Assembly: GCA_024679065.1 (NCBI GenBank)
Contig: JAGIQG010000040.1
Coordinates: forward strand, 8,680,001 to 8,744,000
DNA from: Sphyrna mokarran
Lineage: Eukaryota
Direction: 5' to 3'
Length of the DNA stretch: 64,000 nucleotides
Part shown: positions 1 to 64,000 of the stretch, one piece after another
How the letters are laid out: each line of letters starts with the position of its first letter
Position numbering within the stretch: the first letter of the stretch is position 1
The notes under the pieces: model-generated
Seen by the model: only the letters and a program-made list of their open reading frames with translations
Told to the model about the DNA's origin: nothing
Database searches by the model: none
Made by a program: the position numbers and the translations under genes

Positions 1-560
1 AGTGTCTGGGGACTTTGGGTCTGTAGTCGATGAAGTTTGGAAGGACGAGGAGGGGGATCTCATTGAAACGTGCAGAATAAGTGAAGGCCTGGGTAGAGTG
101 CGCTTGGGGAAGATGTTTCCATTCGTAGGAGAAACTAGGACCCGAGGGCACATCCTCAGATGAAAGGGACAGCCCTTTAGAATTGTGATGTGGAGATGCC
201 AGTTTGTGCACAGTAAGAGTCTCAGAACACCAGTTGTCCATTCACCTGATAAAAAAGCAGCCCTTCAAATTGTCGTGATTCCAAATCATCCTGTGGACTT
301 TTAACCTGCTGTGGTGGGAATTCGGACCTTAGAACTGTGATAAGGAAGAATTTCATCATCCAAGAGAGGTGAATCTGTGGAATTCATTGCCACACAAACT
401 GTGGAGGGCAGGTCATTGAGTGTACTTAAGAAAGAGACCGGTGAAGGGAATCAAGGGTTATGGGGTAAAATGGGAGAGTGGGTTTGAGAAACTTCTCAGC
501 CATAATTGAATGGTGGACCATTCTCGAAGGTCTAATACGGTTTCTATTCTTATTGTCTTA
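1..560 (+). mobile_element. Degenerate CR1 LINE 3' fragment
   Basis: Remnants of the RGDLIE / TRGH / VNLWNSLP ORF2 end and a CR1-type 3' UTR, with a small unrelated insert at about 200-330. Confidence 0.7.
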
Positions 561-899
561 TGGTTATCATGGTTGTGGCTTTTAGATGAGGTTATCATTA
601 ACTATGATGGATATTGCTTGCAAAATCCAGGCTGTAGCCGATCTGATGTATAGCTCATGGAGAGAACAATCTTAATAAGTGATGTCACTTACATAAAGTT
701 GTTGTCAGCGTTACATAAAGTTCAATCTTAGCAAGAGGATTCAGATAGAACTATCTCTCAGTGTTAAGTACAGAACATCTGATGAAGAGGTTTCGCTTCA
801 AACTGTCTCAGCATTTTCTGTTGTGAGGGCGTAAGGTGACAAGAGTGTGTTGAGGAGTATGTGGGAGAGGGAACAGAGGCATTTAAGCAGAGCCAGCAG

Positions 900-1195
900 T
901 ACTTGAGGAAAGTGTGAGAGGGGGACACTGGGACATGGGACAGACAGTCAGAACCTTGAGGAGAGTGAGAAGAGAATACCGGGACATCGGGGCAGAGAGT
1001 CAGCACCTTGAGGAGACTGTGAGACGGGACAGTGGGACATCGGGACAGAGTCAGCACCTTGAAGATAGTGTGAGATGGGGACACTGGGACACTGAGGTGG
1101 ACAGTCAGCACCTTGAGGAGCGTGTGATAGGCAGATACTAGGACACTGGGAAGACGGTCAGCATCTTGAGGTGAGTGTGAGAGGGGACATAGAGG
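900..1195. repeat. ~51-bp minisatellite
   Basis: Repeated gtgagag..gggacactgggaca..cagagtcagcaccttgaggag, 5-6 units. Confidence 0.8.
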
Positions 1196-1267
1196 ATTCA
1201 AGCTACTAGAGATTCAAGCTGAGTAGAGTCGTGCAGCACTGGGATTGAGAATGGTTGTTTATGTCCT

Positions 1268-1800
1268 GTAGTGCTGGAGATTGTCTTCAATATCGACTCC
1301 ACAGTCAGGTGTCAGGGAACATAACACTTTATTCCGTCTGTTTACACAACTTTCCGAATATTGGCTGTCCAATCTGGGATGATCCTAATAATTCACACAA
1401 CACCTGGGATCACATTGCCTGTTCCCTTAAATGAATGCCCCACATATATCCAACAATCCTCCCCTGTAAATATCACCCTCCACCCCCAGCACATTTGCGA
1501 ACAATTGAACATTTTTCTCCATTCACTTCATACAGGCTTGGTGAAGAATCCACAGCATATTTACAATATAATATTTACAATATAATACATCCCACAGTTC
1601 ATTCTTGATCCTTAGTTCCATCTCACATAGACCTGATCCGGGGAAGTGACAATCCCTTGGGAATTGATGCCTGGAGACTGGAGTCTGTTTTAAAATCTTC
1701 AGTGGTTATTGAGGCCTCAGTGAACGCATGAACATTTGACCTCTTCCCGCCAGTAACCAACGTCGAGTTCCCTGTCCCCTCCATGAGTGGAGGAGCTGTT
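1268..1800 (-). mobile_element. Possible LTR-retrotransposon 3' end (LTR about 1268-1589)
   Basis: TG...CA bounded ~320-bp segment with a minus-strand AATAAA, preceded on the minus strand by a short purine tract. The evidence is weak. Confidence 0.25.
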
Positions 1801-1849
1801 GATACCAGTTTCCCTAGCCTCCCACATAATAGAGCAGAAAATATAGAAG

Positions 1850-4800
1850 ATGGCAGGAATCTAACCTCAGGCGGGAGAAAAATGTGACAACAATGAGAAG
1901 GGAGGTGGTCAATGCAGGATTGAGTGTACTGGACTGAAATGCGTGCAGTGTATTGGACAAGGTAAATGAGCTTGTTGCACCCATTGAAATTGGCCGATAC
2001 GATGTTGTGGGCATCACAGAGACGTGTCTGCCAGGGGATCAGGGCTGGAATCTAAATATCTAAGAATACAAGTCCTAGCAAAAGGACAGGCAGGTGGACA
2101 AAGGGGGCGGTGTTGCATTGTAAGTAAGGAATGAAGTTAAAACGATTGCAAAAAGTGATATTGGATCAAAAGACATAGAATCTCTCTAAGTGGAGTTGAG
2201 GCCCTGATGGAAGTTCTGTGCAAGCCCGTCCTAGCAGTAGTTAGGATGTGAGCAGAAAATACATAAGGAGATAGAAAAGCGTATTTAAAAACAACAATAT
2301 TAGAGTAATCATGCGGGACTTCACTATGTTGGTTGGCTGGGACAATCAGGTAGGTAGTGGATCTCAAGAAAGTTTGTGGAATGTCTATTTTTACTGGAGT
2401 AGCTTGTGACAGAGCCGAGAAGGGAACATGCAATTCTGGATTTGGTGCTGTGTAATGAGATAGACTTGATTAGGGAACTTCAGGTGAAGGAACCCTTCGG
2501 AAGCAGTGACCACAATTTGATAGATTTACCCTGCAGTTTGAGAGGGAGAAACTGGAGTCTGATGTAACGGTATTAGAATTAAATAAAGGTAATTACAAAA
2601 ACATAAGAAAAGAACTGGCCAGAGTTGATTTGAAAGACAGCCTAGCAGGGAAGACACAAACTTGAAGCAGGAGTTTTAGAGGCACAACAGAAATTCAGGA
2701 GGCACAACAGAAATTCATTCCAAGGAACAGGAAATATGTCACAGGGAGGATGAGGCATCCATGGCTGACGAGAGAAGTCAAAGACAGCATCAAGGCAAAA
2801 GAGAAAGCATAAAAAGTGGCAAGTTTAGTGGGAAGCCAGAGGATCGGGATGTATTTAAAAGCGAGCAGAAGACAACTTATAAAAAAAGGAATGGGGGTGG
2901 GGTGGGGCTAGAGAAGTTAAAATATCATGAAATATGAGTGTAAGCTGGCTAATAATATAAAAGGAGATCGGAAGAGTTTTTTTTTCAATATATAAAAGGT
3001 AAGAGAGAGGCAAAAATAGCCATTGGGCCACCAGGAAATGAGGATGGAGAAGGAATAATAGGAAACAAAGAAATGGCAGAGGAACTGAATAGTTACTTTG
3101 CATCCGTCTTCACAGTTGAACACACCAGTGGCATGCCAGAGCTCCAGGAGAGTCGAGGGCACAGGTGAATGTAGTGGCTATAAGTAAAGAGAGGGTTCTG
3201 GGGAAACTGAAAGATCTGAAGGTGGATAAATGAACTACACCCCAGGGTTCAAAAAGTGATAATTGAGGAAATTGTGGAGGTGTTGGTGGTGATCTTTCAG
3301 GAATCACTGGAAGCAGGGACAGTACTAGAAAGCCGGAAAGTAGCTCATGTAACAGCGTTGTTTACGAAGAGAGGGAGCAGCAGAGGGGAAATTATAGGCT
3401 GGTTAACCTGACTTCGATCATTTGCAAGATTTTAGAGTTCATTAGAACATAGAACATAGAACAATACAGCACAAACAGGCCCTTCAGCCCACGAGTTGCG
3501 CCGATCACATCTACCAATCCACAGACCTATCTATAACCCCCTATCCTATTCTTTTCCATATACTCATCCAGAAGTCTCTTAAAAGACCCCAGTGAGTTTG
3601 CCTCAACAACCTCCGACGGCAGTCGGTTCCATTCACTCACCACCCTCTGAGTGAAAAACCTACCCCTGACATCTCCTTTGTATTTGCTTCCCTGCACCTT
3701 AAATCTGTGTCCTCTCGTAGTGACCATTTCAGCTCGGGGAAATAGTCTCTGAGAGTCCACCCTATCTATTCCTCTCAACATTTTATAAACCTCTATCAGG
3801 TCGCCTCTCAACCTACGTCTCTCCAGTGAGAAGAGTCCCAGCTCCCTCAACCTATCTTCATAAGGCCTGCCTCCCAATCCAGGCAGCATCCTTGTAAATC
3901 TCCTCTGAACTCTCTCAATAGCCTCTACATCCTTCCTATAATGAGGCGACCAGAACTGCGCACAATACTCCAACTGGGGTCTGACAAGAGTCTTATAGAG
4001 CTGCATCATTACCTCCTGACTCCTAAACTCTATTCCTCGATTAATGAAGGCCAGTACACCGTACGCCTTCTTGACCACTTCCTCCACCTGCGAGGCCGAT
4101 TTAAGAGTCCCATGGACCCGGACCCCGAGATCCTTCTGCTCTACAACACAGCTAAGACTCCTACCACTTATATTGTACTCCTTCATCCCATTATTCCTGC
4201 CAAAATGGACCACTACACATTTATCTGCGTTGAAGTCCATCTGCCACTTCTCCGCCCAGTCTTGCATCCTGTCTATATCCCGCTGCAACTTTTGGCATCC
4301 CTCCAGACCATCCACAACACCACCGATCTTTGTATCGTCGGCGAACTTGCTAACCCATCCCTCCACTTCCTCATCCAGGTCATTTATGAAAATGACAAAC
4401 AGCAGGGGTCCCAGAACAGATCCCTGGGGCACTCCACTGGTTACCAACCTCCACGCAGAACAAGACCCATCCACAACCACTCTCTGCCTTCTGCCGGCAA
4501 GCCAGTTCTGGATCCACGAGGCCAAAGCCCCTTGGATCCCATGCCCTCTCACCTTCTCCAGAAGCCTTGCATGTGGGACCTTATCAAACGCCTTACTAAA
4601 GTCCATGTACACTACGTCCACCGCCCTTCCTTCGTCAATGTGTTCAGTCACATTTTCGATGAACTCAACTAGGCTCGTAAGGCATGACCTGCCCTTGACA
4701 AAACCATGCTGACTATTTCTAATCAGTCCAAACTTCTCCAAATGTTCATATATCTTATCCCTCAGAAGCCTCTCCATCAGCTTACCAACCACTGAAGTCA

Positions 4801-5770
4801 AACTCACCGGTCGGTAATTTCCTGGACTATCCCTGTTCCCTTTCTTAAAGATAGGAACCACATCCGCAATCCTCCAATCCTCCGGAACCTCTCCCGTTTC
4901 CATGGACGACGCAAAGATCATCGCCAGGGGTTCTGCAACCACTTCCCTCACCTCCCACAATAACCTGGGGTACATCCCATCCAGTCTCGGCGACTTGTCT
5001 ATCTTGATAGAATTTAACAGGAATTTCACAATCATTATTAAAGATGAGGTCGCAGAATTGCATGATAAAATAGGATTGAGTCAACACGGCTTTATCATGG
5101 GGAGTGGATGTCAGACAAACCTGTTAAAGTTCTTTGAGGAGTTAACAAGGAAGTTAGATAGGAGAGAAAATGGATCTGGTTTATTTTGATTTCCAGAAGG
5201 CCATTGATATGGCACTGCAGAGGAGATTGTTAAATAAATTAAGCGCCAATGGTGTTGAAAGCAAGATCCTGGCATGGATAGAGGATTGGCTGACTGGCAG
5301 AAGGCAGAGAGCGGGGTTGAAGGGATTTATTTTTTCAGGATGGCAGCTAGTCGCTAGTGGTGGGTCTCAGGGATTGGTGTTGGGAAGACAACTTTACACA
5401 ATATACATTAATGATTTGGAAGAACAGCATGAAGACACAGTTGCTAAGTTTGCAGATGATAAAAAGATATGTACAGTGACAGGGAGCGTTGAGGAAATCG
5501 GGGTGGGGAGTACTGCAGAAGGACTTGGACACAGGTTAGAGAATGGACAAAGAAGTGGCAGATGGAACACTATGAGGGAAAAGTATGAGAGTATGCACTT
5601 TGGAAGGTGGAAAGGAGGCATAGACTATTTTCTAAATGGGGAAATACTTAGAAAATCAGACGCACAAAGGAATTTGGGAGTCCGTGTTCAGGATTCTCTA
5701 AAGGTTAACCTGAAGGTTCAATCGGCAGTTAGAAAGACAAATGGAATGCTGACATTCATGTGGAGAGGGC
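1850..5770 (+). mobile_element. Old, frameshifted CR1 ORF2 (APE + RT), interrupted at 3445-5031
   Basis: Remnants of the endonuclease (GITET, GSSDHN) and RT (QHGF, DFQKA, FADD). The sequence is colinear across the insertion (ttagagttcatt|attaaagatgag). Confidence 0.85.
3445..5031 (-). mobile_element. Young 5'-truncated CR1 with an uninterrupted RT frame (ORF 3527-5035)
   Basis: 502-aa open frame with NYRPVSLTS, YMDFSKAFD, GVPQGS and FADD; (TTCTATG)n tail; TCATTA target-site duplication at 3439-3444 and 5032-5037. Confidence 0.95.
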
Positions 5771-5772
5771 TC

Positions 5773-5890
5773 ATACCAGGCTTGGGCCCACACCAGATTC
5801 GGGCCCACGTCAGGCTCAGGCCCACACCAGACTCGGGCCCAAACCAGGCTCGGACCTACTTCAGGCTCGGGACTACACCAGGTTCAGACA
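5773..5890. repeat. 17-bp GC-rich minisatellite
   Basis: About 7 units of caggctcgggcccacac. Confidence 0.75.
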
Positions 5891-5989
5891 GAGACGCGGT
5901 TCAGATTCACACAAGTTCGAATTCAGCCAAAGCTCTGAGTTACACAAGTTTAGGGCGCAGACCATGCACAGACTCACCCGAGCTTCACA

Positions 5990-7165
5990 ATCATAGAAAC
6001 AATGAAATGTGGTAAAAACAGAAGTGGGCCATTCAGCCCTTCGAGCCTGCTCCACCATTCAGTTTGATCATAGCTAATCATCAACTTCAATATGCTGATC
6101 ATCCCTCCCTCCCATATTCCGTGATCACTTTAGCCCCAAGATTTATATATCATTTCTTTTTGAAATCACTAAAGGTTTTGGCCTCAACTACTTTCTGTGG
6201 TGCTGAAGTTCAAAGATTACCCATGGAGAAATATCTCCTCATCTCTGTTCTGAAAGGTTGATGCTTATCATCAAACCATGAATCTTACTCCTCAACTTTC
6301 TGAGCATCGGGGACATTCTTTCTGAACCTCCTCTGTCTAAACCTGTTCCAATATTGTAAGTTTTACCACAATAAACTCCAATGAATAAACAATTACCGAC
6401 TTAGTCTCTCTTCATATCACAGATTGCCATCCCAGGAATCGACCTGGTAAACAGTCGCTGTACTTCCTCTGGAGCAGGGACGTCCTTCTTCAGATAAGGA
6501 TATCAGAATTGCACATAATATCGAAGTGTGGCCTCAGCAATGCCCCTGCACAACTGCAGCAACACATCTCTATTCCTGTACTCAAATCTTCTCCCTTTGA
6601 AGACCAGCATACCATTGGGCTTCATTACTGCCTGTTGTACATGCACGCTTACTTTCAGTTACTGATGCATGCGGACACCAAGGTCTCGCTGACTGTCCAC
6701 CTTTCTCAATTTACACCCATTCAAATAACAATCTGTCTTCCTATTATTGCTGCAAAGTTATAATCTTGCGCTTACCCAAATTGTTACTGCAACTGCTTTG
6801 CACATGCCCGCACATTGAGCCTGTTCAAATCACACTGATGCATGTCTGCATGTTTCTCATAGCTCAGCCTTACTCACCTTCTCTCATCTGCAAATCTGGG
6901 AACAATGCATTTGGTTCCATATTCAGATGAATTAATATATAATGTGAACTGTTGAGGTCCGTGGATAGATTCGTGCAGTTCTCCACCCGACATTGACTGC
7001 TAATCATAAAAATGACCCATTTTTTGCAAACTCTTTGCTTTCTAACTGCTAACTAGCTTTCTATCCGTTGGAAATTATTGCCTGCAATCCCGTACACTTT
7101 CAGTTTACATGGTGTCTGTTGTGTGAGACCTTGTCTAAATCCTTCTGAAAGCCTCAATAAACACA
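5990..7165 (-). mobile_element. Old CR1 fragment
   Basis: CR1 3' tail (ggccattcagccct) followed by degenerate antisense RT sequence. Confidence 0.7.
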
Positions 7166-8409
7166 TTTGCTCACATCACTTTCTGTAGTGTAATGACTGG
7201 GGGACACTTGCCTACTGGACCTGATCGTAAGGGACACAAGACACAGCAATACCATTACATCCACTTCCCTACACTCCCAGACTTACCCCAACTCTCAGTG
7301 CTTCACTCAGTGTAGCTTGGAACTTCCTGTGGAGTTCCCTGAGTGGACAGATTGCACAGGCCTCAGTTTGGTAGTTTATATTTGTGCATGTCCAACTCAT
7401 TAACCAGTTTGAAGTCATTGCACTCCACGCCCCCTCCCCACCACAGCCATCTCCCCAGCCCCTCAGGTCTGAGTAACTGCCGAAGGTTGACGGTCTTGGA
7501 AGCCTTTTTTGGATTTTCAATGCTGGGTCTGGTTCCTCCTGCTCAGCCTCGGAAGTGAGTATAGTTCAGCAGACCGGAGCTCGCCTCTCCCACTACGAGC
7601 ATTGTGGCCCGACTTCCCTTTATCGGGAGACAATGTGGTCGAGAGACTGTGTCCACTTCAGACACTGAGACTCCCAATGGCAGAGATGGATAACAGGGGC
7701 CGGAGTGCCTGGTGTTCTTTCCAAAGTTTCTGGTGTGCTGGGTTTCCACTTTCCTTCTCTTGCCGCAGTCCCGCGCTTTAGAAAATCAAGTCAAGCCTGG
7801 ACCCTCTCAAGCCTTTCTACCTTGCTGGAGGAAGAAAGGAGCATCCTGCCGACCCTTGTCGCCTTGTACCCTAGAGGACCCGACTGCTAACTCTCATAAC
7901 AATTTATACCGCCTGAAGAAAGGATATCGATTGTTTTGCAAGTCTACTGCTTGTTGAGGCATTCCCTTGAAGAATGCATTGAAGAAATAAAACCCCTCTG
8001 ACCCCCAATCCCCGCGCAATGCTTGCTTTTCATTCAAGAAAGGTCTATCATCCAGACCAAATCCTTTGACCCGCATAGGATTGGGCTTTGTCTACAGAGA
8101 TTCTAGCAAGTTGCGTTGAGAAGACCAATACGAATTGTTGGGACAACGTTCTCTCTATTTCAACAATACCCCTGTCCGTAATTTTTAACTGATCACAGAC
8201 GCCCTGTGGTTTCATCTCCGTCTCTCCCACCTCCTACCTCTCGGCCAGGGCCTCCTTCCTCAAGGAATTCCTGCAGAGAGTAACTCATCTCCTGACTCCC
8301 CAAAGCCTATCCACCATCTACATAGACACAGGTTAGGAGAGATATTGAATATTCTCCACTCCCCTGGATGAGTGTGGTTCCCAACAACACACAAGAAGCT
8401 CGATATCCT

Positions 8410-8900
8410 TGCGATAGAGGGGTTACAGCAAAGATTTACCAGGCTGCTTCCTGGGATGGCAGGTCTGTCATATGAGGAAAGGCTAAGTCGGTTAGGAATA
8501 TATTCACAGCAGTTTAGAAGAATGAGAGAGAATCTCATAGAAATTTATCAATTTCTAACAGGGTTAGACAGAGTGGATTCAGAAAAGTGCCCCTGATGGT
8601 GGGGTAGTCCAGAACTAGGGGTCATGGTTTGAGAATAAGAGGGAAACCTTTCAGAATTGAGGTGAGGAGAAATTTCTCAAAGGGTGGTGAATGTGTGGAA
8701 TTCACTCCCATAGAACATTATTTGAGGTCAAAGCATCGTGCGATTTCAGGAAGAAATTAGATTTTACTCTTGGGCTGAAGGGCTCGACGGATACGGGGGG
8801 AAAGTGGGAATCAGGATATTGAATTCGATGATCAGCCATGATTACAATGAATGGCAGAGCAGGATCGAAGGGCCGAATTGCCTTCTCCTACTTTTAGTTG
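8410..8900 (+). mobile_element. CR1 3' fragment
   Basis: QQRFTRLLPGMAGLSYEERL motif and a CR1 3' UTR. Confidence 0.8.
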
Positions 8901-9274
8901 CTATAACACCATCTGGGACAAAGCAGTCGTCCATTCGATCGACACACTAACCACAAACCTTCACATCCTCCACCACCAATGCACAGCGACTCACCGAGAC
9001 TCCTTTCATAAACCTTCCAAACCCACTATGTCTACCATCCAGAAGGACAAACGGGTGGGGGAGGGGGCAGCAGATTCCTGGGGAACACCCACCATTTGGA
9101 GCACCCCTTCTCCGAATCACTCACTATTTCCGACTTCGAAATATATCAGCCGTTCCTTCACTGTGGCTGGGTTCAAAATCCTAGAGCTCCCTCTCTAACA
9201 TCACAGTGGGGTGCACCTACACGACATGGGGACTGTGACGGATTTGTTCCACATCATTATCCTAACCAGCACGT

Positions 9275-9890
9275 GGGTGGCACAATGAGTTAGTACTGCC
9301 TCACAGCTCCAGGTACCCAGGTTCGAATCCCAACTTTGGGTCACTGTCTGTACAGAGACTGCATGTTGTGTCTGTGACTGAGTGGGTTTCCTCTGAAGTG
9401 AATCATAGAGAAGCCTGCAGTGCAGAAGGAGGCAATTCGGCCCATTGAGTCAGCGCCCACCGCAATCCCACTCAAGCCCTGTCCCCATAACCCCATGTAT
9501 TTACCCTACCTAGTCCCCCTGACACTATGGGGCAATTTAACATGGCCAATCCAGCTTACCTGCACATCTTCGAACACGAGGGGGCAATTTAGCAAGGCCA
9601 ATGCATCTAATTGCACATTATTCAGACTGTGGGAGGGAATGGGAGCAACCAGAAGAAACCCTCGCAGACATAGGGAGAACGTGCAGGCTCCACAAAGACA
9701 GTGACCCAAGTGAAGTCGGGTCCCTGGCGCTGTGAGGCAGCAGTGCGAACCCAAGTGCTCCAATTTCCTCTCACGGTCCGAAGGACGGGCTGGTTAGGGT
9801 GCATTGAGCTAAATTCTCCTTCAGTGTTACCTGAATAGTCATTTCATTGTAGTATTAATGTAAGCTTTACTTGTGACATGAATAAATAAA
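9275..9890. mobile_element. Cluster of nested tRNA-derived V-SINE (HE1-like) fragments
   Basis: tRNA-like head with B box (ggttcgaatccc), V-domain pieces on both strands and an aataaa tail. Confidence 0.7.
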
Positions 9891-10289
9891 GCATAAATCT
9901 TTGCAGTATGGGTCGAAGCCAGAGCACCCAGAGGAAACCCGCACGGACACACGTTCTCTGGATACAGAAGGTTCCAGTGATTTGACTGAGTTTTTTTCTT
10001 CCTCAAACTTTCAAGGGGAAGTCTCAGATGAGAGAGGAGGGGGGAGAGGCAGGGGCTCGAATCTTGAAGTTTAGGAGGGAGGTAAGGGGAGGAGAAGTGT
10101 TACAAAAAGCACCAAATGTTTGTGGGGAGGTGTTGCGGAGTAGTGGGAGGGGGCAGAGTCTCTATCGGCACAAATCAGGGGTTGATAGATTTTTTTTTAC
10201 TTCTGATCCAAAGGTACAGACAGACAGCAGAGTGACTAGTAGTAGGAGTCGGTCACAGAACAGTCATGAACTCATTCAGTAGTGGAACA

Positions 10290-11345
10290 GGTTCAAGGGA
10301 GAAGGTCTGAATGGCCTCGTCCTGTTCTTCAATAACAGTTTGGAGGAGAGGGGCTGAGTGGCCTCTTCCTGTTCCTGTGAACAATCTCGAAGAAGGGGTG
10401 AATGGCCTCCTCTTGTGCAACAGGTTTGAAGAAATGGCTGAGTGGCCAGTCCTTTTACTCTGTAACAGTCATGAGAGAGAGGGGATGATTGCCTTCCTCC
10501 TATTCCTGTGTAACTGGCTGGAGGAGAGGGGCTGGATGGCGACCTCCTGTTTCTCTGTAACAGGCTAGACGCGAGAGGCTGAATGGCTTCCTCATGTTCC
10601 TGTGTGAAAGTCTCAGGGAGAAGGGCTGAATGGCCCTCCTGTTCTTGAGTAACAGGTTCGAAGAAGGGGCTGAGTGGCCAGTCCTAATCTTGTGTAACAG
10701 ACTCGAGAGAGAAGGGCTGAATGGCCTCCTCCTTTCCTGGCCTTCTCCTATGTGACAGTGTCAGGGAGAGGGGCTGAAATGGTCCCTTCCTGTGTGGCAG
10801 TCTCGGGGGGGAGAGGGGTTGAATGGCCTCCTCTTCTCCCTGTGTAACGGCTGGAGGAGAGGTGCAGAATGGCCTCCTCCTGTTCATGTGTAACGGACTG
10901 AAGGAGTGGGGCTGAATGGCCTCCTTTTATGTAACAGGTTTGAAGAACTGGTTCCCATGTCATAATCGTGTGAGAGAGGGGTTGAATGGCCTACACCTAT
11001 TCTTGCGTAACAAGCTCGAGGAGACTGGCTGGATGGCTTCCTTATGCTCCTGTGTAACAGGCTCTGGGAGAGGGACTGACTGGCCTCCTCCTGTTCCTGT
11101 ATGAGAGACATTTTTAAGGAGAGAGGTGCTGAATGGCCTCCTCCTGTTCCTGTGTGACAGTCTTGAGAAGAGGCTGAATGGCCTCCTCCTGTCCCTGTGT
11201 GACAGTCTTGGGGAGAGAGAGATTGAATGGCCTCTTCCTGTTCCTGTGTGACAGATTCGGGGCGAGAAGGGCTGAATAGCCTCCTCCTGTCCCTATGTGA
11301 CAGACAGAGAGAGGGGTTGAATGGCCTGTTCCTGTTCCTGTGTCT
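10290..11345 (+). repeat. ~48-bp tandem array derived from the CR1 3'-terminal motif
   Basis: About 20 units of gggctgaatggcctcctcctgttcctgtgtaacag..., directly following a degenerate CR1 3' end. Confidence 0.85.
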
Positions 11346-11674
11346 GGTGGTCTCACTGTTCTGCACTGCTTTCAGTTAGTGAGTAATAAAGGCAGATGCG
11401 GGGAGTGCCCTGAATTTGGATCCAATGTAACTGGAGAGTTGCGGACTCCGTCGCTGGGTCTCTGTTCAAATGGCTTGTCCTTTGCTGCTGCTTTGCAATG
11501 TCTTAATTAACTGACAATAAAATGGAAACTGTTTGTAAATTCATATCGCAGGGCTGTTTTTTGATCTCAATCTCATGATTAAACGCACACACGCACACAC
11601 ACAGGCACACACACTCATGTTCAGAGATTGAAGCATCTCACCTTTCCACCCAGATCCCTTTCTCTCCCATAAAG

Positions 11675-12603
11675 AGCAGAATTAGGCCACTCGGCCCATC
11701 GAGTCCGCTCCGCCATTCCATCATGGCTGATATTTTACTCATCCCCCATTCTCCTGCCTTTTACCCGTAACCCAGATCCCCTTATAAATCAAGAACCTAT
11801 CTATCTCTGTCTTAAAGACACTCAATGACCTGGCCCTCCACAGCTTTCTACAGCAAAGAGTTCCACACATTTCCAACTCTCTGGCTGAAGGAATTCCTTC
11901 TCATCTCTTTTTTAAAGGACCATTCCTTTAGCCTGAGATTGTGCCCTTTAGTTCTAGTTTTTCTTACTAGTGGAAACATATTCTCCATGTCCACTCCATC
12001 CGGGCCTCACAGTATCGTGTAAGTTTCAGTGAGATCTCCTCTCATCCTTGTAACCACAACAAGTACAGACCCAGAGTCCTCAACCTGTTCCTTATATTTA
12101 AGCTCTTCATTCCAGGAATCATTCTTGTGAACCTCCTCAGGACCCTTTCCAAGACTGGCACATCCTAATCTCTCAGTTCACACATGCCTGTCGATCGCAG
12201 GATCAGCGCAGACGGAAAATAGACAATGGTTGATTGGTTTACTTGCCGATTTTACTATCACCCGCTACCTTTCTTACAGCCCCAAAGTCCCTCTGCAGCA
12301 ACGACTATCAAACACAGCTCTGAACCACTAGTTGCGATGGAGACAAAAGGATTAGGAACAGCAGTAAGCCATCTGGCCCCCCGATCCTGCCCTGCCATCC
12401 AATAAGATCATGGCTAATAATTTTTAATGGACTCAGTTTCACTTACCCGCCCGCTCACCATAATCCTTAATTACATTACTTTTCAAAAATCTATCTATCC
12501 TTGCCTTAAAAAAAATCAATGAGGTAGCCTCAACGACTTCACTGGGCTGGGAATTCCACATGTTCGCAACCCTTTGTGAAGAAGTTCGTCCTCGACTCAG
12601 TCC
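11675..12603 (-). mobile_element. Two CR1 3' fragments
   Basis: Antisense ORF2 ends (SQRVANMWNS...) with CR1 3' UTRs at about 11680 and 12350. Confidence 0.75.
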
Positions 12604-13378
12604 TAAGCTTTTTCCTAGGATGGACTCGAATAGCACGAGGGGTCACGGCCTCAGGGTGAGGGGGGTAAGGTATAATTTGGATGCTAGAGGGAGTTTTTTC
12701 ACACAGAGGGTGGTGGGCGTATGGAATGCACTGCCCAGTAAAGTGGTGGAGGCAGGTACTCTGGAGTTATTTAAGAAATACTTAGATGGGCACATGAACA
12801 GAATGGGAATGGAGGGGTATAGAAAACTGATTTAAAGTAGGGATCATGAGCCTTGGGAGTCCCTGGGAAGTGTGTAAATAGACGACGATATTCATGTACT
12901 TGTTTTTATCCTACAGGTGCTTTGGTCCACCTTGTTGTCTAACAAGGGGCATACACGCGATGGGTCATGAGAGGACTGCTCTTGAATCTTTTTCGAGAGT
13001 ACCCTAGTGCTTCACATTGTTAGTGTATGCTTGACCTGGACCGTCTGATGGGCAACACGACAGCTCAGTGACTATCGCTGTGCTGTGCAGATACATGGAT
13101 TTGGGCCTGTGTCGGTGGGAGTTTGCTCATTCTCCCCGTGCTTGCGTGGGTTTTCTCCAGGAGCTCCGGTTTCCTCCCACATCCTAAAGATGTGCTCTTA
13201 GGTTAATTGGCAAAATAAATTCTCCCTAAATTGTCTCAAATTTGGTTTTTAATCCATAGATCTATAAACATGGACAGGGGTCGTGGGTAGAGGTGGGAAC
13301 ATCGGGGTGGCGGCGTGGGCTCGTTGGGCCGAAGGGCCTGTTTCCCATGCTGTTTTGTTCTTTGTTCTTTGTCCTTTG
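12604..13378 (+). mobile_element. Long-3'UTR CR1, copy A
   Basis: ORF2 end (TRGHGLRVRG...FFTQRVVGVWNALP...RKLI*), a ~540-nt 3' UTR and a (TTCTTTG)n tail. Near-identical to copies C and D. Confidence 0.88.
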
Positions 13379-13659
13379 GTCTGGCGGCAACTCTAAGGAG
13401 ACAAAAGAGCTAACGTTTCGGGTCCAGACGACCCTTTGTCAAAACTGAGATTTTCGGAAATACGGCTCTAGGGGTTGGGAGGTGATTCAGCATGTTAAGG
13501 GATTGGAGGATGTTACATAGATAGGGAGGGGGTGTAGGGACTGAAGCAGGTTACAGAGGTCTGGAGGGATGTAAAAGGCTGCAGATGGTTACAGAGATAG
13601 GGAGGGTGTGTTGGAGCTGGAGGAGGTTACAGACATAGGGAAAGGTAAGGGTAAGGGTT

Positions 13660-14110
13660 ACCACCTAACCTGCACATTTTTGGACACTAAAGTCAATTTA
13701 GCATGGTCAATCAACCTAACCTGCACATCTTTAGACATTAAGCGACAATTTATCATGGCAAATCCATCCAACCTGTATATTGTTGGACAAGAAGTGGAAA
13801 TTTACCATGGCCAATGCACCTAACCTGCATGTCTTTGGGTATTAAGGGGCAGTTTAGCATGACCAATCCATTTAACCTACATATCTTCGGACACAATTGG
13901 ATAATTTTGCAGAGCCAATCCACCTAACCTGCACATATTTAGACACTGATGGGCAAGTTAGATGGCCACTGCATCTAACATGCACATCTTTGGACACTAA
14001 GGGACAATTTAGCATGATCAATCCATCTAATCTACACATCTTTGGACAATGGGAGGAATCCAGAGCACCTGGAGGAAATCCACGCAGACATGGATAGAGC
14101 ATGTAAACGT
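13660..14110 (-). repeat. 52-bp tandem array of a V-SINE segment running into the SINE body
   Basis: About 8 units of ggacactaaggggcaatttagcatggccaatccacctaacctgcacatcttt. Confidence 0.85.
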
Positions 14111-14179
14111 CACACAGACAATAACCCGGGGGTTTTCATTATTATTTTCCCACTCTGAAATTTCTCACTCTGCGTTCAA

Positions 14180-14480
14180 CACAGTGAAACAGTGGTTAGC
14201 ACTGCTGCCTCACAATGCCATGAATTTGGATCTGATTCCTGTCATGGGTCACTGCCTGTGCGGAGTTTGTACATTTCCCCCATATCAGTGTAGGCTTCCT
14301 CCAAGTGCTCCAGTTTCCTCCCACAGTCTGAAATGTATGTTGGTTAGGTGCATTAGTGATGCTAAATTCACCCTTAGTGTACCCGAATGGGCACAGGAAT
14401 GTGGTTACTGGGGGATTTTCACTGTAACTTCATTGAATTGTTGATGTACGTCTACCTGTGGCATGAATAAATAAATTAAT
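14180..14480 (+). mobile_element. HE1-like V-SINE
   Basis: agtggttagcactgctgcctcaca head, V-domain, (aata)n tail. Confidence 0.75.
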
Positions 14481-14671
14481 AACTACTTTCTCCATGGAGT
14501 GTTCTCACACCATTTAATAGGAGATATCTATTTTGGTGTCCAACTGATTGGCTCTTTCTTTAAAAACATTCATTATTATTCAGTATTTTTGATGAAAAAA
14601 ATTCAAGTTAATTGTTTGCTCAAATGTCAGCAGTGAATCAGCTACTTTGCTTCCATGTCCATTTTATTTGA

Positions 14672-15615
14672 TCACTGTGCTTTCCAACATAATCCAGGAA
14701 ATGAATGTGTGATGTCTCGTGTTTGAACGCGTTTGACAATCATCATCAGAGGATATTTAATACAGTTCCCTAACTCCTTTCTGAATTGACTCTGAGTAAC
14801 AGCATAAATAAAAGTGTTTGTGCAGCAGCTCAGGAGCTGGAGCATGAAACCAATTTCAGGTACAAATGTGGGCACATGAACTGAATATCCCAAGTAATCC
14901 AATCGTCTCACTATCGAACAGGACATAAACAATGCCCACAGCAGCATGAAATTCCCTGAGATTAGAAATAGTAAGACCATGGATTTCCGTCGCCTTCCCA
15001 TTTCTGGGTCATTGGAATTCTCGCCACTGCCCCGAATCTGGAGTCTCATGCGAGCCCTGCTGGCCAATAAGACGCTTCTGACCGTCAATACATTGAACAA
15101 TAAAATCAATACAAATGGTATAAACGGTGTTAAAATGTAATGCGTAAATTCAACAAGAGCCCAGGCCAGTGAGTGAGATGCATGAGGCAACACGTTGCAA
15201 AACCAAGGTGTGTTTGAAAGCCAGTACTTACTTGCATACAGAAAATACCAAAAAATGTTCTTCAAACAGCTCAGCACCGTCACTGTGACGAGAACCACAG
15301 TTGCTGTTTCTTCAGTGCAGTATTTAGCTTTTAGCTTCTGACAACTAATGGCCACAAATCGATCAAAGGTGAAAGTGACAGTGAACCAGACAGAACAGTC
15401 AGTGACGGCGTAAAGGACAACTGCGTGGATGTTACACACTCGAATGTACAACAGGAAAGTAAATTGCTCTCGATACACAATGGGAATATGCCTCAGGATT
15501 AGGTCAATGATGATTATCAGTAGATCAGCCGCTGCCATGGCAACCAGATAACGAATCACACACTTGGAGAGGCCACACTTTCCGCGAGACAAGATCACTA
15601 TCGTCAGCGTATTAA
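14672..15615 (-). CDS. GPR139-like class A GPCR, exon 2 (most of the 7TM)
   Basis: Acceptor ttctcctgcacacag|TT AAT ACG, then an open frame VNTLTIVILSRGKCGLSKCV...AMAAADLL...FTFDRFVAISC...LSCCTNTFIYAVTQ to the stop at 14672. Hydrophobic segments and DRF/NTFIY motifs are typical of elasmobranch 'probable GPCR 139' paralogues. Confidence 0.88.
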
Positions 15616-16055
15616 CTGTGTGCAGGAGAAAACAGAATGAAACTATCCAGCAAATTAGTATTAAAGTTTATTTACTAGTATCACGGGTAGGCTTATGTAA
15701 ACACTGCAATGAAATTGCAGTGAAACCCATGCAAGAACAAAAGAGACGAAAATGTCTTAGGTCACGTGTCAACTAACTCATAGAATCCCTACAGTGCCAT
15801 TCAGGTCATTCAGCCCATTGAGCCTGTACCAACCACAATTCGACCCAGACCTTATTCTTGTCATCCCATGTATCCTCACTGCTAATCGAGGAGGTTCTGT
15901 AATCCAATAGTGAACTAACAATATATTTGTGGTGCTCATAATTTCACGATGGTCAGGGGTGTGATGGAATGGTCCCCACTCGCTCGGATTGGTGCAGCTT
16001 CAGAAGCTTGACACCATCCAGAACAAAACAGCCCCGCTTTATTGACACCACATTA

Positions 16056-17725
16056 GCAAGAACAAAGAGCAACACAGCACAGGAAACAGGCCCTTCAGCC
16101 CAACGAGCCCGCACCGCCGTCCTAACGTCTTAATGACATATCCATGAATTTAGGCTATGCCTATTGTGGAAGATTCCCATATAGGGACCAATATAGGGAC
16201 AATTTGTTACCCAATCAGCCTAAGACCACATTTTTGGGATGTGGGAGCACCCGGAGAAAACCCACACAACCACGGGGAGAACGCGCAAACTCCCGCAGAC
16301 ACAGGCCCAAATCTATGTGTCTGCACAGCAACAGCGATAATCTCTGAGCTGTCACGTTGCCCATCAGATGGTCCAGTTTAAGCATACACTAACGACTTGA
16401 AGCACTAGGCCACTCCTGAAGCAACATCCAAGAGCAGCCCTCGCACGACCTGCCGAATGCATGCACCTTGTTGGTCAACAAGGTGGACCGAATTGCCTGT
16501 GGAAACAAATAAGATATTTAGACAGTCCTGCTATATCCCTCTATCTGCAAACCGCTCATGTGGCTGTCCAAGAGAGCCTTAAACAACCCTAGCGTGCCTG
16601 CTCCCACCACCTTACTCGGCAGTGCATTCCACACCCCCACTACCCTTTGTGTGAAAAACTGCCCTCTAATATTCGTCTTATACATAGCCCCCTCACCCTA
16701 AGGCCGTGACCCCTCGTTCTATCCATTTCTAATGGTGGAAAAAGCTTACCACCATTTACTCTATCTATACCCCTTATAATCTTATATACCTCTAATAGAT
16801 CCCCTCTCAGCCGACGTCTTTCAAGGGAAAACAACCCCAGTGTGTTCAATCTTTCCTCGTAAGACAGCCCTTCCATACCAGGCAGCATCCTGGTAAATCT
16901 CCTCTGCACTCTCTCCAAGGCCTCCACATCCTTCCGGTAGTACGGCGACCAGAACTGGACGCAGTACTCCAAGTGAGGCCTAACCAACGTTCTAAACACT
17001 TGCAACATCAGACTCCTACTCTCGTATTCTATGCCCCTTCCTATGAAGGCTAACATACCATACGCTTTCTTTATCACATTCTCCACCTGTACTAACATCT
17101 TCAGAGACTTGTAAACCTGCACCCCCAGGTCTCTCTGCGTCTCTATACTCCGGATAGTTTTACCTTTTATCCTATAACTCCCCTCTACATTATTCTGGTC
17201 AAAATGCATCACCTCGCATTTATCCAGATTAAATTCCATTTGCCATCTATCTGCCCAATCTACCAGCCTATCTATGTCCTGTTGTATTGCCTGGCACTGC
17301 TCCTCAGTACCCGTCAATCCAAGCATCTTAGTGTCATCAGCAAATTTGCTGATTACACCACCTACCCCCTCTTCCAAGTCATTTATATAAACCACAAATA
17401 GAAGAGGTCCTAGTACTGAGCCCTGTGGCACACCACTAGTGACAGACCTCCTGTTGGAAAAAGAGCCTTCCACTACTACCCGCTGTCTCCTCCTCCCAAG
17501 CCAGTTCTCAACCCATCTACATACCTGGCCCTGTATCCCATGCGCCTTAACCTTTTCTATCAGCCTATCATGAGGAACCTTGTCAAACGCCTTACTGAAA
17601 TCCATGTAGACGACATCAACGGCTTGTCCTTCATCAACCGTTTTTGTCACCTCTTCAAAAAATTCCACTAGATTCGTAAGGCGCGAGCTCCCCTTAACGA
17701 AGCCATGCTGCGTATCCCTGATCAG
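16056..17725 (-). mobile_element. Long-3'UTR CR1, copy B (diverged subfamily), in the GPCR intron
   Basis: RT frame in ORF 16640-17797 (QHGFVKG, YMDFSKAFD, FADD), and a 3' UTR homologous to copy A. It splits an older LINE (LDTIQ...|IHSLHHRR..VCAIYKMHC, about 15940-16055 and 17726-18115). Confidence 0.9.
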
Positions 17726-18119
17726 ATCGCAGCAAACATCCACTCCCTCCACCACCGACGCACAATAGTAGCAGTGTGTGCTATTTACAAGATGCACTGC
17801 AGCAATTCACCAAAGATCCTTAGACAGCACCTTCAAAGCCCACGACTGCTTCCCTTTAGAAGGACAAAGGCAGCAGATACATGGGAACACTACCAACTGC
17901 AAGTCCCATTCTAAGCCACTCACCATCCTGAATTGGAAATATATCGGCTATTCCATTGCAGTCACCGGATCAAACTCCTGGAATTCCCTCTATAATGGTA
18001 TTATGGGTTAACCCACAGAACACGGACTGCAGTGATTCAAGAAGGCAGCTCACCACCACACTCTCAAGGACCTACGAGGAATGGGCAATAAATGCTGGCC
18101 AGTCAGCGATGCCCATATA

Positions 18120-18870
18120 GAAACATGGAACCATAGAACATTACAGCACAGAAACAAGCCTTTTGGCTACTCTTGGTTGTGCCAAACCATTTTTCTGCCT
18201 AGTCCAATTCAACTACACCTGGACCATATCCCTCCACACCTCTCTAATTCATGTACCTGTCTAAGTTTATCTTAAATGATAAAAGTGAGACCACATTTAC
18301 CACTTCACCTGGCAGCTCGTTCCACACTCCACCAGTTCCTATGTGAAGAAGCCCCCTTCCCCTCTCAATATTCCCTTTAAATTTTTCCCCCTTCACCCTT
18401 AATCCATGCCCTCTGGTTTTTTTCTCCCTTAGCCTCAGTGGAAAAAGCCTGCTTGCATTCGCTCTATCTATACCCAACGTAATTTTATATACCTCTATCA
18501 AATCGCCCCTCATTCTTCAATGCGCCAGGGAATGAAATCCTATCCTATTCAATCGCTTTCTCTGTAACTCAGCTTCTCAAATCCTGGCAACATCTTCTGA
18601 ACTTTCTCTGATCTCGTTCAACCTTATTCATATCCTTTCTGTAATTAGATGAGTAGAACTGCACACAATACTCTAAATTCGGCCTCAGCAGCGTTTTATA
18701 CAACTTCACCATAACATTTCAAGTTTATACTTAATACTTTGATTTCTCAAGGCCAATGTTCCAAAAATACTCTTTACAACCCTATCTACCCGTGACACCA
18801 ATTTTAGGAATTATGTTTCTGTACTTCCACATCCCTCTGTTCTACTGCACTCTTCAATATCCCACCATAT
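18120..18870 (-). mobile_element. CR1 3' fragment
   Basis: MRGDLIEVYKI...TRGHGLRV on the minus strand. Confidence 0.8.
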
Positions 18871-19299
18871 TCCTGGAATGAATATAAAACAAATGGCCAA
18901 GATATTATGCATTTCTGAACAGTATCTCGAAATAACCCTCTTTGCCCAATTTTTGTCATGTCTATTTCTTCCACTTTTTGTGCAAACCATTCCAAATTAT
19001 ATCCCCATTTGGTCAGAATACGGTGAGTATGCGCAGTATGATTCACTGTGCCAGACTGCCCACTGGAAGATTACAGTCTTAACAATGTAACAACTCTCAC
19101 AAAATTCCATGCTGGGGAAATTGAAAATCATGGTTAACTAAAAGTCATGAATGAATAAATAGTAAATCTTCCAATCCAGGCACGGAATAACATTAACTCA
19201 GAGGTGATTAGCGTTATTGTCTCACAGTGCCAGGGACCCGGGTTTGATTCACGACTCAGGTCACTGTTTGTGTGGAGTCTCCAAATTCTCCCCATGTTT

Positions 19300-20620
19300 C
19301 ATTTGATTTATTATTGCCACATGTATTAACATACGTGAAAAGTATTGTTTCTTGCGCTATACAAACAAAACATACTGTTCATAGAGAAAAAAGGAGAGAG
19401 TGCAAAATATACCGTTATAGTTATAGCTAGAGTGGACAGAAAGATCAAATTAATGCGAGGTAGATCCACTCAAAAGTCTGATAGCAGCAGGGAAGAAACT
19501 GTTCTTGAGTCAGTCGGTATGTGACCTCATTTGTATCTAATTTTTTCCTGAAGGAAGAAGGTGGAAGACAGAATGCTGGGGGATCGTGGGGTTCTCAGTT
19601 ATGCTGACTGCTCTTCCCGAGGCAGCCGGAAGTCTAGACAGAGTCAATGGATGAGAGGCTGGTTTGCATTATGGATTGGACTGCATTCACGACCTTTTGT
19701 AGTTCCTTGTGGTTTGGGGCAGAACAAGAGTCATACCATGCTGTGATACAATCAGAAAGAATGTTTTCTACGGTACATCTGGAAAAATTGCTGAGAGTCA
19801 TAGTTGCCAAGCCAAATTTCACAGAACATAGAACATAGAACATAGAACATTACAGCACAGAACAGGCCCTTCGGCCTTCGATGTTGTGCCGACCAAAATA
19901 AAAAGCAATGCCCCTCCAAACTAAACCATTCCCTTCTCTTCCATATACTTATCAATTAACCTCTTAAACGCCACCAAACTTGGCGCATCTACAACAGCTG
20001 CAGGCAGGGCATTCCACTCCCTAATCACTCTTTGAGTAAAGAACCTACCTCTGATATCCGTCCTATAACTCATACCCCTTAATTTAAAGCTGTGTCCCCT
20101 CGTGCTAGCTTTCTCCATCCTAGGAAAAAGGCTATCACTGTCCACCCTATCTAAACCTCTAATCATCTTATATGCTTCAATAAGATCCCCTCTTAGCCGC
20201 CTCCTTTCTAACGAAAACAACCTCAAATCCTTCAACCTCTCTTCATAGGACCTGCCCTCCATACCAGGCAACATCCTGGTAAACCTCCTCTGTACCCTCT
20301 CCAATGCCTCCACATCTTTCTTATAATGTGGCAATATAATTTCCTTAGTCTTCCGAGAAAGTAAAGGCGTTGGTGGGCTTTCTTTAACTATAAGTGTCTG
20401 TGTGGGGGGAGCAGGACATTTGTTGGTGATCTGGACTACTAAAAACTTGAAGGTCTAGACTCTTTCTACTTCGTCCCCGTTGAAGTAGACATGGGCATGT
20501 TCTCCTTTATGTTTCCTGAAGTCGATGACACTCACCTTCCTTTCCTTGACATTGGGGGAGAGATTACTGTCGCTGCATCAATTTATTAGATTCACTATCT
20601 CATCCCTGAACTCTTTCTCA
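19300..20620 (-). mobile_element. Rex1/Babar-like LINE fragment
   Basis: TLSNFSRCTVENILSDCITAWY...KELQKVVNAVQSI motif; interrupted by a CR1. Confidence 0.7.
19822..20335 (-). mobile_element. Young CR1 3' fragment
   Basis: PHYKKDVEALERVQRRFTRMLPG... open to the stop; (TTCTATG)4 tail. Confidence 0.92.
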
Positions 20621-21029
20621 TCTGTGTGGGTTTCTTCCGGGTGCTCCAGTTTTTCTCCCACAGTCATAATGACCTGTTTTTTAGGTGCATTGGCCATTCT
20701 AAATTCTTCCACAGTGTAACTGAACAGGCGCCAGAGTGTGGTGAAACTAACTTCATTGCAGTGTTAATATGAACCTACTTGTGACACTAATAAATAAATC
20801 TATAAAACTTAAAATCATTAAAACCAGGAATAGTCACACGATTAGAGACTGCGTGTGTGAGAAATATTTACAGCCTAACCAATCTGAATCATTGTTATCT
20901 ACACCACATATCTGCTCAGTAAGACTTGTGCAATGACGTAATTCACTGTATGCTGCCAGAATTATTTTTTTTTAAAGACCCTCAGTATTTTCAAAATGTA
21001 TAGACATTATTTGAAATCATTTAAAGTCT

Positions 21030-21330
21030 AATGTTTATTTGTTAATACCACAAATAGGCTTATATTAACAATGCAATGAATTTACTGTGAAAACCCCGTA
21101 TTAGCCACACTCCAGCACCTGTTCGGGTACACTGAGGGAGAATTTAGCATGGCCAATGCAATCTAACCAGTACATCCTTTGGGCTGCAGATGGAAACCGG
21201 AGCTCCCGGAGGAAACCCACACAGACACGGGGAGAATGTGCAAACTCGTCAGAGACAGTGACCCAAACCAGAATCGAACCCAGGTCCCTGTGAGGCAGCA
21301 ATTCTTGCCGCTGTGCCACACCAGCAACAC
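21030..21330 (-). mobile_element. HE1-like V-SINE
   Basis: A/B boxes (gtggcacagcgg..ggttcgattc), V-domain and tail. Confidence 0.8.
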
Positions 21331-21464
21331 TGCTTTACACAAAATGATCTTACCTTCAATTACTTTCAGCATTGTTAAGTTAGCAGCGTGAAAAAAATGG
21401 AAGAGCAGGAGGCATGGGTTAAGATTCCACGTTGTGCTGAACCCTGCCTCCTGCAGTAACCTAC

Positions 21465-21561
21465 CAGGAACACTGACTGCTGCTAGCACGGGGTAGTAAA
21501 TTTTTTGTATGTCTTCGAGCGCCCACAGAATCCTGAGCTTGTCCAGAAAAGAAAGCGTCAT
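21465..21561 (-). CDS. GPR139-like GPCR, exon 1 (N-terminus to the start of TM1)
   Basis: MTLSFLDKLRILWALEDIQKIYYPVLAAVSVP followed by donor G|gtaggt. Its phase 1 matches exon 2 (G+TT=Val), giving a 1041-nt CDS and 346 aa. The first in-frame ATG was used; the true start is uncertain. Confidence 0.8.
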
Positions 21562-21929
21562 TTTCACCCTATAGGTAAAGATTGATGACCCGATTCTTCT
21601 GTTGCCGGGAGTGATCCCCCGACTGACACCTTGGATATATTCCTCCTTATTTATAGGAGAACGAATCCACAGAGTCAGAAAATCTCGTGGCGATTTCACT
21701 TATTCATAGTCACTGAACAAACAGCTATTTCAACAGCTATCGTCCCCGCGGGTTTATGAGGAACAACACATCTTCCAGGCATGGAGAGCTGTGTAAATAT
21801 TCTTTATTCCTATAATCTTAAGAAAAAATTCACATATATATTTTCTGACCAGAATTATCACAGGGTCATGATCTTGCTTTAATATCAATACCAGTTTTCT
21901 ATTTATACTGAATTCTGACTGCCATATTA

Positions 21930-22148
21930 AGGAAGGTTATGAAGGTTTGAAGAGGGCGCAGAAGAAGTTTACCAGGATGCTGGATTGGAGGGTCTGAACT
22001 ATAAAGAGAGGCTGTACAAACTTGGGTTGCTTCCTCTAGAATGACGGAGGCTGAGGGAAGACCTACTAGGACTCTGTAAAATGATGAGAGGCATAGATAG
22101 GGTTGATAGTCAGAATATTTTTCCCAGAGTTGAAACGTCCAATATTAG

Positions 22149-22193
<45 letters not shown>

Positions 22194-22450
22194 ACACTTA
22201 AGACGACGAATTCAAAGGAGATATGAGGGGTGAGTGTTTTTTTACACAGACTGGTAGGTGTCTGGAACGGAATGATGGCAGAGGCAGATATGAAAGGGTG
22301 TTTAAGGGGCTTTTAGATCAGCACATGAATAGGTGAAGGCCAGAGGGACACGGAGCAAGGGCAAGGAACAGGGATTAGATTAATTGGATGTTATGTTCGC
22401 CACAACATCGTGGGCTGAAGGGTCTGTTCTTGTACTGTACTCTAATGTTG
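21930..22450 (+). mobile_element. CR1 3' fragment containing (CA)n
   Basis: Degenerate ORF2 end; (CA)~22 at 22153-22197. Confidence 0.7.
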
Positions 22451-22589
22451 GTAACAAGAGTATCAGTTCAGAGAGACAAAGCCACACCTTTGAGCACCCA
22501 CACACATACTTTTTTCTGTTTCAAGAATAGCCTTTCAATGGATTAATAGGATCGTGGGGATTCCTTTTTTTTAGAAAAAAAAGAAATTG

Positions 22590-22935
22590 GTTTTGGGGCA
22601 CAGGCGTCACTGGCTGGCCAACATTTATTGCCCTTCCTGAGTTGCATTTGAAAAGCAGTTGAAAGTCAACCACATCGCTGTGGCTCTGGAATCCAGTGTA
22701 GGCCAGACTGGGCAAGGACGGCAGATTTCCTTCCATAAGGACATGAGTGAACCAGTTTTTTTTTCCTGACAATGTTCTCATGGTCATCAGTAGATTCCTA
22801 ATTCCATATTTTTTTTAGATGAATACCAATTCCACCATTCCCATGGCGGGATTCGAACTTGGGGTCTCCGAAATCTGAGCTGAGTTTCTGGAGTTAATAT
22901 TCTAGCGGTAGTACCACTTGGCCATCACCTCCCTC
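22590..22935 (-). mobile_element. tRNA-headed SINE (resembles the SacSINE1/DeuSINE type)
   Basis: gggaggtgatggccaagtgg...gttcgaatcccgccatgg head and a LINE-derived tail. Related pieces occur at about 29850-30170, 32010-32320, 40620-40890 and 56180-56480. Confidence 0.6.
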
Positions 22936-23573
22936 TCGTCGTCTTTCATTTAAAGGGCTAATGTTCAGTTAAGAGGTAAAGTTCAGTTGAGAGTTTATGA
23001 GTTGTAATGAATTTCATCAGGCAGTTGAGGTTAGCCCGCTGGACGGAGTAGTTCAGGGGTGGCTTTCCATACACACCGCCTCCCTTTCCACCCCTGCCAA
23101 CCTCAACTCGGCCGAACATCTGTAAGGTGTAACTCTCGTACTTAATTACAGGCATAGGACAGCCCCCACCCCCATCTCCGGCTAGCATTGGAAATAACCT
23201 GGGAGGGGATGCCCTGGAAAGCTGCAGATAATCGATAATCTTTATCCCCAGCGTAATGGAATCGTTTGTTATATTATTGCGTGAAATTAATTGCTGTTCT
23301 TCCTGAGAACAACAGTAGAGTTCCCACATCTTTAAGAAAGGGGATTTTATTTGAAGACGCTGCTACGGTTAATTGCTTAAATGTCCAGCACCATTCAAGA
23401 CTGCATGTGGCAGAACTGTGATGTTAGATCCTACCTGTAAAAATTCGGATCAGAGTGATTGTGCAATATATACATTGACATGTATTTGTGCAATATTAAT
23501 TTAAACAATGTGTTATAATTCATTATAATCATAGACAGGACCCATTCTAACATACGTACATATGAACAGAATG

Positions 23574-37720: not shown

Positions 37721-37963
37721 TTAAATCCTCCAGCAGGCAAGGAGAATGTCATAAATGTTCAAAAAAAAGTAATTATTTTCACCAATGACTGTTCATTCAC
37801 AATGTAATAAATGCATTCACCTGCTCTCATTCATTCATAAAGATTAGTATATTTAACATTACTTTATGGAAGGTGGTTTGGAAGGTGGGCTTTGTCTAGG
37901 CCAGCATTCATTCCCCATTGCTAATTGCATTCAGTAAATTGGTGATGAGCCATCTTGTTGAAT

Positions 37964-39819
37964 CATAGAACATAGAACATTACAGCACAGAACAGGCCCT
38001 TCGGCCTTCGATGTTGCGCCGACCAATATAAAAAGCAATGACCCTCCAAACTAAACCATTCCCTTCTCTTCCATATACTTATCAACTAACCTCTTAAACG
38101 CCACCAAACTTGGCGCATCTAAACTGCCGCAGGAAGGGCATTCCACTCCCTAACCACCCTTTGGGTAAAGAACCTACCTCTGATATCCGTCCTATAACTA
38201 TCACCCCTTAATTTAAAGCTGTGTCCCCTCGTGCTAGCTTTCTCCACCCTAGGAAAAAGGTTATCACTGTCCAGTAGGATTATGGTAGAAGATAGAAACA
38301 CAGTAAACACATTCATTTCAGTTTGGTTTCTTTTTCATATGTCACATTTATGATGACTGAGGGGGATAATTTTTGAGAGATTGGTTCAAGTACAAGTGCT
38401 GCCCATGAAGTATCAGTTGTGTTGTAAATTGTCCTTTTCTATCTCATGAATGAGACAGAGAATTTTTGTTGGAGAGCTTAGTTCCCCCAAGTGTTATAGA
38501 CTCTGCTCTGATGCTAGCGTTGAATGTCTTACTGAGATTCATGAATGTATGTGTATTCAAAGGTCTTTCCCGTGATGCTATGATTGAGATACATCTACAG
38601 ATGTTGCTGTCTTCTCTGTTGGTCTTGTCTTCGGATAATGTGATGCTTTTGAATCACGAATCTCCTGTGGAACGGAATCTATCTTCTGGCAGAGAAAGAA
38701 TGTAAATGTTCAGAAAGTTGGTATTTATTTTCACCAATTGCCATCCATTGGCAAATGTGTTCACATCCATTTACAAACATCAATGCATTTAAGTTTTAAC
38801 TTAAGGGATAGGAACGTTGCTGGCTAAGTCAGCATTTGTTGCTTACCCCTAATTGCCCTTAGTAAGCTGGTGCCTTACTACCTTGTTGAATTGCTGCAGG
38901 TCCTGTTGTGTAGGTACCATACAAAGTTGTTACAGAGGGAGTTCTAGGTTTTCGATCCAGCGGCAGTGACAGAAAGATGATATGTGTCCACATCAGGTAT
39001 ATGACTGACTTAGAGGGTAATTTATAGACGATATTCTCTGATAACTATTCCCCCTGTCCTTGCAAATGGCAACCCACTGTATGGCTGCCTCAGGAGTCTT
39101 GGTGAGTTTCGGAAAAGCAAGTTGTAGATGGTACATAATGCTGCTCTCTGGGGTGGACGGAGTGAACATTTGCAAATGTTATGCCAGTCAAGCATAACAT
39201 GCTTGTTATGCTTTGTGATGCTTTGTTATGTTGCTTTGTCTTGAATGATATGGAGTATCTTGAATGTTGTGTGAGCTGTGCTTATTCAAGCAAGTGGAGA
39301 GAACCATTTTTGTCTCCTAATATGTGTCCTGCAGGTGGTGCACACTGTTTGGGGAGTCAGGAGGTGAGTTACTCACAACAGGCTGACCTGATATTCCAGC
39401 CGGAGCATGTATATATCTAGCTAACATAGCGATTAGCCAATGGCAACCTCGAAGATATTGATAATGGTTGATTCATTGTCGTAATATAATTGAGTGTCAA
39501 GGGATAATGGTCAGATTCTCCATTTTTGGAGATGGTCATGGCCTGGCGCCAATATTACTAATGATCTTCCATTTACAAAAAAACAAAATTAATATTTCAT
39601 CAATTATCGTCAGTATTTTATTTTGATTCAAACTTAATTGCAGTTTATTTAATATCATTTATTGAGACTCAGATGTATTGAGATCATATTGCCCTTTCTG
39701 TCACCAAAGAATCAAACCTGTTCCAGAATTCAGCGGAAAATGGAATTAAATCAGGCCAAATAGTAGTAATTACCCAGCAGCCTCTGCACTTTATTGGCAA
39801 GGAATCACCTCATCATCAG
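37964..39819 (+). repeat. Recent segmental duplication, copy 2
   Basis: Matches 27046-29193 minus the extra CR1; begins with a minus-strand CR1 3' end (37964-38273). Confidence 0.93.
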
Positions 39820-42569
39820 AAACTATTCCATGGCACAGGCAAGAGTCCAGAGATAACCACTCTTCCAGTTTTGGCCCTAAGCTTCCACCCCAACTCCTGG
39901 ACCAATTTATAGAATCAGAGAGAAAAACTACAACTACCGGCAAGCCTCCTAATGACGACTTCCGGTTTCCAGTTAGTTTAAATAAAAGCGGCAAAAACTA
40001 CCACCACTCGCTACTTTAACCAAAAAGTTAAAAATTACTTAACACTCGAACTTTACGCTCTCCCAAATCGCTGCCTCTCCGTGCTGCTCCAAGGGAACAA
40101 CTACACAGTTAATTTAGGTGAGGGCATATTGAGTGATTTGTTGTGCGTGGAAGAACCACATGTTTTAAATATTACAAACTTCTCTACTTAAACTAATCAT
40201 CTTGACTCTTTTTACCTTTCATATGAAGATTCAGCATAAAGTGTGAAATGAACCCGTCCGAGCTGCAGTAGTGTTTCATTTTTTTTTTCTCTTCGTGAGG
40301 AACAGTTATTGCTAACTCCCAATAATCTCGGAATGGATTTCACCAAGGCACTCTGAAAGAGTTCGAGGTATTAGACGGACAGAAGTGGAATAAAGGACCT
40401 GATTCAATCTAAGAAATAATCAAGCGCAAATATTGATATGTAGAACACCATTTTTCAATTCCATTTATCACTGTTTCCATCAATCTATTCACTGTTTCTT
40501 CAATCGAAATAGTCAGGCATTAATCTGGCATTCATCCAAACATCATTTCTTCCAAGGTCATTCATTCCTGCATCAAAACAGTAATACATTTATTGTTTGC
40601 GTAGATTGTGACATAACATTAATTTGATTAATCCAATGATCCAGAGGCCCAGGATAATGATGTGAGGACAGAGATGTAAATCTGGCCATGGCAGCTGGTA
40701 GAATTTGAATTCAACTAACAAAATAGAATAAAGGATACAAGGAATAGGTACAAGCATGTGTCTCCAGGCAGACAACAATATAAATGACTTTTTATAATAT
40801 CTTCACATGTGGCCAAGAGAATCAGACAGTTCAAGGGAATTTGGGACAAGCAAACAATGCTCGCTTTTCCAACCAAACAGCCCATGGAAAGGTAAAGGAA
40901 AAGAAGCATAATCTTCATGTGCCATCTGTCTGAGCCATCTCTCAATTTTCCTGTAATTCTTTCTATCCATCCATCACAATATCCTGATGTACTGGGAAAA
41001 TCATCATTGCTGCTAACAGGATGCCAGAGAAGCTGCAAGACTTTCTTTTTTTTCGAGATGGGAAAATTCATCTAGATTTATATCTTTAAAATACTAGAGT
41101 GTCTCCAATACTGTTGCTAGGTAGATTTGTTTATAAATAGGTGTCATTGACAACCTGAAGAGTTTTAGGTTGGCTTGCAGCCAAGCAGTCAATGTTGAGG
41201 AAACAGATTTTTGATCTACTGCACAAATACCGCCAGATGTTTCCTATCAATAACTTTGAGCATTTGACAGCAGCCTGGATTGCTGCCAAATATTGTGTGG
41301 GACAGATTAGCGTGAATCTGAATGGACAAAACACGATTCAGACATTTTAACAGTAAATGTTTCATTCCCACAAGAAAGACACGTTTTAAATCGTAATCAT
41401 TCTAATGAAATACTTTCACTCGATATCCTGTTCAATGTGTGAGTAAATAGTATGAAAAACAATAAAGTGAACAGATGTTTTTTTTTCATTTGTATAACTT
41501 CAAAATAAATGCTATTTCAATAATTAAAGTCTGTTTCTTCACCAAGTCATGAAATGCGAGCGCGAGAGAGATGCTGTTGGTCTCAATTCTCCAGTCAATT
41601 GAGATCAGAGTAATGGCAAAAATGCGTCAAAATAATGTTAAAATCTCATCATAAAACTGACAGGAACAGCGGGGATTCCTGAAATGTTCTGAAAATTCTG
41701 TATCTCATTTAAACAGCAATGTCTCTTGTACCTGATTTGCACTGTGTTCCATTGCACAGTATAATCTGATTTCTGTTATTGAAGAGTTCCTCTCATAGTT
41801 GCCAATGAGTGGAGAAATGATCAGTTCATAACCTGATTCAATGGAAGATAAAATATTTATTCTTGATATATTGTACAATATGCTGCAAATCCTCATGTCC
41901 TGTGTTCCCAACATCGGCGAATGTTAGGCAGCGGGCGGCCAATGCTGAAGAACTTTAACGATCTTCGCGTCCATTCCGATTCATTAACTTTTCTGTCAAA
42001 AGTCAATTTAATTTTACATTTATCTGTCAACTCACTATTGAATTATCAGCAGGGCGGGAGTCCTATTATTTTCAAAGAACTGCCTTCGAGGTTGGGGAAG
42101 CTTGACAAATATAAGGAGAAACATTGTATTGTGTGTGAGTTTCTTCACATCTCCAAACGCAATTTGTACGGTGATAGCCATCCACACTGCAAATCGAATC
42201 ACTTCGTTCATCCCCCGCATTTAGTTACAGAAATTGACAAGATTTTTTTTCTTATAAATTATGCTTTATCATTGTTAAGTGACAGAGGCCCGGAATTGCT
42301 GCAAAATAGACTGACGGTCTGTTTATTTTCCGAAAATGTTATTTCATCGTTTTTAGATTTGTGTTCTTGTTAGGAGCGTGGTAATAAAACACATATTTAC
42401 AGCAGATTTTATTTTTAAAATAAGAAATGGTGAACTGCAATATCACTATCAACAATAATAGAGACAGTACAATGAACGGATTCAGAGAAACCAAAATCCC
42501 GACTCAGATAAAATGTCAATTTCAATATTAACCTATTGTAAATCTCGGAGTCCATTGGGGGTGTGGAGG

Positions 42570-42660
42570 GAGGGACGTGAATCCAGTAGCCGCCTCCACC
42601 AGTGGCTCCTCAGGCGGCGCCTGGAAAGCCGCCCCCTTCTGCCGGGATTTAAATACCATT
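42570..42660 (+). promoter_or_regulatory. Putative VH core promoter (GC-rich block plus TATA-like TTTAAATA at 42648-42655, no octamer)
   Basis: TATA-like box about 90 nt upstream of the leader ATG, preceded by GC-rich GCCGCC motifs. There is no ATGCAAAT nearby, as expected for shark VH promoters. Confidence 0.5.
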
Positions 42661-42744
42661 CACTGGGACCAGAATCCAGCAGTCCGGGAGCTGGTTTGTT
42701 CACTGAATTTCCGACATAACCATTTCCCCCAAATCACCAGAAAG

Positions 42745-42790
42745 ATGAAGTCGGCGATTTCTCTCAGTTTGTTGTTGACTTTCTTGTCCG
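42745..42790 (+). CDS. IGHV: IgM VH leader exon
   Basis: ATG...MKSAISLSLLLTFLS followed by a G|gtgagt donor; hydrophobic signal peptide. Confidence 0.93.
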
Positions 42791-42927
42791 GTGAGTTTTT
42801 TTTTATATTACTATTGTCCAAATCTCTCACTGTTACTGTCTCAATGTTAGTCTATCTCTGGAATGTTCCAGTGTCAGCAATCATTCCACTCAGACTAACC
42901 GTCGTTTTTTTTGATATATTTTTACAG

Positions 42928-43232
42928 GTGTCCACTCGGAGATTGTATTGACTCAGCCAGAGGCTGACACTGGATGTCCCGGAGGCTCCCTGAGACTGAC
43001 CTGTAAAACCAGCGGCTTCGATCTTGACAGCACTTACATGAACTGGATCCGACAGGTTCCCGAACAGGGGCTGGAGTGGCTGGTTGGCTACAAAAGTCCA
43101 TCCACCAACAGCTACACTCCAGCAATTCAGGATCGCTTTACTGCGTCCAAAGACACTTCAAACAACATTTTCTCTTTGGAAATGATGATGCTGAAGACCC
43201 AAGACAACGCCATCTATTACTGTGCAAAAGGC
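42928..43232 (+). CDS. IGHV: IgM VH exon (germline, unrearranged)
   Basis: tttacag|GT GTC CAC TCG; [29 protein letters not shown]...[14 protein letters not shown]...[15 protein letters not shown]...AIYYCAK. The conserved Cys, Trp and Cys are present. Confidence 0.96.
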
Positions 43233-43271
43233 CACAGCGAGAGGAACCAAGGGTGGACCCGAACAAGAACA
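43233..43271 (+). promoter_or_regulatory. VH 23-RSS
   Basis: CACAGCG + 23 nt + ACAAGAACA. Confidence 0.92.
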
Positions 43272-43632
43272 GCTCGAGAGGGAATTCAGCAACTTCCATC
43301 ATAATCTGAGGGTCAGTATCTGTTTTAAGTATAATAATAGCGCCAGTGATCAGAATCAAAACACACACCATTTCTGACAAACCCAACCTAGTGAAAATCA
43401 AACCTTAAACCAAGAAAACACACAGACATAATGGGCTGAGATTGTCACTCTGTTTATATTTACTGTTAACCGTTTCAGCAGTTAAACACCTGGATATAAT
43501 GCTCGTTTTAATATTTCTGACACTTAAAGGAGCTGTTTCCGAATTGAATTTTGTAAAGTGTTGCATAAATTATAAATTAATCAAAAAATTTATTGTAGTG
43601 AATATTGAGTGACAGTACTGAACAGAGAGTGC

Positions 43633-43694
43633 AGTTTTTATGCGAGTGTGTGTCACCGTGATATTGAGCACAGTGACATCCTCATACAAAAACC
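43633..43694 (+). other. IGHD: DH1 segment (coding ATATTGAG, 43661-43668) with 5' 12-RSS and abnormal 3' RSS
   Basis: AGTTTTTAT-12nt-CACCGTG | ATATTGAG | CACAGTG-10nt(ACATCCTCAT)-ACAAAAACC. Confidence 0.88.
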
Positions 43695-44008
43695 TTAGAA
43701 AAAGTGATTGCTCAATTTGGTAATCAGTCTCATAGCAGGATTTTCAAAGTAAACGAAGCTTCATTGAAATAACGTGTAGAAGCAATACCTGTTTGTGAAA
43801 AGGTATAACAATCTTAAAAACCGTAAAATCTGTGTTGAACGATACGCCAAATCTAAATAGAGGGATTAAATACATTCTGATACCGTTGGAAATATAATGA
43901 AAAGGCAAGGTACAATATCTTGCTCATTCGCTCTTAGAAGAGGCAGAATGAGATTTTTGAGAGAGCAGTGAACTTAATCTCTGTATTTTACAATTAGCAG
44001 TCAGGCAC

Positions 44009-44076
44009 AGTATTTGTCATGCTGTATCTCACTGTGGTAACTGGGTAGCACAACAGTTACTGTCAATACAAAAACC
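44009..44076 (+). other. IGHD: DH2 segment (coding GTAACTGGGTAG, 44037-44048) with 12/12 RSSs
   Basis: AGTATTTGT-12nt-CACTGTG | GTAACTGGGTAG | CACAACA-12nt-ACAAAAACC. Confidence 0.9.
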
Positions 44077-44422
44077 CTCAGCACTAATTGATCAAGTCTG
44101 GATCAGTGCTCTGATTTACAATCCAACATTATTTACAGCGCTGTATTATTTACAATAATACAATAAACAGCGCTATTGTCCAGCACTGAACAATAGCGAG
44201 AATCAAATGGAAAATTTATGATAACTATTCAATTATCATTTGCAGTTTTCAACAACATGTTCATGTGATTCTCTGCAAAAAGAAAATTGGAGTCATTTAT
44301 GCAGAGAGAACGGCATCCACAAATACAATAATAATTTCACGAATATTAATTGACTTTGATTTTCCTCTGGTTTGTGAATATTTAAAATAATGGTAGTTTT
44401 TCTGTCTTTGTTTTTCAGAGCC

Positions 44423-44461
44423 AGTTATTGTATGACCTAACTAAGGGAATGTGGCTCTGTG
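44423..44461 (+). promoter_or_regulatory. JH 23-RSS
   Basis: AGTTATTGT + 23 nt + CTCTGTG (reverse complement CACAGAG). Confidence 0.85.
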
Positions 44462-44509
44462 ACTACTTTGACTACTGGGGACAAGGGACCATGGTGACGG
44501 TCACTTCAG
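44462..44509 (+). CDS. IGHJ: JH segment
   Basis: YFDYWGQGTMVTVTS with the WGxG motif and a G|gtaag donor. Confidence 0.96.
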
Positions 44510-45499
44510 GTAAGAACCATGCAACTATTTAGTGAATGTTTTACTTGAGCTTTTGTTTTAAGTTTTTTTTAAAATCGATTTTATTAATTCGTTCGTTCAC
44601 TGAAATGTTTGGTAGATTCTGTACTAAAAATCTTAAGAATGTTTCACCTGATTCTGCTTAATATGGGCGTTATAAAATTCTACTGTTAATTGACAAGGCA
44701 ATGCTGAGAGATTTAATCCTTGGTTGTTGTATTTTAGTGTTTATCTGCTGAGGGCATTGTTTGGCTGGGTTACTTTAAAAGTTATTGTCTAACTTCTGTT
44801 AAACAGTTCGACGTTGCTGCAATGTGTAAACTCGGTGACATCTAGTAGCTGCAGGTTGTATCATCTACTGGACACACATTTAAAATCGAACCCAATATTG
44901 ACAAAATATGTTAAAGATTCTGCATTAATTGAGTGATCATATTCCGCTTACTCGCAATGCTGGTATTGTTCTGACATATTTCTGTTCATTTTAATTATTG
45001 ATTAGTTTAGTGATGAATTGGATTGGTTGGATGTAAATTTGAGATTTTCTGTCAATGTTACATTTAATTCTGTTGAAATTGCTGTTTGTAGAATTGAGCT
45101 GCTTCTGCATGAAGCGGAGTTCAGTTATGTTTTTTTTCTGTTAGGAGATTGTGGGTCTGGGTGACTTTGAATAAGTAAATTTTTGAAATGGTTTGGCGAT
45201 TCTGAATTATTTAAACACGGTGACAATGAGCTGTTAGACACTTTGTGATTGAAGACAAACAGCCTTCGCGTCTGAAACTGCTTGACGCATGATTATAGGC
45301 TGAAATCAGGCGGACTTTATTCCACAGATATTTTTGAAAATCATAATTGATAATTGCTGGTTAAACCAAACAACAGTTTACGCCGTTTGTTCAGAATATA
45401 GTTTTGCCACTGCATTCATTATTTGGGTTACCTACAATGTTTACTCTGAGCAATGGCTGCAGCTTTTACAATACAAACGTTTCAATATGCTTGAAATAA

Positions 45500-45681
45500 A
45501 CATAGAACATAGAACATAGAACACTACAGCACAGAACAGGCCCTTCGGCCTTCGATGTTGCGCCGACCAATATAAAAGCAATGCCCCTCCAAACTAAACC
45601 ATTCCCTTCTCTTCCATATACTTATCAACTAACCTCTTAAACGCCACCAAACTTGGCGTATCCACAACTGCTGCAGGCAGC
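45500..45681 (-). mobile_element. Short young CR1 3' end in the J-C intron
   Basis: (CATAGAA)3 tail and CR1 3' UTR. Confidence 0.88.
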
Positions 45682-48600
45682 CAATACGAATAAATTTTCC
45701 AAATTAATTTCTTGGATATATTCTATTTCTTCACAATGCTATTGCTATTATTCCAGATTTCTGTTTTGTTTAATAATTCATGCATTTGGTGACGAGCTGT
45801 TTTGCTGCATTCGATATTGAGATTTTCTTGCAGTGTTGCATTTGATTATGCTGAATGAGTAATTGAGCTACTTCCTCATGAAACAGAATAATTCCCTCAG
45901 TGATGTGCTTTGCAGTGTTTCTGATCAGGAGATTTTGTGGTTCGGCCACAAAAGTTTAAAATTTGCGAAGTGATTTGATGTTTTGACATTGTTGATGCAT
46001 TGTTTAAACACGGAAGCACTGAGCGGTTATGCGTTTTCTGGTTGCATGCAAAGAATTTATAAATTTGAAAGCCCATGTAGTAGAAAGCAGGCAGGTTTTG
46101 CGAAATAAAAATTAAATAAATATATCACAACATCATGACTTACAAAGTTCATTTCGACATTAAGTCGTTGCAGCAATCACAAACTTCTCATTAAAAATTC
46201 GATCATAAAATAAAAATAAATCAAACAATTATTGATCATTAATATAATTCCATAATTACCAAACATTATTCTATATTAATATCATTATTCATTAATCGTC
46301 TCTAATAATATTGCTGCGCTTTGCAGACAATTAAAATGACCAGAAAAAATTTTCTAGGCTGCAAATATTTTTGTGATAATTCCAGAAACTATTTTAATGG
46401 TAACATGCTGTTTCCAGAACAGCGCTCAATTCAACAAGATACTTTGCATTAGTCGTTATATCCCAGATTAAGTTCGCATTCACTTAAATACGAGCTTTGC
46501 AAATAAGACGTCGTATTTTTGGCAATTTTTGTATGCAAGTATTACTTCTGTTTTTCTGTGCAGTCGCAATTATATTATCCCTTCCAAGTAATTTGTAATT
46601 GGATGCCGAGATAATTAATTACTAATCTCATCTCAGAATTTGTGAAATGGCTGAGGGTTTCTCAATTGTTTCTATATTGTTTCAACTCAGTGATACTAAG
46701 CACTGAGTTGTGATACTAAACATTACTTAAACTTAATGTTTAAGGCTAAATGAAAATACAACTACGTTTGAAAATTCTTGTAAGGATAAAGCAAAAAAGG
46801 TTTCAGAAAAATAAAATAATTACATGTTATAGCTTTTTATCTGTGTTAACTAATACTTGGATATTAAAATAAATCATGAATTATAATTCTTACTGTCATT
46901 GTATCGCCGTTAGAGACATAAGACTACCCAGTAAATGTTATATTTGATGTGCTCTTTTTCAGGGGTAAAAAAAACAAATACATTTTCCCTAGTTTTTGGG
47001 ATTTGTGATTGGCAGGGGAAAAATGTTAAAAGGCAAAGGGAATTTTAAAATGAACATCAGGTTAATTTATTTTTTACTGCTAATTTTGTTATTGCAATTT
47101 GACCTTTGATCAATTAGAACCACACGGTTTAAATAAATTTGACAGAGTGAAAAGAGTTTTCTGACAGATGGAATTCGCTGACAATCAAGTAATTCTTCAT
47201 ATGATTGTGTTTGAGTTGTAGTAAAGTGTTAACAGAAACTCGCTAGAGATTGACAAGATAATGTTTGAAATTCAAAAAGATTACTTTATATTAAAAAATA
47301 TAAAATAAATATTATAGAAATAGTATAGTATTATGTCTCCCATTACTGCTGAACACAGTATAGAATTATGGGAAGAATACATGACAGAATAAAACAATTG
47401 ATTCTGTCTGAACCTTACGTTAAATTCTTATTAAATATTATCATGAAGAAAAAGTCTGGATTTATTTCTGCATCATGTTTTAGTGCTACAGAGAATTGAA
47501 CCAATTGCCCTCTTTGTGTGGCACTGTTTAATTCAGATCTTCTTTAATAAAACAATGTGTTCAGTAATTAAGTTATACGATACTCCAAGTTATTAAATCT
47601 GGGAAGCAGTATTATGATTGCAAACTGCCAGGCCGTTACAGTCTAGACAAACTCGGAAGTATGTATTTTATCACTCATGTGATTAGGTTTAAGTAAATGA
47701 ATGATAGATGTCTGAATGTTTCCATTCTGTAATTTATAAATATTGTTTAACATTGTTTAAGATTTAATTGTTACCAAATAATTTAACAATGTTGGAGACA
47801 GAAGCACGTTTTGAATGATTGAATGATTTTATTACAGAGAAAATATTAGCTCACAGGAAATCTAACTAGCAATGAACAACAATTTTAAATATAATATTGG
47901 TGCTGATTAATTCAAAACAAAACACCTTGAATATTGCACAGGCGTACACAATATTATCCACTTTACAGAGTATTTAATTGTACCGAAAATGAATTCAGAA
48001 ACAGTACATTTATTTGCTCAGCTTGATAAGTACTTTGCCTTGATTATTTTGTTGATTTCATTTAATTAAGAAATTAACTCAATCAGGTAATGATTTACAA
48101 TGTAAGTATTTCTTGGTTTGTTTAATTCTTACTGTGTTACTGCATCTCTGTTGTTGACATTGAACCGTTATCGTATCACTGCATCTCTGTTAGACATTGA
48201 ACTGTCCCGAATCTGTTATTTTTGATTGCTCACCTTAAGGAACATTACATGTTTACATTGTTTTCGAGAGGTCAGTCAGAGAAATAATTAAAATAAATAT
48301 CAGTTTAAGTTAAAATAGGTCATTGATTTTATGTTGTTCTAAGTTGAATATTAATAAATTAAAATCTACAAATTTGAGTGAAATAGATAGATCTGGGTAA
48401 TCGACTGTTGCACCATTAGTGCCTGTTCTGTTTCTGCGCGTGTGATCACTGTGTTGGGACCAGGAATCTGCCTGACTTGTTGTAAATCTTTCGGTTCCTT
48501 TTGCTGTATTTCGGGGATGAAATTTGATTTATTTCTTCAAGAAACTTGTATCTGTGAAAAATGTGACAGTTTGACTTGATTTTTGACTCGGCGTCTCAGA

Positions 48601-49469
48601 TCCTTAAAGCATATTGTAACGGTTTGAGGGAGCAGAAACCTCAGGCTGTAGAGGGAGAATTGGGTCATTTTTAAGCAGTGATGTACCAGCCTTGGAAATG
48701 TTCGATGACAAATGCAAAGTAAGATTTATTATATTGTGCTCCGTACTACAGCAGTTCCTGGCCTATTTAGTATGACAGCTGAAGGGTCAAATTGATTTGC
48801 AATTTATTTTTAATCTTCTCGAGGCATTTTTGAGTCATTTGCTCGGCCAGAATTTTTAATCTTCCCTAATTGTTCCTTCACAATGTGTTGATATGAAACA
48901 TTCTTGAATGACTGCAATCCATATGCTGCAGGCATCCGCCCTGCTGTTAAGGAGGAAGTTTCAGGATTTTGACCGAGCGATTATGAATGAACTGAGATAT
49001 TGTTTCAAGTCAGGATGAAGTGTGTTTTGGAGGGGAGCTTGCAGGTGATTGCGTTCATATGTGACTACTGCCCTTGCCTTGTTAGCATGTAAAGGCAGCG
49101 GGTTTGGACAATATACTCTATGGAGCTTTGGTGAGTTGCGGCAGTGCATGTTGTATATAATATACACTGCTGACACTGCTTGTTAGTGATGGAGATGTTG
49201 AGGAGGGTGAATGAGAGGCTGGTAATTTGTGGGTGGCTTTTGCCTTGGATTGTGTCAAATTTCGTGAGATGTTACAAGTTTCGCTCATTGAAGAAAGAGG
49301 AAATCATTAATTGTGACTGACTTGTGAAACATTTAAATATTTTTTTTTCCAACCCTTGCCCTGGAGTCCGTATTTAGCTACTTGTCAGTCTCACTTACTG
49401 TGTGAGTGGGTGAGTATGTGTGGAGTGAGTGTTCTTTTGCAGACTGCATCAGCCAGATAGAGACTTATA

Positions 49470-50426
49470 TACATCACACAATCCCATATACACAAATACA
49501 TTCATACACGCACTCATATCCTCTCACACATGTACACACACATGTGCACACTTGCTTTCTCTCTCACACCATTCTCTTTCTCTCACGGTCTCCTTCAAAT
49601 ATAAATGCATACATACTCACGCTCTCTCAATTAGCTTCTCATACCCTCATACACAAAAGCACTCACACGCACATAGTCCCACACACATTCTCTCTTACAC
49701 ACAGACACATACACTCACATAAGCACAGCCTCCCGATTGCGCACACGCTCTGTCACACACACTCAAGATGTTTCACATTTATTCACCCACATTCTTTCAC
49801 AATTCATCTTGCACGTGCATCTTTCTCTCTCTCTCCCACGCATTTACTTCTATCTCTCTTGCACACACCATCTTGCACGTGTACATTCTTGCTCTCACAC
49901 ACTAGCTCTCTTACACTTTCTCAAATATACAGACCCATACACACACTCTAACACACAGACACAGTCTCTCACATAAGCACAAACTCACGCACACGTTCTC
50001 TCATACACACACACACACACACACAATTTGAAAAAGAGACACACTAGCACACACATAAACTATCCCTCTCACAATCTCTCATCTGTATTCTTACTCTGTC
50101 TCCCGCTCATTCACACGCTCTCTCATACTTGCAGGCGGATTCGCTCATTTAGGCACATGTTTCTCTCTCTTTCACACGCTCACTCCCTTACACATTGCCT
50201 CACACATACACAATCTTGCTCTCAATCACTCTCTCTCGCAAACACCCTGCTCTTACACGCACACAGTCTCTCCATTTCTTACACACGAATATACATGTAA
50301 ACACTCTTAAGGACTCCACCTATCACAGACGCATGTTCTCTCAACAATTAATACAGTCACATACACTCACGCAGCCACTGTCTAACTTTCACACTTTTTC
50401 TCGCTCATACACTCTCTCCCTGCCCT

Positions 50427-50466
<40 letters not shown>

Positions 50467-51010
50467 ACATACACGCACACACACACAATTTGAAGAAGAG
50501 ACACAGTCGCACACACAAAAACAATAACTCTTCAAACACTCTTTCTCTCTCACACACATACACACGCACATTCTCTATCTCACATGTCCTGTCTCTCACG
50601 CACACTCTCTGCTCTTGCACACACAGATCAGTGTTTCACACACTTGCAAATGTACTCATGTGTCAACAACGTCTCACTCATAGCGTCTCTCTCTCTCAAC
50701 ACACTCTCTCTGACACACACACACACACATACACACAGAAACACACACACACACACACACACACATTACTCCTATCACCCACAAACATTGCACATATCTT
50801 TCACACACACACAATCCCATGCACAGTTCCATTCACTCATGGATTATTTTGCTTTCCAATAGACACTCTATCTCCTCTTGTAAACGCAGCCTACCGTCTC
50901 GCACATATGCAAACGCAGTCTATCACTCACAGGCACACTCATACACACATTCACCCTCTCTATCTCTCTTGCACGCACACACATACACATAAATGCGCTG
51001 TCACACAGTT
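49470..51010. repeat. CA/CT-rich low-complexity tract in the J-C intron
   Basis: About 1.5 kb of degenerate (CA)n/(CT)n. Confidence 0.9.
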
Positions 51011-51049
51011 TCCATCTCACATACGTCAAAGTGACTGTCCTGAACATTA

Positions 51050-63450: not shown

Positions 63451-64000
63451 ATTTTTGAATTCAAAAGTTCAAATTGCATTTGGTGCACTGAGGGTGCTAT
63501 GTGGGGAAATGAATTGAACCCATATGCCCATAATATTAGTCTGGGACAGTTCAGTGACATGTTCACTGTCCTACGATCTCTACCTTCCAAATATGCTATT
63601 CAGTTTTGAATGAATGATTGAACAACCTATATTGCTTTTTATTTTGGTCGGCACAACATCGAAGGCCGAAGGGCCTGTTCTGTGCTGTATTGTTCTATGT
63701 TCTATGTTCTATGTTCTATATGAATGCATGAACATTTCTGTTTCAGTGACCAGATGCGCCCTACGTCCGCCCCCTGCTGACTGCCCATTGCACAGCAGGA
63801 ACAGGCGAATGTCACGATTCTCTCTGTTTTTTGCCTCTGGATGATCAGAGATGCGGAAATTAATACAACTCAAACATTCAGCTGCAAACAGCCAGAACCA
63901 AAATTACAACTACAGAGTCCTAAAGCAGAGCTCCAAAGGCATATATTGGGCTGTTTCGATAGTTTCAGGACATGGAAATTAATCTGTTCTTATGTGTGAT

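Follow-up and report, generated by a model that had tools for sequence, protein, structure and literature searches.

A candidate 3′ splice acceptor behind ORF2 of a CR1-type LINE in Sphyrna mokarran, kept in nine subfamilies and joined to the leader in one copy

Splicing of a LINE transcript followed by its retrotransposition has been described for human L1, where a donor near the 5′ end is joined to an internal acceptor; the resulting SpIREs, presented as dead ends, make up 131 of 6,609 full-length L1s (~2%; PMC5860796). Their splicing stays inside the 5′ UTR or reaches into ORF1, and ORF2 is retained (PMC5860796). Ty1/copia elements produce a spliced subgenomic Gag RNA lacking the enzyme region, which would match an ORF1-only RNA of the element described below; these are LTR elements with coupled early termination (PMC5580714), whereas no ORF1-to-acceptor junction was seen here. 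For sharks and rays, a pair consisting of the V-SINE HE1 and the CR1 LINE HER1 is listed in PMC3747384.

We analysed a stretch of 64,000 nucleotides of the S. mokarran assembly GCA_024679065.1 (contig JAGIQG010000040.1, positions 8,680,001 to 8,744,000), here called the window, which contains copies of a LINE with an acceptor-like site in its 3′ UTR. A copy of this family (L127) resembles the L1 SpIREs in that a donor near the 5′ end is joined to an internal acceptor and the spliced RNA was apparently retrotransposed, and also in the small share of such copies (~2% of full-length L1s in PMC5860796 vs. 1 of ~181 here). In contrast to L1 SpIREs, the element is of CR1 type, the acceptor lies behind ORF2, both ORFs are lost and the product would be a short structured non-coding RNA with a SINE core. 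L127 thus acts like a SpIRE but falls outside the strict definition: it is not an L1, it has no poly(A) and no clear target-site duplication. The preliminary description of the locus had suggested an undescribed LINE splicing system; for LINEs as such this does not stand, as splicing and subsequent retrotransposition are described for L1 (PMC5860796). Splicing of a CR1 or other non-LTR element at a 3′ UTR acceptor was not found in the literature searched, most subscription papers and Repbase being outside its scope. With HE1/HER1 the element may share a tRNA-type head, a V-like core, a CR1 tail and CR1-type ORFs; it differs in that the SINE body is located inside the LINE 3′ UTR, behind the acceptor and the fold.

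Organisation of the element and its 3′ module

Exact-pattern counts in the genome gave 20,820 A-type and 6,308 non-A matches (>27,000 copies). Two B copies have 4.7 kb in common from a shared 5′ end, and the full-length order is 5′ monomers, leader donor, ORF1, ORF2, spacer, acceptor, fold, SINE core and tail. The 5′ region is built of tandem ~200-nt monomers with a TATA-like box in each. In copies without upstream monomers the 5′ ends cluster ~30 nt past this box, and a donor, CTG/GTGAGT (slashes mark splice boundaries), follows 47-48 nt beyond the element 5′ start. At L084, L085 and L082 up to five monomers form an array, and every one of them repeats the TATA-like box, the start region and the donor; they resemble the monomers of mouse L1. 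ORF2 matches the Pfam families Exo_endo_phos (endonuclease, E 1e-11) and RVT_1 (reverse transcriptase, E 2e-32), and ORF1 is esterase-like, with a weak match to Lipase_GDSL_2 (E 4e-4) below the curated cut-off. Copies are 5′-truncated and carry (GTTCTTT)n microsatellite tails, as is the case for CR1-type non-LTR retrotransposons, and from this anatomy we take the element to belong, probably, to the CR1 clade.

A T-TTA-AAC heptamer directly precedes the ORF1 stop (e.g., L063:~4590-4610 and L343), and ORF2 is read in the -1 frame. This arrangement is present in 29 of the 41 A and B copies having both heptamer and stop, with a G-rich run after it, and a more distant CR1 family shows the same heptamer followed by TGA. 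Slippery heptamers of this type are a viral motif. Its position suggests that ORF2 may be translated by programmed -1 ribosomal frameshifting; nothing on a CR1 frameshift was found in the literature searched, which omitted most subscription papers and Repbase. A fused ORF1-ORF2 was also considered and is seen in L063 only, where a frameshift in that copy explains it.

Table 1. LINE copies in the window and parts of copy A.
Feature	Position in window	Strand	Details
Copy A, ORF2 3′ end (CR1, 5′-truncated)	12608..12835	+	stop TAA 12833-12835
Copy A, 81-nt spacer to acceptor	12836..12916	+	tract 12901-12912, ACAG 12913-12916
Copy A, branch-point-like TTCAT	12891-12895	+	A at -23; majorities of A, E, G have TTGAT
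Copy A, 7-nt linker GTGCTTT	12917..12923	+	first bases of putative exon; unpaired in consensus fold
Copy A, three-way RNA fold (predicted)	12924..13042	+	P1, P2 hairpin, long P3 arm
Copy A, degenerate tRNA-type SINE head and V-SINE-like core	13050..13189	+	
Copy A, CR1-type 3′ tail	13317..13371	+	ends in (GTTCTTT)n
Copy B, young subfamily B1	16058..17733	-	ORF2 end, spacer, acceptor, fold, SINE core, tail
Copy B, stop and acceptor	stop 16520-16518; AG end 16497	-	21-nt spacer; linker GCAATTC
Copy C, A type	23573..24200	+	acceptor destroyed by insertion 23698-23744
Copy D, A type	62034..63025	+	acceptor AG end 62575

The site at the end of the spacer has the features of a U2-type 3′ splice site, namely a pyrimidine tract, YAG/G and a branch-like A 18-40 nt upstream, the branch-point motif being yUnAy. 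By a crude score it ranks first among the 507 AGs of a full-length A copy and first among the 489 AGs of a full-length B copy. The ORF2 stop, spacer, AG and start of P1 reported for copy A in the preliminary description were all confirmed (Table 1), together with the AG of copy D and, for copy B on the minus strand, the putative exon start at 16496 and the stop-to-AG spacer. A fourth copy in the window, C, had been omitted from the earlier three-copy comparison; its AG is gone and a 47-nt AT-rich insertion stands in place of CAGGT. Copies A, C and D form one subfamily, A and D being 92% identical, and A and D are therefore not independent. Copy B belongs to a second, young subfamily (B1), and all 30 of its best 30 matches were 100% identical over 171 nt.

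Behind the linker, the predicted fold has z values of -2.7 to -4.4 in all four window copies. In a consensus of 19 related copies, 93% of the cells are paired and 6 of the 40 pairs are changed on both sides; RNAalifold retains P1 and P3 and loses P2, and the acceptor itself is unpaired like the linker. An Rfam search with the A and E folds gave no credible match. The SINE head and V-like core presumably resemble those of HE1, and a B-box-like stretch is kept in subfamily E alone and lost in the others. Across eight subfamily majorities almost no changes were seen in the V-like core, fewer than in the fold. Subfamily F is placed differently by the ORF and 3′ module trees, a discordance that hints at a possible module exchange. 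A coding exon past the acceptor was rejected, the frame being broken in A, F and B4 (by eye) and giving no Pfam match over the cut-off.

Conservation of the acceptor across subfamilies

Copies were sorted into nine subfamilies, A, B1, Bl, B2, B3, B4, F, E and G (G being 19 copies picked by pattern), with spacers of 81, 21, 103, 21, 21, 21, 21, 168 and 160 nt, respectively. That the spacer differs in length between copies A and B had been noted correctly; that it is unalignable does not hold throughout, since the A spacer aligns with the start and the end of the longer spacers in E (168 nt) and G (160 nt), which are older subfamilies. The short spacers therefore look like deletions. The 7-nt distance between AG and fold recurs in all nine subfamilies. 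Loss of the AG from other subfamily consensuses had been named as grounds for dropping the proposal; instead, CAG/G is invariant in the nine subfamily majorities.

Among the sorted copies the AG is present in 72/75 of A, 20/23 of E, 33/33 of the B group and 1/1 of F (3/3 in another set), counts that omit 15 copies left unclassified as well as loci retrieved because their acceptor is broken, and in which many A, B1 and E loci were chosen by likeness to an acceptor-bearing query. Unselected rows, scored by eye, retain the AG in 94 of 100 A-type and ~92 of 100 non-A cases. The long-spacer Bl copies L119, L120, L124 and L126 have CGG replacing CAG, which reflects either a recurrent change or a small branch amplified without the AG. 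In eight majorities, positions -3..+1 are unchanged and positions +2..+4 change two to three times each; 4-fold sites show 0.65 changes on average, 47% of them being invariant. The tract has 9-11 pyrimidines out of 12, the free -4 position varies, and TTGAT with an A at -23 is found in A, E and G. A ratchet based on AG/GT was discarded, as GT follows the AG in A, F and G only. Sister CR1 families with short 3′ UTRs (two groups, with 9 and 5 matches) showed no acceptor past the stop.

In neutral simulations on a nine-tip tree, the AG is kept in all tips with P=0.13-0.27; requiring YAG, the tract and the AG-free zone gives P=0.03-0.12, and adding CAG/G gives P=0.005-0.04, values to be read as those of a post hoc test whose AG-free criterion is broken by subfamily Bl (AG at -18). 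This comparison of sequences suggests that the acceptor may be under selection across subfamilies.

The processed copy L127 and use of the acceptor

In L127 (the same locus as L150 and G000:C882) the 47-48 nt leader, ending at CTG/GT, is joined exactly to CAG/G. The 4,134 nt skipped have GT..AG ends, with a 2-nt overlap at the joint. The 48 nt of the leader are 100% identical to the B1 leader, the 5′ end is the usual start of unspliced full-length copies, and the 3′ end is the element tail. When the 318 GTs are ranked by the crude score, the donor comes within the top 4; the acceptor is again first of 489 AGs. As the leader is joined exactly onto it, the acceptor likely works; it has one genomic record of use, and the exact junctions to seek in RNA are now defined. 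A short RNA keeping the fold and the tail, as had been predicted, agrees with this joint, whereas the predicted removal of ORF2 alone does not, both ORFs being absent.

L127 is one of 19 B1-type matches without A at -2, the others being point mutants, truncations or members of other subfamilies. All 35 matches to the leader without a following GT were inspected and its locus was the only join, giving a spliced rate of 1 in ~181 leader matches (146 leader-GT and 35 non-GT, monomer repeats included). No further leader junction was found with a wider non-A pattern (69 matches, 68 inspected besides L127), and none with an A leader among 70 A-type matches inspected (30 unselected, 40 picked) of the 100 listed out of 137. 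The spliced form is thus a single copy and does not constitute a many-copy SINE-like derivative family; the level of spliced RNA cannot be read from numbers of copies, since such RNA may be copied inefficiently in trans. RNA contigs of four runs showed no junction at the AG among 15 of 25 joints listed, an uninformative result, the contigs being assembled, probably in part from related species, and the runs holding 6-39% of the words.

As a control, we collected 16 internal deletions of >150 nt in 483 loci. None of the 13 ending elsewhere fits GT-AG, vs. two of the three ending at the acceptor, all three of which came from searches aimed at the acceptor. The join shared by L299, L309 and L356 (GAG/GTGCGA) fits GT-AG and shows 5-6 nt of microhomology in a rearranged locus. 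L403 was rejected as a splice product, since it ends at the acceptor with no GT donor; non-splice deletions can therefore also reach this position. Other candidates fell away on inspection: in L325/L357 the skipped piece comes after, one copy being inserted in another, and the flanks TAGCTG, GTACTG and AACCTG are unrelated to the leader.

The leader donor reads GTGAGT or GTGAGA in most matches and GTGTCT in B4, and is dead (GAGAGA) in most of the 35 non-GT matches, which are linked to subfamily B3. A GA past the leader, considered as a second acceptor, turned out to mark this donor-dead subfamily. The A leader has no strong donor counterpart, which leaves the acceptor of copy A without a demonstrated donor partner.

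The reading we favour, with our confidence evenly divided for and against it, is that the CR1 3′ UTR acceptor kept in nine subfamilies is real and rarely used, the module having been captured and weakly selected. Most transcripts would stay unspliced and retrotranspose, while a minority would be spliced from a 5′ donor to the acceptor; without either ORF, the product would be a non-coding RNA of ~500 nt that retains fold and tail. The element reverse transcriptase would copy this short RNA in trans only rarely, and the copies would be dead ends, as L1 SpIREs are. The element would have gained spacer, acceptor, fold and SINE at one time, by capturing the end of a host intron with the last exon, and the acceptor would since have been kept by weak selection acting on active elements.

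A programmed subgenomic RNA, in which a dedicated acceptor yields a selected short non-coding RNA or an ORF1-only mRNA, is entertained tentatively; a dedicated short RNA as such is possible. In the non-coding form the leader would be followed by the three-way fold, the V core and the tail recognised by the RT; in the ORF1-only form ORF2 would be one intron. Should the spliced RNA be a purposeful product, splicing would give the LINE control over its coding output, and the released short RNA would carry the V core, making this core testable. Otherwise, the findings would still amount to events of the SpIRE kind in a CR1 element and to a vertebrate genome in which strong acceptors are dispersed by the tens of thousands.

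We find it rather unlikely that the site is a neutral relic, that is, the undecayed end of a captured host intron, with L127 a cryptic-splicing accident and no selection involved. Survival of the AG in all lineages is compatible with such a relic at the simulated P of 0.13-0.27; moreover, only 9 of the 13 bases from -13 to -1 are common to A and B vs. ~79% in the background, the donors are not co-conserved, and there is one spliced copy among ~6,300 non-A copies. Yet the tract, YAG, the +1 G and the branch-like A persist where neighbouring positions change one to three times each, and the last 19-21 nt are spared by the deletions and by the Bl insertion, all of which lie further upstream, a pattern that alone is not significant.

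A second donor lies ~60 nt past the ORF1 stop, at the start of ORF2, with GT in 46 of 51 distinct A and B-group copies, and is more consistently preserved than the leader donor; it takes the forms AGG/GTAAGT, AGG/GTAACT and AGA/GTAAGC in a linker that is otherwise variable, and together with the acceptor it brackets ORF2. Programmed excision of ORF2 from this donor, yielding an ORF1-only mRNA or a functional short RNA, would have a precedent in the spliced Gag RNA of Ty1/copia (PMC5580714). We nevertheless consider it unlikely: no processed copy has the ORF2-start junction (0/19, 0/69, and 0/100 listed of 137), the GT is absent in the single F copy reaching the linker, the donor sequence is coding (R-V-S/T beside the ORF2 Met), and an excess of ORF1 protein would be expected in any case from the slippery heptamer next to the ORF1 stop.

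5′ ends at the acceptor and the surroundings of the window copies

A pile-up of 5′ ends at the acceptor, which had been proposed as a check for processed copies, was not observed: the frequency is ~0.17% per nt (scaled by a pattern capture of ~0.55, our own estimate) vs. a baseline of 0.1-0.3%. Foreign flanks at offsets 0 to -3 are found in ~17 of 30 unselected A-type matches. The baseline comes from 30 unselected A copies, five of which have their end in the 133 nt upstream (0.13% per nt), and from 100 A-type rows, of which 3-5 end within -5..-20. The 69 foreign flanks contained no recognised host exon, and 33 of them are repeats present at least three times in the collected loci. Stop-free frames from the remaining flanks (27) gave no Pfam match, in a weak test that would miss UTR exons. 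It is thus very improbable, and host-exon capture is not supported, that intronic copies act as a trap splicing host exons onto the tail-bearing module and making them retrotransposable, even though tens of thousands of copies carry a strong acceptor and mRNA/L1 chimeras at L1 acceptors, the products that exon capture predicts, are reported (10.1101/2025.02.02.635956); none was recognised here. That 37 of the 69 foreign flanks end in AG would suit such a trap, but is expected, as the search patterns admit truncation 2-3 nt upstream. Copies may nonetheless be exonised now and then in host RNA.

Several foreign flanks reflect no truncation but other LINEs whose tails are inserted at the acceptor. 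Such tails, at or near it, were seen in L041, L185, L187, L191, L333 and L338, and the sequence there resembles the tail repeat; the acceptor region may be a favoured insertion target.

That the AG and its 7-nt spacing are kept for the fold or for self-cleavage, and not for the spliceosome, would fit the conserved fold and the fixed spacing and is most improbable, given that the consensus structure leaves both acceptor and linker unpaired, that no Rfam ribozyme matches, that cleavage would pile up 5′ ends at one base, which is not seen, and that compared by eye with HDV-like ribozyme motifs the fold has neither P1.1 GG nor a direct P3-P1 link.

The window also holds an IgM-type immunoglobulin heavy-chain cluster (42915-61230, plus strand) with a V segment, four C1-set exons, a secretory tail and one membrane exon at ~61.1 kb. 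Copy D was considered as an exon trap in this gene and rejected; it lies 3′ of the membrane exon and also 3′ of two AATAAA, and by its position is probably outside the IgM transcript. On the minus strand, an open frame of 331 aa (14675-15667) matches rhodopsin-type 7TM proteins (E 2e-15), and LINE copy B is located ~400 nt upstream on the same strand, where its acceptor could join a transcript of this frame. Finally, a 1.5-kb duplication (27052-28571 and 37964-39482, 98.6% identity) starts in a LINE tail region.

Follow-up and report, generated by a model that had tools for sequence, protein, structure and literature searches.

Sharks and rays host a described pair of partner retrotransposons, the V-SINE HE1 and the CR1-like LINE HER1 (available part of PMC3747384). 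V-SINEs at large are known from cnidarians to vertebrates, molluscs and insects included (available parts of PMC4824008 and PMC5804259), and the conservation of SINE central domains over hundreds of millions of years has been called a major enigma in the accessible text of the latter paper, which also argues that LINEs have yielded no domain of this kind. Likewise, the accessible part of a Repbase-wide comparison (PMC5786205) reports no LINE bearing a V-domain, and a search of the open literature, with subscription papers, Repbase Reports and Dfam beyond its scope, retrieved no report of one. At the locus examined here, in a 64,000-nucleotide stretch of DNA (the window), the head and V-domain of such a SINE lie at a fixed position inside a LINE, in tens of thousands of co-propagated copies throughout the genome. 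The explanation that we favour, and hold to be rather probable, is that a V-SINE head and body became fixed in the 3' untranslated region (UTR) of a CR1 lineage, likely through one capture, that the Pol III boxes are gone, and that the head/V fold is likely selected for copying of the LINE RNA.

An embedded V-SINE module in a CR1 lineage

The initial annotation had placed a SINE body at 13050-13230 of the window, within a LINE 3' UTR; the sequence there is as described, and the four window copies align across this interval. In each of them the ORF2 stop codon is followed by a spacer with a pyrimidine tract and CAG, a folded domain of about 133 nt, the head, the V-domain, the post-V body, a second spacer and the terminal stem-loop with its (TTCTTTG)n repeats (Table 1). 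The identical position first ascribed to the module holds relative to the upstream acceptor and fold (123-134 nt) but not relative to the stop codon, the stop-to-acceptor distance ranging from 19 to 159 nt. At its 5' end, the copy at 12604 meets head to head with a piece of another CR1 family that lies on the minus strand (window 12340-12603). Elsewhere in the window, a 1.5-kb duplicate with 98.6% identity begins at a CR1 tail (27052-28571 and 37964-39482) and may be a young repeat or a local duplication.

Table 1. Positions of the module, of its further copies and of the free V-SINEs used as comparators (window coordinates unless a locus is named).
Feature	Position	Strand	Remarks
CR1 ORF2 3' end, 5'-truncated copy, subfamily A	12604-12835	+	stop codon 12833-12835; frame from subfamily consensus
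Spacer with terminal pyrimidine tract and CAG (splice acceptor)	12836-12916	+	AG at 12915-12916
Folded RNA domain, closing stem GGTCCA...TGGACC	12917-13049	+	predicted fold
Remodelled tRNA-derived SINE head	13050-13117	+	A box altered; 18-nt deletion removes B box; head plus V 13050-13181
V-domain core, 64 nt	13118-13181	+	match to published V_HCD consensus
Post-V SINE body	13182-13228	+	24-33% different from free SINE consensus
Fast-evolving spacer	13229-13308	+	19/65-27/68 mismatches between deep subfamilies
CR1 terminal stem-loop and (TTCTTTG)n repeats	13309-13378	+	stem-loop 13309-13353
Second copy, subfamily A	62034-63025	+	head 62710-62777, V 62778-62841; head plus V 62710-62841
Third copy, subfamily A	23573-24200	+	head 23878-23945, V 23946-24009; head plus V 23878-24009; ~47-nt insertion at acceptor
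Fourth copy, subfamily B	16058-17725	-	head 16294-16362, V 16240-16293 with 10-nt V deletion; head plus V 16240-16362
Free V-SINE comparator, L2-type tail	21034-21314	-	
Free V-SINE comparator, L2-type tail	14189-14475	+	
Free V-SINE comparator, L2-type tail	37425-37711	+	
Free V-SINE comparator, L2-type tail	63183-63445	+	
Free V-SINE comparator, CR1-type (HE1-like) tail	51074-51324	-	
Likely spliced retrocopy, both ORFs removed	L286:1471-1974 (G000:C882 near 134822100)	+	~504 nt

We take the carrier to be a CR1 element, likely that of a shark in view of its motifs and of HE1/HER1; the CR1 label is assigned from the C-terminal part of ORF2 and from tail motifs, with a tree that holds host-genome copies only; the CR1 traits of a 3' stem-loop, a short tandem repeat end and frequent 5' truncation are present in the lineage. 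One copy (L244) has an uninterrupted ORF2 frame of 1014 codons from stop to stop, with APE endonuclease (PF03372/PF14529) and reverse transcriptase (PF00078) domains, while L245 and L246, in which ORF1 is present, are almost complete, with 4322 nt between 5' end and head. The 303-codon ORF1 of L245 matches OSK (1.9e-6) and Lipase_GDSL_2 (2e-4, below that profile's cut-off); an SGNH/esterase-like domain is typical of CR1 ORF1. At another locus (L041:2655-3211), a variant LINE 5' end of about 180 nt, lacking the first donor site, is repeated three times in tandem and is perhaps the promoter of another subfamily.

When the genome was searched with ORF2 alone, 30 loci of subfamily A and 30 of subfamily B were retrieved (best matches, window copies counted in); head and V are found where expected in 26 of the A loci and in all 30 of the B loci. 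Counting one A locus where they lie behind an insertion of about 850 nt, 57 of the 60 loci carry them; of the three others, two have identical sequence and break off inside the fold, and one stops at a contig end. Furthermore, exact 14-mers counted genome-wide matched 29,857 times (fold) and 39,798 times (B-box-deleted head/V junction), controls giving 12 and 3, and the ratio between the first two is explained by ordinary 5' truncation. The module is common to five subfamily consensuses (A, B, D, E and F, built from 15-26 copies each) and to a B variant. The proposal that the SINE part belongs to the LINE and spreads with it is thus borne out by these loci, by some 30,000-40,000 exact motif matches and by at least five subfamilies, and the SINE part is neither absent from nor variably placed in most of the copies retrieved. 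This genome is densely populated by both kinds of repeat, as separate SINE insertions into dead LINE copies would require, but such chance nesting, to which we give practically no credence, is refuted by an identical position and an identical 18-nt deletion at 57 of 60 loci and by about 40,000 motif matches. The module also occurs in contigs from runs with other organism labels, among which X6 extends from the ORF2 stop across the fold into the beginning of the head, and in X16 a loose end displays the B-box-deleted junction.

Regarding the SINE identity of the piece, 55 of 64 positions of the window V core agree, counted by eye, with the published V_HCD consensus (available part of the PMC6887750 supplement), and window 13100-13227 aligns with the free SINE at 21135-21267 with 77% identity (E 1.5e-17). 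The LINE UTR can be aligned with a consensus built from 64 free V-SINE copies, from the first base of the latter through the post-V stretch, and the V consensuses of the LINE subfamilies differ from this consensus at 3-7 of 64 positions. The heads share 24-28 identical positions over 42-44 columns, a score reached by 0-9 of 2000 shuffles. Compared with the free SINE, the LINE head has an altered A box and has lost 18 nt spanning the B box; no A- or B-box regular expression matches any of the five subfamily consensuses, in line with the earlier remark that no intact B box is left, and ARAGORN returned 0 tRNAs. The V-domain is indeed shared with free HE1-like SINEs, copies of which are present in the host genome, but most free SINEs of the window carry an L2-type tail and not the CR1-type one. 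Free V-SINEs with nearly alike head and V bear both tails, a tail exchange inside one genome. On the minus strand of window 13661-14127, a free V-SINE leads into an array of about eight ~51-nt post-V units in tandem, a SINE-derived minisatellite.

A released SINE beginning at the head was also considered and rejected, being found neither among the listed copies nor among 11 untargeted ones: 5' ends are not concentrated at the head (one copy, L142, among those listed; 0 of the 11), and therefore no released SINE family is recognized. The embedded piece is derived from a V-SINE without being a V-SINE member, as it has no Pol III boxes and is not copied alone.

Direction of transfer

In a tree built from the final 620 nt of ORF2, a single branch sets the 12 V-bearing rows apart amid 27 short-UTR rows. 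The branch has a support of 71/98, not starred, and is present in 66% of bootstrap trees; the 39 rows, all host-genome copies, were kept from 275 sequences in 46 clusters, singletons judged chimeric or redundant being left out. The mean distance from consensus amounts to 18.6% for free SINE copies (n=64) and to 0.4-5.6% for the sampled LINE copies, which are best matches and biased low. Because the head is homologous to that of free V-SINEs, the lineage is nested in short-UTR CR1s and V-SINEs are far older, we read the direction, on these sequence grounds, as SINE into LINE, a reversal of the usual LINE-to-SINE flow. A single capture from a free SINE appears likely. Of the two origins initially put forward, a LINE that captured a SINE and kept it is therefore the supported one, the fixed position speaking for it as well. 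The other origin has this UTR as the source of the V-domain, free V-SINEs having taken a head-less V from the LINE, and LINE UTRs are known to be the source of some SINE bodies, such as those of RTE and Vingi (available part of PMC5786205). We nevertheless regard it as largely refuted already and highly improbable: the UTR holds, in register with V, a tRNA-derived head that has decayed and has its B box cut out, the V lineage sits amid short-UTR CR1s, the free SINE copies are older than the sampled LINE copies on the distances given above, and V-SINEs extend from vertebrates to cnidarians, molluscs and insects in the portions of the papers already cited.

The capture could have occurred by insertion of a SINE into the CR1 3' UTR or by a template switch of the reverse transcriptase. 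The tail, which looks like the LINE's own, is identical to short-UTR LINE tails at 29-35 of 45 positions and to the free SINE tail at 29 of 45, its 3' half being closer, by eye, to the LINE tails. A donor SINE subfamily combining a LINE-type V with an intact B box was sought among 150 matches and none was found; about 12 of the 100 listed had LINE-type letters and the rest look like ordinary-SINE single mutants. In the region of L245:9738, a short-UTR CR1 ends in (TTCTTTG)n as in the V-bearing lineage and is a candidate sister lineage.

Constraint, RNA fold and splice acceptor

The comparison of substitution rates suggested with the initial annotation was run on a nucleotide alignment of consensuses and showed V to be strongly conserved with respect to flanking sequence. 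Subfamilies A and B differ at 2/64 positions of V, 4/68 of the head and 0/45 of the tail, against 31/88 four-fold ORF2 sites (Fisher p 6e-7 for V versus four-fold sites) and 25/67 positions of the V-to-tail spacer. Over seven deep subfamily pairs, which are not independent and represent about three deep lineages (A, E and B/D/F), four-fold ORF2 sites differ by 31-39%, the spacer by 29-40% and ORF2 codon positions 1+2 by 8-14%, while V differs at 2-5/64, the head at 4-9/68-69 and the tail at 0-2/45 positions, V and head being slower than, or equal to, codon positions 1+2. Hence, V, head and tail evolve far more slowly than four-fold ORF2 sites and the spacer.

Scrutiny of the predicted RNA structures gave z values of -2.1 to -4.9 across five consensuses for the domain at 12917-13049, with 47 predicted pairs of which 3 show double changes, 12 single changes and 10 a broken cell; one hairpin arm of this domain is lost in subfamily D. 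Rfam returned no match on 12700-13450 beyond two chance ones (E 1.2 and 9.4), and a reading as an HDV-like ribozyme was weighed by eye and dropped. Head and V together are predicted to form a four-way structure (z -1.8 to -4.8), the outer stem of which pairs the 5' end of the head with V; V alone folds no better than shuffles (z ~0). From free SINE to LINE, three clean double changes (pairs 6-114, 11-39 and 13-37) keep stems, one of them linking head to V, and the hairpin that carried the B box is shortened and rebuilt relative to the free consensus. Some head pairs are broken in subfamily D. By eye, the frog V-SINEs in the published material available show the same head/V pairing, with one covarying pair.

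We infer that head and V function as a cis-acting RNA structure. The fold would bind a host or LINE factor and, once bound, would raise the stability of the LINE RNA or RNP assembly, resulting in more copying and a benefit in cis. V is not needed for CR1 activity, because short-UTR CR1 families thrive too, being also abundant and young (63 copies at a mean distance of 0.065; 5 copies at 0.017). This success of CR1s without the module would suit a captured SINE piece that is a jobless passenger, its likeness among subfamilies stemming from conversion by free SINEs or from 3' modules that co-active subfamilies have lately exchanged; moreover, SINE module exchange by template switching is established (available part of PMC4824008), and one copy, L073, joins a B-like ORF2 end to an F-type UTR. 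However, fast spacers interleave with the conserved blocks and part V from the tail, which disfavours a wholesale UTR exchange, and LINE heads differ from each other at 1-9/69 positions but lie 32-39% away from free SINE heads, so that free SINEs cannot be the converting donor. Given also the compensatory pairs, we consider the passenger explanation unlikely.

The acceptor motif is found in five of five subfamily consensuses while the preceding spacer shrinks from 159 to 19 nt, and a donor-like site lies after nt 46 of the B 5' UTR, present in L245, L246 and L260 and absent in L091 and in the L041-type 5' end. Placed before the module, this acceptor could let a Pol II transcript splice to an ORF-less RNA of about 0.5 kb. 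Among 11 matches to a B exon-start pattern without the acceptor, one (L286) has the junction predicted from the nt-46 donor. There, a 46-nt LINE 5' end, 100% identical to that of L245, runs straight into the acceptor with an exact GT..AG junction, and the sequence beyond it comprises fold, head, V and tail and agrees with subfamily B at 423/433 positions; the deletion is bounded exactly by GT and AG, and both the LINE 5' end and the repeat tail are present. A plain deletion is unlikely because the microhomology at the joint is only 2 nt. A clear target-site duplication was looked for at L286 and none was seen. This copy is likely a spliced, ORF-less retrocopy, and with it a single subfamily B copy suggests that the acceptor works. 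As for the other B candidates, L289 is an ORF2-internal deletion at CAG microhomology without GT, one is an acceptor variant, and the rest are truncations or unrelated. Additional GTAAG donor-like sites occur shortly 5' of ORF1 at L245:4500-4860 (minus strand) and near position 2900 of L142, and also in an unrelated CR1 family.

An exact genome-wide pattern open to all subfamilies retrieved L286 as the only spliced copy, so either an ORF-less RNA with the module is not an efficient trans-substrate or the spliced RNA is rare. For subfamily A, none of 30 out of 123 candidates examined had shared upstream sequence, and in contigs from RNA runs none of the 15 joints listed (of 36) falls at the acceptor, the V core lying outside the covered part. 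The selected unit might be the spliced non-coding RNA itself, a Pol II 'internal SINE' limiting LINE activity or competing for ORF2p or a host factor. The acceptor retained next to a shrinking spacer, the exact GT-AG copy and the donor of three LINE copies are in keeping with such a unit, whereas the single copy, the A-type candidates, the 5' ends without a donor and the RNA joints stand against it, and we give it a rather low probability, slightly above that of a jobless passenger. Returning to a fold selected for LINE copying, splicing is probably an attenuating side route rather than the main copying mode, and the spliced RNA is likely to be copied rarely, as cis preference would predict. 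A broader and more tentative possibility, somewhat doubtful in our eyes, is that the V-domain is a Pol III-independent RNA retrotransposition module acting with the tRNA-head fold, which a shark CR1 lineage domesticated from its own parasite and placed behind a conserved acceptor, and which switches between coding RNA and a SINE-like RNA of about 0.5 kb.

Significance and relation to known systems

Here, an autonomous LINE that was active recently and has no Pol III promoter contains a SINE central domain as a fixed component that evolves slowly. A conserved V in such a context points to an RNA-level job for the element itself, rather than to transcription or to the host, and the question of SINE-domain conservation becomes testable by a standard cell-culture retrotransposition assay. 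If V were a Pol III-independent module, this would be the first autonomous element allowing a SINE highly conserved domain to be assayed in cis. As regards annotation, tens of thousands of apparent V-SINE matches in such genomes are LINE tails.

Nothing closer than the following systems appears in the available parts of PMC5499810, PMC11481361, PMC13295347 and PMC6036668. Each comparison draws on the accessible portion of the source. As in SpIREs, spliced L1 retrocopies in which splicing lowers activity (PMC5860796), L286 would be a retrocopy of a spliced LINE RNA, but SpIREs splice within the 5' UTR/ORF1 whereas L286 loses both ORFs via a 3' UTR acceptor kept across subfamilies. LINE-derived SINE bodies and bipartite non-autonomous LINEs (PMC5786205) share with our element the common use of a SINE body and a LINE UTR, and L286 has their 5'+3' bipartite layout; the direction is nevertheless opposite here (SINE to LINE), and the bipartite copy, a single one, would arise by splicing. 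In the MER6/MER6A MITE (PMC6887750), an Ac1-like V-SINE that has no working promoter was likewise taken up by a different transposon and multiplied along with it. MER6 is, however, a non-autonomous DNA element without the head, while the present carrier is an RNA-copied autonomous LINE with a remodelled head, whose slow evolution is measurable across subfamilies. Finally, HE1/HER1 (PMC3747384) resembles our system in its tRNA head, V-domain and CR1-type tail and in a partner of the CR1 clade; compared with that pair, the lineage reported here carries head and V inside the autonomous LINE, has lost the Pol III boxes and has an additional acceptor and fold.

What the first reader, a model, noticed from the sequence alone, without database searches (positions are those of the whole stretch)
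12924..13042. Conserved ~120-nt multi-stem RNA fold in the 3' UTR of a CR1 lineage
Seen: four copies (A 12924-13042 +, B 16370-16489 -, C 23750-23870 +, D 62583-62702 +) fit one fold. P1 is GGUCCA/UGGACC and closes a 3-way junction. P2 is the hairpin CCUUGUU/AACAAGG, P3 is GCAUACAC/GUGUAUGC, P4 is GCGAUG/CAUUGU, and the apical P5 is UGCUCUUGAA/UUCGAGAGUA. Differences between copies mostly keep the pairing: P5 3' arm GAGAG in A versus AGGAG in B (12 bp in B); P2 UCUUGUU/AACGAGG in C; P4 ACGAUG/CGUCGU in C; P3 GCAUGCAU in B. Loops and the sequence upstream diverge freely between subfamilies A/C/D and B. Established: CR1 3' UTRs are normally short with one small terminal stem-loop, like the other CR1s in this window. 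Inference: this is an uncharacterised functional RNA module (stability, export, RNP packaging, translation control or self-cleavage). Caveat: many changes are transitions, which G-U pairs tolerate by chance.
Basis: partly seen in the sequence, partly recalled or inferred. Interest (0 to 1): 0.85.

Follow-up and report, generated by a model that had tools for sequence, protein, structure and literature searches.

The report
Structured RNA domain in shark CR1 tail
A very abundant jumping gene (a CR1 LINE) of a cartilaginous fish carries, just after its protein-coding part, a 120-letter stretch that folds into a stable Y-shaped RNA; the fold is real and looks mildly protected by selection, but its function is untested.

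Summary
Along copy A only the 12924-13043 window is a stability outlier. No Rfam family or tRNA matches.

The domain lies 88 nt (A, D) or 28 nt (B) after the ORF2 stop. It ends 9 nt before a decayed tRNA/V-SINE body, and a normal CR1 tail follows about 265 nt further on. Other CR1s in the window have 3' UTRs of about 95 nt.

Raw reads put the family at roughly tens of thousands of copies. Contigs of a second species hold the fold.

The covariation claim is not supported: 0 of 45 pairs change on both sides. The evidence for constraint is only suggestive:
- Transversions between subfamilies are 3-4 of 90 in stems and 6-7 of 30 in loops (p about 0.006, or 0.02-0.035 without the apical loop).
- Shared G-U pairs outnumber A-C pairs 5 to 0.
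- The neighbouring spacer and post-V segments are not conserved.

A coding stretch of copy B folds just as stably (z -6.92), so stability alone proves nothing.

Best reading (0.4): a cis-acting structural domain of the LINE transcript. The main rival (0.35) is a passenger relic. The scan noted this same module in other windows of this genome.

The parts
12924..13042 (+). Copy A of the fold. P1 12924-12929/13037-13042; P2 12930-12936/12941-12947; P3 12949-12956/13023-13030; P4 12957-12962/13015-13020; P5 12977-12986/12992-13001.
   Evidence: MFE -50.1 kcal/mol, z -5.55. It is the only outlier window along the element (z -6.2). Seven letters are private to this copy against the family majority.
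16370..16489 (-). Copy B of the fold, from the divergent subfamily. The apical helix is 14 bp and the apical loop has no T-run.
   Evidence: MFE -55.6 kcal/mol, z -4.73. Identity to A/C/D is 0.78-0.80. It has 9 G-U and 0 A-C pairs.
23750..23870 (+). Copy C of the fold.
   Evidence: MFE -47.2 kcal/mol, z -4.32. Best covariance-model score, 133 bits.
62583..62702 (+). Copy D of the fold. P1 is weakened by a G-to-T change.
   Evidence: MFE -42.4 kcal/mol, z -2.84.
12599..12835 (+). 3' end of CR1 ORF2 in copy A, with the stop codon at 12833-12835.
   Evidence: Translation ends ...GYRKLI*. tblastn aligns it to another CR1 ORF2 of the window.
12836..12898 (+). Spacer present in A, C and D and absent from B.
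   Evidence: Alignment A1.
12899..12923 (+). Pyrimidine-rich tract ending in CAG (12899-12916), followed by 7 nt before P1. A similar tract sits before B's fold (about 16514-16497, minus strand).
   Evidence: Read directly. It resembles a splice acceptor; no evidence of use was obtained.
13052..13230 (+). Decayed tRNA-like head (B-box region missing) plus V-SINE core, embedded in the LINE 3' UTR.
   Evidence: Aligns with free tRNA-derived SINE copies of the window. ARAGORN finds no tRNA.
13309..13380 (+). CR1 3' tail and short microsatellite; this is the end of the element.
   Evidence: Homologous to the tails of other CR1s. Read depth falls from about 27,000 to about 1,100 after 13380.

Best explanation
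The 120-nt segment is a genuine RNA structural domain of the sense transcript of one CR1 LINE lineage. That lineage has a UTR of about 540 nt: ORF2 stop, a variable spacer, a pyrimidine tract, this domain, a captured and decayed V-SINE, and the normal CR1 tail.

The four copies in the window are dead insertions. The constraint acted on the master elements. The pairing of P1-P4 and the sequence of the distal internal-loop/P5 region were kept while neighbouring UTR pieces were lost or replaced.

Most likely it works in cis on the LINE RNA as a protein-binding scaffold that helps the transcript survive or be packaged into its RNP. CR1 transcripts end without a poly(A) tail, so such help is plausible.

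Shown: the fold, its strand specificity, its discreteness, its abundance, and its presence in a second subfamily and a second species. Inferred: selection on pairing. Pure inference: the molecular role.
For: - Sense-strand folds have z -5.55, -4.73, -4.32 and -2.84. Antisense folds have z -2.57, -0.48, -1.98 and -0.29, with 15-26 kcal/mol less stability.
- Of 24 windows scanned along copy A, only 12924-13043 is an outlier (z -6.2; the others run from -2.1 to +1.35).
- The fold copies rank 3rd, 4th and 9th among distinct loci in 12,726 strand-windows of the whole 64 kb.
- B versus A/C/D differences are 16-18% in stems and 32-36% in loops.
- Transversions are 3-4 of 90 in stems against 6-7 of 29-30 in loops, Fisher p 0.005-0.008. 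Without the apical loop, p is 0.019-0.035.
- Pairs shared by at least 3 of 4 copies include 5 G-U and 0 A-C (one-sided p 0.03).
- Conservation between subfamilies is mosaic: spacer absent in B, post-V segment 0.47-0.50 identity, fold 0.78-0.80, ORF end 0.71-0.73.
- About 23,000-31,000 read depth over the fold from 1.9 Gb of raw genomic reads. Contigs of organism D cover 12916-13058 with 9-19 differences, while its depth over the ORF end and spacer is 0.
Against: - No pair changes on both sides: 0 of 45 and 0 of 39. Shuffles reach the observed pairing in 326 of 500 cases.
- All the statistics rest on effectively one between-subfamily comparison, because B is a single copy. Without the apical loop, the all-difference contrast between stems and loops is not significant (p 0.14-0.40).
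- A polarised simulation also gave low p-values for comparisons within A/C/D, which shows that test is biased, so I do not rely on it.
- A coding stretch of copy B (17321-17440, minus strand) folds with z -6.92, so high stability occurs in this element without any special claim.
- The neighbouring tRNA-like/V segment is better conserved than the fold.
- No RNA evidence was obtained. The one 'RNA?' run is a guess and consists of contigs.
Confidence: 0.4

Rival explanations
1. Passenger relic. The self-complementary segment arose once, either by an inverted duplication or by capture of a piece of some structured RNA or host transcript together with the pyrimidine-CAG tract. It is carried along only because it lies between the ORF and the tail that the reverse transcriptase needs. 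The fold forms but does nothing for the element.
For: There are no compensatory changes. Within A/C/D, stems and loops decay alike. Equally strong folds occur in coding sequence. The fold is not the best-conserved part of the UTR. The statistical signals are around p 0.01-0.03 and come from one comparison.
Against: Other non-essential UTR parts were lost or replaced between the same two subfamilies (spacer absent, post-V 0.47-0.50), while the fold kept 42-44 of 45 pairs in every copy. There is an excess of G-U over A-C on the transcribed strand. Transversions are depleted in stems.
Confidence: 0.35
2. Double-stranded RNA hairpin that the host processes. The 84-nt P3-P5 arm would be a substrate for Drosha/Dicer or ADAR, so the module matters as a source or target of small RNAs rather than for the LINE itself.
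For: It is a long, nearly continuous hairpin with many G-U pairs on the sense strand and occurs in tens of thousands of genomic copies. One paper reports that V-SINEs in 3' UTRs are miRNA binding sites in fish (passage seen in PMC5499810).
Against: No miRNA family of Rfam matches the fold, even at E up to 10. No small-RNA data were available. Among positions with variants, A>G changes (32 places) do not exceed G>A (82) or C>T (65).
Confidence: 0.08
3. Processing or exonuclease-stalling boundary. The three-way junction stops 5'-to-3' decay, or marks a cut, and leaves a SINE-like RNA (fold, V body and tail) that the CR1 enzyme can copy. This rival includes the reader's self-cleavage idea.
For: Contigs of three runs start at 12924-12925 (records 4, 9 and 18). 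One contig joins a CR1 tail to 12915. Depth rises from about 22,700 to about 26,900 across that boundary.
Against: Those contig ends are equally explained by the subfamilies diverging just upstream of P1. No loose-end cluster at 12924 appears among the listed raw-read loose ends, and no place is listed where many molecules begin or end. No ribozyme model matches. None of the four window copies starts at the fold.
Confidence: 0.07

Closest known systems
3' terminal stem-loop of stringent-type LINEs (CR1/L2 clade, e.g. eel UnaL2), recognised by the element's reverse transcriptase and shared with partner SINEs
   Same: Both are cis RNA structures in the 3' UTR of a LINE of the same broad clade. 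This element also has such a tail (13309-13380). Sources: passage in PMC5786205; abstract of PMC1636434 seen in a search listing.
   Different: The fold lies about 265 nt upstream of the tail and about 340 nt from the 3' end. It is 120 nt long with a three-way junction. It is absent from the other CR1s and from the free SINE copies of the window.
R2 element 3' UTR RNA (a multi-helix domain that binds the R2 protein to start reverse transcription)
   Same: Both are multi-helix 3' UTR domains of a non-LTR retrotransposon in which pairing is kept better than sequence. This description of R2 is recalled, not tested here.
   Different: The R2 domain is the priming site at the 3' end. Here a separate CR1 tail occupies that place. 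There is no sequence or Rfam relation.
Conserved 3' UTR stem-loop proposed for human L1 and Alu
   Same: It is a computationally found UTR hairpin proposed to aid retrotransposition (abstract of PMC5135761, seen in a search listing).
   Different: It belongs to a different clade with relaxed poly(A)-dependent recognition, and it is a simple hairpin.
V-SINE highly conserved domain
   Same: It is the immediate neighbour in the same UTR and is co-propagated with the fold. Its long conservation is likewise unexplained (passages in PMC5499810 and PMC5786205).
   Different: The V segment shows no exceptional folding (z between -1.1 and +0.9). The fold is not part of the free V-SINE copies in the window.

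Membership tests
Any described RNA family (Rfam 15) | Match to a covariance model at the gathering score, or at least a low E-value | tested here: not met
   There were 0 matches at gathering score over the whole window. With E up to 10 over 12800-13480, the only two weak hits lie in the tail and flank (13347-13419); none lies on the fold.
Self-cleaving ribozymes (hammerhead, HDV-like, twister and others in Rfam) | Conserved catalytic core recognised by the family model | tested here: not met
   No ribozyme model matched.
Self-cleaving ribozymes | RNA ends piling up at one site | not testable with these tools
   The runs laid were DNA reads or contigs. Table 6 lists no such places, but these data cannot show RNA ends.
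CR1/L2-type terminal RT-recognition stem-loop | Sits at the extreme 3' end next to the microsatellite and is shared with other CR1s and partner SINEs | tested here: not met
   The fold ends at 13042 and the element ends near 13380. The tail at 13309-13380 is the part shared with other CR1s.
SINE head derived from tRNA, 5S or 7SL RNA | Similarity to the parent small RNA, and no internal Pol III terminator | tested here: not met
   ARAGORN finds no tRNA and Rfam finds nothing. The apical loop carries runs of 5-9 T in A, C and D, though not in B. That T-runs act as Pol III terminators is recalled knowledge.
Structured RNA under purifying selection (general criteria) | Compensatory double substitutions in helices | tested here: not met
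   0 of 45 pairs and 0 of 39 pairs. Power is very low with only 4 sequences.
Structured RNA under purifying selection (general criteria) | Stems change less than loops, and transversions are depleted in stems | tested here: met
   For B versus A/C/D, transversions are 3-4 of 90 in stems and 6-7 of 29-30 in loops, p 0.005-0.008, or p 0.019-0.035 without the apical loop. This is effectively one comparison.
Structured RNA under purifying selection (general criteria) | Structure specific to the transcribed strand | tested here: met
   Sense z -2.84 to -5.55 against antisense z -0.29 to -2.57. Shared G-U pairs 5 against A-C 0.
pre-miRNA | Discrete small RNAs from both arms; match to a miRNA family | not testable with these tools
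   No miRNA model matched the fold. No small-RNA data could be reached.

The most novel reading that the evidence does not exclude
The pyrimidine-CAG tract, the Y-shaped domain and the V-domain form one portable RNA cassette. It moves between LINE lineages by template switching or splicing. It gives its carrier an advantage, for example an exonuclease-resistant or RNP-nucleating 5' cap for the UTR. This would help explain both the huge copy number of this CR1 lineage and the deep conservation of the V-domain. An unchecked note of this scan (s1-887730) says the same cassette also sits in an R2 element of this genome.
Probability: 0.1. Interest if true: 0.8.

Novelty: new variant of a known kind. 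Interest (0 to 1): 0.45.

Why it matters
Structured 3' UTR RNAs are how stringent LINEs are recognised by their own enzymes, but they are known only at the very 3' end. A second internal domain, in a lineage that also swallowed a V-SINE and reached tens of thousands of copies, would be a handle on two questions. One is what makes a LINE lineage win in elasmobranch genomes, where CR1-group elements cover 22-34% of the genome (passage in PMC13343379). The other is why SINE core domains persist. The question is cheap to settle, because the genome itself holds enough copies for a proper covariation test.

Tried and rejected
Attempts to find more copies outside the window all failed:
- Two exact-pattern scans of metagenome contigs, two of bacterial/archaeal genome contigs and one of viral contigs gave 0 hits each.
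- A protein search with the 56-aa ORF that happens to span the fold in copy D found no candidate.
- A search with copy B's RT ORF found only CR1 relatives at 67% identity or less.
- A search with copy A's C-terminal 78 aa found 7 short ENA proteins (P0121 at 92%, P0126 at 97%).

Read laying printed only 40 of 277 variant positions, so a per-position profile of stems against loops across the family could not be made.

A simulation that mutates one copy towards another gave low p-values also within A/C/D. It is biased by reversions of private damage, so I dropped it as evidence.

A possible loop-junction tertiary contact (P2 loop with the strand between P3 and P1) fits A, C and D by eye, but B's changes break it; I rejected it.

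I rejected a Pol III SINE-head origin (no small-RNA match; T-runs in the loop) and a coding role. The ORF over the fold exists only in D, and B lacks the ATG.

Literature: Ogiwara et al. 2002 on V-SINEs is not held, so what I say of HE1/HER1 and V-SINE anatomy is recalled. No paper in the library contains either of two 24-letter strings of the fold. Word searches on V-SINE/HE1, HER1/elasmobranch SINEs, and CR1/UTR/structure/shark showed no description of this domain. Repbase and Dfam could not be searched, and supplements were closed and not asked for, so a deposited consensus of this lineage may exist.

Full report
WHAT IS THERE. They are not isolated motifs. Each lies inside the 3' end of a CR1-type LINE copy, and the four copies align from the end of ORF2 to a CR1 tail with a short microsatellite.

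In copy A the ORF2 frame ends ...GYRKLI with a stop at 12833-12835. After the stop come:
- a 63-nt spacer;
- a pyrimidine-rich tract ending in CAG (12899-12916);
- 7 nt, then the fold (12924-13042);
- 9 nt, then a decayed tRNA-like head and V-SINE core (about 13052-13230; it aligns with free tRNA-derived SINEs of the window);
- a segment of about 80 nt;
- the CR1 tail (13309-13380).

Copy B, on the minus strand, belongs to a diverged subfamily. It has 385 codons of RT ORF upstream, lacks the spacer, and starts its fold 28 nt after the stop.

IS THE FOLD MORE THAN CHANCE? Yes.
- Each copy's MFE structure on the LINE sense strand reproduces P1-P5. Energies run from -42 to -56 kcal/mol, z is -5.55, -4.73, -4.32 and -2.84, and 0 of 200 dinucleotide shuffles do as well.
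- The reverse complements are 15-26 kcal/mol weaker, with z -2.57, -0.48, -1.98 and -0.29.
- In 120-nt windows slid along copy A, only 12924-13043 stands out (z -6.2). The 23 other windows lie between -2.1 and +1.35.
- In a GC-corrected MFE scan of all 6,363 window positions on both strands, copies B, A and C rank 3rd, 4th and 9th among distinct loci.

A caution comes from the same scan. Rank 1 is a stretch inside copy B's RT coding region (17321-17440, minus strand; z -6.92). Exceptional stability by itself therefore does not prove a dedicated RNA function.

IS IT A KNOWN RNA? Nothing says so. Rfam 15 gives no match at gathering score in the window. Nothing matches the fold at E up to 10, and ARAGORN finds no tRNA. 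A covariance model of the four copies finds only those four in the window with filters off.

COVARIATION.
- On the 4-row alignment, 95.0% of 180 pair cells are standard pairs, against 33-48% with slid partners. However, 26 of 45 pairs never vary, 14 vary on one side only, 5 contain unpaired cells, and none changes on both sides. Column shuffles reach the observed pairing in 326 of 500 trials.
- RNAalifold agrees: 39 pairs, 0 compensatory, covariation term -1.88.
- Within the A/C/D subfamily, stems and loops differ equally (0.09-0.12 against 0.10-0.13). That is the expected pattern for dead copies decaying neutrally after insertion.
- The reads confirm this decay. Seven letters of copy A's fold are private against the family majority, and most are CpG-type transitions.

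SIGNS OF CONSTRAINT IN THE MASTERS. The informative comparison is B against A/C/D.
- Stems differ by 16-18% and loops by 32-36%.
- Transitions are equally frequent in both, but transversions are 3-4 of 90 in stems against 6-7 of 29-30 in loops (Fisher p 0.005-0.008).
- Dropping the hard-to-align apical loop leaves p 0.019-0.035 for transversions and no significance for all differences together (p 0.14-0.40).
- Pairs shared by at least three copies include 5 G-U and no A-C (one-sided p 0.03). Per copy, G-U against A-C counts are 6/2, 9/0, 8/1 and 10/2. A DNA palindrome decaying neutrally should give equal numbers of each.
- By region, B against A/C/D identity is 0.71-0.73 for the ORF end, 0.78-0.80 for the fold, 0.88-0.90 for the tRNA-like part, 0.83-0.87 for the V core, 0.47-0.50 for the post-V segment and 0.81-0.86 for the tail. 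The spacer is missing in B.

So the UTR is a mosaic of kept and discarded pieces, and the fold is among the kept ones, though it is not the best kept. All of this rests on one diverged copy, so I call it suggestive. A polarised simulation that looked much stronger is biased, because it also 'detects' signal within A/C/D. I discount it.

ABUNDANCE AND SPREAD.
- Parts of copy A's 3' end are held by 20 listed runs from 16 studies and a dozen coded organisms.
- I laid about 1.9 Gb of raw genomic reads of the same species label (X23) on 12760-13560 at 80% likeness or better. Summed depth is 23,000-31,000 over the fold, about 17,600-21,300 over the ORF end, and up to 53,700 over the tail.
- If the genome is 3-7 Gb, this means some 40,000-100,000 copies.
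- Contigs of organism D cover 12916-13058 with 9-19 differences per 112-126 nt, and they carry the family-majority letters at copy A's private sites. Organism D's depth over the ORF end and spacer (12760-12894) is 0.
- Contigs in three runs begin at 12924-12925. I take this as a sign that P1 marks a sharp homology boundary, because the subfamilies differ just upstream.
- No RNA evidence was obtained. X4 is only guessed to be RNA and consists of contigs.

MECHANISM. The data fit a domain of the LINE sense transcript whose helices were kept in the master elements. In B against A/C/D, P3/P4 vary in sequence but mostly not in pairing. The distal region (5' side columns 40-63 and 3' side columns 76-93 of alignment A2) is nearly invariant, with 1 of 24 and 2 of 18 columns differing, read. 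This is the usual look of a supporting stem that presents a specific protein-binding surface.

My best guess (0.4) is a cis-acting scaffold for stability or RNP assembly of a transcript that has no poly(A) tail. The role itself is pure inference. The rivals are:
- a functionless passenger relic (0.35);
- a host-processed dsRNA hairpin (0.08);
- a processing or exonuclease-stalling boundary that yields a SINE-like sub-RNA, including self-cleavage (0.07).

COMPARISON WITH THE KNOWN. The domain works most like the structured 3' UTR elements of non-LTR retrotransposons. It is not the CR1/L2 terminal stem-loop, because the element has its own tail elsewhere. It is also not any Rfam family. The papers I could see do not describe it: passages of PMC5786205, PMC5499810 and PMC13343379; listings or abstracts of PMC1636434 and PMC5135761. 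Two 24-letter strings of the fold occur in no held paper.

EARLIER NOTES. This scan's first readers noted the same module in other windows of this genome (s1-886597, s1-887215, s1-887762). They also noted the acceptor-like tract (s1-887222) and the V-SINE body (s1-887254) in this window. One note claims the cassette also occurs in an R2 element (s1-887730). I could not test that claim.

VERDICT. This is a real, discrete, sense-specific RNA fold of a hyper-abundant CR1 lineage. Covariation is not shown, constraint is suggestive, and function is unknown. I rate it of moderate interest. It is easily decidable from the genome itself.

Noticed in passing
window 17321-17440 (-): A 120-nt stretch inside copy B's RT coding region folds on the sense strand with -50.3 kcal/mol and z -6.92. 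It is the top outlier of the whole window. I did not check whether it is conserved in other CR1 copies.
   Followed up: partly
window 12899-12916 (+); about 16514-16497 (-); 62558-62575 region (+): A pyrimidine tract ending in CAG, resembling a 3' splice acceptor, is kept 7 nt upstream of the fold in A, D and the diverged B, although the rest of the spacer is not shared. No evidence of use was obtained.
   Followed up: partly
window 23697-23745 (+): Copy C has an insertion of about 42 nt with a tandemly repeated AT-rich unit exactly between the pyrimidine tract and the fold. It destroys the CAG.
   Followed up: no
window 13052-13110 and 16360-16300 (-): The tRNA-like head embedded in the LINE keeps an A-box-like stretch but lacks the B-box region present in free SINE copies such as 21120-21335 (-). 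This segment is the best-conserved part of the UTR between the subfamilies (0.88-0.90).
   Followed up: partly
window 13309 boundary: About 10,000 raw reads match from 13308/13309 onward but carry a different sequence before it, one that resembles copy B's post-V segment (loose ends). The tail is therefore shared by at least two UTR variants that differ in the post-V segment.
   Followed up: no
window 13489-13560 (+): The flank downstream of copy A is another repeat. It is modest in organism A but has very high contig depth in organism D (27,000-106,000), with many 'goes back' joints that suggest a tandem G-rich unit.
   Followed up: no
window 14672-15598 (-): An intronless 308-aa ORF lies between copies A and B. 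By eye its translation looks like a seven-helix membrane receptor. It was not searched.
   Followed up: no
window 54448-54897 and 55657-56295 (+): These ORFs have translations that look like immunoglobulin constant domains by eye. Another first-reader note mentions recombination signals at 43669-43694, so the window seems to lie in an antigen-receptor locus.
   Followed up: no

Follow-up and report, generated by a model that had tools for sequence, protein, structure and literature searches.

A transcribed IgM minicluster of Sphyrna mokarran in which D1 was probably reduced to three nucleotides by a germline deletion, with likely single-D rearrangement

The window, by which we mean the whole 64,000-nt stretch of Sphyrna mokarran DNA analyzed here, contains an IgM minicluster on its forward strand, with one VH bearing a 3′ 23-RSS and one JH bearing a 23-RSS within ~2 kb, and with a D2 segment that is flanked by 12-RSS on both sides. 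The D1 of such a layout, which has a 12-RSS on one side and a 22/23-RSS on the other, was found only as a 3-nt remnant with no 22-nt signal. GT/AG splice sites and open frames were present throughout the leader, V, J, C-mu1 to C-mu4, the secretory tail, and the transmembrane (TM) exon. The features are as follows.

42745 to 42790, forward: leader exon with ATG and GT donor; spliced to V in an RNA contig by a GT..AG skip of 137 nt
42928 to 43232, forward: VH exon with open frame; closest paralogue 87%; matched by RNA contigs over 171 nt and over 94 nt, each with 0 differences
43233 to 43271, forward: V 3′ 23-RSS of the paralogue type
43633 to 43660, reverse: D1 5′ 12-RSS with two departures from the paralogue consensus
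43654 to 43694, forward: second off-length pseudo-RSS, formed by the D1 5′ heptamer read on the forward strand, 25 nt from the nonamer at 43686
43661 to 43663, forward: D1 coding remnant, its first 3 nt; start identical in 28 of 30 paralogues
43663 to 43664, forward: probable deletion point, with the remainder of D1 and the true 3′ heptamer gone
43664 to 43668, forward: probable old spacer positions 1-5, from alignment to paralogues
43669 to 43694, forward: off-length pseudo-RSS with a 10-nt spacer, probably composed of old spacer positions 6-12 (a 7-mer, now consensus), positions 13-22, and the D1 3′ nonamer
44009 to 44036, reverse: D2 5′ 12-RSS of the paralogue type
44037 to 44048, forward: D2 coding segment, 12 nt; 44041-44046 match 6 of 7 junction letters in an RNA contig
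44049 to 44076, forward: D2 3′ 12-RSS of the paralogue type
44423 to 44461, reverse: J 23-RSS, from the RSS scan
44462 to 44509, forward: JH segment with GT donor
54511 to 54810, ends approximate, forward: C-mu1 exon, stop-free
55699 to 55992, ends approximate, forward: C-mu2 exon, stop-free
56883 to 57179, ends approximate, forward: C-mu3 exon, stop-free
57605 to 57997, forward: C-mu4 exon with secretory tail, stop-free
61002 to 61142, start approximate, forward: transmembrane exon, stop-free

This organization resembles that of the elasmobranch VH-D1-D2-JH-Cmu miniclusters, as described for nurse shark Groups 1-5 in PMC2435157, in having one V, D2, and J within 2 kb at ~400-bp spacing, as well as 23/12-12/23 signals, a full C-mu, and joining within the cluster. 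In a protein search, the V was closest to IgM-type VH of horn shark, catshark, and bamboo shark, with 71-74% amino acid identity to those of horn shark and catshark; for an orthologous rearranged V, the same search (53-172 aa searched) gave eight germline-type matches at 55-74%, among which there was neither an orthologue nor a junction set. We ruled out an IgM pseudogene, given that the cluster has no stops, frameshifts, or lost splice sites and that a productive join exists. A germline-joined cluster was also ruled out, because V, D2, and J each retain their own RSS (compare the joined L032-L034, below).

At the D1 3′ site, the heptamer CACAGTG (43669-43675), a 10-nt spacer (43676-43685), and the nonamer ACAAAAACC (43686-43694) are all present, just as the sequence-only reading had stated when it described a perfect heptamer and nonamer 10 nt apart. 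An exact heptamer-N{8,26}-nonamer arrangement occurs nowhere else in the window and was found in 0 of 100 shuffled windows. Genome-wide, the exact 10-spacer pattern was found once, which is of the same order as in reversed controls (1 and 3); by itself, the pattern is at chance level in 2.8 Gb. The element is set apart from chance by its position, where an IgM cluster has its D1 3′ signal. A check of the spacer against a second assembly of DNA reads left it unchanged: a 684-nt contig from DNA run X1 (depth 18.7) matched 43269-43952 with 0 letter differences and 0 gaps. X1 is one run and possibly the assembly's own sample, and contigs lose rare variants, such that the result is silent on other alleles and animals. 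An assembly slip at the 10-nt spacer is ruled out as far as one X1 DNA contig can show.

The genome search with the V gave at least 40 matches, with 34 long ones (this gene included) and 6 short fragments among the matches listed. The 33 other long V matches listed comprised 30 unjoined clusters and 3 germline-joined clusters (L032, L033, and L034), the latter being left out of the tree. The window V is single-copy and at most 87% identical to any other V among the matches listed. Its cluster belongs to a clade with L002-L012 (11 members), where its tree neighbours are L004, L005, and L008 (FastTree support 0.98).

Alignment to the paralogous clusters, another check that the sequence-only reading had put forward, showed a D1 3′ spacer of 22 nt in all 30 unjoined paralogues (29 by scan and L012, in which the D1 3′ nonamer is degenerate, by alignment). 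Within this spacer, a 7-mer resembling a heptamer is preceded by 5 nt and followed by 10 nt. The 10 spacer nucleotides of the window are identical to paralogue spacer positions 13-22 in 22 of the 30. A nurse-shark primer designated "3′ of D1" in PMC2435157 is complementary to the same distal spacer, and because it complements these 10 nt they can be read as the standard distal half of the spacer. In 6 of the 30, all within the clade L002-L012, spacer positions 6-12 read CACAGCG, which differs from the consensus heptamer by a single letter; normal D1 spacers in this family thus conceal a latent heptamer. The internal 7-mer of L004, L005, and L008 does not start with CAC, which may be a derived state, because CACAGCG occurs across the remaining clade. 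In all, the 7-mer starts with CAC in seven of the 30 paralogues, and it sits 12 nt behind the true heptamer and 10 nt from the nonamer. This might be a hint that the 22-nt spacer once underwent a short duplication.

Only 8 nt separate the D1 5′ heptamer from the heptamer at 43669 in the window, and these, which had earlier been read as D1, were resolved into 3 nt of D1 and 5 nt of spacer. Specifically, the 5 nt before the heptamer showed 0-1 mismatch to spacer positions 1-5 in 13 of 30 paralogues and 0-2 in 28 of 30, but at least three mismatches to the D1 ends of all 30. Because these nucleotides fit spacer positions 1-5 and not D1 ends, the deletion most likely took the D1 core and the true heptamer, and the comparison with paralogues points most strongly to a single loss of ~16-19 nt. 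The heptamer at 43669 would then most likely be the spacer-internal 7-mer, one substitution from consensus, and not a signal converted by spacer loss; we infer that the 7-mer reached the consensus by one C-to-T step at a CpG. The lost length was 16-19 nt relative to most clade members, 26 nt relative to L012, and 17 nt in the alignment. Among fits with one gap, a single contiguous deletion after D1 nucleotide 3 came out best in 27 of 30 comparisons; it needed one substitution relative to L010 and two relative to each of L003 and L009. The ~12-nt spacer deletion and RSS class conversion that had been claimed from the window alone found no support, since the 5 nt before the heptamer align to spacer positions 1-5 and not to D1 ends.

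We weighed the model in which the true heptamer was kept and 12 nt of the spacer were lost, leaving a D1 of 8 nt whose signal had been converted to a weak 12 type, and regard it as highly improbable. The heptamer is exactly consensus, like that of the 11 clade paralogues, and the two 7-mers are 12 nt apart, so that slippage between them could occur. Yet this model requires a separate second deletion that would have taken D1 from the 12-22 nt of the paralogues to 8 nt, demands that 5 nt match spacer positions 1-5 by chance, and needs at least three substitutions relative to every paralogue. Across the 11 clade members, the single deletion called for fewer substitutions than the two-deletion model in six and the same number in two (L005 and L011), while the two-deletion model was cheaper by one (3 versus 4) in three (L004, L008, and L012). 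Irrespective of how the heptamer and nonamer came to lie 10 nt apart, a rival in which they work as a weak 12-RSS for shark RAG, with the cluster using either the D1 remnant or D2 (V-D1-J or V-D2-J) in the manner of a mammalian 12/12 D, appears very unlikely to us. The CAC heptamer and the consensus nonamer of a functional 12-RSS are present, both perfect, and the 7-mer shifted towards consensus in this cluster only; however, CpG transitions such as this one are common, six normal paralogues also contain the latent 10-nt element, and the sole junction of this V (below) uses D2. Moreover, the 10-nt spacer is outside 12 +/- 1, and RSS spacers are defined as 12 +/- 1 or 23 +/- 1 (PMC212687), a definition that speaks against such use. 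Spacer changes of two bases also abolish or severely cut activity: in mammalian assays, as summarised in PMC7753069, an 11-nt spacer retained 7.7% and a 13-nt spacer 11%, a 14-nt spacer was below detection, and a 23 minus 2 spacer had severely reduced activity. By analogy with these, the 10-nt element is probably close to inactive with RAG, bearing in mind that the mammalian lengths cited do not include 10 nt. Being 12-like, it would in any event be barred from joining to D2 through the 5′ 12-RSS of that segment. A literature search for assays of 10-nt spacers, with incomplete specialist coverage, found none. The second pseudo-RSS, which arises after the deletion, is also 2 nt off register with its 25-nt spacing.

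Transcripts were sought in run X2, which was taken to be RNA by a guess with which the spliced intron agrees, and which differs from X1 in sample and study; none of the runs listed is recorded as RNA. X2 contigs included 171 nt identical to the window V, and a leader that was spliced to V at GT..AG with 137 nt skipped. One 141-nt contig consisted of 94 nt of the window V (0 differences), seven further letters, and 40 nt of the window J (0 differences), while the best paralogue over the same 94 V nucleotides reached 92% (21 paralogues tested). Six of the seven letters, together with the next J letter, match D2 at 44041-44047 by eye; by hand arithmetic, 6-7 nt would match somewhere in a 12-nt D by chance with a probability of ~3e-3 to 4e-4. 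The remaining letter is consistent with a P nucleotide. Neither V nor J is trimmed in this junction, which is in frame and gives a CDR3 of 10 aa, and no letters match the D1 remnant, which was therefore used in 0 of 1 junctions. Thus, one V-J contig, which spans V and J only, and a spliced leader show that the minicluster is rearranged within the cluster and transcribed.

Four X2 junctions carried letters, alongside two further joints that were low in depth and lacked letters, the contigs retaining dominant paths only. The three other lettered junctions, assigned to paralogues by eye, had CDR3s of 11, 12, and 12 aa. Those of L020 and L011 each contained a D1 tract and a D2 tract, and the third, with an L010/L002-type J, contained D2 and at most 4 D1-like nucleotides, such that normal clusters too can give junctions without visible D1 (one of three paralogue junctions). 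Re-alignment of X2 at 90% likeness and 1% share produced no further junction of the window V among the pieces listed. Of the expectations set out before the analysis, a D1 3′ signal that departs from the 12/23 register and a predicted block to D1-D2 joining were supported, and the one expressed D2-only junction (n = 1) agrees with V-D2-J as the productive route. Shorter single-D CDR3s had also been predicted: the single-D outcome held in that junction, while the length agreed only weakly, at 10 aa versus 11, 12, and 12 (n = 1 versus 3). As a separate observation, three of the four dominant X2 junctions were readable without N nucleotides, by short overlaps or P nucleotides only. Junctions without N nucleotides are typical of early-life repertoires.

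Overall, we consider it probable that this is an intact, transcribed IgM minicluster in which D1 was cut to 3 nt by one germline deletion of ~16-19 nt that included the true 3′ heptamer, leaving a likely single-D (V-D2-J) cluster. With no 22/23-type signal between the D segments, D1-D2 joining would be lost. V (23) would bypass the remnant and be joined directly to D2 through the D2 5′ 12-RSS, and D2 (12) would pair with J (23), giving two junctions rather than three. Joining of V to the D1 remnant, whose 5′ 12-RSS is still plausible, would lead nowhere. Nurse-shark segments are joined in no set order, and in Group 2 rearrangement most often begins with V-to-D1 (PMC2435157). That first join would be a dead end in the window cluster, and some cells would accordingly be expected to stall after joining V to the remnant. 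The cost of D1 loss would be small because there are ~30 other clusters. The D1 5′ 12-RSS has changed at heptamer position 4 (a change found in 0 of 30 paralogues) and nonamer position 2 (2 of 30), substitutions that fit, but do not show, relaxed selection or mild selection against joining of V to the remnant.

With respect to the cause of the deletion, an ordinary small deletion is the simplest. It is favoured because in the commonest paralogue type the same 2 nt follow D1 nucleotide 3 and the heptamer, and because three more small deletions (3-7 nt) fall within the same 1.7 kb of the cluster. That RAG cut in a germ cell and the break was healed as an open-and-shut joint at the D1 3′ signal, with both ends trimmed, seems distinctly unlikely, although the lost stretch covers the RAG cut site and the germline-joined L032, L033, and L034 lie in the same genome. 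RAG signal ends are blunt and usually retained whole, and loss of a whole heptamer is untypical. Germ-cell rearrangement has been described in sharks (PMC2193156), but the entire heptamer is gone here, against the whole, blunt signal ends described in PMC6857471. Slippage could be accounted for by the 2 nt that, in the commonest paralogue type, are repeated at either end of the lost stretch, and the three neighbouring deletions likewise speak against a RAG scar. In addition, the overlap with an RSS was ascertained, since the RSS was the starting point. A bolder version is a very long shot: a healed germ-cell RAG cut would have erased D1 and founded a single-D IgM subclass, fixed and under selection, whose CDR3s are short and low in diversity and whose unmasked 10-nt signal shark RAG can use; if true, it would be a direct route from the shark two-D layout (12/22, 12/12) to the mammal-like one-D 12/12 layout. 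There is also an unlikely reading in which the deletion is a private or rare allele, or the cluster is heading for loss, with no bearing on the species repertoire, and the RNA junction came from a normal two-D allele. The sole DNA support may be the assembly's own sample, and X2 contigs do not cover 43282-44433, a gap that is uninformative on D1 and D2, so that X2 does not give the D1 genotype of the RNA animal. Furthermore, an undeleted allele could have supplied the junction letters, because the last five of them also end D1 in 12 of 30 paralogues. Against this, the cluster is ~17% diverged from its nearest paralogue, its extra D1 5′ RSS substitutions fit an older loss of D1 function, and every coding part is intact.

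As a minicluster with D1 probably lost by deletion, the locus differs from its closest known counterparts. All functional nurse-shark genes have two D segments according to PMC2435157, unlike the window cluster, which has a 3-nt D1 remnant without a usable 3′ signal and is still expressed. It is like the germline-joined VD-J and VDJ clusters of cartilaginous fish (PMC2193156, PMC5192425, and PMC4279169) in that a germline change leaves fewer variable junctions, in this case two instead of three. In contrast to them, it has no coding joint; V, D2, and J keep their signals, and RAG is still needed. The pseudo-RSS is comparable to cryptic or alternative RSS of mouse TRBJ, where a heptamer-like motif lies near a real signal (PMC6857471), and to the off-length spacers (21-22 nt) of human IGHJ, where spacer length tunes use (PMC7753069). 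Those alternatives keep 12- or near-23 spacing and are demonstrably used, whereas the window element is 2 nt off and putative. No description of an expressed single-D IgM cluster in sharks turned up among the literature listings searched, which, given their incomplete specialist coverage, is weak evidence for its absence from print. An oddity of the D signals in a monotypic cluster of horn shark was reportedly noted by Hinds-Frey in 1993. Since the diversity of shark IgM comes almost wholly from three junctions per cluster, a two-junction cluster would be a natural test case for whether V efficiently skips D1, for the cost of dead-end V-D1 joins where rearrangement is unordered, as in nurse shark, and for the tolerance of shark RAG for a 10-nt spacer. 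The cluster is one gene among ~34, and the effect on the repertoire of the animal would be small.

Finally, we noted features of other clusters in the genome. L032 (G000:C969) and L033 (G000:C994, ~9.418 Mb) have a germline-joined V-D with an open V frame, a D2-type 12-RSS left in place, and a separate J with a 23-RSS. L034 (G000:C994, ~7.405 Mb) is a germline-joined, in-frame VDJ with a divergent V, which we take to be IgM1gj-like by layout. In L009, D2 and J are absent from the examined stretch after D1, and homology stops just before D2. In L012, D1 is G-rich and 22 nt long, the signals flanking it are degenerate, and the V heptamer carries two changes; this is possibly a second cluster with a decaying D1. 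The D2 5′ signal of L021 appears shortened, with the nonamer close to the heptamer, and its J spacer is 22 nt. A separate 436-kb contig, G000:C1082, carries eight near-identical IgM clusters (L024-L031) with CACTGTG as the D1 3′ heptamer.
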